A stretch of DNA of 64,000 nucleotides. Source: a virus. The notes beneath the pieces were generated by a model. The model was not told where the DNA came from and searched no databases. It worked only from the letters and a program-made list of their open reading frames with translations. Where the stretch lies: positions 96,001 to 160,000 of the IMG/VR virus record IMGVR_UViG_3300027759_000002. One strand, 5' to 3'. A program made the position numbers and the translations under genes. Positions 1 through 64,000 of the stretch are shown here, one piece after another; the first letter of the stretch is position 1, and each line of letters begins with the position of its first letter.

Positions 1-150
1 ACAGGCAACGAATTAAAGAAATATAATTTCGTTGGTTTATTTCCATTAGATTTGGCACCAATCGACCTTGATTGGGGTTCAAATGACGCAATTGAAGAAT
101 TTACATGTACGTTTGCTTACCAATTCTGGGAAACAGACACAACATCTTGA
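1..150 (+). CDS. 19: tail tube protein, C-terminal fragment
   Basis: Frame 1 reads TGNELKKYNFVGLFPLDLAPIDLDWGSNDAIEEFTCTFAYQFWE-stop, typical of the gp19 C-terminus; lies just before the portal gene. Confidence 0.9.
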   Translation, partial: TGNELKKYNFVGLFPLDLAPIDLDWGSNDAIEEFTCTFAYQFWETDTTS

Positions 151-158
151 TATATAGC

Positions 159-190
159 GGGAGGCCCAATAGGGTCTCCCATGATTTTTT
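159..190 (+). terminator. intrinsic terminator-like hairpin
   Basis: GGGAGGCCC-AATA-GGGTCTCCC stem followed by a T-rich tract. Confidence 0.6.
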
Positions 191-213
191 GATTTTATAA
201 TTACACACAAACT

Positions 214-1959
214 ATGGCAAACAACACAAACAAATTCTCACTGTTCGGTTTTACAATTTCTCGCCAAAAGGATGAGGAAGATTCTACTGCACAACAATCA
301 TTTGCGCCACCAACGCAAGATGATGGAGCATTAACTATTACATCTGCCGCTTACTACGGCACTTATGTTGACCTTGACGGTACCGCAAAGAATGAGGTAG
401 AACTAATCTCTCGTTACCGTGAAATGGCTATGCAACCTGAAATTGAATCTGCGATAGATGATATAGTTAATGAGGCTATTGTTCAAGATGATGATGGTAA
501 AATAACACAAATTATTTTAGATGATTTAAAAGTTGCCGACAAAATTAAAAAAGCCATTAAAGAAGAATTCAATACCGTTTTGCGTATGTTGAGTTATCAG
601 AACATGGCACAAGATATCTTCCGCCGTTACTATGTTGATGGTAGAATGTACTATCACATCATTATTGACCGTGAGAAACCACAAGAAGGTATTAAAGAAC
701 TTCGTTACATCGACCCACGTAGATTACGTAAGGTTCGTGAGATGAAAAAACAAAAAGATGAAAGAACTGGTGCAGATGTTATGCAACCAGTGAATGAATA
801 CTACATATACAACGACAAGGTTGTTAGCGGTAGTGCATCCAATTTTGGTCCTGTTGGTGTTCGCATTACAACAGACTCTATTATTTCGGTGGTATCGGGT
901 CTTATGGACTCCCGCCGTGCGGTTGTTCTGAGTTATCTACATAAAGCAATTAAGCCTCTAAATCAATTACGTATGATAGAGGATGCAACGGTCATTTACC
1001 GTATTTCGAGAGCTCCAGAACGCCGTATCTTTTACATTGACGTTGGCAATTTACCAAAATTAAAGGCCGAACAATACATGCGTGATATTATGGTCAAGTA
1101 TAAAAATAAACTTGTCTATGATGCCAATACAGGTGAAGTACGTGATGACCGCAAGTTTATGTCCATGATGGAAGACTTCTGGTTACCACGTAGAGAAGGC
1201 GGCAAAGGCACAGAGATTACCACACTACCAGGTGGACAGAACCTAGGTGAGCTGGAAGACGTTAAATACTTTCAGAAGAAACTATATGGTGCCTTGTGTG
1301 TTCCAATCTCCAGGTTAGAACCTAACCAAGGATTCTCACTTGGTCGTTCATCAGAGATTACTAGAGATGAATTGAAATTCTCTAAATTTGTGGATAGATT
1401 AAGAAGTAAATTTTCCGAAGTATTCAATCAAGCCTTACGTGTACAGTGTGTACTAAAAGGCATTTGTACAGATGAAGAATGGGAATTGTTTAAAGAAGAT
1501 ATTCATTATGACTTCATTAAAGATAATAATTTCTCCGAATTAAAAGAAGCGGAATTAATGTCACAAAGATTAACGTTGTTACAATCGGTTGATCCATATA
1601 CTGGTCGTTATTTCTCACAAAAATGGATTCAACAAAATGTGTTGCGTCTAACAGATGATGAGATTGCAGACATGGATAAAGAAATTGAAACAGAAAAAGA
1701 AATGGGTCTTGGATTGCCTGTTGGTGTAACAAATGATGTTGCACAACAACAGATGTTAGGACAAGTTCAAACCGACCAAATGGTACAACAGGCACAATTG
1801 ATGCCTGATCCTGCACCAGCTGGTGGTTCCAGTTCTGGTGGTGGTAGTTCATCATCAAGTAGTAAATCAAAAAGTTCCAGTGGTTCGAAATCAGTTAAAG
1901 GTGACCTCAGCTTAGAAGAAGTTGAAACAACATTTACCAGATTGAAACGCATTTTATAA
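214..1959 (+). CDS. 20: portal vertex protein
   Basis: Conserved gp20 motifs (YRISRAPERRIFYIDVGNLP, EDFWLPRREGGKGTEITTLPGG); synteny. Confidence 0.97.
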   Translation: MANNTNKFSLFGFTISRQKDEEDSTAQQSFAPPTQDDGALTITSAAYYGTYVDLDGTAKNEVELISRYREMAMQPEIESAIDDIVNEAIVQDDDGKITQIILDDLKVADKIKKAIKEEFNTVLRMLSYQNMAQDIFRRYYVDGRMYYHIIIDREKPQEGIKELRYIDPRRLRKVREMKKQKDERTGADVMQPVNEYYIYNDKVVSGSASNFGPVGVRITTDSIISVVSGLMDSRRAVVLSYLHKAIKPLNQLRMIEDATVIYRISRAPERRIFYIDVGNLPKLKAEQYMRDIMVKYKNKLVYDANTGEVRDDRKFMSMMEDFWLPRREGGKGTEITTLPGGQNLGELEDVKYFQKKLYGALCVPISRLEPNQGFSLGRSSEITRDELKFSKFVDRLRSKFSEVFNQALRVQCVLKGICTDEEWELFKEDIHYDFIKDNNFSELKEAELMSQRLTLLQSVDPYTGRYFSQKWIQQNVLRLTDDEIADMDKEIETEKEMGLGLPVGVTNDVAQQQMLGQVQTDQMVQQAQLMPDPAPAGGSSSGGGSSSSSSKSKSSSGSKSVKGDLSLEEVETTFTRLKRIL

Positions 1960-1972
1960 TTAGGAGATAACA

Positions 1973-2185
1973 ATGGATAAAGCAAGAGAAATAGTAGACT
2001 ACGCAGAAACAGATAACGCAATCGAAATGCGTAATGCATTATATTCTGCACTACACGATAGAGTTAGAGCTCATATCGAAACACATAAGGTAGAAGTTGC
2101 AAAGCAGTTAATGAATCCAGATGATGCAACGACCGAAGATGAAGTTGTACACACAGGTGAACCTGTTACAACTGAAACTGAATAA
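1973..2185 (+). CDS. 67: prohead core protein gp67-like
   Basis: Small acidic ORF right after the portal, GGAG RBS; assigned mainly by synteny. Confidence 0.6.
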   Translation: MDKAREIVDYAETDNAIEMRNALYSALHDRVRAHIETHKVEVAKQLMNPDDATTEDEVVHTGEPVTTETE

Positions 2186-2197
2186 TTTTGACACTGG

Positions 2198-2205
2198 TAT
2201 AAATA
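2198..2205 (+). promoter_or_regulatory. T4-type late promoter
   Basis: TATAAATA upstream of the head genes. Confidence 0.75.
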
Positions 2206-2231
2206 TTATTCAAACATAACAGGAATTATAA

Positions 2232-2753
2232 ATGGCAAATTCATTTTCATATCAAGTCATTAAAGACACAACAGAACATGCAGTTATTAAACTAACTGCT
2301 TCTTTTGATGGTACAGGTCAAGAATCAAACACTATACGTATTCAAGCAAATACTTTATATGGTGCAATGGACACTTCCAAAGGTAATTTACTTTCAAGTG
2401 CAGCTAATACTGGCGCATTAGGTTTCTACGGTTTGTCTATATATCGTTTGTGGTATGATTGTGCTGCTGGCGGTGATGTAACATTATCTTGGAATGCATC
2501 CACGCCTTTGCCTATATTTGTTATGAACGGTAACGGAGAATATGATTCGGCCGGTAACTGGGTAACAATACCAAACAATGCAAAAGGAACTTCAGGTTGC
2601 AAAGGTGATATTGCTGTGTCCACCAGAGGTATGGCAGCAAATGATAGTTACACAATGATTTTAGAATTACGTAAAGACAATGAACACTATCAACGTGGCC
2701 AATTAAGTGATCCTGCCGCATTTAATTATGGTGGTTATTCACTTAGACCTTAA
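2232..2753 (+). CDS. hypothetical head-module protein
   Basis: 173 aa ORF with RBS between gp67 and gp21. Confidence 0.7.
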   Translation: MANSFSYQVIKDTTEHAVIKLTASFDGTGQESNTIRIQANTLYGAMDTSKGNLLSSAANTGALGFYGLSIYRLWYDCAAGGDVTLSWNASTPLPIFVMNGNGEYDSAGNWVTIPNNAKGTSGCKGDIAVSTRGMAANDSYTMILELRKDNEHYQRGQLSDPAAFNYGGYSLRP

Positions 2754-2761
2754 GGATTAAA

Positions 2762-3406
2762 ATGAAACTCATTAGAGAACTTACCGAATCGGTACAATAC
2801 TTAACGGAAGAAAAAGATGGAAAGAAAACTCTTTTCATTGAAGGTCCGTTTCTAGTTGCAGAATCAGTTAACAAAAATAAACGCATGTACAGAGAAGAAA
2901 CAATGCGTAATGAAGTTAACCGTTACAGCGAAGAATACATTAATAAAAATCGTGCCTTTGGTGAACTGGGACATCCAGACACCCCATCCATTAATCTTGA
3001 CCGTGTGTCTCACTTAATTGTGGGTCTACGTCAAGAGGGAAATGCTTGGATAGGCAAAGCAAAAATTCTTGAAACCCCTATGGGTAACATTGCAAGAAAC
3101 CTTATTGAAGGCGGCGCACAACTTGGTGTGTCATCTAGAGGTATGGGTTCTCTTAAAATGGAAAACGGCATCAATGTCGTTCAAGGAGACTTTCATCTGG
3201 CCACAGCGGCAGATATTGTAGCAGATCCTTCTGCACCTGGTGCTTTTGTACAGGGAATTATGGAAGGTAAGGAATGGATGTTGGTTAACGGTATATGGAC
3301 CGAAGAACAACACGAAGTTGCAAAGCAAGAAATTAAGCAAGCATCTAGCAAAGAGATTGAAGCCGTAAGCTTAAAAATCTTTGAAAACTTCCTTAAAAAA
3401 CTTTAA
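2762..3406 (+). CDS. 21: prohead protease
   Basis: GELGHP and GVSSRGMGSL motifs, DIVADPSAPGAFV. Confidence 0.96.
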   Translation: MKLIRELTESVQYLTEEKDGKKTLFIEGPFLVAESVNKNKRMYREETMRNEVNRYSEEYINKNRAFGELGHPDTPSINLDRVSHLIVGLRQEGNAWIGKAKILETPMGNIARNLIEGGAQLGVSSRGMGSLKMENGINVVQGDFHLATAADIVADPSAPGAFVQGIMEGKEWMLVNGIWTEEQHEVAKQEIKQASSKEIEAVSLKIFENFLKKL

Positions 3407-3407
3407 A

Positions 3408-3415
3408 TATAAATA
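3408..3415 (+). promoter_or_regulatory. T4-type late promoter
   Basis: TATAAATA upstream of gp22. Confidence 0.75.
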
Positions 3416-3443
3416 TCCAATATAAATCAAGGAGATTCTCAAA

Positions 3444-4703
3444 ATGGGAAAATTTAATCTGACAGACGCCGCTAAATCAATTCTTACAGAAGGCGCAAAA
3501 GAAAACTTTGAAGCTTCTGTAGCTCGTGGCCACAAAGAAGGTTCATCTAAACTACCTACGTCTGTTGCTTATGGCACAAAAGATGTTGGTGAAGTTGCTG
3601 GTGAAATCAAAAAACAAGATGATGAAACTGGTGACTACACAAAAGGTACACCAACAGCAACACCACCAGGCGCAACACCACCAGTTGGTTCAATGCCTGC
3701 ACAGAAGTTGACTGGTCCTGCTGACTCACAAGGTTCTGAACACAAAGCTGTTCAAGCTGCAGCAACCGATTACAACGCAATCCGTGACCGTATCAAAGCT
3801 AAACTTGCACCACAAATGATGCAAGCAAATCCAGGTGCAACATTCCAGTCTTATGCTGAAGAAAAAGTAGAAGCAGAAGAAGTTGTTGCAGAAGAAAAAG
3901 AAGGTCATGAAGATGCAGCAGAAGACAAAAAAATGATTAAGTCTATGATGAAGAAACAAAAAATGAAAGAACAAATGGACCAAGACGTAGGTGCATTGCT
4001 TTCAGGTGAAGACCTTTCAGAAGAATTCAAAACAAAAGCAACCACAATTTTTGAATCTGCCGTTATTGCTCGTTCACAATCCATTATGGAAGAAGTTGAA
4101 GAAGCATTGTACGAAGAATTCGAAGTGGCTGTTGAATCAGTTAAAGAAGATTTGGCTAAAAAGTTGGATGATTACATCAACTATATGGCCGAAGAATGGT
4201 TCAAAGAAAACCAATTGGCAATCGAAAAAGGTCTACGTTCTGAAATCGTTGAAGATTTCATTCGTGGTCTAAAAGGTCTATTCGAAGAACATTACATCGA
4301 CATTCCAGATGAAAAAGTGGATGTTGTGGAAGAATTGACCACAAAGGTTGAAGAATTAGAAACTTCAGTCAACGAAGAAATTTCACGTAACGTTGAAATG
4401 AAGAAACAAATTAACGAACACAAAAAGACAGAGGCTATACATGCAGTATGTGAAGGCCTGACGCAGACACAAGTAGAGAAACTAAAATCACTCGCAGAGA
4501 GTGTTGAGTTTACTACTGAAGAAGAATTTGGTCGCAAACTAGAAACATTGGTAGATTCATACTTCCAACAAACAGTTAAAGCACCAGTTAGTTCTGCTCT
4601 ACATGAAGCTGTAGAAGTTGAAGATGAGAAGAAGCCAATGGCATCTACTGATCCTGCAATCGCTCAGTACGCACAAACAATCTCTAAATCATTGGTTAAA
4701 TAA
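3444..4703 (+). CDS. 22: prohead scaffolding protein
   Basis: Acidic coiled coil with LDDYINYMAEEWFKENQLAIEKGLRSEIVEDF; lies between gp21 and gp23. Confidence 0.93.
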   Translation: MGKFNLTDAAKSILTEGAKENFEASVARGHKEGSSKLPTSVAYGTKDVGEVAGEIKKQDDETGDYTKGTPTATPPGATPPVGSMPAQKLTGPADSQGSEHKAVQAAATDYNAIRDRIKAKLAPQMMQANPGATFQSYAEEKVEAEEVVAEEKEGHEDAAEDKKMIKSMMKKQKMKEQMDQDVGALLSGEDLSEEFKTKATTIFESAVIARSQSIMEEVEEALYEEFEVAVESVKEDLAKKLDDYINYMAEEWFKENQLAIEKGLRSEIVEDFIRGLKGLFEEHYIDIPDEKVDVVEELTTKVEELETSVNEEISRNVEMKKQINEHKKTEAIHAVCEGLTQTQVEKLKSLAESVEFTTEEEFGRKLETLVDSYFQQTVKAPVSSALHEAVEVEDEKKPMASTDPAIAQYAQTISKSLVK

Positions 4704-4744
4704 ATAAACTTTACCAATAAAAGATACTAATAAGGAGAACATTA

Positions 4745-6091
4745 ATGTATCTAACCGAAGAATTACAAAAAAAATGGGCACCAGTCCTTGAACACGAAGG
4801 TCTAGAGTCTATCAAAGATCCGTACAGAAAAGCTGTTACAGCACTTGTATTGGAAAACCAACAACGTGAAATGGCTACAGCATCACAACAGTTGAATGAA
4901 ACTGCTGTGTCTTCTGCACCAACAAACGTTACAGGTTCTGGCATTTCTAACTACGACCCAATCTTAATCAGTTTGGTTCGCCGTGCATTGCCTAACTTGA
5001 TTGCTTATGATGTTGCAGGCGTTCAGCCAATGACTGGACCTACTGGTCTAATCTTTGCAATGCGTGCTCGTTACGACACACAATCTGGTTCACCAAGCAA
5101 CACAAACGAAGCGTTCTTCAACGAAGCAAACACAGAGTTCTCTGGTGCATTGTCTACTTCTAATCCATACGGATTCCGTGGTAACAACGCAACAGATATC
5201 CGTACAAACCCTGTTGCAGATTTGACTGCTAACCACTACACAACTGGTATTGCATTTTCAACAGCAACTGCTGAAGCACTAGGTGCCGACACAGATAGTC
5301 CTTTCAAACAAATGGCATTCTCAATTGAGAAAGTTACTGTTACTGCACAAAGCCGTGCATTGAAAGCTGAATACTCACTAGAACTTGCACAAGACTTGAA
5401 AGCAATCCATGGTTTGGATGCTGAAACAGAATTGAGCAACATTCTTTCTACTGAGATTCTTGCTGAAATCAACCGTGAAGTTATCCGTACTATCTACACA
5501 TGTGCTGTTGCAGGCGCTCAGTATGGTACTACAACTGCTGGTTCTTTCGACTTGGACACAGACTCTAACGGTCGTTGGTCTGTTGAACGTTTCAAAGGTT
5601 TGATTTTCCAAATCGAACGTGATGCTAACGTTATTGCAAAACAAACTCGTAGAGGTAAAGGCAACGTGATGATTGTATCATCTGATGTTGCTTCTGCTAT
5701 GGCTATGGCTGGCGTGTTGCAATATACACCTAACCTAAACGCTGACCTACAAGTTGATGACACAGGCAATACATTTGCTGGTATGTTACACGGTCGTATC
5801 AAGGTCTATATTGACCCATACTTCGGTGGTTACACATCTAACCAAGAATTGGTGACAATCGGTTATAAGGGTACTTCTCCTTATGACGCTGGTATCTTCT
5901 ATTGCCCATACGTACCGTTGCAAATGGTTCGTGCAATTGACCAGTACACATTCCAACCAAAGATTGGTTTCAAAACACGTTACGGCATGGTTGCAAACCC
6001 ATTCGCAACTGGTTTGACAAGTGGCAATGGCGCATTGAACGCACGTTCAAACGTTTACTACCGTATCTTCCAAGTTAAAAACTTGATGTAA
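4745..6091 (+). CDS. 23: major capsid protein
   Basis: gp23 motifs VQPMTGPTGLIFAMR, SRALKAEYSLELAQDLKAIHGLDAE, FQPKIGFKTRYG. Confidence 0.98.
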   Translation: MYLTEELQKKWAPVLEHEGLESIKDPYRKAVTALVLENQQREMATASQQLNETAVSSAPTNVTGSGISNYDPILISLVRRALPNLIAYDVAGVQPMTGPTGLIFAMRARYDTQSGSPSNTNEAFFNEANTEFSGALSTSNPYGFRGNNATDIRTNPVADLTANHYTTGIAFSTATAEALGADTDSPFKQMAFSIEKVTVTAQSRALKAEYSLELAQDLKAIHGLDAETELSNILSTEILAEINREVIRTIYTCAVAGAQYGTTTAGSFDLDTDSNGRWSVERFKGLIFQIERDANVIAKQTRRGKGNVMIVSSDVASAMAMAGVLQYTPNLNADLQVDDTGNTFAGMLHGRIKVYIDPYFGGYTSNQELVTIGYKGTSPYDAGIFYCPYVPLQMVRAIDQYTFQPKIGFKTRYGMVANPFATGLTSGNGALNARSNVYYRIFQVKNLM

Positions 6092-6119
6092 GACCAGAGT
6101 CACCGCAGAGTGACACTTT

Positions 6120-6148
6120 AAAGACCACCTTCGGGTGGTCTTTTTTTT
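6120..6148 (+). terminator. intrinsic terminator with cUUCGg loop
   Basis: AAAGACCACC-TTCG-GGTGGTCTTT plus T-run, after gp23. Confidence 0.92.
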
Positions 6149-6153
6149 GGCTC

Positions 6154-6160
6154 CTAAATA
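6154..6160 (+). promoter_or_regulatory. late promoter variant
   Basis: CTAAATA before the GAGGAG RBS of gp3. Confidence 0.55.
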
Positions 6161-6177
6161 CTGATAGAGGAGATAAA

Positions 6178-6690
6178 ATGACAGCAATAAACAGAAGTCC
6201 TGAGAACACAAACCTATTACAGTCAACGAAGTTTTTATTAACGTTTGATAGAATTAGAACCACACAATATTTCTGTCAAACTGTTAACCTTCCTGGTGTA
6301 ACTTTAGGTGAAGTAAGCCGAGCAACACCATTCTTGGACATGTATTCACCTGGTACCAAGTTAACATATGATCCATTGGTTGTAGAATTCATATTAGATG
6401 AAGAACTACAAGGATGGAAAAACATGTACGATTGGTTTTTGTCAATGGCTGATCCAGATGGATTTGAGAAACGTGATGGCAGTAGAGAACTACAAACCAA
6501 TAAACACTTCTCAGATGCCACATTAAGTATACTAAGTGGACTAAACAATCCTTTGGTTAGAATACACTACACCAACTTATTTCCTTTGAGTATTAGTGAT
6601 ATTAGATTTGACACCACACAATCTGCGGATACAATATTGACCGCAACGGCAACATTTAGATATCAATCGTATACCTACTTGACAGTGTAA
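6178..6690 (+). CDS. 3: tail tube terminator / tail completion protein
   Basis: YFCQTVNLPG, TYDPLVVEFILDEEL, SDATLSIL; position after gp23 as in T4-like phages. Confidence 0.8.
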   Translation: MTAINRSPENTNLLQSTKFLLTFDRIRTTQYFCQTVNLPGVTLGEVSRATPFLDMYSPGTKLTYDPLVVEFILDEELQGWKNMYDWFLSMADPDGFEKRDGSRELQTNKHFSDATLSILSGLNNPLVRIHYTNLFPLSISDIRFDTTQSADTILTATATFRYQSYTYLTV

Positions 6691-6707
6691 TCATTTTGTG
6701 TTATAAT
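6679..6707 (+). promoter_or_regulatory. sigma70-type promoter
   Basis: TTGACA-17 nt-TATAAT with extended -10 TG. Confidence 0.85.
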
Positions 6708-6747
6708 GTTTTTATTGCATTTTAATATATTCTTTAAATAAAGTCAT

Positions 6748-7245
6748 ATGAAATTATATACTTGTACCGATTGTAAAATACCAAAATTGGCTACAACCGA
6801 AAACTTTTATGATAATCAAATTAAAAAGACAATTAAAAATAAAGAAATAACTTCAATAGGTAAATGTATTTCTTGTGCCAAAACATATCAATTAAATTAC
6901 ACCAAACAATTAAAAGAAAAAAGATTATCTATTAGAAGTAGAAAATCAATTGATATAAAAAATACAGGAACTTTATATGTTATGGGGCCAAAAAATAACA
7001 CAAACCTTCCATATAAAATTGGTATTACAGTTGGTAAAGATGTTTCCAATAGATTAAGAGCAATGCAAACATCACATTGGATGGAAATTGAAGTTTATTA
7101 TAAATCACCATTGTTGAAAGATGTAAATAAAGTTGAAAAACATTTACACAAAAAATATGCCGATAAAAAAGTAAAAGGTGAATGGTTTAATATAAACCAA
7201 GAAGATATAAAAAATATTATAATAGAATGTGAAAATTTTAATTAA
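6748..7245 (+). CDS. T5orf172/GIY-YIG-like endonuclease, possible homing endonuclease
   Basis: LYVMG...YKIGIT...RLRAMQT...EKHLHKKY...GEWF motif, N-terminal CxxC pairs, very AT-rich. Confidence 0.7.
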   Translation: MKLYTCTDCKIPKLATTENFYDNQIKKTIKNKEITSIGKCISCAKTYQLNYTKQLKEKRLSIRSRKSIDIKNTGTLYVMGPKNNTNLPYKIGITVGKDVSNRLRAMQTSHWMEIEVYYKSPLLKDVNKVEKHLHKKYADKKVKGEWFNINQEDIKNIIIECENFN

Positions 7246-7263
7246 TTTATAAGTTGAGATATT

Positions 7264-7698
7264 ATGGAAACACTTGAACAAATATTAAAAATGTGGGAAA
7301 GCGATGCGGTTATAGACCAAACCGAGCCGTCTAAAGAATTATTAAACATTCCCAAATATCACAGCAAGTATCTTGGTATTTTAACCAAGCATAAGATTGC
7401 GTCCAAAAAAGCCCACTTTGATTATCTACGTATGCGTAAGGTCAAATGGGAATACTTTACTGGCAAAATGTCCGAAGAAGAATTGGAACAATATGGTTGG
7501 GATCCATTTCAATTTGCACTCAAATCGGATATCAACACCTACCTAGAAGCAGATAAAGACCTCATCAAGTTACTTGAAAAGAAAGTATACCATGAAGAAG
7601 TCACATCCGTGGTTGAATCAATTATGGCCGAACTTAAACAAAGAACATGGCAGTTAAGAGATTTTATATCTTGGGAGAAATTCATTGGCGGTCAATGA
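7264..7698 (+). CDS. uvsY: recombination mediator UvsY
   Basis: IPKYHSKYL, KWEYFTGK, YLEADKDL; precedes uvsW. Confidence 0.88.
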   Translation: METLEQILKMWESDAVIDQTEPSKELLNIPKYHSKYLGILTKHKIASKKAHFDYLRMRKVKWEYFTGKMSEEELEQYGWDPFQFALKSDINTYLEADKDLIKLLEKKVYHEEVTSVVESIMAELKQRTWQLRDFISWEKFIGGQ

Positions 7699-9178
7699 AC
7701 ACATCACAATAACCAAAGTAAACGAAGTTTACGGCAAAGTGGAATGCGAACGCCACGTTGCACGGGAACTATCAGAGTACTTCACATTCTTTGTACCCGG
7801 TTATCAGTTCGTTCCAGCCTATCGGAATCGCATTTGGGATGGTAAGATTCGTCTATTCAATCTACAGACCAGTCAATTATATCTTGGACTAGTTACATAT
7901 CTTACAGAATTTTGTGATGAACGTGAATATGCCTACTCACATGACCTAATTGAAGATGAATATTCTGTGTATCATGCACATAAATTCTTTGATACTTTGA
8001 ATCTACATTCACAAGGCAAACCAATTGGTGTCAGAGAACACCAAGAACATGCGTTCATTGAAGCAATACAAAAACGTAGAACCTTGTTGTTGTCACCAAC
8101 CGCATCAGGCAAGTCACTAATCATCTATTTGATTTGTCGCCAGTTGTTAGATTATCAAAATCTAAAAGGTCTTATTATTGTGCCAACCACCTCATTGGTT
8201 GAACAGTTGTATGGAGATTTTGGAGATTATGCAAGTGAATCTGGTTTTAAAAACTACATGCACGTACACAGAATCTACCAAGGTAAAGAAAAAACAACAG
8301 ACAAAGCAATAACAATCTCCACATGGCAATCACTTTACAAGATGCCGCCAGAATACTTTCATCAATTTGATTACGTCATTGGTGACGAAGCCCATCTATT
8401 CAAAGCACAGTCTTTGACTTCCATATTAACATCATGTGTCAATGCCAAGTACCGTATTGGTCTTACTGGAACTTTGGATGGAACAAAGACACATAAGTTG
8501 GTACTAGAAGGTTTGTTTGGACCAACTAAAAAAGTTGTAACAACCAAAGAGTTGATTGACAAGAAACAACTGTCATTTTTCAACATCAAGTGTTTGGTAC
8601 TAAAACACTCTGAGGAGATTTGTCAACAAATGAAAGACAAGTCTTATCCAGATGAACTGAAGTACTTAATAGAATCTGAAAACCGCAATCGTTTCATCCG
8701 TAATTTGGCAGTAAGTTTAACCAAAAATACATTGGTATTGTTTCAAATGAAGAAACACGGTAAAATACTGTACGAAATGATTAAAGAAAAGGCCGTTGGT
8801 CGTAAGGTATTCTTTGTTGATGGTGACGTTGAAACAGAAGTCAGAGAAGAAATACGTAGAATTATGGAATTAGAAAATGATGCAATTTTTGTGGCATCAT
8901 TTGGTACAACAAGTACTGGTACAAACATTAGAAATCTGCACAACATTATATTCACATCACCATCTAAGTCTAGGGTTAGGAATCTACAGTCTATTGGCCG
9001 TGGTTTAAGACAGTCTGATGGCAAAGAGATTGCAACTCTTTATGATATTGCAGACGACCTTAGAATCAAAAAACATACAAACTTTACTCTGCAACACTTC
9101 GTAGAAAGAGTGAAGATATATAATGAAGAACAGTTCTCTTTTAAAATTTACAATATAGGACTAAAAAATGGCAGTTAA
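7685..9178 (+). CDS. uvsW: SF2 helicase UvsW
   Basis: SPTASGKS Walker A, GDEAH, GLTGT, QSIGRGLR. Confidence 0.96.
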   Translation: MAVNEHITITKVNEVYGKVECERHVARELSEYFTFFVPGYQFVPAYRNRIWDGKIRLFNLQTSQLYLGLVTYLTEFCDEREYAYSHDLIEDEYSVYHAHKFFDTLNLHSQGKPIGVREHQEHAFIEAIQKRRTLLLSPTASGKSLIIYLICRQLLDYQNLKGLIIVPTTSLVEQLYGDFGDYASESGFKNYMHVHRIYQGKEKTTDKAITISTWQSLYKMPPEYFHQFDYVIGDEAHLFKAQSLTSILTSCVNAKYRIGLTGTLDGTKTHKLVLEGLFGPTKKVVTTKELIDKKQLSFFNIKCLVLKHSEEICQQMKDKSYPDELKYLIESENRNRFIRNLAVSLTKNTLVLFQMKKHGKILYEMIKEKAVGRKVFFVDGDVETEVREEIRRIMELENDAIFVASFGTTSTGTNIRNLHNIIFTSPSKSRVRNLQSIGRGLRQSDGKEIATLYDIADDLRIKKHTNFTLQHFVERVKIYNEEQFSFKIYNIGLKNGS

Positions 9179-9518
9179 AATTTTACGATTTAAAGACGGT
9201 CTAGATGTAATCTGTGACTGCATTTTTGAGAAAAATAACAAATTGGTGATTGACAATCCCATGTTGTTTGAACTCAGAGGAACAAACCTTATGTTACAAC
9301 ACTGGTTACCGGTGTTCGTAATGAAAGGTGAGTCTGTTGAGGTTGGCATAGATAACATACTATGCACAATGGATCCAACCGATGATTTTGAAGAATATTA
9401 TTCATCAGCTATCACCAAGTTGAAAGACTCTGAGAGGAAAGAAAGAGAAGTGGAACTCAACGATGAGGTACTAGCTGCTTTCGAAGAAAAGGAAATTGGT
9501 AAATCCTTAATACATTAA
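9168..9518 (+). CDS. hypothetical protein
   Basis: 116 aa ORF overlapping the uvsW end; this position is commonly occupied in T4-like phages. Confidence 0.7.
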   Translation: MAVKILRFKDGLDVICDCIFEKNNKLVIDNPMLFELRGTNLMLQHWLPVFVMKGESVEVGIDNILCTMDPTDDFEEYYSSAITKLKDSERKEREVELNDEVLAAFEEKEIGKSLIH

Positions 9519-9539
9519 CATCATAGGGGAACACCGAGG

Positions 9540-9568
9540 ACTATATCACATGTCAAGCCCCTTGTCAA
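9540..9568 (-). promoter_or_regulatory. antisense sigma70-type promoter
   Basis: Reverse strand reads TTGACA-AGGGGCTTGACATGTGA(17)-TATAGT. Confidence 0.6.
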
Positions 9569-9590
9569 CAACTTTTTATGGTACATTTGA

Positions 9591-10355
9591 ATGAGTAAAC
9601 AACTTCCCAGAGAATATTATACCTGCCATTATACTGGCCAGACCTTGCACTACACAGAATTCGTTCTTGCTGGTTCAGGTTGGTTGGCTGTAGATGGTAC
9701 CAAAAGACATCCAATCTCAAGGTCTGGTAAAACAATCAACCAATCTTTGGTAAATGGATTGAGACTTTCAGTTAATGGTAAACTGACAGGCATTTCACAC
9801 CCTAATCATCCAAACCATCTGGTATACAAACAAATTGTTAATGATGTTAGGCAAGAAAACAATTACAAGGGAACTTGGTTACGAGTTGATTTGTCGAAAC
9901 AAGCCTACATTAGAACATATGAAGCATTGAACATTCAAATGCCTAATTTAGGTAATCTCAATCTCAAAGGCAATAGAAAGAGTAACAATTCAGATGCTTG
10001 TTTAGATTACTTAGATATACCAAATGATAGAAATCATCGTGAAGTCAAAATAGGTAAATATTTTGTTGACGGTTTGAAAGACAACTTTGTGGTAGAATTT
10101 TTTGGAGATTACTTTCATGCCAATCCTGAGTTTTATGTTAGTGACCAAAAATTACTTGGCGGAACAGCCGAATCTAAATGGCAAAAGGATGCTGCACGTT
10201 TAAAATGCATACAAGAAAATGGTTATCATATCGTAAAGGTATGGGAAAATGATTGGAACAAATTTAAACAAAAGAATACAGACAAGTTAAAGGTTGAATT
10301 CAATGACAAACAATTTTTTATAAACAATTTAAAGGAACTAAGTGATATATTATGA
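9591..10355 (+). CDS. Vsr/DUF559-like endonuclease, putative homing endonuclease
   Basis: C-terminal FVDG...VVEFFGDYFH...KDAARL...GYHIVKVWENDW motif. Confidence 0.7.
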   Translation: MSKQLPREYYTCHYTGQTLHYTEFVLAGSGWLAVDGTKRHPISRSGKTINQSLVNGLRLSVNGKLTGISHPNHPNHLVYKQIVNDVRQENNYKGTWLRVDLSKQAYIRTYEALNIQMPNLGNLNLKGNRKSNNSDACLDYLDIPNDRNHREVKIGKYFVDGLKDNFVVEFFGDYFHANPEFYVSDQKLLGGTAESKWQKDAARLKCIQENGYHIVKVWENDWNKFKQKNTDKLKVEFNDKQFFINNLKELSDIL

Positions 10356-10897
10356 GTAAACAAAAACATTATATAAACAATGCAGACTTCTTAAAGGCAC
10401 TTGTCGATTACAAGACCAGATGCGTAGAGGCCGAGGCCGCAGGTAAACCAAATCCAAACATTCCAAATTACATTGGTGAATGCTGGATGAAAATTGCCGA
10501 AGGTCTGTCACATAAACCAAACTTCATTAACTACACGTACCGAGATGAAATGGTTTCGGATGGTATTGAGAATTGTTTAATGTACTTTGCAAACTTTGAT
10601 CCAACAAAGTCTTCCAATCCATTTGCATACTTCACTCAAATCATTTACTTTGCCTTTCTAAGACGCATACAGAAAGAAAAGAAACAGTTGTATGTGAAGT
10701 ATAAAGCCACAGAGATGTATGGTATTCTGGATGAGTTTGAAATGTTGGAAGGTGAAGATGGTAGTACCAAACAATTTGAACTATATGACAACATTGCCGA
10801 GTTTATCGGAACATATGAGGATGCCAGAAAAGCAAAGAAAGCCGAAAAAGATGCGGCAAAGAAACCAAAAGGGCTTGAAAAATTTATTGAGGAGTGA
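10352..10897 (+). CDS. 55: late transcription sigma factor
   Basis: HYINNADF, FINYTYRDEMVSDGIENC, NPFAYFTQIIYFAFLRRIQKEK. Confidence 0.96.
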   Translation: MSKQKHYINNADFLKALVDYKTRCVEAEAAGKPNPNIPNYIGECWMKIAEGLSHKPNFINYTYRDEMVSDGIENCLMYFANFDPTKSSNPFAYFTQIIYFAFLRRIQKEKKQLYVKYKATEMYGILDEFEMLEGEDGSTKQFELYDNIAEFIGTYEDARKAKKAEKDAAKKPKGLEKFIEE

Positions 10898-10901
10898 TAT
10901 A

Positions 10902-11363
10902 ATGAAGATTGGTTTTAATTGTAGTACGTTGGATTTATTTCATGCGGGACATGTCACAATGTTAAAAATTGAAAAACAACATTGTGACCATTTGATTGTT
11001 GCAGTGCAATCCGATCCAACTATTGATAGGCCAGATAGTAAAAACAAACCAGTACAGTCTTTGTATGAAAGGTTTGTTCAAGTGTCTGGATGCAAATATG
11101 TTGATGAAGTATTGGTGTATGAAACGGAAGAAGATTTGGAAAACATTTTCAAAACACAAACTATTCATATACGATTTTTAGGTGATGAATACAAATCAAA
11201 ACCTTTTACCGCAAAACAGTATTGTCTTGATAACGGTATAGAATTGTTTTTCCATGATAGACAACATCCATACAGTAGTTCTAAATTGAGACAAAGAGTA
11301 TATAATGCTGAGGTTGAAAGATTGAAAAAATTAAACGTGGAATATGATGAATGTCAAAAGTAG
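10902..11363 (+). CDS. glycerol-3-phosphate cytidylyltransferase-like (TagD family)
   Basis: DLFHAGHV HxGH motif and YSSSKLRQR; start moved to ATG 10902 behind a GAGGAG RBS. Confidence 0.85.
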   Translation: MKIGFNCSTLDLFHAGHVTMLKIEKQHCDHLIVAVQSDPTIDRPDSKNKPVQSLYERFVQVSGCKYVDEVLVYETEEDLENIFKTQTIHIRFLGDEYKSKPFTAKQYCLDNGIELFFHDRQHPYSSSKLRQRVYNAEVERLKKLNVEYDECQK

Positions 11364-12421
11364 CAATAATTACAGACCAACATTTTGGTGCCAGAAATGA
11401 CTCAACACTTTTTTTAGACTTCTATGAGAAGTTTTATAAGGACACGTTCTTTCCCACCTTGATAAAAGAAAAGATTGATACTGTACTTATTCTTGGCGAT
11501 ACATTTGACCGTAGAAAGTATATCAATTTCTTTTCACTGAAACGTGCAAAGCAAATGTTCTTTGACCCATTGTTTGAAATGGGTATTCAAGTTCACATGT
11601 TGGCTGGTAATCATGATACTTATTTTAAGAACACCAACGATGTTAACTCAGCAGATTTATTGTTAGGTGAATATGGTATCACCTTAAATGTTATTGACCA
11701 TCCAACCGAAATATATGTTGGACCACATAAGATTTGTATGATGCCTTGGATATGTCCAGAGAATTATGAAGATTCTTTAAAGACATTAAAAGACACCGAT
11801 GCAAAGTTTTGTATGGGTCATTTTGAAATTGCTGGTTTTGCCATGTATCGTGGTATGCCATCTGAAGGAGGGTTAGACAGAAATGTTTTTAGCAAGTTTA
11901 ATTACACTTTTAGTGGTCATTACCATCACAAATCTTCTAGTGATGATATCTACTATTTGGGAAATCCGTACGAACTTACTTGGCAAGATTATAATGACAG
12001 TCGGGGTTTTCACTTGTTTGATTTGGATACTCACCAACTTGAATTCATAGAAAATCCAAACAAGATGTTTCATCGCATCATTTATGATGATAAAGAACAA
12101 TCAATCAAAGAAATTGACGGCAAAGATTTAAAACCATATACGAATACCTATGTCAAAGTGGTTGTAATCAATAAAAATAATCCATATTTGTTTGACAAAT
12201 TCATGAATAACCTGTATAATGTAAACCCAGCAGACATTACAATTGCTGAAGATATTACAGAATTGGAAGATGGTGATGAAGTAATTGATGAAGCTGAAGA
12301 TACAATCACTATATTAAACAAGTATGTTGATGGCATTACGGAAGAAAGTATTGACAACGACAGGTTAAAAACATTATTGAAAGAACTCTACGTAGAGGCA
12401 CTGAATACTGAACAAGCATGA
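11351..12421 (+). CDS. 47: recombination nuclease (Mre11/SbcD-like)
   Basis: TDQHFG, LGDTFD, GNHD, GHYH metallophosphoesterase motifs; precedes gp46. Confidence 0.95.
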   Translation: MSKVAIITDQHFGARNDSTLFLDFYEKFYKDTFFPTLIKEKIDTVLILGDTFDRRKYINFFSLKRAKQMFFDPLFEMGIQVHMLAGNHDTYFKNTNDVNSADLLLGEYGITLNVIDHPTEIYVGPHKICMMPWICPENYEDSLKTLKDTDAKFCMGHFEIAGFAMYRGMPSEGGLDRNVFSKFNYTFSGHYHHKSSSDDIYYLGNPYELTWQDYNDSRGFHLFDLDTHQLEFIENPNKMFHRIIYDDKEQSIKEIDGKDLKPYTNTYVKVVVINKNNPYLFDKFMNNLYNVNPADITIAEDITELEDGDEVIDEAEDTITILNKYVDGITEESIDNDRLKTLLKELYVEALNTEQA

Positions 12422-14136
12422 TTTTATTTCAAAAAATTAAGTGGAAGAATTTTCTTTCCACTGGAGCCCATTTTACTGAGATTGATTTTACCAAGTCTAA
12501 CAATACATTAATTATTGGCCACAATGGTGCAGGTAAATCCACAATACTTGATGCATTATGTTTTGGTTTATTTGGTAAACCTTTTCGTAAAATTAATAAA
12601 CCACAGTTACTAAATTCTGTCAACGGCAAAGAGGCTGTTGTTGAAGTGCATTTCAATATTGGCCAAAAGAAATATAAGATTATTCGTGGTATTAAACCGA
12701 ATGTATTTGAGATATACCTGAACGATGTATTGCTGAACCAAGATGCAGCTGCAAAAGACTATCAAGAGATACTAGAGAATAATATTCTCAAATTAAATTA
12801 CAAGTCTTTTACGCAGGTTGTCATTCTTGGTTCAGCATCCTTTGTTCCGTTCATGCAATTGTCGGCATCAGACCGCAGAGCAATCATTGAGGACCTATTA
12901 GACATTCAAATCTTTTCCTCAATGAACAATGTGATTAAAGAAAAGAATTCTGCCATCAAAGAAGAATTAAATAAATCAAAGTATGCCATCTCTCTTACGG
13001 AAGAAAAGATAACCTTACAGAAACAAAACATTGAGGAACATAAAAAAAACCACGATGCGGATATCAAACGCAAGATTGAAGAAATTGAAAAATCAAAAAT
13101 ACAAATGAGTACATTACAGAATGACGTTGTATTGATTAACAAACACATTGCGGTATTACAAAATAAAGTTGGTGATAAGAAAGATAAATTGGATAAAAAA
13201 TCCAAAAGTTTATTTCAAATCAAAGGTAAAGTACAAACTAATATTGGCCGAAATCAAAAGGAGATTGACTTCTATGAAAACAACCACGATTGTCCGACTT
13301 GTAAACAATCCATCACACCCGAATGGAAAGATTCACAAGTACAAGAAAAGTCAGAGAAAATACTTACACAAAAAACTGGATTGTTTGAGATTGAACAGGA
13401 GTTAAACAAGGTAACTACTGAAATGAAATCTATTACAGATATCATTACACACATTAGTGAACATAGTGGTGAAATTATTAAACACACTTCTACTATATCG
13501 GCAATAAGCAATTACATATCTAAGTTGAATAATGAGATTGATGAGTTGACTAATAAACAAACTGGTACAGAGGGTGGTGACCAAAAATTAATCGAATTAA
13601 ATGTTGCATTAAATGATTATAAAAAAGGTTATGAATCTTGTTTGATAGAAAAACATTACCATGAATTTGCAGGTACTTTGTTGAAAGATGGTGGCATTAA
13701 GACACGGATCATCAAACAATACTTACCAATTATGAACAAGTTAATTAACAAGTACCTGAAAGCCATGGACTTTTTTGTTAACTTTAACATCAATGAAAAC
13801 TTTGAAGAAACAATTAAGAGTAGACACCGTGATGATTTCTCTTATGCTAATTTTTCAGAAGGTGAAAAGATGCGTATTGATTTGGCATTATTATTTACTT
13901 GGCGACAAATTGCCAAACTAAAGAATAGTACCAATACAAATTTGTTGATACTTGATGAAGTGTTTGATTCCAGCCTCGACACCGTAGGCACTGAAGAATT
14001 TCTAAAGTTGATACATGAAATGGGTGCAGATACAAACGTATTTGTTATCTCACATAAAGGCGACCAACTGTTCGATAAGTTCCGTTCGGTCATTAAATTT
14101 GAAAAGAAAAATAATTTTTCAAGGATTGCAAAATGA
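12418..14136 (+). CDS. 46: recombination ATPase (Rad50/SbcC-like)
   Basis: GHNGAGKST, CPTC hook, FSEGEK signature, ILDE. Confidence 0.96.
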   Translation: MILFQKIKWKNFLSTGAHFTEIDFTKSNNTLIIGHNGAGKSTILDALCFGLFGKPFRKINKPQLLNSVNGKEAVVEVHFNIGQKKYKIIRGIKPNVFEIYLNDVLLNQDAAAKDYQEILENNILKLNYKSFTQVVILGSASFVPFMQLSASDRRAIIEDLLDIQIFSSMNNVIKEKNSAIKEELNKSKYAISLTEEKITLQKQNIEEHKKNHDADIKRKIEEIEKSKIQMSTLQNDVVLINKHIAVLQNKVGDKKDKLDKKSKSLFQIKGKVQTNIGRNQKEIDFYENNHDCPTCKQSITPEWKDSQVQEKSEKILTQKTGLFEIEQELNKVTTEMKSITDIITHISEHSGEIIKHTSTISAISNYISKLNNEIDELTNKQTGTEGGDQKLIELNVALNDYKKGYESCLIEKHYHEFAGTLLKDGGIKTRIIKQYLPIMNKLINKYLKAMDFFVNFNINENFEETIKSRHRDDFSYANFSEGEKMRIDLALLFTWRQIAKLKNSTNTNLLILDEVFDSSLDTVGTEEFLKLIHEMGADTNVFVISHKGDQLFDKFRSVIKFEKKNNFSRIAK

Positions 14137-14738
14137 GTACAGAAGATATTGTCTTATACGACACAGTAGAAGCGGTTAAGATTAAACCAACAGCAACACA
14201 AGTTGAAACATTTGATTTGGTACCACCAGACCATCCAGCTCTGTACAAAGTTTTACCAGAGTTTGATTTTGAAAATGCACCAATCAATGCAAATAGTTTT
14301 GCATCAACATTGGTAGAAACTTGCAAGAAACAAAATGGTATTGGTTTATCTGCCAACCAATGTGGTTTCGAATACCGTGTTTTTGTTATGGGTGCCGGCG
14401 AAGAATATGTGGCATACTTTAATCCGAAAATACTTTCCTCAAGTGGAGAAAAACACATGGAAGAAGGATGCCTTTCATTCCCTTTCCTAAATTTACACAT
14501 CACTAGACCAGAAACCGTGGAAGTGGAGTACCAGGATTACAATGGTGAAAAACGTACCAAAACTTTTAATGGTATATCTGCAAGATGTTTTCTCCATGAG
14601 CTTGACCACATGAACGGAATAGTGTATACTAGCCGTGTAAAACCACTTGCGTTACAGTATGGTTTAAAAAGACTAGAAAAAATTAGACGCAAGTATTTTA
14701 ATCCTAAGAAAATGAATCAACTCGCACAAAGAACTTAA
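14133..14738 (+). CDS. def: peptide deformylase
   Basis: GIGLSANQCG, EGCLS, HELDH motifs. Confidence 0.93.
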   Translation: MSTEDIVLYDTVEAVKIKPTATQVETFDLVPPDHPALYKVLPEFDFENAPINANSFASTLVETCKKQNGIGLSANQCGFEYRVFVMGAGEEYVAYFNPKILSSSGEKHMEEGCLSFPFLNLHITRPETVEVEYQDYNGEKRTKTFNGISARCFLHELDHMNGIVYTSRVKPLALQYGLKRLEKIRRKYFNPKKMNQLAQRT

Positions 14739-16003
14739 TGGCCACACCTATAGATTATGTTGATGCTCAGTGGGAAAAATGGCAGGTACTAAATGAACCT
14801 GAACGTTTTGAACACATTGATACCGAGCAGCTGAAAGAAATATTGATTAAGGACCTTACGTATGCCTCACAGATGGATGTACGTGAGTATACCTTATATC
14901 AAAAATGGTTAGAAGTACATGAGAAGTATCCTACCAGAAACATCGGCACCTTGTTTGGTGAAGATATACAATTGATAGATGTTACACAAAAGAAACTGGT
15001 TGAAAAGGTTAAGAAAAACTTTTGGATGCCAGAAGGTCCAGATGATTATGAAAAATTAAAACCAAGACTAGTACTATCAAATGGACCTTTGGCAGAAACT
15101 TGGAATACAGTACGTACATTTTCTTCTACAATGAAGAACAACTCTAACATTGGTCGTAATCTTTATTACACCGTGGTTGATGAAAACACCGATAAGTATC
15201 TTGGTGTTATGTGTATATCATCCGACTTCTTGGACTTGACTCCAAGAGACACCGCAATCGGTTGGCCTAGAGATGTTAAGACTCAACAAGGTATGATTAA
15301 TCACACTGCCATTGGTTCTACAATTGTTCCGTTACAACCACTTGGTTTCAATTACATGGGTGGTAAGTTGTTGGCACTATTGTGTCTTGCTGATACAGTA
15401 CAAAAAGATTGGAAAAGACAATATGATGATGTTCTCGTTGGCGTCACTACTACTTCTCTCTATGGCAATACTAAGTCTGGTGGTTTATCTCAGTACGATG
15501 GTCTGGATCACTGGAACAAAATGGGTTTCTCCAGTGGGTCGGTTGCCTTTGAACCATCCAGAAAAACTAGAGCGTTGATTTATAACTGGGTAAAAGAAAA
15601 CTATACACGAAAATATTTTGAATGGTGGGAAGCCAAGAATCTAAAAGGTCTTCCTTTGAAACGTGACCATAAAAATCGTACACTAAATTTTGCGTATGGT
15701 AAGTTAGGTATTCCAAAAGAACTTATCCGTACCGAACATCAGAGGGGAATTTACTTCTCTCCTCTATACAACAACACCAATGAATATCTTAGGAAAGAAA
15801 TTGGTGATGAACAACTGGTCAAATCATTTGATACCAGTGAAGAAGCCTTGGTGCAAATTTGGAAAACCAAATATGCCAAAGGTCGTATATCAATGTTGAA
15901 GAAAAAGAATAATGTATCTTATGAATCATTGTTCTATGATGACTTGATATACTTGTCTTGGGAAGAAACCAAGACCAAATATTTGCCACAAGTTGGCAGA
16001 TAA
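14738..16003 (+). CDS. DUF4338/DruA-like protein (paralog 1)
   Basis: GRNLYYTVVD...RDTAIGW...NYMGGKLLA...TTTSLYG...SQYDG; family recognised from memory. Confidence 0.6.
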   Translation: MATPIDYVDAQWEKWQVLNEPERFEHIDTEQLKEILIKDLTYASQMDVREYTLYQKWLEVHEKYPTRNIGTLFGEDIQLIDVTQKKLVEKVKKNFWMPEGPDDYEKLKPRLVLSNGPLAETWNTVRTFSSTMKNNSNIGRNLYYTVVDENTDKYLGVMCISSDFLDLTPRDTAIGWPRDVKTQQGMINHTAIGSTIVPLQPLGFNYMGGKLLALLCLADTVQKDWKRQYDDVLVGVTTTSLYGNTKSGGLSQYDGLDHWNKMGFSSGSVAFEPSRKTRALIYNWVKENYTRKYFEWWEAKNLKGLPLKRDHKNRTLNFAYGKLGIPKELIRTEHQRGIYFSPLYNNTNEYLRKEIGDEQLVKSFDTSEEALVQIWKTKYAKGRISMLKKKNNVSYESLFYDDLIYLSWEETKTKYLPQVGR

Positions 16004-16024
16004 AAAAGTATACCGCAAATATAC

Positions 16025-16053
16025 TTGACACACACACTAAGTAGTAGTATAAT
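16025..16053 (+). promoter_or_regulatory. sigma70-type promoter with an inverted repeat overlapping the -35
   Basis: TTGACA-17-TATAAT; AAGTATA-N7-TATACTT at 16006-16026. Confidence 0.85.
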
Positions 16054-16108
16054 GTAAATTCTTGCACACGCAAGTACTTTGTTTAACTTTGTCATTAGGA
16101 GATTTATC

Positions 16109-16378
16109 TTGACTAAACTATCCGCAAAAACCCGCATCCTCAACTTTTTGAGCAAGACTGAGGGTTATAACACTCTCTCCACAGCACAGGCTCGTGCTCG
16201 TTTCGGAATCCAAAACGTTTCCGCACGTATTGATGAATTGCGCCAAGAAGGCCATGTCATCTACACTAACACCAAATCCCGTGGTGATGGTAGTAAGGTT
16301 GCTGTTTACCGCATGGGCAAACCAACCAAGTCTATGGTTCGTACCGCTATCAATGCAGGTTACAGCTTCAACGCCTAA
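16109..16378 (+). CDS. small winged-helix DNA-binding protein
   Basis: TTG start behind AGGAG; ILNFL...VSARIDELRQEGHVI...YRMG wHTH pattern. Confidence 0.7.
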   Translation: MTKLSAKTRILNFLSKTEGYNTLSTAQARARFGIQNVSARIDELRQEGHVIYTNTKSRGDGSKVAVYRMGKPTKSMVRTAINAGYSFNA

Positions 16379-16391
16379 TTAGGTGAATATG

Positions 16392-16426
16392 GGGAGACCA
16401 CTTGATGTGGTACTCCCTTTTTTTTT
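16392..16426 (+). terminator. intrinsic terminator
   Basis: GGGAGACCAC-TTGAT-GTGGTACTCCC plus T9. Confidence 0.8.
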
Positions 16427-16441
16427 ATTTTTGGAGAGTAA

Positions 16442-17260
16442 ATGGAAATTTCAATTAAAAAAGAAGAATTAGCAAAGAAAAGTATTTTCGTTGCGACACC
16501 AATGTACGGCGGAATGAATCATGGACTCTATGCCAAAGCATGTCTCGATTTACAAGCCATCTGTATGCAGTATGGTGTGCAAGTGAAATTTTCATTTCTT
16601 TTCAATGAGTCTTTAATTACCCGTGCTAGAAATTATCTTGTTGATGAATTCCTGCATCGTTCTGATTGTACGCACATGTTGTTTATTGATGCTGACGTAC
16701 ACTTTAATCCACAAGATGTTATTGCTTTATTGGCACTAGATAAAGATGTTATTGGTGGTCCTTATCCTAAGAAGGCCATCAAATGGTCATCTGTTAAGAA
16801 AGCTTTGACTAAAAATCCAGCCATGGAAGCAAGTGACTTAGAAAAAGTTACTGGCGATTATGTTTTTAATCCCGTAAAAGGCACAGACAAATTTAGTGTT
16901 TCCGATCCATTAGAAGTTTTGGAAATTGGTACCGGTTTTATGATGGTTAAACGTGAAGTGTTTCCTAAATTTGCAGAAGCATTTCCACATTTGCGTTATA
17001 AACCAGACCATGTTGGCCAAGCCAACTTTGACGGTTCACGATACATCCATGCTTACTTTGATACATTGATTGATACTATAGATTCTCCAACTGGTGGTGG
17101 TTCAGACCGTTACTTGTCAGAAGACTACATGTTCTGTCAACTGTGGCGTAAAATTGGTGGTTCTATTTGGTTGTGTCCTTGGATGCGAGCAGACCACATT
17201 GGTACGTACCACTTTAAAGGTGATATGCCAGCTGTTGCGAATTACGTTGGAGAAATGTAA
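16442..17260 (+). CDS. GT-A fold glycosyltransferase-like protein
   Basis: VATPMYGG, LITRARN, FIDAD (DxD), SEDYMFC. Confidence 0.7.
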   Translation: MEISIKKEELAKKSIFVATPMYGGMNHGLYAKACLDLQAICMQYGVQVKFSFLFNESLITRARNYLVDEFLHRSDCTHMLFIDADVHFNPQDVIALLALDKDVIGGPYPKKAIKWSSVKKALTKNPAMEASDLEKVTGDYVFNPVKGTDKFSVSDPLEVLEIGTGFMMVKREVFPKFAEAFPHLRYKPDHVGQANFDGSRYIHAYFDTLIDTIDSPTGGGSDRYLSEDYMFCQLWRKIGGSIWLCPWMRADHIGTYHFKGDMPAVANYVGEM

Positions 17261-17922
17261 TGCTTGTTGGGTTACTTGGATTCATTGGTTCAGGTAAAGG
17301 TACTGCTGGCGACATACTTAAAGACCTTGGTTTTACTCCTGTGAGTTTTGCCAAAGGTGTTAAAGATGTTGCCGCAGAAATGTTTGGTTGGCCTCGGCAT
17401 TTGTTAGAGGGTGATACCGAACAGTCTAGACAATGGCGTGAACAACCGGATAAATTTTGGACAACCGAATTTGGCCGTGAATTTACACCAAGACTTGCAT
17501 TACAGTTAATGGGTACAGAAGTTGGTCGTGATGTATTTCACCAAGACTTTTGGGTAATTAAACTCAAAAACTATATGCAGAAAAATCCAGACCAAAACTA
17601 TGTAATAACTGATGTACGTTTTCAAAATGAAATTGATTTCGTACATAAACAAAATGGTATCTTAATTGAGATACAACGTGGTGTTACACCACATTGGTAT
17701 GAAATTGCTTCCAAAGCAAATCGTGGTGACTGGAAAGCGGAAGACTTTATGTTGAAACAATCTGGTGTACATGAATCTGAGTGGCGTTGGATTGGTGGTT
17801 ACATCGACCATCAAATTGACAATACCAAATCCTTAGAAGATTTGAAAGTTAATATGATTAAATGCTTGACAACCTCTTACGGACCAAGTATAATGAGTGA
17901 ATTGAAACAAGGAGTATCGTAA
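17260..17922 (+). CDS. 1: deoxynucleoside monophosphate kinase
   Basis: GFIGSGKGT P-loop, TPRLALQLMGTEVGR, ITDVRFQNE, HESE. Confidence 0.9.
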   Translation: MLVGLLGFIGSGKGTAGDILKDLGFTPVSFAKGVKDVAAEMFGWPRHLLEGDTEQSRQWREQPDKFWTTEFGREFTPRLALQLMGTEVGRDVFHQDFWVIKLKNYMQKNPDQNYVITDVRFQNEIDFVHKQNGILIEIQRGVTPHWYEIASKANRGDWKAEDFMLKQSGVHESEWRWIGGYIDHQIDNTKSLEDLKVNMIKCLTTSYGPSIMSELKQGVS

Positions 17923-18599
17923 TGAAATTATCTAATGAGACCTTAACGGTTCTTAAAAACTTTGCCAACATTAATCCTGGCATTGAGTTTAAGACAGGTA
18001 AGAAATTGACAACCATTTCCGCAACAAAGACTGTACTGGCCAAGGCCGGAGTTAAAGATGAGTTCCCACAGGACTTCTGTATCTATGATTTGAACCAGTT
18101 CCTATCTGTACAATCATTGTACAAAGACGGCGAGATTGATTTTGATGACAAACATGTTATCTTCAAAGTTGGTCGTAAGAAACTAAATTACCGCAAAACT
18201 GCAAAGAGTATGATTGTAACTCCGCCAGATAAAGAATTGACGTTGCCTTCTATTGATGTGTCTTTTACATTGAAAGAAGAAGAACTTGCTTCTATTCTAA
18301 AGACCGCAAGCATCCTACAATCACCTAACATTGCTATCATGTCTGATGGTGAAAAGATTTCTATCACAACCTGTGATGCAAAAGATAATTCTGCACATAC
18401 CGACTCAACAGAAATTGCTGATGGTAATGGTAAGAAGTTTAAGGCTTTGTTTTTGACAGAGAACTTTAAAATGATTTCTGGTTCTTATGAGGTACAAATC
18501 TCATCTAAAGGTTTGTCATACTTTAAAAATACTAAAGAAGATATGGAATACTGGATTGCTATTGAAGCAAAAGAGTCTGACCTATCGTTTGGAGAATAA
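17922..18599 (+). CDS. 45: sliding clamp
   Basis: MKLSNETLTVLKNFANIN, FCIYDLNQFLS, YWIAIE. Confidence 0.95.
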   Translation: MKLSNETLTVLKNFANINPGIEFKTGKKLTTISATKTVLAKAGVKDEFPQDFCIYDLNQFLSVQSLYKDGEIDFDDKHVIFKVGRKKLNYRKTAKSMIVTPPDKELTLPSIDVSFTLKEEELASILKTASILQSPNIAIMSDGEKISITTCDAKDNSAHTDSTEIADGNGKKFKALFLTENFKMISGSYEVQISSKGLSYFKNTKEDMEYWIAIEAKESDLSFGE

Positions 18600-18600
18600 T

Positions 18601-18783
18601 ATGATTTGGGTTACAGACGCAGCCAACGGCAACAAAGTTTCAATTAATGAAAATTATATCGTAGCGGTATATACTATGAATGACGGTGAACTAAAAGGTA
18701 AAACAGGAATCAAACTCACAAACAGTGATATTATTGTTGAAGAAAGTGATTACGATGTTATTGCACTGATTGGATCCAATTAA
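18601..18783 (+). CDS. small hypothetical protein (loosely FlbD-like)
   Basis: 60 aa from ATG 18601 behind GGAG. Confidence 0.55.
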   Translation: MIWVTDAANGNKVSINENYIVAVYTMNDGELKGKTGIKLTNSDIIVEESDYDVIALIGSN

Positions 18784-19058
18784 TGACTAAAGTAAATACA
18801 TTGTTTGGTTCTTTTGACGAAGACCAACTTAAAAAACTCAAAGGTTATATTGATGAAGTGGTACTGCATATGCAGAGAAATCAATCCAATAATGAGGCAA
18901 TTAAAGACATTGTGGATATTACCAATGATGAATTGAAAATCCCTAAGAAGATTGTCAAACGTATGGCAAAAACACAATTCAAAAATTCATTTCAAACTGA
19001 AGTGGCAGAATCAAAAGAGTTTGAAGCTCTATTTGAAAGCATGAATGAGGTGAAATGA
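18783..19058 (+). CDS. dsbA: DsbA-like dsDNA-binding protein
   Basis: Helical 91 aa; IKDIVD...ELKIPKKIVKRMAK...EFEALFE resembles T4 DsbA. Confidence 0.6.
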   Translation: MTKVNTLFGSFDEDQLKKLKGYIDEVVLHMQRNQSNNEAIKDIVDITNDELKIPKKIVKRMAKTQFKNSFQTEVAESKEFEALFESMNEVK

Positions 19059-19255
19059 TGGGTGAAATTAAAACATGGACTGATAAGACTGAATACATTG
19101 CTGTATTGAATAAAGAAATTAGTGTATTGAAATCCAGATTCGATCCAAACCAAGAAGGCACTGGTCATTACAATACAGCAATAAATGTTTTACAAAGTCG
19201 TGTTGAAGAACTTAAAAAAGATTTAAGTTGGCCTTTCCCACATGCAACAGACTGA
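19055..19255 (+). CDS. hypothetical protein
   Basis: 66 aa, overlapping start/stop with neighbours. Confidence 0.55.
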   Translation: MMGEIKTWTDKTEYIAVLNKEISVLKSRFDPNQEGTGHYNTAINVLQSRVEELKKDLSWPFPHATD

Positions 19256-19595
19256 AATTCAATTTTTCTTTCCGTTGATGGAGCAAACCAAACTAGATTT
19301 GGATTTTACTCCATGTGAACAATGGATTGCAGAATGGCGAAACAAACAATTGGCCAATAGTATTGTTACTAACGGCCAATATTTTTCTCCACTTCTTATT
19401 TCTAGTGGTGGTAATGGTTGTTCAATCACATCATCACCAGTAATGAGTTCCTTTGTTATAAAACCTTCTGTGAAAAATGTTGGTAAATGGGAAATCACAG
19501 ACTCTATGTTTGTTTATAGACCCACTAAACCAAATGCCGTCATCAGATTTATGGCCAAGTATCTTCTTGGCTTTAAATGGCACGATGAAATTTAA
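19242..19595 (+). CDS. hypothetical protein
   Basis: 117 aa ORF filling the gap before gp44. Confidence 0.5.
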   Translation: MQQTEIQFFFPLMEQTKLDLDFTPCEQWIAEWRNKQLANSIVTNGQYFSPLLISSGGNGCSITSSPVMSSFVIKPSVKNVGKWEITDSMFVYRPTKPNAVIRFMAKYLLGFKWHDEI

Positions 19596-19615
19596 TTATA
19601 TTATGGAGTATTTGA

Positions 19616-20548
19616 ATGTCACACATTTTATGGGTCGAGAAATATCGTCCTAAGACCATTGAAGAATGTATTCTTCCTGATGGCATCAAGGCCACATTTC
19701 AGGAGTATGTGAACCGCAAAGAGATTCCCAATCTCTTGTTGGCTGGTTCTGCTGGTGTTGGTAAAACCACAATTGCAAAGGCTCTCTGTGAAGAAGTCGG
19801 TTGTGATTACATTATGATTAACGGTTCAGATGAATCAGGTATTGATGTTCTACGGAACAAAATCAAGAACTATGCATCATCTATGTCCTTGTCAGGCGGC
19901 CGCAAGGTTGTCATCATTGACGAAGCAGACTATCTAAATCCAAATTCAACTCAACCTGCGCTGCGTGGTGCTATCGAGGAGTTCTCATCCAACTGTTCAT
20001 TCATCTTCACATGTAACTTTAAGAACAGAATCATTGACCCGATTCATTCACGTTGTACCGTTATTGACTTTAAAATCAATGGTAGTAAACAGAAGATGGC
20101 TGCAGGATTCTTTAAACGTGTTGAATGGATTTTAGAACAAGAAGGTGTTACATACGATAAGCAAGTGGTCGCTGCCGTTATCACCAAACATTTCCCTGAT
20201 AACCGCCGTGTTTTGAACGAACTACAACGTTATAGTGTTAGTGGTACAATCGACAAAGGCATCTTGGCCTCGGTTTCTGATGTACAGATGAGTGAACTGG
20301 TGTCTTCTATTATGAACAAGGACTTCGCTTCTTGTCGAAAATGGACTACAAACAACCTCGACAACGATATCACCAGAATCTTTAGAAACATCTATGATTC
20401 ATTGTATGAGAAGTTGAAACCCAACTCTGTACCACAAATGGTACTAATTTTGGCTAAGTATCAATATCAGTCAGCCTTTGTTGCAGACCACGAAATCAAT
20501 TTGATTGCTTGCCTTACAGAACTGATGGTTGAATGTGAATTCAAATGA
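19616..20548 (+). CDS. 44: clamp loader large subunit
   Basis: LWVEKYRPKTI, GSAGVGKTT, IIDEAD, SRC. Confidence 0.96.
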   Translation: MSHILWVEKYRPKTIEECILPDGIKATFQEYVNRKEIPNLLLAGSAGVGKTTIAKALCEEVGCDYIMINGSDESGIDVLRNKIKNYASSMSLSGGRKVVIIDEADYLNPNSTQPALRGAIEEFSSNCSFIFTCNFKNRIIDPIHSRCTVIDFKINGSKQKMAAGFFKRVEWILEQEGVTYDKQVVAAVITKHFPDNRRVLNELQRYSVSGTIDKGILASVSDVQMSELVSSIMNKDFASCRKWTTNNLDNDITRIFRNIYDSLYEKLKPNSVPQMVLILAKYQYQSAFVADHEINLIACLTELMVECEFK

Positions 20549-20934
20549 GTCCGTTCGACTATGCCGATTACATCCTGAGAAAGAAGGTGCCGGATGGTGA
20601 ATTGGACTACAAAGATTATGCACCTTTCCTAATCAATAGGTCTCTCTCCAACCACTTAGATTGTGTCTTGTATGTCAATGACATGAACTTGTGGCCAGGT
20701 ATTGATAAAGACATGCAATACCAGTATCTTCTAAATAGTATCAGGCCTATGAAACGTAAATTCGTTCCGTGGCAGAAGGCCGATTCTGATAAGGATATTG
20801 AGTGTGTGAAGACCTATTTTGGTTACTCTAATGCCAAGGCCAAAGAGGCCCTACGTATTCTTACTGATGAACAAATCGCTGATATAAAAACAAAAATAGA
20901 TACAGGCGGAGTGAAGAATAATGATAGACATTAA
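20545..20934 (+). CDS. 62: clamp loader small subunit
   Basis: PFLINRSLS, YFGYSNAKAKEALRIL; lies between gp44 and regA. Confidence 0.92.
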   Translation: MSPFDYADYILRKKVPDGELDYKDYAPFLINRSLSNHLDCVLYVNDMNLWPGIDKDMQYQYLLNSIRPMKRKFVPWQKADSDKDIECVKTYFGYSNAKAKEALRILTDEQIADIKTKIDTGGVKNNDRH

Positions 20935-21328
20935 AGACCTAGTTGAAGTGACATTGGATGACAAAGATGATTTTTTAAAGGTACGTGAGACACTGACCCG
21001 TATTGGTGTCGCCTCCAAGAAAGACCAAACATTATACCAATCTTGCCACATACTCCACAAACGTGGTCAATACTACGTGGTACATTTCAAAGAACTATTT
21101 GCCTTAGATGGCAAAACAACAGACATTACCGAAAACGACCTATCTCGTAGGAATGCCATTGCAAACCTATTGGAAGATTGGGGCTTGGTAAAGTTAGTCA
21201 ATAAAAAACAAACCGAGGTGCCACCACCTATTTTCTTGTCACAGATTAAAATATTGTCACACAAGGAAAAGAGCGACTGGCAACTTACACCAAAATATAA
21301 TATTGGTAAGAAACCAAATAGTGGTTGA
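20921..21328 (+). CDS. regA: translational repressor RegA
   Basis: FLKVRETLTRIGVAS, LYQSCHILHKRGQYYVVHFKELF. Confidence 0.97.
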   Translation: MIDIKDLVEVTLDDKDDFLKVRETLTRIGVASKKDQTLYQSCHILHKRGQYYVVHFKELFALDGKTTDITENDLSRRNAIANLLEDWGLVKLVNKKQTEVPPPIFLSQIKILSHKEKSDWQLTPKYNIGKKPNSG

Positions 21329-21353
21329 CAACTGATATAAATATTGTTATAAT
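21325..21353 (+). promoter_or_regulatory. sigma70 promoter with a nested late promoter
   Basis: TTGACA-17-TATAAT; TATAAATA lies inside the spacer at 21336-21343. Confidence 0.8.
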
Positions 21354-21550
21354 AGTCCCATCGGGATGGGAAAAGTCAAAGGTGGAACCTGGTCCTACCG
21401 AGACTTAATACTCCAGGAAAAAGGTGCTCCACCTACCTTAGGAGCGTTAGTAAAACGGGCAGACGTAATTGCCGCTGGATAACGTAACCAGTACCTTAAG
21501 CGATACGCCTTCGGGGTATCAATTTTTAATCTCGCTTTCAGGAGAAACTT
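21354..21550 (+). ncRNA. structured hsp20 leader with a ROSE-like thermometer hairpin
   Basis: Multiple hairpins and a possible pseudoknot; TCTCGCT-TTC-AGGAGA pairs over the SD with a bulged G. Confidence 0.55.
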
Positions 21551-21994
21551 ATGACTAATCTTAAAGATTATTTCGGTGTCGATTTCGGCAAAATTCAACC
21601 ATTCACCGTGGGATTTGATGACACAATGTCAATCATGCGTGAAGCTGCAGCGGCTGCATCTAAAGCCGTATCTTATCCTCCATACAACATCAAACAGGTA
21701 ACTGCAAACAAGTACGTCATTGAAATGGCTGTTGCTGGTTTCGCAAAGTCTGATATTGAGATGACTTTGGAAGGAAACAAACTTGTAATTAAAGCTGCAT
21801 CTAAAGACGCAGAGGAAGAAGAATATTTGTACAAAGGCATTGCCAACCGTGCATTTGAACGTACCTTCACTCTCGCAGACAAAGTTGAAATCAAAGATGC
21901 AGAGTTGATGAATGGTATGTTGAAGATTTGGCTAGAAAACATGGTCAAAGCACAAGATGCTATTAAGAAAATTTCAATCAAGGCCAAAGAATGA
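21551..21994 (+). CDS. hsp20: small heat shock protein (IbpA-like)
   Basis: YPPYNI, IEMAVAGF, YKGIANRAFERTFTL, NGMLKI. Confidence 0.95.
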   Translation: MTNLKDYFGVDFGKIQPFTVGFDDTMSIMREAAAAASKAVSYPPYNIKQVTANKYVIEMAVAGFAKSDIEMTLEGNKLVIKAASKDAEEEEYLYKGIANRAFERTFTLADKVEIKDAELMNGMLKIWLENMVKAQDAIKKISIKAKE

Positions 21995-22074
21995 AAAAAT
22001 TTCTACAAAGTATACTTGAAGCCATACAGGCCATCAAAGAACACAGGTCAGACCATACCTTAAAAGGTAGATAA
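21991..22074 (+). CDS. 27-aa peptide MKKFLQSILEAIQAIKEHRSDHTLKGR
   Basis: ATGA overlap with the hsp20 stop; not in the supplied ORF track. Confidence 0.4.
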   Translation: MKKFLQSILEAIQAIKEHRSDHTLKGR

Positions 22075-22079
22075 TCATA

Positions 22080-22105
22080 AAGGGTCTTGACAGACCCTTT
22101 TTTTT
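22080..22105 (+). terminator. intrinsic terminator
   Basis: AAGGGTCT-TGAC-AGACCCTT plus T-run. Confidence 0.85.
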
Positions 22106-22115
22106 GTGTTATAAT
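22087..22115 (+). promoter_or_regulatory. sigma70 promoter embedded in the terminator
   Basis: TTGACA 22087-92, 17 nt, TG-N-TATAAT 22110-15. Confidence 0.8.
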
Positions 22116-22124
22116 ATAGACATT

Positions 22125-22307
22125 ATGAAAACTGAAAAACAATACATCAAAAAAGTTCGTGTTAAAACCACGTTGGAGAATTACTACGTTTGTTCACCAG
22201 AGACTAAAGAGATTGATGGTGTTCAATTTGTTTATGTAATTAAGAACATTGGTATTAGGGAAACACCTAAATTAATGCGAAAAGAATCATTAGAATATAT
22301 CAGATAA
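22125..22307 (+). CDS. hypothetical protein
   Basis: 60 aa from ATG 22125, just after the predicted TSS. Confidence 0.55.
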   Translation: MKTEKQYIKKVRVKTTLENYYVCSPETKEIDGVQFVYVIKNIGIRETPKLMRKESLEYIR

Positions 22308-22382
22308 GGGCTGATAGCTTAATGGTAAAGCAGTGAACTCATAATTCATTGAGTCTAGGTTCAATTCCTAGTCAGCCCACCA
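22308..22382 (+). tRNA. tRNA-CAU (Met or Ile2)
   Basis: Cloverleaf, loop CTCATAA, encoded CCA. Confidence 0.88.
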
Positions 22383-22395
22383 ATTTTAAAAAAAT

Positions 22396-22911
22396 ATGAA
22401 AACAAAATTTCGTAATGCATATATGAAAGTGGCCGAGACATTTGCACAATTGTCCTCGGCTCGCAGACTTCATGTTGGTGCTATTGTAGTCAAAGATGAT
22501 AGAATCATTTCAATTGGTTACAATGGTATGCCTTCAGGTTGGGATAATGATTGTGAAGATAAAGAATACATGAGTGTTGATGCTGGCGGTTGGTTGGATT
22601 TGAATGAGATTGAAGAACGCTGGCCAAACAAAGAACAGATGCTTCCAAAGGAAGACAATCGTTGGAGAAGATATGCACTCAAAACTAAACCAGAGGTTTT
22701 ACATGCTGAAACTAATGCGATTGCAAAACTTGCTAAGTCTACCGAATCTGGTATGGGTGCTACTATGTTTGTTACCCACGCTCCATGTTTGGACTGTGCC
22801 AAACTTATCTACCAAAGTGGTATTAGCAGTGTTCTATATCGGAACTCTTATCGGAGTGATGATGGTATCGAATTCCTACAAAAAGCATCAGTCTGGGTAG
22901 AAAAAATCTAA
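22396..22911 (+). CDS. cd: dCMP deaminase
   Basis: VGAIVV, GYNG, HAETNA, PCLDC. Confidence 0.92.
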   Translation: MKTKFRNAYMKVAETFAQLSSARRLHVGAIVVKDDRIISIGYNGMPSGWDNDCEDKEYMSVDAGGWLDLNEIEERWPNKEQMLPKEDNRWRRYALKTKPEVLHAETNAIAKLAKSTESGMGATMFVTHAPCLDCAKLIYQSGISSVLYRNSYRSDDGIEFLQKASVWVEKI

Positions 22912-22955
22912 TTCTCCTAAATAACTTGGGGTAATTGTGCCCTTAGGAGACCAGG

Positions 22956-23462
22956 ATGATTATTCGTGTGGTTAACTGTCCAGACAAAGATTTTAAGCCC
23001 TTTGTTGAAAGAGCTGCCCAATTCTTCGCTAAAGAATTAATACCTAATACACGAATAAGAAATAATTGTATAACAGAAATTAAATTTTGTACCAAAATAA
23101 CTGAATATGGTTTTGCTAGTATTGAAGATTATAATACAAGAAAACTACCTAGAGAATTCCTAATAGAAATAAATCCAAATATCGGATCCAGAAGAATACT
23201 GGAAACCTTGGCGCATGAAATGGTTCATGTGAAACAATATATTGATGGTGAAACGAATGATGAGTTGACCAGATGGCGAGGTAAGAAGGTTGATCCAGAT
23301 AAGATTGATTATTGGATTCAGCCATGGGAGATAGATGCTTACGGCCGTGAACCTGGACTTATTACAAAGTTTGCTGTATCAGAAAATCTATGGGAAATAC
23401 TTGATGATTTTGTTGATCCATCTGGTCCAATAAATTATAACCCGATTGCCTGGAAAAAATAA
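22956..23462 (+). CDS. HExxH zinc metallopeptidase-like protein
   Basis: LAHEMVHVKQY and PWEIDA; late promoter CTAAATA at 22917-23. Confidence 0.65.
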   Translation: MIIRVVNCPDKDFKPFVERAAQFFAKELIPNTRIRNNCITEIKFCTKITEYGFASIEDYNTRKLPREFLIEINPNIGSRRILETLAHEMVHVKQYIDGETNDELTRWRGKKVDPDKIDYWIQPWEIDAYGREPGLITKFAVSENLWEILDDFVDPSGPINYNPIAWKK

Positions 23463-23465
23463 AAT

Positions 23466-23999
23466 ATGTCACATCCAACTCAACAAGAGTTTGTAAAAAA
23501 GTTATCATCGGATTTTCCACAAAACTTCAATAACATAAAGATGTTGGAAGTTGGTAGTTTAAATATCAACGGTACCATGAAGATACATTTTAATGAATGT
23601 GAGTATGTTGGTGTTGACGTTGATGCAGGAAAAGATGTTGACTTGGTTTGTGAAGGCCAGCTTGTCGACCATGCAGATGGCACATACGACACCACAGGTT
23701 CTTGTAATTGTTTCGAACACAATCCACATTGGATAGAAACATTTCAAAACATGTATCGTATGACCAAAAAAGATGGATTAGTTTTTATCGTAGTACCAAC
23801 AACAGGTTATCCTGAACATGGTACATCTAATAAAGCACCAAATGATAGTCCTTTAACCATTGCAAAAGGTTGGGAATATTACAGTAATCTTACAGAAGAA
23901 GATTTTTGTAAAAACTTTGATATGGATAGTATGTTTCATACTTACAAGTTTGAAACAAATAATACTCCCGAATTATTTTTTTACGGATTTAAAAAATAA
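23466..23999 (+). CDS. class I SAM-dependent methyltransferase
   Basis: MLEVGS, GVD, CFEHNP. Confidence 0.75.
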   Translation: MSHPTQQEFVKKLSSDFPQNFNNIKMLEVGSLNINGTMKIHFNECEYVGVDVDAGKDVDLVCEGQLVDHADGTYDTTGSCNCFEHNPHWIETFQNMYRMTKKDGLVFIVVPTTGYPEHGTSNKAPNDSPLTIAKGWEYYSNLTEEDFCKNFDMDSMFHTYKFETNNTPELFFYGFKK

Positions 24000-24012
24000 T
24001 TTTAAAAACCGC

Positions 24013-24041
24013 TTGCCAAGACATAAAAGTTCCTATATAAT
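24013..24041 (+). promoter_or_regulatory. sigma70 promoter P1 of the tRNA region
   Basis: TTGCCA-17-TATAAT; predicted TSS coincides with the ATG at 24048. Confidence 0.8.
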
Positions 24042-24047
24042 AACACT

Positions 24048-24158
24048 ATGAAAAATTTTAAACATAAACCCTTTACGTTACAGTCCGAGTATCGCACAAT
24101 TAATTGTGGTGATAGCTCATGGGCGCCGACTGGGTTTTGTGTAAAGAGAGAGAACTAA
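24048..24158 (+). CDS. putative attenuator leader peptide, 36 aa, all 20 amino acids
   Basis: MKNFKHKPFTLQSEYRTINCGDSSWAPTGFCVKREN; 29 different codons; not in the supplied ORF track. Confidence 0.65.
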   Translation: MKNFKHKPFTLQSEYRTINCGDSSWAPTGFCVKREN

Positions 24159-24188
24159 TACATAAGTTCTAAAAAAGACTTCAAACAC

Positions 24189-24221
24189 AAGACCCTAGAC
24201 CTAAAAAATCTAGGGTTTTTT
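24189..24221 (+). terminator. attenuator terminator
   Basis: ACCCTAGA-CCTAAAAAA-TCTAGGGT plus T6; 5' arm can instead pair with 24130-24142. Confidence 0.75.
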
Positions 24222-24224
24222 GTT

Positions 24225-24277
24225 TGTTGTTTCAATACAACACAGTGGTTGCCAGGTCATCGAATCTGGTATACAAT
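24225..24277 (+). promoter_or_regulatory. promoter P2 with upstream palindrome
   Basis: TGTTGT-N6-ACAACA, 6 nt, then TTGCCA-17-TACAAT. Confidence 0.7.
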
Positions 24278-24283
24278 ACACAC

Positions 24284-24299
24284 TGTTCTTTAAAAATTT
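24284..24299 (+). promoter_or_regulatory. boxA-like antitermination element
   Basis: TGTTCTTTAAAAATTT versus the rrn boxA TGCTCTTTAACAATTT. Confidence 0.6.
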
Positions 24300-24311
24300 G
24301 TCGTAGTTTAT

Positions 24312-24385
24312 TGGGGTATAGCATAGTGGTAGTGCTGCGGACTTTGAATCCGTAGGTCCTTGTTCGATTCAAGGTACCCCAGCCA
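24312..24385 (+). tRNA. tRNA-Gln(UUG)
   Basis: Cloverleaf, loop CTTTGAA, CCA. Confidence 0.9.
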
Positions 24386-24457
24386 TATAAAAACACATTA
24401 GAGATAAGCAGGAACTGGTTCGAAACGGGTCGCCTCGTTTAGTGTGTTTCTATATGG
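24383..24457 (+). repeat. inter-tRNA hairpin element, copy 1
   Basis: CCATATAAAAACACA...AGTGTGTTTCTATATGG; second copy at 25110-25183. Confidence 0.7.
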
Positions 24458-24547
24458 AAGATGATGCAGCGGGGTTGGTCCTGCGACTGGCCTTGAAAAC
24501 CAGGTTCTCAGAAATGGGATGGGGTTCGACTCCTCCGTCTTCCGCCA
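24456..24547 (+). tRNA. tRNA-Ser(UGA), 8/4 fold
   Basis: 8-bp acceptor GGAAGATG/CGTCTTCC, 4-bp T stem, long variable arm, G73. Confidence 0.82.
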
Positions 24548-24552
24548 AACAT

Positions 24553-24640
24553 AGAAGGTTGCCCGAGCGGTTAAGGGAGCAGTTTGCTAAACTGTCGTTG
24601 CGAAAGCGGCGCATCGGTTCGAATCCGATACCTTCTGCCA
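24553..24640 (+). tRNA. tRNA-Ser(GCU)
   Basis: Loop TTGCTAA, long variable arm, CCA. Confidence 0.9.
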
Positions 24641-24646
24641 AAACAT

Positions 24647-24722
24647 GTAGGTGTGACCCGAAAGGCTAGGGAGCAGATTGCAAATCTGTTACATGCAGGT
24701 TCGATTCCTGTCACCTACTCCA
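24647..24722 (+). tRNA. tRNA-Cys(GCA)
   Basis: Loop TTGCAAA, U73, CCA. Confidence 0.9.
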
Positions 24723-24726
24723 AACA

Positions 24727-24779
24727 TGTTGTAGGAATACAACAGTCTGGTTGACAATGATTCATGGTTGTGTTATACT
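24727..24779 (+). promoter_or_regulatory. promoter P3 with upstream palindrome
   Basis: TGTTGT-N6-ACAACA, 6 nt, then TTGACA-17-TATACT with TG extension. Confidence 0.78.
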
Positions 24780-24807
24780 TCATCTATGAATTGAGAAATC
24801 AATCAAA

Positions 24808-24823
24808 CGTTCTTTAAAAATTT
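24808..24823 (+). promoter_or_regulatory. boxA-like element
   Basis: CGTTCTTTAAAAATTT; part of a 25/27 repeat with 24285-24311. Confidence 0.6.
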
Positions 24824-24835
24824 GTTGTAGTTAAT

Positions 24836-24910
24836 GCTCCGTTCGTCTATCGGTTAGGACGCTGCCCTTTCAAGGCGGAAAGACCAGTTCGATTCTGGTA
24901 CGGAGTACCA
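24836..24910 (+). tRNA. tRNA-Glu(UUC)
   Basis: Loop CTTTCAA, CCA. Confidence 0.9.
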
Positions 24911-25030
24911 TTTGTTTTGCTGACGTAAGCGCTTGAGTAAACGTCAACTCTAACTAACTATGTGTATAAACGGTAATGCTGCAGCTAAATCCGTTGAGCA
25001 TAGCAAATAGTGCGTCAGCAAAACAAATGG
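24908..25030 (+). ncRNA. candidate structured RNA closed by an 18-bp perfect stem
   Basis: CCATTTGTTTTGCTGACG / CGTCAGCAAAACAAATGG enclosing internal hairpins. Confidence 0.5.
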
Positions 25031-25037
25031 TAGTTAT

Positions 25038-25112
25038 GGGGGTATAACTTAACGGCTAAAGTAGTAGGCTTTTAACCTATTAATCAGAGTTCGATTCTCT
25101 GTACCCCTACCA
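25038..25112 (+). tRNA. tRNA-Lys(UUU)
   Basis: Loop CTTTTAA, CCA. Confidence 0.9.
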
Positions 25113-25183
25113 TATAAAAACACACTTCCGACAGCAGGCGGAACTCAGGATAAGTCCATTCGGGTGAGTGTGTTTCTATATGG
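25110..25183 (+). repeat. inter-tRNA hairpin element, copy 2
   Basis: Same terminal stems as 24383-24457, different interior. Confidence 0.7.
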
Positions 25184-25274
25184 AGGCATTGTAGATATGG
25201 CGTGTTCTGCAGCGGACTGTAAATCCGTTCCCCCGTGGTAAACAATGTTGGTTCGACTCCAACTGCCTCCACCA
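25182..25274 (+). tRNA. tRNA-Tyr(GUA)
   Basis: Loop CTGTAAA, long variable region, CCA. Confidence 0.85.
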
Positions 25275-25280
25275 AATCCC

Positions 25281-25460
25281 GTTACTACTTCCGTTAAAGT
25301 AGCGTTTGATTAGCGATAGAGATCCGGTGGCAGAAAACCGTTAGCGAGAGAAATCTCAGGCTCTGATAGGCAGTTCCCTCTGCACACAGACATTAGAATA
25401 AAAGGGATGGACAGAGTAACTTCTCAATTAAGGGCTTGTGTGGAAACAAGTAGCTTATCC
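25281..25460 (+). ncRNA. candidate structured RNA
   Basis: No ORF; stems GTTACT/AGTAAC, CGGT/ACCG, GAGA-GAAA-TCTC, CTCTG/CAGAG. Confidence 0.4.
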
Positions 25461-25466
25461 TAATTT

Positions 25467-25541
25467 GGTCTTAAAGTGTTCATGGACGCACATCAGCCTG
25501 TCACGCTGAAAGAAGGGGATCGTTACCCCTTAAGACCGCCA
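25467..25541 (+). tRNA. tRNA-Asp(GUC), non-canonical T-loop
   Basis: Loop CTGTCAC; T-loop ATCGTTA; CCA. Confidence 0.82.
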
Positions 25542-25566
25542 AATAATTGTTGTGAAGGAAAAGAAA

Positions 25567-25923
25567 ATGAATATAAACGATATGGTTGGAAAAGTATTCA
25601 CATCGGTAACACAAGATGGTTATGAGATGGTATTTGCGAATGAAACTGAAAAATTCAGATTCTTCCATTATCAAGATTGTTGCGAAACAGTTTACATTGA
25701 AAGCATTGTAGGTGAGTTATCGGATTTAGAAGGCGAAACACTTTTGATTGCTGAAGAAGTATCAGGTGAAATACCAGAACCTAAAGAAGATGAATACATT
25801 GAATCTCGCTCATGGACATTTTACAAATTTGCTACACGCAAAGGTTATGTTGATGTTCGTTGGTTGGGAGAATCAAACGGTTACTATTCCGAATCAGTAG
25901 ATTTAGAATACGAGTTAGTATAA
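25567..25923 (+). CDS. hypothetical phage protein
   Basis: QDCCETVYIE...WTFYKFATRKGYVDVRWLGESNGYYSE; AAGGA RBS. Confidence 0.75.
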   Translation: MNINDMVGKVFTSVTQDGYEMVFANETEKFRFFHYQDCCETVYIESIVGELSDLEGETLLIAEEVSGEIPEPKEDEYIESRSWTFYKFATRKGYVDVRWLGESNGYYSESVDLEYELV

Positions 25924-25930
25924 AGAATAT

Positions 25931-26005
25931 TCCAGAGTAGCACAGCGGTAGTGCAGTTGACTGTTAATCAATTGGTCGTAGGTTCGATCCCTGCCTCTGG
26001 AGCCA
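25931..26005 (+). tRNA. tRNA-Asn(GUU)
   Basis: Loop CTGTTAA, CCA. Confidence 0.9.
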
Positions 26006-26011
26006 ATACGT

Positions 26012-26212
26012 TCCGCTTGGTTAGCGGATACTGTGACCCGCAGGATAAGAAGTGAGGTGACTCTCAAGGGTGGTAGTCTTTTTACCGAAAGGCCGCTGGC
26101 AATGCGTTAACGATCCTGGTCGGGAAGCGGGTGGAGGTTATGGGTGTATTCCCCTTGAAAAAGGACATGTTTACAACTATGATATAATTACCGCCGCAGG
26201 ATGCAGAGCACT
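26012..26212 (+). ncRNA. candidate structured RNA, about 200 nt
   Basis: GC-rich, no ORF; stems TCCGCT/AGCGGA, CCCGCAGGAT/ATCCTG..CGGG, GCGG/CCGC. Confidence 0.45.
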
Positions 26213-26219
26213 TAATTTC

Positions 26220-26293
26220 GCCCTATTAGTATAATGGCATTACACCTGTTTTGTAATCAGGTTACGGCAGTTCGATTCTGTCATGGGGCACCA
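26220..26293 (+). tRNA. tRNA-Thr(UGU)
   Basis: Loop TTTGTAA, CCA. Confidence 0.88.
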
Positions 26294-26299
26294 GTTTTT

Positions 26300-26375
26300 C
26301 TCTCTGAAGCGTTATCAGGTTGCGTACACGGTTTGGGGCCGTGTGGTCAAGGTTCGAATCCTTGCAGGGAGACCA
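26300..26375 (+). tRNA. tRNA-Pro(UGG)
   Basis: Loop TTTGGGG, CCA. Confidence 0.88.
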
Positions 26376-26383
26376 GTTTTTTT

Positions 26384-26458
26384 GGGGGCAGCAGTGGGCT
26401 GCGGCGTTCCCTTGCAAGGATCGTGACTAGAAGGATTCGATTTCCTCGGCCTCCACCA
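26384..26458 (+). tRNA. tRNA-Ala(UGC), atypical D arm
   Basis: G3:U70 pair, loop CTTGCAA, 4-nt D-loop, CCA. Confidence 0.72.
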
Positions 26459-26462
26459 ATTA

Positions 26463-26537
26463 GGTTCAGTAGCATAGTGGCAGTGCAGCATCTTCATACG
26501 GTGCGTTGTGTGAGTTCGATTCTCACCTGAACCACCA
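26463..26537 (+). tRNA. tRNA-CAU (Met or Ile2)
   Basis: Loop TTCATAC, CCA. Confidence 0.85.
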
Positions 26538-26543
26538 AATTAT

Positions 26544-26618
26544 GGGCGATTAGTAAAATGAATATTACACAAGGCTACGAACCTTGAAGTGGGAGTTTGA
26601 TTCTCTCATCGCCCTCCA
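26544..26618 (+). tRNA. tRNA-Arg(ACG)
   Basis: Loop CTACGAA, CCA. Confidence 0.87.
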
Positions 26619-26622
26619 AAAT

Positions 26623-26697
26623 GCCGAGGTAGCTCAGTGGTAGAGCAGCGTCTTGATAAGGCGTTGGCCAAGAGTTCAATTCTCTTTCTCGGTACCA
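26623..26697 (+). tRNA. tRNA-Ile(GAU)
   Basis: Loop TTGATAA, CCA. Confidence 0.9.
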
Positions 26698-26700
26698 AAT

Positions 26701-26774
26701 TTCTCGCTGGTGTAATGGCAGCATAGCGGTCTCCAAAACCGTTGGTTGGGGTTCGAGTCCCTAGCGGGATGCCA
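26701..26774 (+). tRNA. tRNA-Trp(CCA)
   Basis: Loop CTCCAAA, G73, CCA. Confidence 0.87.
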
Positions 26775-26795
26775 ATTTTAAAAAAGGTGATTAAT

Positions 26796-27281
26796 ATGAA
26801 AAATTTCAATATAGAAGAAGTCAGACAATACCTTGCAAATCAAGGTCCTGATACCAAGGTTTATCTTGGTGCCGACTCTGAAAGAATCAGGGTAAATGGT
26901 GTTTGGTATGCTGACTATGCTCTAGCAGTTGTAGTTCATATTGATGGCCGACATGGTTGTAAGATTTTCGGATATGTTCACCGTGAATTGGATTACGACC
27001 ATAAGAAAAGTAAACCTGCTATGAGGTTGATGACTGAAGTTTATAAAGTTTCAGAATTGTTCCAATCATTAGCAGAAGTGTTGGAAGATTATCATGTTGA
27101 AGTTCATCTTGATTTAAATAAAGATGATATTCATGGTAGTTCATGTGTTGTTCAGCAAGCGATTGGTTATATCAAAGGTACATGTAATATGACACCAATG
27201 GTTAAACCAGATGCACCTGCTGCAAGTTTTTGTGCTGATAGATTGAAAAGAATCTTGGCAGACCAAGAAGCACTTCAATAA
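26796..27281 (+). CDS. RNase H-like YkuK/DUF458 family protein
   Basis: VYLGADS, RLMTEV, VEVHLDLN, AIGYIKG, KPDAPAAS..AD. Confidence 0.75.
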   Translation: MKNFNIEEVRQYLANQGPDTKVYLGADSERIRVNGVWYADYALAVVVHIDGRHGCKIFGYVHRELDYDHKKSKPAMRLMTEVYKVSELFQSLAEVLEDYHVEVHLDLNKDDIHGSSCVVQQAIGYIKGTCNMTPMVKPDAPAASFCADRLKRILADQEALQ

Positions 27282-27284
27282 TAT

Positions 27285-27359
27285 GGAGAAATTAGTTTAG
27301 TGGTAAAACCACGGGTTGTGATTCCGTTATCACCAGTTCGATCCTGGTATTTCTCCCCA
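27285..27359 (+). tRNA. tRNA-His(GUG)
   Basis: G-1:C73 pair, loop TTGTGAT. Confidence 0.9.
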
Positions 27360-27364
27360 AATAT

Positions 27365-27439
27365 GCCCCGTTAGCTCAGTGGTAGAGCAGTGCTTTTACA
27401 CGGCGAAGGTCGGCAGTTCGAAACTGTCACGGGGTACCA
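27365..27439 (+). tRNA. tRNA-Val(UAC)
   Basis: Loop TTTACAC, CCA. Confidence 0.87.
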
Positions 27440-27443
27440 ACAT

Positions 27444-27519
27444 GCTGCTTTAGCTGATGTGGTCATAGCGGTGGTCTGAAGAACCATTGAAAGAGGTTCG
27501 ATTCCTCTAGGCAGCACCA
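27444..27519 (+). tRNA. tRNA-Phe(GAA)
   Basis: Loop CTGAAGA, CCA. Confidence 0.9.
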
Positions 27520-27524
27520 AATAT

Positions 27525-27601
27525 GCCCAAGTGACGGAATAGGTATACGTACTTGATTCAAAATCAAGGTTATGTGGGCTCGAATCCCACCTTGGGTACC
27601 A
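27525..27601 (+). tRNA. tRNA-Leu(CAA), short variable loop
   Basis: Loop TTCAAAA; variable region only GTTAT. Confidence 0.85.
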
Positions 27602-27602
27602 T

Positions 27603-27676
27603 GCTCTTATAGGTAAATGGCATACCACATCCATGGTAAGGATGTATCCTAAGTTCGATTCTTAGTAGGAGCACCA
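27603..27676 (+). tRNA. tRNA-Thr(GGU)
   Basis: Loop ATGGTAA, CCA. Confidence 0.85.
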
Positions 27677-27873
27677 ACTTGTTTTAATGTTGTTAAGATA
27701 AATTCTTTTTCTTGTGTGATATATAATTCATCATCTTCAAAAGTTTTTATCTTAGTATCATATGATGGAACAAATTCAGAATCAACACAGTAGTAACCAT
27801 TAGGTTCATATGTTTGTTGTGCATACAATCCGTAAAACATTTCTACTGTAGGTCTTTTTGAAGTTGGTATCAT
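27649..27873 (-). CDS. small antisense ORF (74 aa) inside the tRNA array
   Basis: MIPTSKRPTVEMFYG...; ATAAATA late-promoter motif at 27885-27879 just upstream. Confidence 0.45.
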   Translation of the reverse strand: MIPTSKRPTVEMFYGLYAQQTYEPNGYYCVDSEFVPSYDTKIKTFEDDELYITQEKEFILTTLKQVGAPTKNRT

Positions 27874-27886
27874 ATGAGTATTTATT

Positions 27887-27963
27887 GCCCCGGTGACGGA
27901 ATTGGTATACGTGTTGGTCTTAGAAGCCAAATTTTGAGAGTTCGAGTCTCTCCTGGGGCACCA
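27887..27963 (+). tRNA. tRNA-Leu(UAG), short variable loop
   Basis: Loop CTTAGAA; variable region only ATTTT. Confidence 0.85.
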
Positions 27964-27968
27964 AATTT

Positions 27969-28043
27969 CTGGCGTTAGTATAATGGATAATACAGTAGGC
28001 TTCTACCCTTCTAATGGGAGTTCGATTCTCTCACGCCGGACCA
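27969..28043 (+). tRNA. tRNA-Arg(UCU)
   Basis: Loop CTTCTAC, CCA. Confidence 0.85.
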
Positions 28044-28060
28044 TTTTTTAGGAGTTTATT

Positions 28061-28639
28061 ATGCCAGCAGTATTTTTAGTAAGTGACACACACTTTGGTC
28101 ACGCTGGTGTGTGTAGATTTCTTCGTGATGACGGAACAAAACTTCGGCCATGGGATAATCCCGATGAAATGGATGAAGAAATGATTAAGCGTTGGAACGA
28201 AACAGTCAGACCAAACGATAAAGTTTACCATCTTGGTGATGTTGTTATTAATCGTAAAGCAATGAATACTCTATATAGACTTAACGGTGATAAGGTTCTT
28301 ATTCGTGGTAACCATGATATCTTCCGTGATGAGGAATACAGACAACACTTTCGTGAACTACGTGCTTATCATGTAATGAATGGAATGATCCTGTCACATA
28401 TTCCAATTCATACGGAAAGTCTTGGTCGTTTCGGTGTAAACATCCATGGCCATTTACATTCCAATCGTGTTCAGATTCGTGGGTTCAATGGTAAACCAAT
28501 GGGTATTGATAACAGATACCATTGTGTTTGTGTTGAACAAACAGATTTTAGACCGATTCTTTTTGAAGATGTTATCAAACGAATTAAAGAAGAAGGTGGT
28601 GAGGTCGGTTTCAAAAGTGGAAACGACCGTGCTATGTGA
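28061..28639 (+). CDS. calcineurin-like metallophosphoesterase
   Basis: SDTHFGH, LGD, GNHD, HGHLH motifs. Confidence 0.88.
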   Translation: MPAVFLVSDTHFGHAGVCRFLRDDGTKLRPWDNPDEMDEEMIKRWNETVRPNDKVYHLGDVVINRKAMNTLYRLNGDKVLIRGNHDIFRDEEYRQHFRELRAYHVMNGMILSHIPIHTESLGRFGVNIHGHLHSNRVQIRGFNGKPMGIDNRYHCVCVEQTDFRPILFEDVIKRIKEEGGEVGFKSGNDRAM

Positions 28640-28640
28640 T

Positions 28641-28723
28641 GCGAGTATGGGGGAATTGGTAGACCCATCAGACTTAAAATCTGCCGCCTCGGCGTACCGG
28701 TTCGACTCCGGTTACTCGTACCA
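28641..28723 (+). tRNA. tRNA-Leu(UAA)
   Basis: Loop CTTAAAA, variable stem-loop, CCA. Confidence 0.9.
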
Positions 28724-28733
28724 AAAATAATGC

Positions 28734-28762
28734 TTGACTTCTTAATAAGAAGCCTATATAAT
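28734..28762 (+). promoter_or_regulatory. sigma70-type promoter
   Basis: TTGACT-17-TATAAT upstream of the Gly tRNAs and groES. Confidence 0.8.
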
Positions 28763-28773
28763 ACACACATGAT

Positions 28774-28848
28774 GCGGGTATGGTGCTAGTGGTAACACAA
28801 GACCTTGCCAAGGTTTAGTTGTGAGTTCGATTCTCACTACCCGCTCCA
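28774..28848 (+). tRNA. tRNA-Gly(GCC)
   Basis: Loop TTGCCAA, U73, CCA. Confidence 0.9.
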
Positions 28849-28870
28849 AGTTAACTACAACAGATTTTAT

Positions 28871-28944
28871 GCGGGATTAGTTTAGTGGTAAAACAGTAGA
28901 TTTCCAATCTCCGGTTGAGAGTTCGATTCTCTCATCCCGCTCCA
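28871..28944 (+). tRNA. tRNA-Gly(UCC)
   Basis: Loop TTTCCAA, U73, CCA. Confidence 0.9.
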
Positions 28945-28950
28945 TTTAAT

Positions 28951-29017
28951 GCGGTTTGTAATAGTACGATACAAGGTACCCCCTTGTGTTAACTGAGCAA
29001 AGCAGTAGACCGCTCCA
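28951..29017 (+). ncRNA. 67-nt tRNA-Gly-like mimic or pseudo-tRNA
   Basis: Acceptor GCGGTTT/AGACCGC, U73, CCA; miniature D arm; ACAAG/CTTGT stem with loop GTACCCC; T-like arm ACTG-AGCAAAG-CAGT. Confidence 0.55.
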
Positions 29018-29030
29018 TTTTGAGGACACT

Positions 29031-29276
29031 ATGAATATTAAACCCTTGCATGATAAAGTATTGATTGAACGTATTGAGAATGTCAAAGAGACCGCTTCAG
29101 GCATCATCCTAAAACATTCCGAAGATCCAGATAAAGCAAGAGTACTTGCAGTTGGTCCGGATGTTACAGAAGTCCAGGTCGGTGATGTGGTTCAACCAGA
29201 CTGGGGTAAGGCCGCAGCAGTGCAAGATTATTTCGTGGTGAAGATTGAAGACATAGCTTACATCTACGGAGAGTAA
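29031..29276 (+). CDS. groES: co-chaperonin GroES-like
   Basis: IKPLHDKVLIER...TASGIIL...VLAVGP...VQVGDVV; GAGG RBS. Confidence 0.9.
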   Translation: MNIKPLHDKVLIERIENVKETASGIILKHSEDPDKARVLAVGPDVTEVQVGDVVQPDWGKAAAVQDYFVVKIEDIAYIYGE

Positions 29277-29278
29277 AC

Positions 29279-29506
29279 ATGTCTGATGGTGGTAAAGGTT
29301 CTAGTCCAAGGCCGTTTAGTGTTTCACAGAAAACATTTGGTAATAACTACGACAATATTTTTAGAAAAAAATCACCAAAAGAAATACAAGAAGACAAATA
29401 CGAACAAGAAGAATTTGATAGAATTTTAGAAGAAAATCGTATGCGCCAAAAGGCTTTAGATGCCATGGTGGCAGAAAATCAAAGATTAGGTTTATACGAC
29501 AACTAA
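29279..29506 (+). CDS. hypothetical protein
   Basis: MSDGGKGSSPRP start, GGAG RBS. Confidence 0.65.
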   Translation: MSDGGKGSSPRPFSVSQKTFGNNYDNIFRKKSPKEIQEDKYEQEEFDRILEENRMRQKALDAMVAENQRLGLYDN

Positions 29507-29509
29507 TAT

Positions 29510-29582
29510 AGCGGGTTGGTGAAATGGTATCACAGTGGGCTCATAATCCTCAGTTCCGGTTCGACTCCGTGACCCGCAACCA
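29510..29582 (+). tRNA. initiator-like tRNA-fMet(CAU)
   Basis: 1:72 mismatch, GGG in the anticodon stem, loop CTCATAA. Confidence 0.8.
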
Positions 29583-29596
29583 TTAATCTTTATACA

Positions 29597-29884
29597 TCAC
29601 GGCGATTCAATTTTATCTTTGCAAGAACGTGAATTGTTTACTGAAGTTGTATGTATCAATGTAGAACCATTTCGTTTTACATTTGAACATTTATATTCAC
29701 AGACTTGTAAATCTTTCGGTCCACTTTTTTCAGTAAAACTTCTTGTCAATTTACAATAATCATTATTGTTAGTCGCTTTGGTGTATATGACAGCATCCGG
29801 CATCAAGTTTATATTGATGGTTGGATGAGTGACCATCAGTGTTACACTTGTGGTCAACAACGTAAATAAGAGTTTTTTATTCAT
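29597..29884 (-). CDS. hypothetical exported Cys-containing protein
   Basis: Hydrophobic N-terminus, 4 Cys; overlaps the stop of the upstream minus-strand gene. Confidence 0.55.
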   Translation of the reverse strand: MNKKLLFTLLTTSVTLMVTHPTININLMPDAVIYTKATNNNDYCKLTRSFTEKSGPKDLQVCEYKCSNVKRNGSTLIHTTSVNNSRSCKDKIESP

Positions 29885-30657
29885 CTTCCTACGTAAACTT
29901 TAGGCATTGATTCTTCCCTTCTTTTTTCTTCTGATTTAGGAAATAACCCATCACCATATTGTGGATATTTCTGTTGTCTATCATATGCTACCCACATAAA
30001 CACACCAGCCATAACAAAAATTATAATCACAATAGCAACGCCTGTAGCAAATTCATCTCTGAGTTTTCTCATTCGTGCTAAACGGCGTTTATCTAATATC
30101 GCTTGTTGTTGCATTTGTTTGATAAGAAGAACCTTTTGTTCTTTACCCATCTCTTTCATCATTTCTTCGACTTCGGTATATAAAGCACCGAGCTCTGGAG
30201 GACTTTGATAAATCATCAACTCACGTAAATCAACTGACATTTGTTCAAGTTGTTTACGCATGAGTACACGTTGTAAGGCACGTTTACCTAATGATGCATC
30301 TCCGGTATAAACTTGTGTCTTAGCAATTTTTTCTTCTTCTTCAAAAACAGCCATACATTTATAAAAGTTATCATAGTATGTGCCTAGGTGTTCACCAATC
30401 TCTTGGTAGATGTTGGTAGTTTCTCCACCCTTTTTGTTTAGTTCAATTACACGATTTTTTTCCGTAATGAAGGCATTTCTTTGTGCTACACTTGCAGGTT
30501 TTTCTGGTGGATGGAGCTTTTTGAACTGGTCGTCAAGATCCTTGAGGACGTCCTTGACTTCCCCAGCTGCACCTTTAATATCTTTGTATAGTTTACATCC
30601 GGCTTTGACTGCCGAAACCGCACCATTTGCGAGGGCAAAGAGTGTGAATGGATCCAT
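29881..30657 (-). CDS. membrane-anchored helical protein
   Basis: 258 aa, amphipathic MDPFTLFALA N-terminus, coiled coil, one C-terminal TM helix. Confidence 0.75.
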   Translation of the reverse strand: MDPFTLFALANGAVSAVKAGCKLYKDIKGAAGEVKDVLKDLDDQFKKLHPPEKPASVAQRNAFITEKNRVIELNKKGGETTNIYQEIGEHLGTYYDNFYKCMAVFEEEEKIAKTQVYTGDASLGKRALQRVLMRKQLEQMSVDLRELMIYQSPPELGALYTEVEEMMKEMGKEQKVLLIKQMQQQAILDKRRLARMRKLRDEFATGVAIVIIIFVMAGVFMWVAYDRQQKYPQYGDGLFPKSEEKRREESMPKVYVGR

Positions 30658-30681
30658 TTCTTTTTATACCATTTTTTTTAC

Positions 30682-30710
30682 TTGACATTATAACAAAAAA
30701 ATGATATAAT
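30682..30710 (+). promoter_or_regulatory. sigma70-type promoter for the gp43 operon
   Basis: TTGACA-17-TATAAT with TG extension. Confidence 0.85.
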
Positions 30711-30754
30711 CTACGTTCAGGTCACACTATATAATTATTTAGGATAGGATTAAC

Positions 30755-31084
30755 ATGAAAATATATGCAATGAAATTAGTAACTGGTGAAGAACTTATTG
30801 GTGAAGTTGAAACGGAGAATGAAAATATTTTCATTAATGAAAATGAAATGGTGATTAAGAATCCATTAGGAATTGCCATTGTACGTGGTAAAGATGGTCA
30901 ACCTAACGTAGGTTTTGCGCCATTTCCAATCCATGCAGAACAAAAATCAGACTCTACTATTGCCTTAAAACGTGAACATATTGTATACTACTACGTTCCA
31001 GCAGAAGATTTTGTCAAAAACTATGACCAAATTTTCGGCACAGGCATTATTCTTCCAGGTCAACAACAAATCATTACAGGTTAA
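30755..31084 (+). CDS. hypothetical protein
   Basis: MKLVTGEELIGEV...IKNP pattern typical of small Sm-like proteins of T4-like phages. Confidence 0.7.
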   Translation: MKIYAMKLVTGEELIGEVETENENIFINENEMVIKNPLGIAIVRGKDGQPNVGFAPFPIHAEQKSDSTIALKREHIVYYYVPAEDFVKNYDQIFGTGIILPGQQQIITG

Positions 31085-33639
31085 TGACAACTTTTTATAC
31101 AAACGTACAGGCACTTGGCGGCCAGATTCTTTATCGTGGCGTCAAAGATGGTAAAAGAATCAAACTGAAGATTGATTATGAACCACAATTGTATCTTCCA
31201 GCCCGTAACGGTAAAGGTACCCATAAATCACTTGATGGCCTAGACCTTGTGCCAAAACGATTTGATGGCATTCGTGAAGCCAGAGAATATGTGAAACAAT
31301 ATGATGGTCTTCCAGGTGCTCCAAAAATCTATGGTAACACAGGATATCAATACGCTTTCATTGCAGAACAACATTCTGAAATGGTTGATTGGGAACAAGA
31401 TAAAGTAAGTGTTGCAATTATCGACATTGAGGTCGGTTCGGAAAATGGTTTTCCTGATCCATACCTTGCAAACGAACCTATCACCGCAATTGCAACGACC
31501 TTTCTGAATGGTCACACTTATGTGTTTGGTTGTGGTGATTTTCGTAATGATGATCCCGACAATATAACCTATCTGAAGTGTAAAGATGAATACACTCTTT
31601 GCAGTAAATTCATTGAGTTTTGGTCCAGAATGTATCCAGATGTTATCACTGGCTGGAACACCAAGTTCTTTGATATACCATATCTTGTCAATCGTTTTCG
31701 TAAGATTCTTGGTGAAGATAAAGCTAAGATGTTATCTCCATGGAATTATATCAGTGAACGTAAAACAAATATCAATGGTCGTTTGTTGATAGCATACAGT
31801 TTTGTTGGTATCGAATCACTTGATTATATTGAGTTATACAAATGGTATGCGCCAGGTGGTAAGTCACAAGAATCCTATCGACTAGATAATATCGCACAAG
31901 TGGAACTTGGTGAAGGCAAGATTTCATATGATGAATATGAGAACTTACACCAACTGTATAGACTGAACTATCAAAAGTTTATCGAATACAACATTAAAGA
32001 CGTTGCATTGATTATTAAACTAGAAGACAAGTTGAAGTTGATTGAGTTGGCCTTAACTCTTGCGTATGATACCAAGTGTAACTATGAAGATGTATTTGCA
32101 CAGACACGTATGTGGGATTCACTGACGTATTCATATTTGTTAGGCAAAGGCATCATTGTTCCACCAAAAGAAACACAAGAGAAAGATTCTGCGTTTGAAG
32201 GTGCATATGTTAAAGAACCACAAATTGGATTACACAATTGGGTTGCATCGTTTGACTTGAACAGTTTGTATCCACACTTGATGATGCAGTACAACATTTC
32301 ACCTGAAACGTTAATTGAACCAGAAAACTATACTGATGAAATGCGTGGTGTTCTTTCACAAGGTGTTACTGTTGATAAAATGTTAATGAAACAAATTGAC
32401 ACTTCGGAACTGGTTGATGTTACAATCACGCCAAACGGTCAATTCTTCCGTACCGACATTCAAGGTTTCTTACCTAAGATGATGGTCGAAATGTATGATG
32501 ACCGCAAGAAATTTAAAAAGATGATGTTGCAAGCGCAACAGGAGTATGAGAATGAAAAAGATGAACGAAAAAAATATGAAATCGACAAACGAGTTGCCAG
32601 ATACAACAACCTCCAGCTCGCAAAGAAAGTATCCCTTAACTCTGCCTACGGTGCTTTGGGAAGTCAGTATTTTAGGTTTTATGACCTACGCATGGCTTTG
32701 GGAGTCACTACGGCAGGCCAGCTTTCCATCAAATGGATTGAAGCGAAAATAAACCAATACATGAATAAACTTCTTGGTACAGATAACGATTATGTAATCG
32801 CTTCTGATACTGATTCTATTTACCTGCGCCTCGGTGATTTGGTAAATAAAGTTTATGGTGTTGATGGTGTGGTTAAAATGCCTGCACAAAAGATTATTGA
32901 ATTTATGGATCGTGTTTGTGAAGATAAACTACAACCACATATTGATAAATCTTACCAAGAGTTGGCTGATTATGTTCATGCATATGCACAAAAGATGCAG
33001 ATGAAGCGTGAGGGTCTTTGTGACAAAGGTGTATGGACTGCCAAGAAACGTTATATTCTAAATGTATATAACAATGAAGGTGTACAGTATGCTGAACCAC
33101 ACATGAAAGTGATGGGTTTGGAAATGATTAAATCATCCACACCATCTGCTATTCGTGAGAAGATGAAGGCTGCCATTAAGTTGATGATGACTGGCACTGA
33201 ACAACAAGTACAAGACTTTATTGCCGAGTTTAAGAAAGAGTTTAAAACATTACCAGCGGAAGAAATATCTTTTCCTCGGGGTTTGAATGGGCTAAATACT
33301 TATTCCGATCCAGTAATGTTGTTCAAAAAAGGCACACCCATTCATGTTCGTGGTGCAATCGTATATAACCACCATCTAAAACAATTGGGATTGACTAAGA
33401 AGTACCCACTCATACAAGAAGGTGAAAAACTCAAATTTACCTATTTGAGAATGCCAAATCATTTTAAGAATGATGTGATTTCTTTTCCAGGTAGAATACC
33501 TAAAGAGTTTGAGCTTGACAACTACATTGATTATGATGTACAATTCGACAAAGCATTTCTGGAACCAATCAGTGTCATTTTAAAATGCATGAAGTGGTCT
33601 GCGGAAAAAACTAACTCTTTAGAGGACTTTTTCGGATGA
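31084..33639 (+). CDS. 43: family B DNA polymerase
   Basis: DIE exonuclease motif, SFDLNSLYP, KVSLNSAYG, SDTDS, KKRY. Confidence 0.98.
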   Translation: MTTFYTNVQALGGQILYRGVKDGKRIKLKIDYEPQLYLPARNGKGTHKSLDGLDLVPKRFDGIREAREYVKQYDGLPGAPKIYGNTGYQYAFIAEQHSEMVDWEQDKVSVAIIDIEVGSENGFPDPYLANEPITAIATTFLNGHTYVFGCGDFRNDDPDNITYLKCKDEYTLCSKFIEFWSRMYPDVITGWNTKFFDIPYLVNRFRKILGEDKAKMLSPWNYISERKTNINGRLLIAYSFVGIESLDYIELYKWYAPGGKSQESYRLDNIAQVELGEGKISYDEYENLHQLYRLNYQKFIEYNIKDVALIIKLEDKLKLIELALTLAYDTKCNYEDVFAQTRMWDSLTYSYLLGKGIIVPPKETQEKDSAFEGAYVKEPQIGLHNWVASFDLNSLYPHLMMQYNISPETLIEPENYTDEMRGVLSQGVTVDKMLMKQIDTSELVDVTITPNGQFFRTDIQGFLPKMMVEMYDDRKKFKKMMLQAQQEYENEKDERKKYEIDKRVARYNNLQLAKKVSLNSAYGALGSQYFRFYDLRMALGVTTAGQLSIKWIEAKINQYMNKLLGTDNDYVIASDTDSIYLRLGDLVNKVYGVDGVVKMPAQKIIEFMDRVCEDKLQPHIDKSYQELADYVHAYAQKMQMKREGLCDKGVWTAKKRYILNVYNNEGVQYAEPHMKVMGLEMIKSSTPSAIREKMKAAIKLMMTGTEQQVQDFIAEFKKEFKTLPAEEISFPRGLNGLNTYSDPVMLFKKGTPIHVRGAIVYNHHLKQLGLTKKYPLIQEGEKLKFTYLRMPNHFKNDVISFPGRIPKEFELDNYIDYDVQFDKAFLEPISVILKCMKWSAEKTNSLEDFFG

Positions 33640-34814
33640 TATTTTTAACGTTACTTACAGCACTAGGTTTATCTGGTGTTTCTGCCTACTATTCAGTTAT
33701 TGGTTTAGCACAAATTTTTCCTGGTTCATTTTGGCCAATTATTTTTATGGGTTCGGTTCTTGAAGCTTCGAAACTAGTAACAGTATCGTGGTTGTATAAT
33801 AATTGGAAACAATGTCCTTTTCTTATTAAATCATATTTGTCGATAGCAGTTATCATTTTAATGTTGATTACTTCAATGGGTATATTTGGTTTCTTATCAA
33901 AGGCACACTTAGAACATTCAGCAGATAGTGGTCCGTATGTTGATAAGATTTCTATCATTGACGAAAAAATCAGAACATCAAAAGAAAATATTGATGCGAA
34001 CCGGAAGGCGCTTAGACAAATGGATGAGGCTGTGGACCAAGTTATGGGCCGCAGTACTGATGAAAAAGGTGCGGATAAAGCTGTTGCAGTCCGAAAAACA
34101 CAGCAGAAAGAACGCATCCGCCTTCAATCTGAGATTTCGACCGAACAGAAAACTATTGCAACCCTCAATGAAGAAAGAGCACCGATATCAACGGAACTCC
34201 GTAAGGTTGAAGCGGATGTAGGACCAATCAAATACATTGCTGCACTGGCATATGGTGAAGCAACAACTGACATTATGGACAAAGCAGTACGCCTTGTTAT
34301 TCTATTGATTATTGTTGTATTTGATCCATTAGCAATTCTATTGTTAATCGCATATAACATGTCAATCAAACAAAAAGAAGATGTTGAAGACTTCTTCGAA
34401 CGAGTTAAAGTAAATGCAAGAAAATTGGATGAAGATGCCAAGCATGCTGAGCAAGAGGTTGTTAATGTAGTACCTGAAACTGTACATGTTGAAGAACCAG
34501 TTGATCCTTATGCATACCTGAAACAGCCATTCAAACACTTTGAGAATTTGAAACCAATGGTTGCACCAAAAGAAGATACTTTGCAAATTAAAAAAGATAA
34601 TATGATTGTGATTGATGATATAACTGGTGAAACCATACCGCCAATCACACATGAAAAGGTAACAATTGAAACCCACAATGCACGAAATTCTGTTATGTAT
34701 GAAGAACATCATGTACCAATAGAAGAACCTGTGAAAAAATTGGAACCTAAGTATGATTATGATGAACCGTATTCTTTTAAAGAGAAAGAAATTCGTGATG
34801 CTGGTAAATTTTAA
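33636..34814 (+). CDS. membrane protein with coiled coil
   Basis: Three N-terminal TM segments, coiled coil, further TM, acidic tail. Confidence 0.75.
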   Translation: MIFLTLLTALGLSGVSAYYSVIGLAQIFPGSFWPIIFMGSVLEASKLVTVSWLYNNWKQCPFLIKSYLSIAVIILMLITSMGIFGFLSKAHLEHSADSGPYVDKISIIDEKIRTSKENIDANRKALRQMDEAVDQVMGRSTDEKGADKAVAVRKTQQKERIRLQSEISTEQKTIATLNEERAPISTELRKVEADVGPIKYIAALAYGEATTDIMDKAVRLVILLIIVVFDPLAILLLIAYNMSIKQKEDVEDFFERVKVNARKLDEDAKHAEQEVVNVVPETVHVEEPVDPYAYLKQPFKHFENLKPMVAPKEDTLQIKKDNMIVIDDITGETIPPITHEKVTIETHNARNSVMYEEHHVPIEEPVKKLEPKYDYDEPYSFKEKEIRDAGKF

Positions 34815-34825
34815 AGGATGAAACA

Positions 34826-35893
34826 ATGAGTATATTAGACAAAATTAAAAAAAATAGTAGTATTAAAGATTCTGCTATCTTAGCTAAATCAAAATTCTTC
34901 AATGCGAAGGATATGATTCCAACAGCGGTGCCAATTATTAACGTGGCACTTTCTGGTAAGTTAGATGGTGGTCTGACACCAGGTCTTACAATGTGGGCAG
35001 GTCCGTCCAAACACTTTAAGACTGCATTTAGTTTGTTGATGGCCAAATCTTACTTGGACAAATATCCCGATGCAGCACTACTATTCTATGATTCAGAGTT
35101 TGGTACTCCGCAGTCTTATTTTGACAGCTTTGGTATTGACACAGAGCGGGTGCTCCATACTCCTCTTACAGATATTGAACAACTCAAATTCGACATAATG
35201 GCACAGTTGACACAATTGGAACGTGGTGATAAGTTGATTATTGTCATTGATTCAATTGGTAACTTAGCATCTAAGAAAGAGGTTGAAGATGCCTTAGCGG
35301 AGAAATCAGTTGCTGATATGTCCCGAGCCAAACAAGTTAAGAGTTTGTTCCGTATGGTGACACCTCACTTATCATTGAAAGACATTCCAATGGTTGTTGT
35401 AAATCACACATACATGGAAATTGGTATGTTCCCTAAAGCTATTGTCGGTGGTGGTACAGGTTCATATTATTCAGCTGACAATATTTTTATTATCGGCCGT
35501 CAACAAGAAAAAGATGGTACAGAAGTTACCGGTTACAATTTTATTATTAACGTGGAAAAATCTAGATATGTCAAAGAAAAATCTAAAATACCTGTCAGTG
35601 TATCTTTTGATGGTGGTATTAGCACTTGGTCTGGTTTACTTGACCTTGCTATTGAGTCCAAACATGTGGTTAAACCAAAGAATGGTTGGTATCAACGTGT
35701 TGACACAGATGGTGTGATTGAAGAAAAGAATTACCGTGAGAAGGACACCGACACCAAAGACTTTTGGATGCCTATTCTGAAACAGAAATCTTTCCGTGAT
35801 TTCATTGAGAACAAATACCGTGTGGCATCCGGAGAAATTATGACAAGCAATATTGATGAAACATTTGATGTTGCAACCATGAATGGTGTATAA
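34826..35893 (+). CDS. uvsX: RecA-like recombinase
   Basis: GPSKHFKT, FYDSEFG, IVIDSIGNL, GGTG. Confidence 0.96.
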   Translation: MSILDKIKKNSSIKDSAILAKSKFFNAKDMIPTAVPIINVALSGKLDGGLTPGLTMWAGPSKHFKTAFSLLMAKSYLDKYPDAALLFYDSEFGTPQSYFDSFGIDTERVLHTPLTDIEQLKFDIMAQLTQLERGDKLIIVIDSIGNLASKKEVEDALAEKSVADMSRAKQVKSLFRMVTPHLSLKDIPMVVVNHTYMEIGMFPKAIVGGGTGSYYSADNIFIIGRQQEKDGTEVTGYNFIINVEKSRYVKEKSKIPVSVSFDGGISTWSGLLDLAIESKHVVKPKNGWYQRVDTDGVIEEKNYREKDTDTKDFWMPILKQKSFRDFIENKYRVASGEIMTSNIDETFDVATMNGV

Positions 35894-36213
35894 TGATTGA
35901 GGGAATAGATTACTGCTACATCTATCCAAAGGATGACAAAACAGCAGTCAACATTAAATTTTTGGAAGGTCCTTATAAAGATACCATATTCAAATATGGT
36001 AAGGTAAAGTTTAAGGAAGAAAACGAACAGGCCTATTTACTTTTTGCTTACGATGTGTTAGAATCACCTGTAAAGAAGCCAGCCAAACTGGAAAAAGATG
36101 ATGACTTTAAAAACTACATTGGTGACTTATTGGTGGAAATAATGTCATCTAACATGGAACAGGAAGTAATTGATGAAACTGGAACAGACGATTCTAAAAA
36201 ATCTAATTTATAA
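35893..36213 (+). CDS. 40: head vertex assembly chaperone-like (gp40)
   Basis: Size and position between uvsX and gp41; KYGKV...F.YDV...IGDLLVEI. Confidence 0.55.
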   Translation: MIEGIDYCYIYPKDDKTAVNIKFLEGPYKDTIFKYGKVKFKEENEQAYLLFAYDVLESPVKKPAKLEKDDDFKNYIGDLLVEIMSSNMEQEVIDETGTDDSKKSNL

Positions 36214-37564
36214 TGAAGAATATTTACGCAAGGTTTTACCATTTCTAAAATCAGAATATTTTACAGACAGAAGCGACAAAACATTATATGATGAGATTGC
36301 ATCATTCACAGAAACTTACAATTCTACACCAACGGTTGAAGCACTTGTACTGGCCGTCAAAGAAAGGCGAAATCTCTCAGATGAGGAAGTGGAGAAGTGT
36401 GAATCTTATCTAAAAGAGATTGAGAAAACTAAAGGTGAAGAATCCAAGGTTCAATGGCTTGTTGACAAGACCGAACAGTTTTGCCAAGAGAAGGCCATTT
36501 ATAACGCTGTATTGGGGTCTATTTCAATCCTCGATGGCAAGGACAAAACCAATGACAAAGGTTCGATTCCCAAAATACTATCAGATGCCTTAGCGATAAG
36601 TTTTGACAATTCTGTTGGCCACGATTATCTTGAAAACTCGGATGAACGATATGATTTCTACCATCGTAAAGAAGAACGAATCCCTTTTGACTTAGAGTTC
36701 TTTAACAAAATCACAAAAGGTGGCTTGCCTAATAAGACGCTTAATATAGCTCTTGCCGGAACTGGTGTTGGAAAAAGTTTGTTCATGTGTCATGTGGCTG
36801 CAGGCTGTATGGTACAAGGCAAGAATGTTCTTTACATCACAATGGAAATGAGTGAAGAAAAGATTGCAGAACGTATTGATGCCAACTTATTGAATGTCAC
36901 GATTGATGACCTTGTAAGTTTACCAAAAGATTTGTATGATAAAAAGATTAATAAACTCCGTGAAAAGACTGTGGGTAAACTTATCATTAAAGAGTATCCA
37001 ACAGCGTCTGCAAGCAGCATACATTTTCGTACCTTACTCAACGAGCTTAATCTTAAAAAGTCTTTTGTTCCTGATATTATTTTCATTGACTACCTCAATA
37101 TTTGTTGTTCTTCTCGCATCAAAGCAGGAGCAAATGTCAACTCATATTCCTACGTTAAATCCATCGCCGAGGAGTTGCGAGGTCTTGCCGTTGAGTTCGG
37201 AGTACCTATTGTTTCTGCGACACAAACAACTAGAAGTGGATTTACTTCTTCCGATCCCGGACTTGAGGACACAAGTGAGTCTTTTGGTTTGCCGGCAACC
37301 GCAGACTTGATGTTTGCATTGATTTCTTCCGAAGAACTAGAAGAAATGGGACAGATTATGGTAAAACAATTGAAGAATCGTTATAATGATCCAACGCATT
37401 TCAAACGATTCACTCTAGGTATTGATAGGTCGAAAATGAGATTATATGATATTGAACAGTCTAGCCAAGATGGCATCACAGATTCTGGTCAAGATAAACC
37501 ACTCAACACATTTGGTAACAGAGAGAAAACACAGAAGAAATCATTCGATGGATTTAAAGTATGA
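36173..37564 (+). CDS. 41: replicative helicase
   Basis: AGTGVGKS, IFIDYLNI, SATQTTRSG, KQLKNRY. Confidence 0.97.
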   Translation: MKLEQTILKNLIYNEEYLRKVLPFLKSEYFTDRSDKTLYDEIASFTETYNSTPTVEALVLAVKERRNLSDEEVEKCESYLKEIEKTKGEESKVQWLVDKTEQFCQEKAIYNAVLGSISILDGKDKTNDKGSIPKILSDALAISFDNSVGHDYLENSDERYDFYHRKEERIPFDLEFFNKITKGGLPNKTLNIALAGTGVGKSLFMCHVAAGCMVQGKNVLYITMEMSEEKIAERIDANLLNVTIDDLVSLPKDLYDKKINKLREKTVGKLIIKEYPTASASSIHFRTLLNELNLKKSFVPDIIFIDYLNICCSSRIKAGANVNSYSYVKSIAEELRGLAVEFGVPIVSATQTTRSGFTSSDPGLEDTSESFGLPATADLMFALISSEELEEMGQIMVKQLKNRYNDPTHFKRFTLGIDRSKMRLYDIEQSSQDGITDSGQDKPLNTFGNREKTQKKSFDGFKV

Positions 37565-38667
37565 AATTAGAATTTAATGATGCAGTTCATTGCGCCAAAG
37601 TATTTGAAGATTACTTTGGTAGTTTTGACCGTATTGATGAGTATATGCGTGACCAAAAGTTGAATTCTTTGGCCGAATTGCCATCCAATCCTTTGTTTCC
37701 GATTGAAGATGAGTTGTTTCAAGACTTCACAATGAATCCAAAAAATATGAATTTTGAGGTTGTCGAGATTGATAATGAAACTTGGACCAATCTATTGAAC
37801 ATCACTTCATCTCATGTAAACATTCCGCCAGTTGGCCGCAATGTTAAACTGGCAGTGCGTGAAACCAATACAGGAAAGTACGTAGGATTCATCCGTCTTG
37901 GTTCACCTGTAATCAACTGTAAGCCACGTAATGATATGCTTGGTCAAGTGTTTACACAAAAACCTGAGTGGGGTAAACGATTCAATAATTCTGCAATGAT
38001 GGGTTTTGTTATTGTACCTGCACAACCATTTGGTTATAATTACCTTGGTGGTAAACTGTTGGCTGCAATCTGCACTTCACATGAAGTACGTGAGATTGTA
38101 AATGTAAAGTATGGAATGAACCTGTGTCTCTTTGAAACAACTTCTTTGTATGGTAGTTCAAAGACTGTATCGCAATATGATGGTATGAAACCATATATCA
38201 GATATAAAGGCCTGACAGATTCTGATTTTCTTCCTATGATGCACGGCAAACCTTATTCTGACCTACGTGATTTCGTACAAGATAAAGTCGGACCTTTGGT
38301 TGAAGATGTTGCTTCTAGTAAGAAACTGAAAATCTCTATGAAGATTATTTCCCTCACTAAAGCTGCACTTAAAGGTACACCTGAAGGGGATACATTCATA
38401 GCAACGATTGGGAAAGCAAAAGGGTTGACAGAGCAAAAAAGATATTACACCAGTGACTATGGCTTTAAAAACATGGTTGACTATGTAAACTGTAAGACGG
38501 ACGTGCTTATTCCTGGTGAAAACTATGAAAAACACAATCTGGTAAACTTGATTGAATGGTGGCGAAATAAGGCTTGTAATCGGTATGAAACTCTGTACAA
38601 TGAGAAACGGTTAAAAACCGAACTAGAAATTTGGACTTCTGGAAAGGAGATCCAAATTATAAGATAA
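37561..38667 (+). CDS. DUF4338/DruA-like protein (paralog 2)
   Basis: IRLGSP...PRND...PAQPFGYNYLGGKLLA...TTSLYG...SQYDG; shares motifs with 14738-16003. Confidence 0.58.
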   Translation: MKLEFNDAVHCAKVFEDYFGSFDRIDEYMRDQKLNSLAELPSNPLFPIEDELFQDFTMNPKNMNFEVVEIDNETWTNLLNITSSHVNIPPVGRNVKLAVRETNTGKYVGFIRLGSPVINCKPRNDMLGQVFTQKPEWGKRFNNSAMMGFVIVPAQPFGYNYLGGKLLAAICTSHEVREIVNVKYGMNLCLFETTSLYGSSKTVSQYDGMKPYIRYKGLTDSDFLPMMHGKPYSDLRDFVQDKVGPLVEDVASSKKLKISMKIISLTKAALKGTPEGDTFIATIGKAKGLTEQKRYYTSDYGFKNMVDYVNCKTDVLIPGENYEKHNLVNLIEWWRNKACNRYETLYNEKRLKTELEIWTSGKEIQIIR

Positions 38668-38689
38668 ATACTTTTTTTGAAGGTGTTAA

Positions 38690-39766
38690 ATGGCTTATAC
38701 TTTTTTCCCAAAGACTGCAACGGAAATCAAGCAAACTCTAAAGGGTGATAAAGCAAAGATAGAAGATATAATCAATATCTTTGCTTATCTAAAATCAAAA
38801 TTTCCAAAAGTTGAAACTCCAATCAATGTTGATCCTGCATCAATTGCTAAGATTAATGTTACAAGAGATTTACAAACGGATATTGACCTTGCTAAAATAA
38901 AAAGAGAAGCAAAGGTAACTAAAATTACCATGAAATTTGGTTCTGGATCATCTGGCGGCCGAGGTGTACAGAATAAAGGTAATGCATATGAGGGAGAACT
39001 TGCTGATGCATTGAGACAATGGTGGAAAGGTGAAAAGATAACCGACACAAAATTACTTCAAGCAGTTGACGATATAGTTAAGCTTCATAAACTGAATAAA
39101 TGTAAAAGTGTAGAAGTTAAAGAGGTTGGTGAATTAAACAACAAAAGACCTTTTATATTCTCACCACAAGTTTTAATTTCATCTAAAATTCCTGTACGTG
39201 ATAACAATCTGGGGCCCGTTGTTACCGACATTACATTAATTTGTGATAAGAAAGAAATCTTCCTAAGTTTGAAAACTGGCGGCACTGTTACCTTTTTCAA
39301 CTCAGGCATCCGTACAGTTCTTTCACCAGCAGAAATCAAATCTGGTAAAATTACAAATAAAGATGGTTTAAAAATTCTTAATATGTTTAATATCAACGAT
39401 GCATTGTTTTGTGATATCTACAATGGTAAATTAAAAAAAGGTTATGTTGAAGATGTTTGGAAAACAATGTCATCAAAACAGAAGAATGAATTGAAAAACT
39501 TTTTGATTTCTGGTGTTGGCCATGGTTATACTATCGTACATAAACTGACGGGTAAAACCGAAGTGTATGAAATTGATAAAGATTATATGACTTCAGCCGC
39601 TACACCAAACTCATGTAATGTATACTATGGTGGTAAATCTGGTACAGGTAAGCGTATTGACATGGAAATAGAAACGGGTCATTACATTCTTAAACTAAAC
39701 ATACGTGATACACAAGGTGGTGATGGTTATCCTACCCGTATGATGTGTGACTACTCTTACAAATAA
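38690..39766 (+). CDS. PD-(D/E)xK nuclease-like protein
   Basis: GNAYE...TDITL...FLSLK motif spacing; late promoter ATAAATA at 38664-70. Confidence 0.5.
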   Translation: MAYTFFPKTATEIKQTLKGDKAKIEDIINIFAYLKSKFPKVETPINVDPASIAKINVTRDLQTDIDLAKIKREAKVTKITMKFGSGSSGGRGVQNKGNAYEGELADALRQWWKGEKITDTKLLQAVDDIVKLHKLNKCKSVEVKEVGELNNKRPFIFSPQVLISSKIPVRDNNLGPVVTDITLICDKKEIFLSLKTGGTVTFFNSGIRTVLSPAEIKSGKITNKDGLKILNMFNINDALFCDIYNGKLKKGYVEDVWKTMSSKQKNELKNFLISGVGHGYTIVHKLTGKTEVYEIDKDYMTSAATPNSCNVYYGGKSGTGKRIDMEIETGHYILKLNIRDTQGGDGYPTRMMCDYSYK

Positions 39767-40068
39767 TGGCACTAACAGATTTTGATAAAATACTAAAACA
39801 GTATGAGGACACCGAAAATGATTTCGGGTTCTCTGCTATTTCAGAACAGGAATATAATTCCACAATTAAAGAGAGTGTACAGACCGTTGAGAATTACAAA
39901 GTTAATTTGACAGAAACGGAAAGACGCTTGGCTGAACTTGAGAAGATGATTATCCCTTTCCTAAAGAAACTACATAGTACAGGAGATAAAGAATATATCT
40001 ACTGGCCTAATCGTAAACCAGCAATTGAAAAACAAATTGAGGCAATTTTAAAATTAACTAGAGGATGA
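39766..40068 (+). CDS. hypothetical protein
   Basis: 100 aa, DFGFSA and YIYWPNR motifs. Confidence 0.65.
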   Translation: MALTDFDKILKQYEDTENDFGFSAISEQEYNSTIKESVQTVENYKVNLTETERRLAELEKMIIPFLKKLHSTGDKEYIYWPNRKPAIEKQIEAILKLTRG

Positions 40069-40074
40069 TAAATT

Positions 40075-40797
40075 ATGAAACCGTTAGTGACTGTGATTAC
40101 GCCTACCACAGGTGCACCGTGTGTACGTCAAGCGTTAGACTCGGTTAAAAACCAAACCTATGATAACATACAACACTTAGTTGTTGTTGATGGCCAACCA
40201 AAAGGTCGTGTGATAGCCAAAGAGTATCCACATATTGACCTAATCGACCTCCCATACCCAACAGGAAAAGACCAATACAACGGACATAGAATATATGGTG
40301 CAATGACCTATATTGCAAACGGTGAGTTCCTATGTTTCTTAGATGAAGATAATTGGTACGAACCAAATCATATTGAAACCTTGGTTGATGTTATATCAAA
40401 GGGAAACAAATGGGCATACTCACTACGTAAAATCGTCAGCCAAGAAGGCGAATATATATGTAACGATGATTGTGAATCACTAGGTAAATGGACCTCCGTG
40501 ATTAATGATAAATTCATTGATGTAAATTGTTTTATGATACCTAAGGCCGCAGCATTAGGTTTTTCACCTTACTGGTACCGCAGAGCAAGACATCCACAAG
40601 AACAGCCGGAAGTTGATAGAATATTGTCACCGTTTATGATGCAAAATTTACCAGAATTTGACACGAATGGCCAATATACAATAAACTATAGAGTTGCAAG
40701 CAGAGGAGATTCTGTTCAGGCGGAATTCTTTTTGAAAGGAAATGAGATGATGAGTAAACAATATAATGGAGATTTACCATGGACAAAAAAGACCTGA
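40075..40797 (+). CDS. glycosyltransferase family 2
   Basis: VTVITPT, VVVDG, FLDEDN. Confidence 0.85.
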   Translation: MKPLVTVITPTTGAPCVRQALDSVKNQTYDNIQHLVVVDGQPKGRVIAKEYPHIDLIDLPYPTGKDQYNGHRIYGAMTYIANGEFLCFLDEDNWYEPNHIETLVDVISKGNKWAYSLRKIVSQEGEYICNDDCESLGKWTSVINDKFIDVNCFMIPKAAALGFSPYWYRRARHPQEQPEVDRILSPFMMQNLPEFDTNGQYTINYRVASRGDSVQAEFFLKGNEMMSKQYNGDLPWTKKT

Positions 40798-41639
40798 TTA
40801 TAGGTGCATTTAAAAACTATAACTACGAACAAGTCAAACCTTGGATCGAATCAATTAACGAATGTGGTTTTACCGGCGACAAAGTTCTAATTGCAATTGA
40901 TGCGTCAGAGGAAACAATCAACAAGATTAGACAAGCCGGATTCACTGCAATATCTGCAAAATCCATGTCAGGCGCAATGTTTCACATGGAACGATTTATT
41001 CATATCTATGATTATCTGAAAAAACATAGTGGTCAATATCGTTATGTTGTAAGTACAGATGTACGTGATGTAATCTTTCAAAACGATCCAATGGAATATT
41101 TGTCTCATATACTGACAGCAAATTCTGGTTATGATTTGATTGGTGTGTCTGAATGTATACTAGTTAAAAATGAACACTGGAATCGTGACAACATTTTAAA
41201 ATGTTTTGGTACATATTTCTATGAAGAAGTTAAAGACTATGAGGTTTTAAATGTTGGTACGTTAGCTGGCAAGGCACATGTTATTTCTGATTTGTGTGGT
41301 ATGTTATACCAACTATCTTTGAATAGAGCCGATTGGGTTGCCGACCAAGCTGCATATAATGTTTTAATGGGTTGGTATCCATATGTTGATATAACATACA
41401 TCAGTGGTTTAAATGATGGATTCTGTTGTAACTTACATGTAACAAATAAACCAATTGAGAAAGACCAATTTGCACCATTCATTACAGAAAAACATCCAAT
41501 CTTTGAAGATGGTGTAATGAAAACTGGTGATGGTCAACCATACTACATTGTACACCAATATGACCGAGATCCAGAATTGAAGAAATTTTATCATGATAAG
41601 TATAAGGTTGAAGAATTAATTACTTTTAGGACAACATAA
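40779..41639 (+). CDS. putative GT-A glycosyltransferase
   Basis: TDVRDVIFQ (DxxD), LNVG, DQAAYN, VHQYDR. Confidence 0.65.
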   Translation: MDKKDLIIGAFKNYNYEQVKPWIESINECGFTGDKVLIAIDASEETINKIRQAGFTAISAKSMSGAMFHMERFIHIYDYLKKHSGQYRYVVSTDVRDVIFQNDPMEYLSHILTANSGYDLIGVSECILVKNEHWNRDNILKCFGTYFYEEVKDYEVLNVGTLAGKAHVISDLCGMLYQLSLNRADWVADQAAYNVLMGWYPYVDITYISGLNDGFCCNLHVTNKPIEKDQFAPFITEKHPIFEDGVMKTGDGQPYYIVHQYDRDPELKKFYHDKYKVEELITFRTT

Positions 41640-42442
41640 TGATTACTATTGTTACTGCTTTTTATGACATTGGTCGTGGAGAATGGACACCAGACAAAGG
41701 CCTGCCACATTATCTACAAAGAACTACTGATACATACATTGAACGTTTTTCACACATGGCTCAAATGGAAAATGAGATGGTCGTATTCTCTACGCCAGAT
41801 ATTATTGAGAAACTGAAACCTTTGCGTGGAGACAGACCAACAAAATTTGTTTCGTTTGATATTTTTAGTAAGTATGCAGATTTGATTAGAGATGTTAACA
41901 ACATCCAGAAAACTGATGCATTTCAAAATTTAATTATTCCAGAACAGCGAGCAAATCCGGAATATTGGAATGCACATTATGTGGTTGTTAACTTTCTCAA
42001 GTCGGTGTTTGTCAATCTAGCAATCAAACACAACATGATTAGTAATGAATTAGTTTCTTGGTTGGATTTTGGTTATTGCCGCACGGCAGAGAAAGTACCT
42101 ACAAGCAAGAAATGGTCTTATAATTTTGATGTTAATAAGATGCATCTTTTCAATTATAAAGAATATGATGATAAACCTATACATGAAATCATTGCAACAA
42201 ACGATGTTTACATTCTTGGTGCAAAGATTGTTGGTGGTGTAACAGCATGGCCTAAGTTTGAATCTGCAATGAAAGAGTGTTTGATTGAATTGGGTACGAA
42301 TGGTTTGATTGATGATGACCAAACACTTATGTTAATGTCATCAATCAAATATCCGGAATTATTTGAACTACATAAGATTCCAGACCACCAACTCGGACTT
42401 GATCCGTTTGTTATTTTTAGTGACTTTAATAAAGAGGTATGA
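41639..42442 (+). CDS. HtrL/YibB (WlaTC)-like protein
   Basis: TIVTAFYDIGR, WLDFG, DDDQTL. Confidence 0.7.
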   Translation: MITIVTAFYDIGRGEWTPDKGLPHYLQRTTDTYIERFSHMAQMENEMVVFSTPDIIEKLKPLRGDRPTKFVSFDIFSKYADLIRDVNNIQKTDAFQNLIIPEQRANPEYWNAHYVVVNFLKSVFVNLAIKHNMISNELVSWLDFGYCRTAEKVPTSKKWSYNFDVNKMHLFNYKEYDDKPIHEIIATNDVYILGAKIVGGVTAWPKFESAMKECLIELGTNGLIDDDQTLMLMSSIKYPELFELHKIPDHQLGLDPFVIFSDFNKEV

Positions 42443-42443
42443 T

Positions 42444-43007
42444 ATGAGTGATATAATTAAATTTAATACTGCAACACAAGCATTTGGTGTTGAACGTGGA
42501 GTAACCAAGTGTTCAGGTTATGGACTTGGTGAATTGACCAAAGGCATGAAAAAAGGTTTAGAGATTGGTTGTTCTGAGGCACACACCTCAAAGTTTCTAT
42601 TGGACACCAATCCAGAATTGACCTTATATTCAATTGATCCTTATGTTGCATACACGGACTGGAACGGTAATGTATTGAATGACCGAGAAGAATTCTTTGG
42701 CCGTGTCACAAAAGAGATGGCTGTTTATGGTGATAGATTTGTTTTGATTAGAGACTTCTCAGACAATGTTGTTGACCAGTTCAATGATGAAGAATTTGAT
42801 TTTATCTTTATTGATGGATTACACACCTACGAACAATTAACAAAAGACTGTCACAACTATTACTCTAAGGTTAAAACTGGTGGTATCTTCTCTGGCCATG
42901 ATTATCAAACAATTCCTGGTGTGAATAAAGCCGTTGGTGAATTCGCACCAACTAAAACCGACAAAGTTCTTACAACTGAATGTGATGTTTGGTACTGGTA
43001 CAAATGA
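42444..43007 (+). CDS. class I SAM methyltransferase (Methyltransf_24-like)
   Basis: LEIGC, SIDPY, FIFIDGLHTY, GHDY. Confidence 0.85.
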   Translation: MSDIIKFNTATQAFGVERGVTKCSGYGLGELTKGMKKGLEIGCSEAHTSKFLLDTNPELTLYSIDPYVAYTDWNGNVLNDREEFFGRVTKEMAVYGDRFVLIRDFSDNVVDQFNDEEFDFIFIDGLHTYEQLTKDCHNYYSKVKTGGIFSGHDYQTIPGVNKAVGEFAPTKTDKVLTTECDVWYWYK

Positions 43008-43678
43008 AATCAATTTTTATCATAACATCTTGTTTGATACCTGCAATTGGTGTCTTTAGTCCAGAAGAACGTCTGAAACAAACACTAGAGACTGTTGATT
43101 CTATTAGAAATAAATCTCCAGATTCATTCATCGTACTTTCCGATGTATCAATACAATCATTGACAGACCAGTATTCAGAACTTGTTTCTAAGGTTGACTT
43201 ATTCTTAAATTTGAATCAAGTTGATTTTTTACTACACTTTACCAAAAACGGAATGAAAAGCCAAGGTGAATGTGCGATGATGCATGTTGTATTGGACTAT
43301 CTAAAACAGAATTCAGAATTATTAGAAGGTGTTGACCGCATATTTAAAATAACTGGTCGTCTACAACTTGATGATGGTTTTGATATTAATCACTATGATG
43401 GGTTGAATGGTAAATATGTATTCAAGGAACGCATACCAACATGGATGAGTGAACCTATTCACGGAGCAACTCATGTTTTTGATACTCGCCTTTGGTCTAT
43501 GTGTACGTCTTTGATTGATACTCATAAACAAGCCTTAGAAAAAGTGTTCCCTCTATTAGGTCCAATAGACTTGGAACACGCATATTTTGCCGTTTTAGAT
43601 AAAGAAAAAGTAGTAGAATTTGATAGAGTGTATTGCAGGGGCCAAGTGGCCTCAACGGGTGAGTGGAAATTTGATTGA
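43004..43678 (+). CDS. hypothetical, possibly glycan-modifying protein
   Basis: IFIITS, ERLKQT..T..SI, FKITGR; lies in the glycosyltransferase cluster. Confidence 0.55.
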   Translation: MKSIFIITSCLIPAIGVFSPEERLKQTLETVDSIRNKSPDSFIVLSDVSIQSLTDQYSELVSKVDLFLNLNQVDFLLHFTKNGMKSQGECAMMHVVLDYLKQNSELLEGVDRIFKITGRLQLDDGFDINHYDGLNGKYVFKERIPTWMSEPIHGATHVFDTRLWSMCTSLIDTHKQALEKVFPLLGPIDLEHAYFAVLDKEKVVEFDRVYCRGQVASTGEWKFD

Positions 43679-43707
43679 TATAGAGTACTATATATCTAAG
43701 CCAAGAT

Positions 43708-43748
43708 TTGACAGATTTGTGAATCTGTGGTATAATCCATTATAAATA
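43708..43748 (+). promoter_or_regulatory. sigma70 promoter with internal palindrome, then a late promoter
   Basis: TTGACA-17-TATAAT; ACAGATT-TGTG-AATCTGT in the spacer; TATAAATA at 43741-48. Confidence 0.78.
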
Positions 43749-43792
43749 ACCCTACAGACAACCAAAGTGTGTTGTAATTCAATAGGTAGACA

Positions 43793-44995
43793 ATGTTATC
43801 ATTCAAAACTTTTTTAACCGAGCAAGAGGATCCTGAAGAAGGCGCCAGCCGTCAGATTAAACATTTGACGCATGTGGAAGACCGTCCTCTACAAAATGGT
43901 GAAAAAGGTGCGGCACATGCCATCAAATCATTGTCAGCTGCAGCAGAACACATTAAGGCTGGTAATAAATCATCCGAACTAACCACAAAATATGATGGTT
44001 CACCAGCACTTGTTTATGGTCATCATCCAAAGACTGGTAAATTCTTTGTTGCATCAAAGTCCGCTTTCAATAAGACACCAAAGATTAACTACACACCAAA
44101 AGATGTAGATATGAATCATGGCCACGCACCTGGTCTGGCCGCAAAGTTAAAAGATGCACTAACGCATTTACCTAAGATTGCACCTAAGAGTGGTGTGTAT
44201 CAAGGTGATATGATGTTTGGTACAGACAAAGAAGATAAGAAAACTGAAAAGGGTGGTGGCACATCGTTTCATCCTAATCCTTCTGGCCTGACATATACTG
44301 CACACGGAACACACGAAGGCGGAGTTAAGAAGGCAAAAATTGGTGTTGTAACACACTTATCATATCAAGGTAAAGATGCTGCAAGTCTAAATGCATCACA
44401 TGAAGTAGACCACGAAAACTTCAATAAACACTCTGATGTATTCTCTGTTGATCCAAGAATGGACACATCAAAGGTGCATTTCAGTCCAGAAGAACAAAAG
44501 AAATTTACTAAACACATTACTGCAGCTCAAGCAGTACATGATACACATGGCGGTGACATGTATGCTGGTACTAGTGAACACCATGGTGTTGGTGGTTCAT
44601 TAGAAACTTATATTAACCACACTGTGCGTACAGGTGAAGAATCTAACCATAAAAACTTTAAGTCTTGGTTAGAAACAAACAAAAATAAAGCAATTGACAA
44701 ACTTAAAGTCGAAAAGAACAAGAAGGTCAAACAATCAGCTTTAAAAGATGAATTGGGTAAAGTTGAACGTAATAAAAAACACTACAATAATCTTTTCAAA
44801 ATGCATGGTGAGTTGCAGAAGGCTAAAGATACACTTATTGGTGTTATGAATCAACACCAAGAGTTTCAACACACACACGGCGGAGAATCTGCGAATCCTG
44901 AGGGATATGTTTTTCATCACGGTAAAGAATCGGATAAATTAGTTAATCGTGCGGAATTCTCTCGTAGAAATTTTGCTGGAATAAGAAACATATGA
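43793..44995 (+). CDS. ligase-like covalent nucleotidyltransferase, putative internal head protein
   Basis: KYDG motif I, QGDMMF, PEGYVF, KLVNR; N-terminus MLSFKTFLTE. Confidence 0.55.
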   Translation: MLSFKTFLTEQEDPEEGASRQIKHLTHVEDRPLQNGEKGAAHAIKSLSAAAEHIKAGNKSSELTTKYDGSPALVYGHHPKTGKFFVASKSAFNKTPKINYTPKDVDMNHGHAPGLAAKLKDALTHLPKIAPKSGVYQGDMMFGTDKEDKKTEKGGGTSFHPNPSGLTYTAHGTHEGGVKKAKIGVVTHLSYQGKDAASLNASHEVDHENFNKHSDVFSVDPRMDTSKVHFSPEEQKKFTKHITAAQAVHDTHGGDMYAGTSEHHGVGGSLETYINHTVRTGEESNHKNFKSWLETNKNKAIDKLKVEKNKKVKQSALKDELGKVERNKKHYNNLFKMHGELQKAKDTLIGVMNQHQEFQHTHGGESANPEGYVFHHGKESDKLVNRAEFSRRNFAGIRNI

Positions 44996-46746
44996 AAAAG
45001 TTTTTAGAAAAACTACACGAAGATGCTCAAACTCACACACCAGTTGTGATGGCATTTGGTCGCATGAATCCACCAACCATTGGCCACGCCAAAGTGATTG
45101 ATAGAGTGAAACAACTTGCAAAAGACTACAAGGCACCACACCACATTATTGTGTCACATTCTATGGACACAAAGAAGAATCCATTAGACCTTGCGAGTAA
45201 AATCAAACACGCAAAGAGATTTTTCCCTGACACAAACATTACCGGTTCAAGTAAAGAGAAACCAACATTTTTACAACATGCAGCTGCACTACATCAAGCA
45301 GGCCATGACCACTTGATAATGGTTGCAGGCTCAGACCGTATTCCAGAATACGAACAAAAATTGAATCAGTATAATGGAGAAGGTCCAGGAAAGTTATTCA
45401 ATTTCAAAAAGATAGAAGTTAAATCTGCTGGTCAACGTGACCCCGATGCAGAAGGTGCAGAAGGTATGTCTGCTTCCAAGATGCGTGACCATGCAAAGAG
45501 TGGTGATTTCAATTCGTTCAGACAAGGTGTTCCTGCACATGTTCCAGACAATCATGCTAGAGCATTGTTTCGTGATGTTCGTAAAGGTATGGGATTGAAT
45601 GAAGAATTCAATCGTGGACTATTTAAAGCAATCTTTGTGACTGGTGGACCAGGTTCAGGTAAAGACATTATCATACGTGAAGCAATTGCTGAGAGTAAAT
45701 CAGTAGAATTGAATTCAGTACAAGCATTTGACTTATTGATGGACAAACAAAAACTGTCCGAAAAAACAACCGACTATCGTAGAGAAGCTATTCGTAATCG
45801 TGGTCCACTAATTATTAATGGACCTGCTGATGACCATACTAGAATAATTACCATTAGAGAAGAACTAGAAGAATTTGGTTATGAAACTGTTATGGTATTT
45901 GTTGATACAACCAATGAAGCCAGTAAAGAACGTAATGAGAAGTTGACCAAGTCAATTTCAGAATCAGTTAGATATGATAAGTGGCAATTAGCACAAACTT
46001 CAAAAGAAGCATATCGTCAGAATTTTTCCAATTTTATAGATTTCAATAATAGTTCAACCTTCGAAGAAATTCAAGAAGACATTACTGACACTTACGGAAA
46101 AATAAATAGGTTCATTGAGGACAAAAATTACAATGAAATTGCGTTCTCTTGGTTGGAAAGTCGTGGTAAAATTAGTATCACATCATTATTTAAGGAAAAT
46201 GAAAATGTTAAGAAAAATTCTAGATTTTTTGAAAGTTACAAAACCAAACGCACCAGTGGAAGTCCAACTCTCAACACCGGTACCGGTCCAAGAGCCGAAG
46301 GTCCAGGAAGTGAACTCCCAGATAATCGTGCCAGCGACTCCAATGCCGACAACATCAAGTGGGACGGAAACAAAAAGCGAGGAAGTTACACCTTCAAAAC
46401 CTACAGTGAAGAAAGCCCCAGCCTCAAAGTCAGTCCAATCCCCAAAGAAGACAACTTCTCCAAGGACAAGGAAAAAGTAAAACGTAATCGTTTCAGAGAT
46501 TCACCAACTGTTAATCAACGTATGAGAAACATAACAACAGTTGGTCCAGAATTTGATACACGCCAACAGGGTACAGTATACCCTATGTCTGGTCTAGGCG
46601 ATGTAACATACAGAGAATCGTTTAATGATCCTTCCGATTCTGAAATGGGTGTGGTTGGTGTTTTAGGTGGTGCAACAAATAAAGAACCAATGGAAAATCC
46701 AAGAGATAAATTTGGTTCAAGTTCAATAAAGAAGAAAAAGAAATGA
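44992..46746 (+). CDS. HIGH-family nucleotidyltransferase fused to a P-loop kinase
   Basis: FGRMNPPTIGH and MSASKMR; second domain GGPGSGKD. Confidence 0.75.
   Translation: MKKFLEKLHEDAQTHTPVVMAFGRMNPPTIGHAKVIDRVKQLAKDYKAPHHIIVSHSMDTKKNPLDLASKIKHAKRFFPDTNITGSSKEKPTFLQHAAALHQAGHDHLIMVAGSDRIPEYEQKLNQYNGEGPGKLFNFKKIEVKSAGQRDPDAEGAEGMSASKMRDHAKSGDFNSFRQGVPAHVPDNHARALFRDVRKGMGLNEEFNRGLFKAIFVTGGPGSGKDIIIREAIAESKSVELNSVQAFDLLMDKQKLSEKTTDYRREAIRNRGPLIINGPADDHTRIITIREELEEFGYETVMVFVDTTNEASKERNEKLTKSISESVRYDKWQLAQTSKEAYRQNFSNFIDFNNSSTFEEIQEDITDTYGKINRFIEDKNYNEIAFSWLESRGKISITSLFKENENVKKNSRFFESYKTKRTSGSPTLNTGTGPRAEGPGSELPDNRASDSNADNIKWDGNKKRGSYTFKTYSEESPSLKVSPIPKEDNFSKDKEKVKRNRFRDSPTVNQRMRNITTVGPEFDTRQQGTVYPMSGLGDVTYRESFNDPSDSEMGVVGVLGGATNKEPMENPRDKFGSSSIKKKKK
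46205..46480 (+). CDS. putative overprinted gene, 91 aa, Pro/Thr/Lys-rich
   Basis: AAGGA RBS, MLRKILDFLKV...KKAPASK...PRTRKK, in a frame shifted from the host ORF. Confidence 0.5.
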   Translation: MLRKILDFLKVTKPNAPVEVQLSTPVPVQEPKVQEVNSQIIVPATPMPTTSSGTETKSEEVTPSKPTVKKAPASKSVQSPKKTTSPRTRKK

Positions 46747-46955
46747 AAAAATTCACAGAGTTTGTGAGAGAATCTACACCAGAAACATCACACCATGATG
46801 CTCAAGAAATCAAACGTCAAAAGACACACTTGATGGACAAAGCAAAAGAGTATGGTGACCAAGCACAAAAAGAAAAACATTTCGGCCACGGTGGAGCAGC
46901 AGAAGCTAAAGGTGAGACCATGGTTGCAGCTGCAAAAAATATTAAAGGAGATTAA
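46743..46955 (+). CDS. small putative internal head protein
   Basis: MKKFTEFVRE N-terminus. Confidence 0.65.
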   Translation: MKKFTEFVRESTPETSHHDAQEIKRQKTHLMDKAKEYGDQAQKEKHFGHGGAAEAKGETMVAAAKNIKGD

Positions 46956-46956
46956 C

Positions 46957-47436
46957 ATGATAAACTTAAAAAAGAACGATGCACTTGCTGATGCGGTAAA
47001 AGAAATTTTACAACAAGAGGCACTAAAAGGCAATCAACATTTAATTGATAAAAATAAGAACAATGAAGTTGATGCACACGATTTCAAAATTCTTCGTGGC
47101 GAAAAGAAAACCGTCAAAGAAGAAGAAACCGTTGAAGAAGGTCTTAAAGATATTGCCAAGAAAGCTTTCAAAGCTTTGACTGGTGGTTCAGATGAAGACC
47201 AACGTAAAAATCTACAAAAGAAAATGGGCGTTCCACAAACTGGTAAAAAACCAGTAAAAGAAGAAGTTCAAGGTAAAACTTTGAAACAATTCAAAGAAGG
47301 TTGGGATGAAATGATGGCTGACGTTAAGAAACGTGGCGAACCACAACCAAACGGTGGATCAGGTAAAAAACAAGGTTCTGCATATGGTGGTTCTAAACAA
47401 AAAGACAAGCCAGAACAGGACACAGAAAAAAAGTAA
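46957..47436 (+). CDS. putative internal head protein; -1 frameshift extends it to 47582
   Basis: AAGGAG RBS, several x-x-E sites, ends in A AAA AAG TAA. Confidence 0.7.
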   Translation: MINLKKNDALADAVKEILQQEALKGNQHLIDKNKNNEVDAHDFKILRGEKKTVKEEETVEEGLKDIAKKAFKALTGGSDEDQRKNLQKKMGVPQTGKKPVKEEVQGKTLKQFKEGWDEMMADVKKRGEPQPNGGSGKKQGSAYGGSKQKDKPEQDTEKK

Positions 47437-47482
47437 CTGAGGCAAAGGGACCAACCAGTCAGGAAGACGGACCTTTTGTCTC
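47427..47482 (+). other. candidate programmed -1 ribosomal frameshift signal
   Basis: A AAA AAG (47427-33), 5-nt spacer, 11-bp stem 47439-49/47472-82; the -1 frame is open for 49 codons. Confidence 0.62.
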
Positions 47483-47591
47483 TAGTATTAATGATACACA
47501 CGATTTAAAACCACTGAACCATGCAAGGTACTTGGCCAAAAAATCTTTAAATAGAGTTCAAAAAGAAATGATGAACAAATAAGGCACAATA

Positions 47592-49040
47592 ATGAGCAAA
47601 GCACAAACATTAAAATCTATAGTTAAAAGGGGGGGTGCAGAAAAGCCTTCTTTCGGAACTAATCCTTGGGATCCATGGTCCGCAAAAGCTAATATTGCGG
47701 AAGATGCTGCTTTGGATCAATATTTGACTTCTAGAGGTATCAATCCAAAACATGTTTCTAAAGACCAAAAGGTTGCACATTCCAAGATGGGACAATTCAT
47801 CAAATGGAAAAGAGACCATATGTCAGAAGCAGTTGACAGAAAAGATACTATTACTTTTGACATTCCTTTATTGATTCGTGTTTTGGAATTTACTAGAGAA
47901 GATTTGAAGACTGATATCAACTTACACAAGATGGTTGAGAGACTATTGAACATTCGTGGTAAAGGCACATTGACCATGAATGAATATGGTAAAATTGTCA
48001 AAGAAGAATATGCAGAAGAAGAAGTGGAACAGATTGTTGAAATAACAACTACTGGTTATCACAAAGCTGCAATTAAGAGTAGACAAGATGCTGCTGTTAA
48101 AGTCATGTCCAGTATGGGTAAAGACAAAACAGCAAAAACAAAACTTGATGCTCGTAATCGTGGATTAAAACGACTTGGTGATAGAACATCAGCCGAAATG
48201 AAGAAGGCCAATTCTGGTCCACAAAAACCAGTACACCATCCAGCCAGCAGTATGAGTTCACCACAAGCATACTATGCATCTAAGAAACCAGGTGAATACA
48301 CTGGTGATTCTGTTCAATATTCAGCTGATACTAATGTCATTTCTGAAATCAGTAGTGCAACTTTGGATAGTTACAAAGAAAAGGCTAAGAAGTCTGCTGA
48401 CGAACTATCATCAAAAGGTGAATATAGAAAATCTACAAATCGCTGGTCTAATGTTATGAAAGCCACCGGTAAACAGATTGACAAGACAACTGCTGATATT
48501 AAGAAGTCTTTGAATAAAGAAGAAACTGAGCAAGTGCAAGAAGTTGCACCTCCAGGTTTCGAAGGTACTGTCAAAGCAATGAAAAAGTACAAAGGTATTG
48601 ATAATCCTTGGGCTCTTGCATGGTCCATGAAGAACAAAGGTTATAAGTCACATAAGAAGGCTGACGGTACACCTAAGAATGAAAACTATCAGGATCCGCA
48701 AGCCGCTTCATCAATGCCTGGTGATTGTGCAAATAGTCCCGATGATGTTGAACAACCAAAGAATAAAAAGTTGATTCAAATGTCTAAGTCTGCTCGAATC
48801 ATTAAAAACCTTTACAAAAAGAAAGGTATGAAAGAGGAAACTTACGACCATGAAAAGGAAGACAAATCTGTTGCAACATATGGTAAAAAACCAAAGATGC
48901 AACAAGTTAGTGCTGATTTGGAAGAACCGCAAGCCGCAGCCGTATTAACAGGCGGTACTACCTTGACTGGTGAAAAAAGAGATACCATCGAAATCGACCC
49001 TATGATGAAGATGCGTAAACCAATTTCTGGAAAAAGATAA
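47592..49040 (+). CDS. modular putative internal head polyprotein
   Basis: Short basic modules separated by IVE/ISE/VQE/NEN/KEE sites. Confidence 0.65.
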   Translation: MSKAQTLKSIVKRGGAEKPSFGTNPWDPWSAKANIAEDAALDQYLTSRGINPKHVSKDQKVAHSKMGQFIKWKRDHMSEAVDRKDTITFDIPLLIRVLEFTREDLKTDINLHKMVERLLNIRGKGTLTMNEYGKIVKEEYAEEEVEQIVEITTTGYHKAAIKSRQDAAVKVMSSMGKDKTAKTKLDARNRGLKRLGDRTSAEMKKANSGPQKPVHHPASSMSSPQAYYASKKPGEYTGDSVQYSADTNVISEISSATLDSYKEKAKKSADELSSKGEYRKSTNRWSNVMKATGKQIDKTTADIKKSLNKEETEQVQEVAPPGFEGTVKAMKKYKGIDNPWALAWSMKNKGYKSHKKADGTPKNENYQDPQAASSMPGDCANSPDDVEQPKNKKLIQMSKSARIIKNLYKKKGMKEETYDHEKEDKSVATYGKKPKMQQVSADLEEPQAAAVLTGGTTLTGEKRDTIEIDPMMKMRKPISGKR

Positions 49041-49076
49041 ATAGTAAATATAACCCACGGTTAAAAGGAGAATAAC

Positions 49077-49943
49077 ATGTCATCTTGGGGAAATAACGAT
49101 AACGCAGCTAATGCACCATATTGGGCTGTTGAGACAGTACAAACAACAAATGCGCCAGTTGCATCCGCACCAACAGCAGCAAACGTTGCACTGTTGTATG
49201 GTAATACACAATTCCAGGCATATACACAAGGTATGACTGTTGGATTATTCATGGTAGATGCTACAGAAACCACTGCTGGTGGTGATAATGTAGTGGATAT
49301 CTCATTGTCGAATCAAGGATCCGGATATGTTGCAGTGCCTGGTATTACATTATCAGGCGGCGGCGGTACATCTGCTGCAGCAACTGCTTCTATTGCTGGG
49401 GGTAAAATTTCCAATATCACTGTAACAAACGTTGGTTCTGGATATACATCCGATCCTGTAGTTACAATTGGCCAACCTAATTTAGTTATTCCAATAGCTC
49501 AAGTTATTGTTGCAAACAACGTAATAATGTATACTGCACACGGCCAAGCAAATAGTGCTGCTCTAGTTTATAACTGGAATGGTTCCGCAAATATTGGTGG
49601 TATTACAAATGCAAACACATATTATGTTGTGCCTGTTGATGCCAATCGTTTCTCATTAGCAGCAACTGCCGCTGATGCAGCTAACAACGTTGTTATTGAC
49701 CTTACAACACAAGGTGCTGCAACTCAATACTTTGATATTGTTGGTGGTGTACGTGCTACTGCTGTTGCAAGCCGTGGTTTAAGTCAAGGTGCAAGCGGTG
49801 CAGAACATGCAACACACATTGGTTGGAATATAAAAACAGTTGGTTCAGGTGGCCGTGCTGGTCGTGTTCAATACGAAACGTTAGTTGCCATCTCTGAAGT
49901 TAAAGGTGATGGTTCAGACGATATTACTTTACCTGACGCTTAA
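49077..49943 (+). CDS. virion structural protein (tail fibre/baseplate-like)
   Basis: Ala/Gly/Thr-rich, repeated GSGY...P.VTI motifs, late promoter at 49037-43. Confidence 0.65.
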   Translation: MSSWGNNDNAANAPYWAVETVQTTNAPVASAPTAANVALLYGNTQFQAYTQGMTVGLFMVDATETTAGGDNVVDISLSNQGSGYVAVPGITLSGGGGTSAAATASIAGGKISNITVTNVGSGYTSDPVVTIGQPNLVIPIAQVIVANNVIMYTAHGQANSAALVYNWNGSANIGGITNANTYYVVPVDANRFSLAATAADAANNVVIDLTTQGAATQYFDIVGGVRATAVASRGLSQGASGAEHATHIGWNIKTVGSGGRAGRVQYETLVAISEVKGDGSDDITLPDA

Positions 49944-49948
49944 CAAAA

Positions 49949-49968
49949 GGGGCTTCGGCCCCCATTTA
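49949..49968 (+). terminator. UUCG hairpin, probable terminator
   Basis: GGGGC-TTCG-GCCCC with a weak T tract. Confidence 0.55.
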
Positions 49969-49970
49969 AT

Positions 49971-50357
49971 ATGTTCGATGAATTGAATGAAGATAATTTT
50001 ATGATGTATGCTGCAAAATGCTATACATCACCACATTGCATTATGTCGGAATTTGAGGGAGATATTAAAAGAACAAAATACCTGAAAAGGTTATTTCGTA
50101 GATATAAGGTCACAAAATCCCTCAAAGAACGATTAATTATAAACCATATCATTTTATTGAATAATGTTTTTGGTCCAGAAGCAACGGCAAGAATATTGTT
50201 CTATAAGACTGATGAACGTGATTATGATATTCTAAAAACATTTTTAGATTACCTTGACATTATGCCTGACTTTGTTTATGGAATTAATGGAAAAACTATA
50301 TCATCATCCGATTTACCACTAGATATGAATGTCGCAGAGATATTAAGAAACATATGA
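49971..50357 (+). CDS. conserved hypothetical T4-like protein
   Basis: KYLKRLFRRY...LKERLIINHII...NVFG. Confidence 0.7.
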   Translation: MFDELNEDNFMMYAAKCYTSPHCIMSEFEGDIKRTKYLKRLFRRYKVTKSLKERLIINHIILLNNVFGPEATARILFYKTDERDYDILKTFLDYLDIMPDFVYGINGKTISSSDLPLDMNVAEILRNI

Positions 50358-51007
50358 AAAAATTCAACGAATACATCAACGAAGTTAAAGAACCAACTGG
50401 TGACCTAAAGAAGGCTTGTTGGACTGGATACACTGCTGTCGGAACAAAAAAGAAAAACGGTAGAACCGTTCCTAATTGTGTTCCAGAAGAAGTTGAAATA
50501 GACGAAAACCATATTGCCATCGCCATGGGTAAAGAGATGGATGATGAAGGCAGTATGATTATGAATCAACTGGATCAAATAGAACGTTCCATTAACATGA
50601 TGCGTGAAGTTGTCAAGGATCCAAATATGCAGGTACCTGCTTGGGTGCAATCTAAAGTAACATTAGCCGCAGACTATATTGAAACTGCTGCTGGTTATAT
50701 GTCTAGTAAAAATGAAGAAGTTGACTTAGAAGAAACTGCTGCATGGCAACGCAAAGAAGGCAAAAGTGAATCTGGTGGTTTGAATCAAAAGGGTGTTGAT
50801 TCTTATCGTAGAGAAAATCCTGGTTCAAAACTAAAGACAGCTGTCACAACCAAACCATCAAAATTAAAAGCAGGTTCAGCTGCAGCAAATCGCCGTAAGT
50901 CATTCTGTGCTAGAATGTCTGGTATGAAGAAAAGATTAACATCAGCAAAAACTGCTAATGATCCGGATTCTCGTATTAATAAATCTTTACGTAAGTGGAA
51001 TTGCTGA
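50354..51007 (+). CDS. putative internal head protein
   Basis: MKKFNEYINE start; modules ending in E; basic C-terminal AWQRKEGK...RRKSFCARM. Confidence 0.7.
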   Translation: MKKFNEYINEVKEPTGDLKKACWTGYTAVGTKKKNGRTVPNCVPEEVEIDENHIAIAMGKEMDDEGSMIMNQLDQIERSINMMREVVKDPNMQVPAWVQSKVTLAADYIETAAGYMSSKNEEVDLEETAAWQRKEGKSESGGLNQKGVDSYRRENPGSKLKTAVTTKPSKLKAGSAAANRRKSFCARMSGMKKRLTSAKTANDPDSRINKSLRKWNC

Positions 51008-51252
51008 TGAAAACATTTCAAGAATATATCACAGAAAAGGGTAGATGTTGGACTGGTTACAAACCTGTTCCAGGTAAAAAAGCATACTCCGATAACAGCT
51101 GTGTAAAAGAAGATGGTATGGCAGCTGCACCAGCAAACAGTGTCAGCGGTGGAAACATTGCTGGTTCAGGTGGCGCTGGTGGAGAACCAGGTGTTTCTAA
51201 GAAAAGAAATCCAGTAATGTCATTTACTAAACGCAGTCAACCGAAGATGTAA
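51007..51252 (+). CDS. small putative internal head protein
   Basis: MKTFQEYITE start; CWTGY module shared with the previous ORF. Confidence 0.7.
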   Translation: MKTFQEYITEKGRCWTGYKPVPGKKAYSDNSCVKEDGMAAAPANSVSGGNIAGSGGAGGEPGVSKKRNPVMSFTKRSQPKM

Positions 51253-51253
51253 T

Positions 51254-51709
51254 ATGTGGATACTGCAATGGTTACCTAATTGGATTTTCTACGCCGTCTT
51301 ATTAGCCGGCGTTTTTGGTGTGGCCGCATCATATTTCATTAGATTCCTTAGTTTCATTCCTTTTCTTTACATTTACAAAACACCTATACAACTTGGTTCA
51401 ATTGCATCGATTGCCATTGGAACTTTTATGTCAGGTGCGATATATGATAATGACGTATGGGAAACAAGAGTAAAAGAAATGGAAGCCAAAGTTGCTGTTG
51501 CTGAAACACAATCAAAAGAAGAAAATATTAAGATTGTTGAAAGAGTGGTAAACAAGGTACAGATAGTCAGAACCAGAGGTGAAGACATTGTTAAATATGT
51601 AGATAGAGAAGTGGTCAAGTATGACACAAAATTTGCACCAGGTGGTATCTGTGAAATTCCAAAAGAGTTTATCAAGGCACATAATGATGCAGTTGAGGCA
51701 CCTAAATGA
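51254..51709 (+). CDS. i-spanin-like membrane protein
   Basis: N-terminal TMs plus coiled coil; upstream of a lipoprotein and the endolysin. Confidence 0.5.
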   Translation: MWILQWLPNWIFYAVLLAGVFGVAASYFIRFLSFIPFLYIYKTPIQLGSIASIAIGTFMSGAIYDNDVWETRVKEMEAKVAVAETQSKEENIKIVERVVNKVQIVRTRGEDIVKYVDREVVKYDTKFAPGGICEIPKEFIKAHNDAVEAPK

Positions 51710-52017
51710 AAACCTTCAAACAGTTCATTTCACATAAATCACCAGAAGAAAAAAAGAAGCCACTTGACTATGCTGCTATTCGTGCAGCATCAGCACAATC
51801 AACTCCAACACAGAAGACTGGTAGTACTAAATTTGTTATGCACCGAGAAGGTTACGGTCCTTGGGGTAAAATATCACAAGTTAATTTAGATAAAATTGCA
51901 AAAGCCAAAAAACGTGAAGAAAAAGAAAAAGGTTTAATGAGAAAACCCGGATCAACGGCATCAAAAGATACAATTAATTATGTTACTAAAGTAAATAAAC
52001 TTTCTGAAGAAAAATGA
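51706..52017 (+). CDS. small basic protein
   Basis: MKTFKQFI start. Confidence 0.6.
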   Translation: MKTFKQFISHKSPEEKKKPLDYAAIRAASAQSTPTQKTGSTKFVMHREGYGPWGKISQVNLDKIAKAKKREEKEKGLMRKPGSTASKDTINYVTKVNKLSEEK

Positions 52018-52298
52018 ATCCAATTAAATTATTCATACTAGTAATTTTCATACTACTTGCTTTTTTAGCAACTGGTTGTTCAACTACTGTTCCTGTTACA
52101 ATGAAGTTTCCTGAAGTGCCAGATAAATTATTACAAAAATGTCCCCAGTTACAAAAATTGGGTGAAGATGTAAAATTGAGTGATGTAAGCAAAACTGTTA
52201 CAATTAATTATACTACTTATTATGAGTGTGCTGTGAAAAATGATGCATGGATTGAATGGTATCAAATACAAAAACACATTTATGAAAGTGTAAAATAA
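52014..52298 (+). CDS. o-spanin-like lipoprotein
   Basis: Signal peptide with LATGC lipobox, Pro-rich, Cys residues. Confidence 0.6.
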   Translation: MNPIKLFILVIFILLAFLATGCSTTVPVTMKFPEVPDKLLQKCPQLQKLGEDVKLSDVSKTVTINYTTYYECAVKNDAWIEWYQIQKHIYESVK

Positions 52299-52921
52299 TG
52301 GAACTGACCAAAGAACAACTAAAACAATTACTTCCTAAAAACCCATATGTTGACCATTGGCATCACGCATTGTCAATTTTATTGCCTGATTATGAAATCA
52401 ATACACCTCAGAGAATGGCTGCTTTTATAGCACAGTGTTCACATGAGTCTGGTGGATTTACTGCACTAAAAGAGAACCTAAATTACAAACCTGCAACCTT
52501 GCGTAAAATCTTTCCAAAGTATTTTCCGAATGATGAAATTGCTAATGATTACTGTTCACGACCAAACAAGCAAGCAGCCATTGCAAACAAAGTCTATGCA
52601 TCACGCATGGGCAACGGTGATGAATCATCAGGTGACGGATACAAGTTCTGTGGTCGTGGATTGATTCAATTGACCGGCCGAGACAACTATACATTCTTTG
52701 CAGGTTCATTAAACATCACAGTTGAAGATGCATCAGAATATCTTGCAACATTTGAAGGTGCTGCACAGTCAGCCTGTTGGTTCTGGGAAACAAATGATTT
52801 AAATAAATGGTCAGACAAAGGTGATATACTAACATTAACGAAAAAGATTAATGGTGGAACAATTGGCCTAGATGACCGAATCAAACATTACGAACATGCA
52901 CTACATGTTTTTGGAGTATAA
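52298..52921 (+). CDS. glycoside hydrolase family 19 endolysin
   Basis: FIAQCSHESGGF, GRGLIQLTGRDNY, TKKINGG. Confidence 0.93.
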   Translation: MELTKEQLKQLLPKNPYVDHWHHALSILLPDYEINTPQRMAAFIAQCSHESGGFTALKENLNYKPATLRKIFPKYFPNDEIANDYCSRPNKQAAIANKVYASRMGNGDESSGDGYKFCGRGLIQLTGRDNYTFFAGSLNITVEDASEYLATFEGAAQSACWFWETNDLNKWSDKGDILTLTKKINGGTIGLDDRIKHYEHALHVFGV

Positions 52922-52922
52922 T

Positions 52923-53357
52923 ATGAAAAAATTACTAATTATTTTATTATTGATACCTTGTTTAACATTTGCACAAAAACAAAAAGATGGTGTTACATAT
53001 GATGCGGTGATTACCCGTGTTATTGACGGTGATACTGTTGCATTTCATGCGCCATTTTTACCTGCGCCACTCAAACCAGAACTTTCAATTAGAGTTTTTG
53101 GAGTTGATACACCAGAAAAAGGATTCAGAGCAGGTTGTCCAAGTGAAGATGCAAGAGGCCAAGCAGCTAGCGCCTTCACTAAGGCTCAAATTAATGCAGC
53201 AACCAAACGACAAATCATACTCATGGATTGGGACAAATATGGTGGTCGAGTCTTGGGTGATGTAATATTGGATGGCAAAAGTCTCCGTATGATGTTGATA
53301 CAACAAGGTTATGCTCGTGAATATTACGGTGAAGCTAAAACTTCTTGGTGTAATTAA
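52923..53357 (+). CDS. thermonuclease (SNase-like), exported
   Basis: Signal peptide, VIDGDT, GVDTPE, DKYGGRVLG. Confidence 0.85.
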   Translation: MKKLLIILLLIPCLTFAQKQKDGVTYDAVITRVIDGDTVAFHAPFLPAPLKPELSIRVFGVDTPEKGFRAGCPSEDARGQAASAFTKAQINAATKRQIILMDWDKYGGRVLGDVILDGKSLRMMLIQQGYAREYYGEAKTSWCN

Positions 53358-53366
53358 GGAAAAAAA

Positions 53367-53660
53367 ATGAATGATAGAAAACTATTATATGTAGCTATAG
53401 GAATGATTCTTTTGCCATTATCATTAGCATTTTGTGGTGGCGATAGATTTCGTTATCCATGTCAAGACCCTGATAATTGGGACAAAGATATGTGCAAGAT
53501 GCCAAGATGTGATGTGACAAGAACATGTCCAGAACATATATTCAAAGGACAACGTGACCCAAGATTGGGACCACCAACAACAAGAGTTGAACCTATCGGA
53601 CAAACTCCTGTACCAACACAATGTACTACACCAACACAAGGAGCTAACTGTGGAAAATAA
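53367..53660 (+). CDS. Cys-rich exported or lipoprotein-like protein
   Basis: Hydrophobic N-terminus, RFRYPCQDP.NW...C. Confidence 0.6.
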   Translation: MNDRKLLYVAIGMILLPLSLAFCGGDRFRYPCQDPDNWDKDMCKMPRCDVTRTCPEHIFKGQRDPRLGPPTTRVEPIGQTPVPTQCTTPTQGANCGK

Positions 53661-54105
53661 TAATCTCATGTATACAGAAGAACAGCTAATGGCTCGACTG
53701 AAATTCTTCATCGGTATTTGTTTAGCATTAACATTGACAGGTATTGTCTTTGTTGTTCTCTATTCAATTATCTTTGTAACACAACCATTAAATGCAATTA
53801 GTCCTATCGACCAAAAATTCTTTGAGTTGATTATTCCTATTGCAACATTCTTAACTGGTACTTTATCAGGCATCATGCTTGCAGGTAATGATAAAGACCT
53901 TAGAGCAAAGGCACTAGATGCAGCAAATAAACCACCAGTCGTTTCAGGACCACCACCAAGTACACCTTCAACTAATGCACCAAGCAACAATGCAACATTT
54001 GGCGCACCAACGTCAAGTGCAGCAACCTTTGCACCAGCACCACAAGTTGTCACAGGATTTGGCGGCAAACCTGCACCAGCACCAGCCTTCCAACCAGAAA
54101 TCTAA
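53650..54105 (+). CDS. two-TM membrane protein (holin candidate)
   Basis: Two hydrophobic helices and a Pro/Ala-rich tail; GGAG RBS before GTG 53650 (alternative ATG 53668). Confidence 0.55.
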   Translation: MENNNLMYTEEQLMARLKFFIGICLALTLTGIVFVVLYSIIFVTQPLNAISPIDQKFFELIIPIATFLTGTLSGIMLAGNDKDLRAKALDAANKPPVVSGPPPSTPSTNAPSNNATFGAPTSSAATFAPAPQVVTGFGGKPAPAPAFQPEI

Positions 54106-54109
54106 ATAG

Positions 54110-54331
54110 ATGTACTACTTAAAAAGTATGTTATCGGATGGTGTCAATGGCACCATCTCTAGCAAAAGAGTTGTCACACTGTTAGCATTTGTAATGTGTG
54201 CATCAGGTTTTATTACTATGTTATATGGTCATCCTATAGATTCTAAAATTTACGATTCAATGATGTACATTGTAATTGCAGGTTTAGGTTTCACAGCATC
54301 AGAAAAGTTTACTAAAAAGGACGAAAAATGA
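54110..54331 (+). CDS. small two-TM protein (holin candidate)
   Basis: SSKRVVTLLAF...YIVIAGLGFTASEKF. Confidence 0.55.
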   Translation: MYYLKSMLSDGVNGTISSKRVVTLLAFVMCASGFITMLYGHPIDSKIYDSMMYIVIAGLGFTASEKFTKKDEK

Positions 54332-54534
54332 AAAATTATATATTTGTAGCAGGACTATGTTTAGCCATATCTTCAACAGCTTTTGCTGCAGCAGAAACAA
54401 AAAAAGTTTGTGTTGATGTAAAAGATAAACAAGGTCAAGTTGTTAAAGACAAAGCTGGCAAACCAAAACAAAATTGTAAAGAAATGAAAGTTCACAAGAA
54501 ACTTGAAGGCACAGAAGTTCCTGTGAAAAAATAA
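54328..54534 (+). CDS. small exported basic protein
   Basis: Signal peptide, C...C pair. Confidence 0.55.
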   Translation: MKNYIFVAGLCLAISSTAFAAAETKKVCVDVKDKQGQVVKDKAGKPKQNCKEMKVHKKLEGTEVPVKK

Positions 54535-54929
54535 TGGCATATTCTGATAAGGTAATTGACCATTACGAAAATCCCCGCAACGTAGGTAAATTTCAGGAAG
54601 ATGACACTATAGGTACCGGCATGGTCGGTGCGCCTGCTTGCGGCGATGTAATGAGACTTCAAATTAAAGTTGAAGAAGGAATTATTACTGATGCAAAATT
54701 TAAAACATATGGATGTGGAAGCGCAATTGCCAGTTCAAGTCTCGTTACTGAATGGGTCAAAGGAAAAACGCTTAACGAAGCGGGAACGATTAGTAATTCA
54801 ATCATTGCTGAAGAACTTGCCCTCCCACCGGTTAAAATACATTGTAGCATACTTGCAGAAGATGCTGTGAAAGCGGCCATTAACAATTATAAAGGTAAAC
54901 ATGTTGACAGTAACTGCGAATGCCATTGA
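54534..54929 (+). CDS. iscU: Fe-S cluster scaffold IscU
   Basis: [40 protein letters not shown]. Confidence 0.96.
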
Positions 54930-55215
54930 ACAGATAAAAGAAATTTTATTGGAAGAAGAAAGTTCAAAATACGTCAGAGCCTTTATCGAAGGTGGTGGAT
55001 GCTCTGGTTTTAATTATGGTTTCATGATAGAGGATGCTAAGAATGAGGATGATTTTGAAGTGACTGAAAAATTACTTGTTGATTCCGCCAGTATGCAGTA
55101 TTTCTCTGGTGCAACAATAGATTATAAAAAAGATAGACTAACAGGATCACAATTTGTGATTACCAACCCAAATGCCAAATCAACATGCGGTTGCGGCAGC
55201 AGCTTTAGTGTATAA
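54901..55215 (+). CDS. iscA: A-type Fe-S carrier (IscA/ErpA)
   Basis: [21 protein letters not shown]. Confidence 0.92.
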
Positions 55216-55226
55216 GAAAGAACCAA

Positions 55227-55532
55227 ATGGCCACTACAGTAGAAAGAATTGGTATTGTTGAAACTAAGGTAGAAAACCTTAATGAAAAAATGGATGACCT
55301 AAAAATTGATGTTAAAGATATGCATGACTGTCTTGATAAAACTCGGGACACCTTAGTTGAGAAACTGGAAGAAATGTATGGTGCATCCTGTGCTCAACAT
55401 GCCGAACTAGCAAAGAAGATTGGTGACCTAGAAAAGGTTAGACAAAAGGTAATGTGGATGTTTGCCGGTGCCATAGCATTTGCTGGAATACTTTCCGGCC
55501 ACTTAGAAAAAATACTTGCATTTTTACATTAA
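55227..55532 (+). CDS. coiled-coil protein with a C-terminal TM
   Basis: 101 aa, heptad pattern and hydrophobic C-terminus. Confidence 0.6.
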   Translation: MATTVERIGIVETKVENLNEKMDDLKIDVKDMHDCLDKTRDTLVEKLEEMYGASCAQHAELAKKIGDLEKVRQKVMWMFAGAIAFAGILSGHLEKILAFLH

Positions 55533-55544
55533 TTGGTGTATAAT
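55516..55544 (+). promoter_or_regulatory. sigma70-type promoter
   Basis: TTGCAT-17-TATAAT before the primase gene. Confidence 0.7.
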
Positions 55545-55576
55545 CTAGTTTCTTGTAAACTTCACACCATTTTGTT

Positions 55577-56590
55577 ATGTCCGTTTTTATTGATAGAACC
55601 TTTCTGCTAAGGGTATCCCCGAAGCTTCAAAAATTCACACAGAAAAAGGACAACCTGTATAACTTCAGGTGTCCTCTCTGTGGCGACTCAAGTAAGAACA
55701 AAACCAAAGCCCGTGGTTATGTTTACGAAAAAAAGAACAATTACTTTTATATGTGCCACAATTGTGGTGCATCCACTTCCTTTTATAATTTCCTGGAGAA
55801 GGTTGATCCAAACCTAGTTAAAGAATATGCACTTGAGCGGTACAAAAATGGTGAACAGGGACGTGACAATTACGTTAAACCAACTTTCGATGAATTCAAA
55901 CCTGAAACCCCGAAGTTTCGTGTTAAATTCGATATTCCATCGGTCGAATCGTTACCAGAAGAACATTTTGCGAAGGTGTATGTCAAATCCCGCAAAATAC
56001 CAGAGTCGTTCCATGCACACCTATATTTTGCACAAGACTTTAAAGGCTTTGTCGATAGCCTGCAAATAGAGAAAGATGGTCTCAAAGAAGAAGACCCTAG
56101 ATTGGTAATACCATTCTATGATGAAGATAAAAATCTTGTGGCATTTCAAGGTCGTGCATTAGGTGAATCTAAACTAAGATATATCACCGTAAAGACAGAC
56201 AAAGATAACCACAAGTTATTCGGGACTGACCGGATCAACACGGAAGACATGATATATGTTGTGGAAGGTCCTATTGACTCTATGTTTCTGGAGAATGCCG
56301 TTGCAACTGCGGATTCAAATCTGATGGCTGCTTCCAAGCACTTTGACAAGTCTAAGATTGTTTTGGTGTATGATAATGAACCAAGAAACAAAGAACTACA
56401 TAATCAGATGGACAAGGCTATCGAGGAACACTACAATGTGGTAATCTGGCCTGAAATGATTGAAGAAAAAGATGTAAATGATATGGTTTTGAATGGCTTC
56501 TCACCAGACGAAATTCAAGATATCATAAGTAAACATACCTTTGTAAATCTGAGAGCAAAGATGGAATTTATTAACTGGAAAAAGACTTGA
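55577..56590 (+). CDS. 61: DNA primase
   Basis: CPLCGD..CHNC zinc finger, VVEGPIDS, DNEPRN TOPRIM. Confidence 0.96.
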   Translation: MSVFIDRTFLLRVSPKLQKFTQKKDNLYNFRCPLCGDSSKNKTKARGYVYEKKNNYFYMCHNCGASTSFYNFLEKVDPNLVKEYALERYKNGEQGRDNYVKPTFDEFKPETPKFRVKFDIPSVESLPEEHFAKVYVKSRKIPESFHAHLYFAQDFKGFVDSLQIEKDGLKEEDPRLVIPFYDEDKNLVAFQGRALGESKLRYITVKTDKDNHKLFGTDRINTEDMIYVVEGPIDSMFLENAVATADSNLMAASKHFDKSKIVLVYDNEPRNKELHNQMDKAIEEHYNVVIWPEMIEEKDVNDMVLNGFSPDEIQDIISKHTFVNLRAKMEFINWKKT

Positions 56591-56603
56591 ACGGAGATTT
56601 GTT

Positions 56604-57254
56604 ATGCAGGTGAAATTGATATCATACACACAGGGAGCAGACGGTAAGAATTTGTTAGAACAGGTTGCTTTTGCAGCCAGAGTATCAAATCCTGCCAATC
56701 AAAATAATACCGAAACATCTGAAAAGTTGGTTCGGTATCTTATCAAAAACCAACATTGGTCACCACTAGAAATGGTGAGTATTTGTTTGGAGATAGACAC
56801 CACACGGGATATAGCACGCCAGATTTTAAGGCATCGTTCCTTTTCCTTTCAGGAATTTAGTCAACGATATGCTGATGCGTCCCAGTTAGGATTTGAATTA
56901 AGGGACTGTCGGTTACAGGATACAAAGAATCGTCAGAATAGTATTGAAACTGATAATGAAGTGTTGCAAGGGAAATGGGCAATGATTCAAACTGTAGTAC
57001 TTTCTCATGTAACAGAAGCTTATGAATGGGCATTAAAAAACGGTATTGCAAAAGAACAAGCGAGAGCAGTACTGCCAGAGGGTATGACTGGTTCACGTTT
57101 GTATATGAATGGAACACTTCGTTCTTGGGTTCACTATATACAACTCCGAAGCGCAAACGGGACACAGAAAGAACATCAAGATGTTGCATTGGCTTGTGCT
57201 GATGTTATTGAGCCAATTTTTCCTATGATTAAGGAGTACACTAATGGACAGTAA
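56604..57254 (+). CDS. thyX: FAD-dependent thymidylate synthase
   Basis: HWSPLE, RHRSFSFQEFSQRY, EQARAVLP. Confidence 0.96.
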   Translation: MQVKLISYTQGADGKNLLEQVAFAARVSNPANQNNTETSEKLVRYLIKNQHWSPLEMVSICLEIDTTRDIARQILRHRSFSFQEFSQRYADASQLGFELRDCRLQDTKNRQNSIETDNEVLQGKWAMIQTVVLSHVTEAYEWALKNGIAKEQARAVLPEGMTGSRLYMNGTLRSWVHYIQLRSANGTQKEHQDVALACADVIEPIFPMIKEYTNGQ

Positions 57255-57603
57255 GAATGATGTAAGAATTTTTATGGATGCATGTGACCAAAAGGCAAGA
57301 GATTTTGGACCACAATCTGAACTGTATGTAGACCTGATAATGGAAGAATTTAGGGAACTTATTACAGCATATGGCAACAGAGACCCCGTAGAGATTGCTG
57401 ATGCTTGTGCTGATTTGAAATGGGTAATTGAGGGTTTAGAACACACACTCAATATACCACAACAAGAAGTTTGGAACGAAGTTGCACGTAGCAATTTGGC
57501 CAAAATTTCTGAAGGTGGTAAAGTATTAAAAAGAGAAGATGGTAAGGTACTAAAACCAGAAGGTTGGACACCACCTGATATTAAAACAATTATAAGAAAG
57601 TAA
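57244..57603 (+). CDS. MazG-like nucleotide pyrophosphohydrolase
   Basis: EEFREL, EIADACADL, SNLAK, GKVLK. Confidence 0.8.
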   Translation: MDSKNDVRIFMDACDQKARDFGPQSELYVDLIMEEFRELITAYGNRDPVEIADACADLKWVIEGLEHTLNIPQQEVWNEVARSNLAKISEGGKVLKREDGKVLKPEGWTPPDIKTIIRK

Positions 57604-57608
57604 ACAAT

Positions 57609-59399
57609 ATGGAATACATGGGTGTCAAAATAGACTTAGAAAAAGATAAACTATTTGATGAATTAGGAATTAAAAGATTACAAGAATCTTACATGCGTGA
57701 TGATGAAACATCACCACAACAGAGGTTTGCATATGTATCATCGTCATTCGGAAGTAATACTGAACACGCTCAGCGCCTTTACGATTACGCCAGTAATCAT
57801 TGGCTCAGTTATAGTACTCCAATTCTTAGCTATGGGCGTTCTAAGCGTGGTATGCCTATATCGTGCTTTCTTAACTATATTGAAGATACTGCGGAGGGTC
57901 TAGTTGATAATCTTAGCGAAACTAATTGGCTTTCTATGCTTGGCGGTGGTGTTGGTATTGGCTTCGGTATACGTAGTGCAGACGACAAGAGTACTGGTGT
58001 TATGCCGCACCTCAAAATTTACGATGCTTCATCTCTTGCTTATCGTCAGGGTCGTACTCGCCGTGGAAGTTATGCTGCTTATCTTGATATCAGTCATCCC
58101 GACATTATATCATTTTTAGAAATGCGTAAACCTACTGGTGATCCTAATGTACGATGTATGAATCTACATCATGGTGTTAATATCACTGATGATTTTATGA
58201 AACTGATTGAAAACTGTATGTTGGATTCAGAAGCAGATGATTCATGGCCTTTGATTGATCCAAAATCCGGAGTAGTACGTGAAACAGTTTCCGCCAAAGC
58301 TTTGTGGCAACAAATCTTAGAATTACGTATGCACACTGGTGAGCCTTACATTCATTACATTGATACTAGTAATAAAATGTTACCTCAATTCCTAAAAGAT
58401 AGGGGATTGAAAGTACATCAATCAAACCTATGTTCTGAAATTATTTTACCAACAAATGAAGAAAGAACTGCTGTATGTTGTTTATCATCTTTAAATTTGG
58501 AGCATTATGATGAATGGAAGAATGATCCCTTGTTCCTTAAGGATGTTGCTGAAATGCTCGATAACGTTCTGGAGTTTTTTATTGTTAATGCACCTGATAC
58601 CATTTCCAGGGCTATATACTCTGCTAGCCGTGAGCGCTCTATTGGCATTGGTGCCTTAGGTTTTCACGCTTATTTGCAAAAGAATAGTATTGCGTTTGAA
58701 GGTGTTATGGCCAAAGTTGCAAACAATCAAATATTCAAACATATAAGGAGCAAACTAGATGAGGCTAATCAAATTCTTGGAAAAGAACGGGGCGAAGCTC
58801 CTGATGCTGTCGGCACTGGCCAGCGTTTCAGTCATCTTATGGCTATTGCTCCAAATGCTTCTTCGTCTATCATTATGGGAAATACTAGCCCTAGCGTTGA
58901 GCCTTATCGTGCTAATGCTTACCGTCAAGACACTTTATCAGGCGCATTTCTAAACAAGAATAAACACCTGGATAAAATCATCCAAAAACACGCTGAGATT
59001 CATTCAGAAGGATGGTCTGGTGAAGTCTGGAGTAGTATCATGGCGAATGATGGTTCTGTACAACATTTAGAATGGTTGGATGAAAATGAGAGAGCAGTAT
59101 TCAAAACATCCATGGAAATTGACCAACGTTGGGTTATCGAATTGGCTGCTGACCGGCAACAATACATTGACCAAGCACAATCATTAAACTTGTTCTTCCG
59201 TCCAGATGCACATATCAAATACATTCACGCCATTCATTTTATGGCATGGAAAAAAGGATTGAAAACTCTATACTACTGCCGTTCTGAAAAGATTGGTAAG
59301 GCGGATAAAGTTTCTAAGAAGATTGAACGACAAGTCATTAAAGAATTGGATATGGTTCAAGTAGCACAAGGAAATGATTGCATTGCTTGTGAGGGATAA
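57609..59399 (+). CDS. nrdA: class I ribonucleotide reductase alpha (short, no ATP cone)
   Basis: ISCF, QSNLCSEI, IAPNASSS, YYCRS, C-terminal CIAC. Confidence 0.96.
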   Translation: MEYMGVKIDLEKDKLFDELGIKRLQESYMRDDETSPQQRFAYVSSSFGSNTEHAQRLYDYASNHWLSYSTPILSYGRSKRGMPISCFLNYIEDTAEGLVDNLSETNWLSMLGGGVGIGFGIRSADDKSTGVMPHLKIYDASSLAYRQGRTRRGSYAAYLDISHPDIISFLEMRKPTGDPNVRCMNLHHGVNITDDFMKLIENCMLDSEADDSWPLIDPKSGVVRETVSAKALWQQILELRMHTGEPYIHYIDTSNKMLPQFLKDRGLKVHQSNLCSEIILPTNEERTAVCCLSSLNLEHYDEWKNDPLFLKDVAEMLDNVLEFFIVNAPDTISRAIYSASRERSIGIGALGFHAYLQKNSIAFEGVMAKVANNQIFKHIRSKLDEANQILGKERGEAPDAVGTGQRFSHLMAIAPNASSSIIMGNTSPSVEPYRANAYRQDTLSGAFLNKNKHLDKIIQKHAEIHSEGWSGEVWSSIMANDGSVQHLEWLDENERAVFKTSMEIDQRWVIELAADRQQYIDQAQSLNLFFRPDAHIKYIHAIHFMAWKKGLKTLYYCRSEKIGKADKVSKKIERQVIKELDMVQVAQGNDCIACEG

Positions 59400-60038
59400 A
59401 TGAAACCCACTATCGCTATATTCTTACACCAACCAAAATGTTCGGTACAATCTGGTAATGGCATCATCAAAGCACTTGAAAGCCATTACCATTTTAAAAT
59501 ATTTACCAGACATGAATTAGAGGATGACTTTTTTGATGGTGTAGATATTGTTGCCTTTCCTGGTGGTTTGGGTGATAGTGATAGTTTCGATTACTTGTTT
59601 AAAGATAATCGTAAACGCATTTCTGATTTTGTTCATAATGGCGGCCGTTACTTAGGAATTTGCATGGGTGCTTATTGGGCTGGTAATAGTTATTTCAATT
59701 TTCTTGATAATGTAGAAGTTGAACAATATATAACACGACCAAATACCGACACACGTAGGCCTCATGCAAAGAACTTAAAAATTGAATGGTTGGGTAAACA
59801 GGAGAAGATGTTCTTTTATGATGGTTGTGCCTTTGGACCAGGACAGTATGAAATTATTGCAAAGTATATGAATGATGATCCGATGGCCATTATTCAGAAT
59901 AGAATGGGTTTAATTGGTTGTCATCCTGAAAGTCAACCACATTGGTATAAATCATATAGTTGGATGAGAGGACTCTATCACAATGGAGAACATCATAAAC
60001 TATTATTAGAATTCACAAATAAATTAATGGAGAGATAA
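59400..60038 (+). CDS. BPL_N / class I glutamine amidotransferase-like protein
   Basis: FPGG, YLGICMGAY, HPE. Confidence 0.75.
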   Translation: MKPTIAIFLHQPKCSVQSGNGIIKALESHYHFKIFTRHELEDDFFDGVDIVAFPGGLGDSDSFDYLFKDNRKRISDFVHNGGRYLGICMGAYWAGNSYFNFLDNVEVEQYITRPNTDTRRPHAKNLKIEWLGKQEKMFFYDGCAFGPGQYEIIAKYMNDDPMAIIQNRMGLIGCHPESQPHWYKSYSWMRGLYHNGEHHKLLLEFTNKLMER

Positions 60039-60039
60039 G

Positions 60040-60282
60040 ATGAAGATATTAAGATTTACAGCATCATGGTGTGGGCCATGCAAATCATTAGCAATGAATT
60101 TAGAACAAGCAAATTTACAAATGCCAATTGAAGTTATTGATATTGATGTTCAATCTGATATTGCAGTTGAATATGGAATTCGTGGTGTACCAACATTGGT
60201 GATGTTGGATGAGAACATTGAAGTTAAACGATTGGTTGGTTCTAAAACCATCACAGAACTAAAAGAGTGGGCTACAGTATGA
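60040..60282 (+). CDS. trx: thioredoxin
   Basis: WCGPC, GVPT. Confidence 0.93.
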   Translation: MKILRFTASWCGPCKSLAMNLEQANLQMPIEVIDIDVQSDIAVEYGIRGVPTLVMLDENIEVKRLVGSKTITELKEWATV

Positions 60283-61265
60283 TTAAAAAAGTTGATTCAA
60301 GACTTACAGATGAAAGAAACAGTTTTAAACCTTTCAATTATCCATGGGCATATGATGCTTGGTTGAAACATGAACAATCACATTGGCTTCACACAGAAGT
60401 TCCAATGATGGAAGACGTTAAAGATTGGAAAAAGAAACTAAGCAAAGAAGAAAAACAATTTCTTACACACATCTTTAGATTCTTTACACAAGGTGACATT
60501 GACGTTGCTGGTGGTTATGTGAAGAACTATTTACCATATTTTCCTCAACCAGAAGTTCGTATGATGTTGTTAGGTTTTGCGGCAAGAGAAGCATTACACG
60601 TTGCTGCATATAGTCATCTAATCGAAACACTCGGTTTACCTGAAGCCACTTATAACCAGTTCTTAGACTACCAAGAAATGAAAGATAAACACGATTATGT
60701 GTTAGACCTTTCTTCTAAGAATGGTGATGCCGCTTCAACTGCAACCCACATCGCCGTGTTCAGTGCTTTCACTGAAGGGATGCAGTTGTTCTCCTCTTTC
60801 ATCATGTTATTGAACTTTCCACGCACAGGTAAGATGAAAGGTATGGGACAGATTGTTACTTGGTCAATTGTTGATGAAACACAACATGCTGAGTCAATGA
60901 TTAAATTATTCCGTACCTACATAGAAGAAAACAAAGAGATATGGAATGATGAACTTAAAGGCCGTATTTACAGCATTGCAGAAAAGATGGTTGAACTGGA
61001 AGATAAATTTATTGACCTCGCCTTTTCTATGGGCGCTATGGACGGTCTATCTAGTGAAGATGTCAAAAAGTACATTCGTTATATTGCTGATAGGCGCCTT
61101 ATATCTCTTGGTCTTAAAGGCATTTTTAAAGTGAAGAAGAATCCATTACCTTGGGTTGAAGAAATGATTAACGCACCAACACACACAAACTTCTTTGAGA
61201 ACCGTGCAACTGATTATGCTAAAGGTGCCTTGTCTGGAGATTGGAGTGATGTGTGGGCAAACTAA
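60279..61265 (+). CDS. nrdB: ribonucleotide reductase beta
   Basis: FFTQGD, EALH, EGMQLFSSF, DETQH, NFFE. Confidence 0.96.
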   Translation: MIKKVDSRLTDERNSFKPFNYPWAYDAWLKHEQSHWLHTEVPMMEDVKDWKKKLSKEEKQFLTHIFRFFTQGDIDVAGGYVKNYLPYFPQPEVRMMLLGFAAREALHVAAYSHLIETLGLPEATYNQFLDYQEMKDKHDYVLDLSSKNGDAASTATHIAVFSAFTEGMQLFSSFIMLLNFPRTGKMKGMGQIVTWSIVDETQHAESMIKLFRTYIEENKEIWNDELKGRIYSIAEKMVELEDKFIDLAFSMGAMDGLSSEDVKKYIRYIADRRLISLGLKGIFKVKKNPLPWVEEMINAPTHTNFFENRATDYAKGALSGDWSDVWAN

Positions 61266-62030
61266 ATGAAGACTTATAAAAGTATATTCATTAGTGATGT
61301 ACATTTAGGCACCCGTGATTGCCAAGCGAGTAAGTTAAATAATTTTTTGAAACATAACACCTGCGAGACTTTATATCTTGTGGGTGATATAATTGATGCA
61401 TGGAAGATACAACAAAATAAATGGCGATGGAAACAAAGCCACACTAACGTGGTGCGTAGAATTCTTGGCCACGCTAAACGAGAAACAAGAGTTATTTTCA
61501 TAGCAGGCAATCACGATGAATTTTTAAGACCAATGATACCTTACGGGTTTTCTTTTGGTTCAATTGAGATACATAATCAAATAGAACACATAGGTGTTGA
61601 TGGCAAGAAATATCTTGTAGTTCATGGTGACTTGTTTGATGGTATCACCAGACTGGCACCATGGATATCATTTTTAGGAGATAAATCATATGACGTTATT
61701 TTATCACTCAATAGTAAGTTCAATTGGATACGCCATCGTATGGGTTTTGGGTATTTTAGTCTTAGCCAATATCTCAAGCACAGAGTAAAAAAAGCAGTAG
61801 ACTTTATATTCAAGTTTGAAGAAAACTTGGCCAACTACTGTAAAAAACGTGGGTTTGATGGTGTTATATGTGGCCACATACACCATGCAGAGATAAAAGA
61901 AATTAACGGTGTTATATACATGAATGATGGTGATTGGGTTGAAAGTTGTACAGCACTTGTCGAGCACCATGATGGTCGTTGGGAAATTATAACATGGACA
62001 CAGGAGAGCGATGATGTTGTTGCAGAATAA
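61266..62030 (+). CDS. LpxH-like metallophosphoesterase, PlcP-like
   Basis: SDVHLG, GDIID, GNHD, HGD, CGHIH, GDWVESCTALVE. Confidence 0.8.
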   Translation: MKTYKSIFISDVHLGTRDCQASKLNNFLKHNTCETLYLVGDIIDAWKIQQNKWRWKQSHTNVVRRILGHAKRETRVIFIAGNHDEFLRPMIPYGFSFGSIEIHNQIEHIGVDGKKYLVVHGDLFDGITRLAPWISFLGDKSYDVILSLNSKFNWIRHRMGFGYFSLSQYLKHRVKKAVDFIFKFEENLANYCKKRGFDGVICGHIHHAEIKEINGVIYMNDGDWVESCTALVEHHDGRWEIITWTQESDDVVAE

Positions 62031-62724
62031 AATTACTATAGTGGTACCTTGTAGAAATGAAGAAGAATACATTTCTCATTTATTGGAACATCTGAAAAAA
62101 CAAAATATAGGTAGTACCAGAATAATAATTGCTGATTCTTCTACTGATAATACGAGAAAAGTTATCGCAAGTAACAAAGGTGATTTGAATGTTGAGATTA
62201 TTGATGGTGGTACAGTTTCTGTTGCAAAAAATAATGGAGCTAAACTTGTTACAACGCCATATATACTTTTTATAGATAGTGATGTGAGATTTTTCTCAGA
62301 TACAGTTATATTTGATTCTGTAAATGAAATACAAAAACTGGATTTAGATTTAATTGGTTTATATGTTAAATGTTATGACGGCGACAAAAGAGCACAAATT
62401 GGATTTATGATATTCAATGCAATTAATAATATTATGAAATATTGGTCACCGTTTGCAATTGGTGCTTTCATGTTAACTCGCACAGATAAATTTTGGGAAT
62501 TTGGGGGATTTGCTGAGAAGTATGGAACAAGTGAAGACTTTTTCTTATCTCAGAAATATGATATTAAAAAGTTCAAACTAATGAATCATTATTTTGGCCA
62601 AGATAATAGGAGATTTGAAAAAATGGGATACTTTGGTATGGCATGGTATCTTATTAGAAATTTTTGGAATAGAAACAATGAAAAATATTGGAACAATATA
62701 GATTATTCAAAATATTGGAAATAA
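62011..62724 (+). CDS. glycosyltransferase family 2
   Basis: VVPCRNEE, IIAD, AKNNGA, FIDSD, SED. Confidence 0.85.
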   Translation: MMLLQNKITIVVPCRNEEEYISHLLEHLKKQNIGSTRIIIADSSTDNTRKVIASNKGDLNVEIIDGGTVSVAKNNGAKLVTTPYILFIDSDVRFFSDTVIFDSVNEIQKLDLDLIGLYVKCYDGDKRAQIGFMIFNAINNIMKYWSPFAIGAFMLTRTDKFWEFGGFAEKYGTSEDFFLSQKYDIKKFKLMNHYFGQDNRRFEKMGYFGMAWYLIRNFWNRNNEKYWNNIDYSKYWK

Positions 62725-62734
62725 AGGAAATCAA

Positions 62735-62923
62735 ATGACAACAAGAACAATAACAGCGGAGTGTAGTAGCTGCGAATCCAGTTACGATGTAATTTTTATG
62801 GAAGAACTAGTATCAGAAGAATTACCTGAGTTTTGCCCGTTTTGCGGCGAAACGATTGATTCATTATCCGAAGACGAATATATAGAGGATGATGAACTCA
62901 ATGATGATGAAAAATGGGACTGA
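62735..62923 (+). CDS. small zinc-ribbon protein
   Basis: CSSC...CPFCG, acidic tail. Confidence 0.7.
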   Translation: MTTRTITAECSSCESSYDVIFMEELVSEELPEFCPFCGETIDSLSEDEYIEDDELNDDEKWD

Positions 62924-63327
62924 ACTGGACATATAAAGACAAAGAATTTATAGAAGAATTGATTGGTGACAATTATGGTTTTGTGTATCTTATAACCAAC
63001 AATGCAACAAATAAAAAATACATTGGTAAGAAGTTTTTCTATTCCTCAAAGACTAGGCAAGTAAAAGGTAAGAAGAAACGATTCAAAGTTTCCTCTGACT
63101 GGCAAACTTATTACGGTAGTAACGAGGAATTGAAAAAAGATGTTATAATACACGGACTAGATTCGTTTAGCCGAGAAATTATACATCTATGCAAAAGCAA
63201 AGGTGAGTGTGGTTATCTTGAAGCAAAAGAACAGTTTGTAAATGGTGCTCTGGAGACAGATGATTATTACAATTCTTGGATTATGGTTAGAGTAAGAAAA
63301 TCACACATTAAAGGATTACAATGTTAG
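62914..63327 (+). CDS. GIY-YIG family nuclease
   Basis: GFVYLITN...KKYIGKK...YYGS...LE...YYN. Confidence 0.75.
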   Translation: MGLNWTYKDKEFIEELIGDNYGFVYLITNNATNKKYIGKKFFYSSKTRQVKGKKKRFKVSSDWQTYYGSNEELKKDVIIHGLDSFSREIIHLCKSKGECGYLEAKEQFVNGALETDDYYNSWIMVRVRKSHIKGLQC

Positions 63328-63665
63328 ATTATTTGAAGGAAGTTGGTGGGGAATTTGATGCTTTATTTTTCTTGCCAATGGAAGAAGAAGATAGTATCAA
63401 CATTATGACTAACAAATATAAAAATCCAGGACAACCAATAAAAGGAAACATAATTGGCGATTGGTGGCACATTTTGTTGTTTAAATGCAACGAAGAAAAT
63501 GGCCAAGTCGAGGACCTTGATATCTTTGATGCCATATTTGCCGATCCTAGGGAATACATATCCGGACTGATTCCGCAAGGTTGGTATGGTTTAATTGCAA
63601 AGAAAACCACAACCTCCCACAATTTTTTAGATGATGCTATTGACAAGTTCAAGTCAATGATGTAA
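63321..63665 (+). CDS. hypothetical protein
   Basis: 114 aa ORF overlapping the previous stop. Confidence 0.6.
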   Translation: MLDYLKEVGGEFDALFFLPMEEEDSINIMTNKYKNPGQPIKGNIIGDWWHILLFKCNEENGQVEDLDIFDAIFADPREYISGLIPQGWYGLIAKKTTTSHNFLDDAIDKFKSMM

Positions 63666-63668
63666 AAT
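63640..63668 (+). promoter_or_regulatory. sigma70-type promoter
   Basis: TTGACA-17-TAAAAT before rnh. Confidence 0.7.
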
Positions 63669-63693
63669 ACAAACATCTAAACTGAAAGTTATT

Positions 63694-64000
63694 ATGATTC
63701 TTGTTGACTTAAACCAAGTCTTACTATCTGGCCTAATGGCACAAATATCTAATGGAAAAAAGTCCATGTATGGAAAAACATTCACATTAGACGAATCTCT
63801 CATTAGACACATGGTCCTGATGATACTTAAAACTCACCTAAAGAACTTCCGAGAAGAATATGGTGAAGTAGTACTCTGTTGTGACAACCGCAAGTATTGG
63901 CGCAAGGATTTCTTTCCATTCTACAAGGCAAACCGTAAAAAGACACGGGAAAAGTCTGACCTTGATTGGCACATGATTTTCGACATGCTTTCCAAGTTTA
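63694..64000 (+). CDS. rnh: T4 RNase H (5'-3' exonuclease), partial
   Basis: MILVDLNQV...LCCDNRKYWRKDFFPFYKANRKK; runs off the window end. Confidence 0.92.
   Translation, partial: MILVDLNQVLLSGLMAQISNGKKSMYGKTFTLDESLIRHMVLMILKTHLKNFREEYGEVVLCCDNRKYWRKDFFPFYKANRKKTREKSDLDWHMIFDMLSKF

Follow-up and report, generated by a model that had tools for sequence, protein, structure and literature searches.

Positions 24013-24221 on the plus strand of the viral DNA analysed here (a stretch of 64,000 nucleotides, referred to throughout as the window) probably form a ribosome-dependent transcription attenuator that uses a single short leader ORF to sample nearly every tRNA that the phage can supply. The regulation of phage tRNA genes is, to our knowledge, almost unstudied, and a search of the full-text literature found no published account of their control by a leader peptide. 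The reason why phages carry tRNA genes at all has itself been debated for decades, the proposals including codon compensation and the replacement of degraded host tRNA. According to a more recent proposal, such genes allow phages to evade tRNA-cleaving defences (PMC10264068, PMC11555353); the former of these articles does not mention attenuators, leaders, promoters or terminators.

The window derives from an uncultured T4-like phage, the genome of which is a single contig of 179,754 bp with a G+C content of 37% and contains one copy of the element. The phage encodes T4-type portal, polymerase, clamp loader and gp46-like proteins, and its DNA polymerase is approximately 50% identical to those of T4-like cyanophages, which are, by that gene, its nearest cultured relatives.

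Layout of the element and of the tRNA array

The element opens with a sigma-70-type promoter, P1 (24013-24041), of the form TTGCCA-17-TATAAT, whose -35 box (24013-24018) and -10 box (24036-24041) match the consensus at 11 of 12 positions. Because the -10 box is separated by 6 bases from an ATG, the usual start site would fall on the A of this ATG at 24048, in agreement with what the initial annotation had read from the same promoter. Of 83 distinct relatives, 76 have a promoter of the P1 type (at least 10 of 12 matches) in the corresponding position. The leader ORF that begins with this leaderless ATG (24048-24158, 36 codons plus stop) specifies all 20 amino acids and overlaps several of the RNA elements to be discussed. 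These are, in 5' to 3' order, segment 1 (24062-24071), a candidate anti-antiterminator arm for pairing with segment 2 that proved to be unsupported; a central hairpin spanning codons 14-24 (24087-24118), recognised by folding and in relatives and possibly acting as a pause hairpin; a Trp codon (24120-24122) that is invariant in an alignment of 67 peptides; and segment 2 (24132-24142, within codons 29-32), which forms the 5' arm of the antiterminator. A small hairpin seen by folding surrounds the stop codon (24151-24170, pairing 24151-24156 with 24165-24170), and is followed by segment 3 (24185-24195), the 3' arm of the antiterminator, whose bases 24192-24195 are also part of the stem of an intrinsic terminator (24192-24221; stem 24192-24199/24209-24216, then a T-run to 24221). 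The terminator, the antiterminator and the small hairpin enclosed by the latter had all been proposed at the outset, and all of them are present. No Rfam family, leader families and the T-box included, matched within 24013-24224 when 21500-30500 was searched with cmscan at E values of up to 1.

On the 3' side of the terminator, a second promoter, P2 (24249-24277, 10 of 12 matches), and a boxA-like motif (24284-24296), which may resemble rrn boxA, precede the tRNA array (24312-29582), all of them on the plus strand. This array comprises 27 genes with 26 anticodon species for all 20 amino acids. With default settings ARAGORN detects 25 tRNAs, none of them for Ala; relaxed ARAGORN combined with folding adds tRNA-Ala(UGC) at 26384-26458, with G3:U70 and A73, and a long-arm, Ser(UGA)-like tRNA at 24456-24547, by which the initially claimed set of 27 downstream tRNAs for all 20 amino acids is reached. 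The caveat raised at the same time, namely that P2 lies beyond the terminator, is borne out and applies well outside the window: a P2-type promoter occurs in 56 of 73 distinct downstream flanks (77%), the boxA-like motif is kept in 54 of 73, and the two are found together in about three quarters of the relatives. In such members, which are the majority, read-through can do no more than supplement an independent tRNA promoter. The other 17 of the 73 flanks have no P2, and in these the first tRNA begins 2-30 nt past the terminator.

Relatives of the element

The methyltransferase gene located upstream of the element led to 38 IMG/VR loci, and two DNA-pattern scans of IMG/VR returned 75 and more than 119 stretches, leaving approximately 70 distinct elements once chance matches had been removed; the completeness of the amino-acid set was not selected for by the search patterns. 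The order of parts is common to these elements. P1 is followed by a start codon and an ORF of 30-44 codons, which contains the central hairpin, then the invariant Trp codon and, at its end, segment 2, which is rich in G. Past the stop codon, segment 3, rich in A and C, leads directly into the terminator and its T-run, after which there is either P2 with the boxA-like motif or a nearby tRNA. A tRNA on the same strand lies within 400 nt downstream in 60 of the 60 elements with enough sequence, and within 30 nt in 12 of them. The element was also looked for in cultured phages: when the window element, a divergent member and the peptide served as DNA and tblastn queries against 50,697 phage records, the matches did not rise above chance level. 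A plain MAFFT alignment of the full element misaligns the divergent classes by 1-3 nt; use was therefore made of a shorter alignment, together with duplex and swap tests carried out sequence by sequence.

Coding selection on the leader ORF

The reading frame of the leader is open in 69 of 69 distinct relatives, as opposed to 3 and 0 for the other two frames, and the length changes that have occurred inside the ORF are in frame. Single-base codon differences between relatives are synonymous in 34-53% of cases compared with 19-31% expected, and the dN/dS-like ratio of the ORF amounts to 0.21-0.52. Taken together, these comparisons support the view that the leader ORF is kept open and is under coding selection. 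The starts in relatives are either a leaderless ATG (33 of 83 distinct members) or an ATG, GTG or TTG led by a Shine-Dalgarno sequence.

The peptides of four diverse members have no match in Pfam or PHROG at E values of up to 1. AlphaFold2, run on the peptide with 67 sequences, returned a pLDDT of 60.9 and a pTM of 0.12 with no secondary structure, which for so short a chain is weak evidence. Both the sequence and the length of the peptide vary freely upstream of the invariant Trp, although the Ser immediately before this Trp is likewise invariant or nearly so. Among the leader peptides, two short motifs, EYRT and SW, are conserved; two outliers without the EYRT motif still contain all 20 amino acids. 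The codons of the leader are rare in the phage's own genes (P = 1e-4), and some of these rare codons are forced by the RNA helices.

Maintenance of the complete amino-acid set

The window leader had been described as an ORF of 36 codons with all 20 amino acids, 29 distinct codons and 18 different residues in H6-A26, and each of these counts holds: there are 29 distinct codons if ATG is counted (28 different sense codons among 35), codons 6-26 contain 18 kinds of amino acid, and there are no runs of one regulatory codon. Could such a set have arisen by chance? Given the amino-acid composition of the phage, the probability of finding all 20 kinds in 36 residues starting with M is approximately 0.002, and 20 kinds are reached in 5 of 15,072 windows of 36 residues taken from real ORFs. 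A check of this sort had been suggested initially, and its outcome is divided: the set is rare for a chain of 36 residues, but the window contains 142 ATG-ORFs of 30-45 residues, two of which have 20 kinds. The full set in the window alone is, hence, not beyond chance, and the case therefore rests on the family comparison. A second ORF with all 20 amino acids (42 codons, 6398-6526), which is without promoter context, was taken as the expected chance case.

Among 67 distinct peptides of 30-44 residues, all 20 kinds are present in 44 and at least 19 kinds in 57. These numbers were compared with a tree-aware null in which the tree, the branches and the columns of 334 parsimony changes were kept and only the derived residues were shuffled. 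The strictest version, permuting within each column, produced a mean of 2.6 complete peptides and a maximum of 25 in 2000 runs, and three nulls that drew or permuted residues across columns produced 1.5-1.8. The part from the start to the Trp codon contains 17.6 kinds in 25.4 residues versus 15.3 for the null (null maximum 16.7), and the part up to segment 2 contains 18.45 kinds versus 16.03. The presence of each amino acid is conserved far better than its position: His occurs in 62 of 67 peptides and in at most 39 at any single column, being drawn from four columns; Gln occurs in 63 of 67, in at most 34 at any single column, and is drawn from five; and Ile, also found in 63 of 67, reaches at most 22 at any single column and is drawn from seven. 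These comparisons support active maintenance of the full amino-acid set by selection, while the positions of its members drift. The initial annotation had recommended asking of relatives whether diversity and stem covariation are kept and the peptide sequence is not, and this is the pattern found: the complete set is kept in 44 of 67, the positions drift and, as described below, the arms covary.

An exception is one clade whose 30 codons specify 16-18 kinds and whose arrays comprise only 12 tRNAs. A separate observation concerns Gln, which was lost in one lineage and regained by its sister at the next codon.

The terminator, the antiterminator and other hairpins

The antiterminator of the window consists of 11 bp (24132-24142/24185-24195) with an energy of -17.8 kcal/mol. 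A duplex of segments 2 and 3 can be formed in every element (-14 to -24 kcal/mol), despite the fact that the arm sequences differ between classes. The 2:3 energy averages -18.6 kcal/mol with an arm's own partner versus -12.3 kcal/mol with partners from dissimilar relatives, and only 4.8% of arms from dissimilar relatives match the energy of the own partner; shuffled partners average -9.4 kcal/mol and are as good as the own partner in 0.4% of cases. The length of the G-run in segment 2 tracks that of the C-run in the 5' arm of the terminator. In a plain MAFFT alignment, the 2:3 helix is 84.5% paired versus 31-59% for slid controls, and the terminator is 88.8% paired, with changes on both sides in five of its eight pairs (slid controls over both helices, 29-65%). 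The covariation score of the terminator is 0.232 versus 0.112 for shuffled alignments and was reached by 0 of 500 shuffles, as was likewise the case for the score of the 2:3 helix. As judged from these alignments and partner swaps, the arms of the antiterminator covary, and the helix that they form is mutually exclusive with the terminator through the shared bases 24192-24195.

All 36 distinct versions have the central hairpin, with energies of -5 to -14.6 kcal/mol and a mean z of -2.35, and its stem is made longer by in-frame insertions. The small hairpin at the stop codon is 72.6% paired where it is present and is missing in several classes. As for segment 1, its pairing with segment 2 (24062-24071 with 24132-24142) is part of the full-length MFE structure of the window (-11.1 kcal/mol) and reaches no more than nominal significance there (p = 0.03). 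Over the family, the mean z is -1.3 and own partners equal swapped ones, and the 1:2 anti-antiterminator was dropped from the model.

Ribosome position and the choice between conformers

The two conformers of the window are near-isoenergetic (antiterminator -40.8 kcal/mol, terminator -39.5 kcal/mol). When the ribosome footprint is masked, folding of the window predicts the antiterminator for A-site codons 1-25, with the exception of codon 22, which gives the terminator; from codon 26 as far as the stop, it is the terminator that is predicted. In every member segment 2 is contained in the ORF, and the Trp codon is located a median of 9 nt upstream of it. The predicted switch-off point, at Trp -1 to +3, fits this spacing, and segment 2 is predicted to remain accessible as long as the ribosome stalls no further along than the Trp codon. 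A consensus-pause G at -10 (invariant Ser-Trp codons) is found in the window class and is missing in the largest divergent class.

Because the conformers differ by only approximately 2 kcal/mol, masked folding at equilibrium is mixed and noisy across the family, and it was replaced for the family-wide test by a co-transcriptional proxy in which the RNA extends up to the terminator loop. Under this proxy, 97% of elements are predicted to form 2:3; with a ribosome stalled between the start and Trp, the duplex is predicted for 99% of the positions. At equilibrium with segment 2 free, the terminator conformer is the more stable one in 77% of members; antitermination would, therefore, depend on the order of synthesis.

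Two expectations voiced at the beginning, that a stall on any early codon would free the antiterminator and that a ribosome at the stop would favour termination, are only partly upheld by these models. The former agrees with the masked folding of the window for codons 1-25 bar 22, but it does not extend to Ala and Val, which in the window leader lie past the predicted sensing window. The median number of amino-acid kinds inside this predicted sensing window is 18; Val first appears within segment 2 or later in 41 of 69 leaders, and Gly does so in 16 of 69. The latter agrees with the masked folding of the window as well; in the footprint model, however, a ribosome at the stop of long-tailed members, the window included, no longer covers segment 2. 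With no conserved 1:2 helix, read-through should follow from a delay at any point upstream of segment 2, as a sensor of many codons requires; since an untranslated leader would also read through, the element would be unable to tell an elongation stall from failed initiation.

Correspondence between the leader and the array

Of the 26 anticodon species in the array, 24 are engaged by codons of the window leader; 36-codon windows of phage ORFs average 16.9, and 0.014% of them reach 24. In the 16 members with at least 5 kb of downstream sequence, the leader covers 88-100% of the array species, the nulls giving 7 to 19; examples range from 22 of 22 species in 31 codons to 11 of 12 for small arrays. 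For each of Thr, Gly, Arg and Ser, the window leader samples both tRNAs, with an estimated P of at most 0.14, which is weak when taken alone.

The correspondence has a direction. A strict mirror of amino acids between leader and array was rejected, given that in the small-array clade 13 of 30 leader codons have no phage tRNA to read them, and the overlap between the amino acids of leader and array, calculated by hand with the hypergeometric distribution, is not significant (P of about 0.06-0.16). The converse holds, i.e. the species of the array are covered by the leader.

Proposed mechanism and alternative explanations

We infer from these features that the leader is translated in vivo, in which direction the switch is thrown and what its physiological trigger might be. 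Host RNA polymerase would start at P1, and the short leader ORF would be translated. A ribosome that keeps pace would occupy segment 2 while segments 3 and 4 are being made, whereupon the terminator would form and transcription would stop. Were the ribosome delayed between the start and the invariant Trp codon, or were it never to start, segments 2 and 3 would pair, no terminator would form, and the polymerase would read on into the tRNA genes. Selection would keep nearly one codon for each tRNA species encoded by the array, and because the leader has codons for nearly all of these species, a shortage of almost any charged tRNA would raise tRNA transcription; the extra tRNA would shut the switch again, closing a feedback loop.

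A bolder version of this scheme, which we regard as possible and put forward tentatively, is that the leader serves as a roll-call of the phage tRNA set, such that a shortage of any one charged species would turn on the whole array, the element acting both as a self-tuning homeostat and as a counter-defence trigger. Several causes of such a shortage can be envisaged: anticodon nucleases of the host or other defences that cleave tRNAs, a loss of host tRNA induced by the phage, or codon mismatch. A counter-defence function directed at tRNA nucleases is speculative; the idea is in line with recent work on phage tRNAs (PMC10264068, PMC11555353).

Might the ORF instead be an ordinary small protein gene, closed by a constitutive terminator that insulates a tRNA operon driven by P2, with the 2:3 pairing only shaping or stabilising a short mRNA? 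The occurrence of P2 in 77% of members, the moderate purifying selection on the ORF, the conservation of the EYRT and SW motifs, and the slightly greater equilibrium stability of the terminator conformer in most members all speak for such an arrangement. However, a folded protein is not required to keep a set of amino acids while their positions move, and the peptide has neither a confident fold nor a family match; a 2:3 helix that covaries and is mutually exclusive with the terminator, the 17 of 73 flanks that lack P2, the tRNA that follows the terminator within 30 nt in 12 elements, and the position of the element at the head of a tRNA array in 60 of 60 cases also argue against it, and we consider this explanation unlikely.

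Two further explanations retain a regulatory leader and differ in what it would read. The element could be a general sensor of initiation or of transcription-translation coupling, responding to ribosome availability, leaderless initiation or host shut-off, the rich amino-acid set being secondary. Without a conserved 1:2 pairing, an untranslated leader would indeed default to the antiterminator, and the 33 of 83 distinct members that are leaderless belong to a class of mRNAs that is sensitive to the state of the ribosome pool. Because it leaves unexplained both the maintenance of the full amino-acid set against drift and the 88-100% coverage of the anticodon species of the array, we rate this possibility as quite unlikely. 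The same lack of a reason for the complete set weighs against an arrest peptide that acts in cis, as TnaC and SecM do. Its core would, together with Trp, bring the ribosome to a halt at one fixed site on sensing a ligand and so free segment 2. The invariance or near-invariance of Trp and the preceding Ser is what such a peptide would display, and the Trp codon lies at the boundary where a stalled ribosome would still leave segment 2 free. Against this, the central hairpin accounts for most of the conserved nucleotides of the core, and the peptide upstream of Trp is free in sequence and length, all of which makes an arrest peptide very unlikely.

Comparison with known systems

If ribosome-dependent attenuation by a leader kept complete for the amino-acid alphabet is the correct reading, the phage would measure decoding capacity and adjust its supply of tRNA accordingly. 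Leader-peptide attenuation, known from enzyme genes and from the sensing of one or a few amino acids, would gain a form that senses almost all of them and controls tRNA genes, and the element would represent a compact natural part that reports the state of the whole tRNA pool.

The proposed mechanism belongs to a known kind, ribosome-mediated attenuation; what sets it apart is that tRNA genes are the target and that the leader is kept complete for the amino-acid alphabet. The closest parallels are the leaders of amino-acid operons (trpL, hisL, leuL, pheL, thrL and the multivalent ilvGMEDA and thr leaders), with which the element shares a short ORF in the 5' leader, a terminator in front of the regulated genes, an antiterminator that has bases in common with the 5' arm of the terminator, and rare codons in the leader; in both, which helix forms depends on where the ribosome is on the ORF, for the phage element by prediction. 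The amino-acid operon attenuators, however, carry runs of the regulatory codon, whereas here there is approximately one codon per amino acid and nearly one per phage tRNA species, and they regulate biosynthetic enzymes, whereas tRNAs lie downstream of the present element in 60 of 60 cases. Further differences are that the 1:2 pairing is not supported here, so that a stall anywhere upstream of segment 2 should count, that the antiterminator arm is located inside the ORF, and that the element is phage-encoded and matches no Rfam leader.

With the pyrBI-type and related coupling attenuators and with leader ORFs that respond to general translation stress, such as erm, cat and other antibiotic-responsive leaders, the element has in common that the output would arise from ribosome-polymerase coupling or from stalling, with no protein or ligand binding the RNA. 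Those leaders sense nucleotide pools or drug-bound ribosomes by means of a specific peptide or pause, whereas in the present case it is the composition of the ORF itself that is selected to be complete. T-box riboswitches, finally, resemble it in reading the charging of tRNA and in controlling a choice between terminator and antiterminator. In contrast to the phage element, which has a conserved, presumably translated ORF and no T-box match, a T-box binds one tRNA directly, needs no translation, and controls synthetase or amino-acid genes.

Promoters within and near the tRNA array

Two strong promoters lie inside the 27-gene tRNA array (24312-29582), one upstream of tRNA-Glu (24751-24779) and the other upstream of the Gly tRNAs (28734-28762), each with 11 of 12 matches; the array is therefore not one single transcription unit. 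A perfect promoter (22087-22115; 12/12 matches) bearing a TG extension precedes the solitary tRNA-Met at 22308, and a terminator-like hairpin at 22079-22100 shares bases with it.

tRNA and tmRNA-like genes

Two tRNAs escape standard calling. The first, a divergent tRNA-Ala(UGC) at 26384-26458 with G3:U70 and A73, whose D-loop spans 4 nt and whose anticodon stem is longer than usual, was picked up neither by ARAGORN at default settings nor by the Rfam tRNA model. The second (24456-24547), Ser-like and with a long arm, carries UGA in its anticodon loop. Default ARAGORN likewise made no call for it, and it reached 35 bits against the tRNA-Sec model, a value under the gathering score; a closely similar copy of it is located 3' of the terminator in one relative (locus L127). 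Outside the window, at 18867-19227 of contig G000:C1 of this phage's own genome, ARAGORN called a permuted tmRNA-like gene whose tag peptide has ALAA at its end.

Short leaders and a second all-20 ORF

The shortest and least complete leaders, with only 16-18 distinct amino acids, belong to a clade of relatives with 30-codon ORFs (L040, L061, L062 and other loci), whose arrays are small (10-14 tRNAs) and whose terminators lie 2-12 nt from the first tRNA, with no P2 (the promoter that here separates terminator and array). Within the window, another small ORF of 42 codons (6398-6526) also contains all 20 amino acids; lacking promoter-like context, it is read as a chance case of the sort to be expected with so many small ORFs in the window.

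The region between the terminator and the first tRNA

Adjoining the T-run of the terminator, and 6 nt 5' of the -35 box of P2 (24249-24277), lies an inverted repeat (24225-24242) composed of TGTTGT and ACAACA separated by 6 nt. Divergent relatives carry a comparable repeat at the equivalent site after the terminator, and it could serve either as an operator or as an RNA hairpin of read-through transcripts. Between P2 and the first tRNA stands a boxA-like motif (24284-24296), also found 3' of P2 in 54 of 73 distinct relatives. It seems to resemble the rrn boxA antitermination signal and may protect P2 transcripts, together with those reading through from the leader promoter P1, against terminators within the array.
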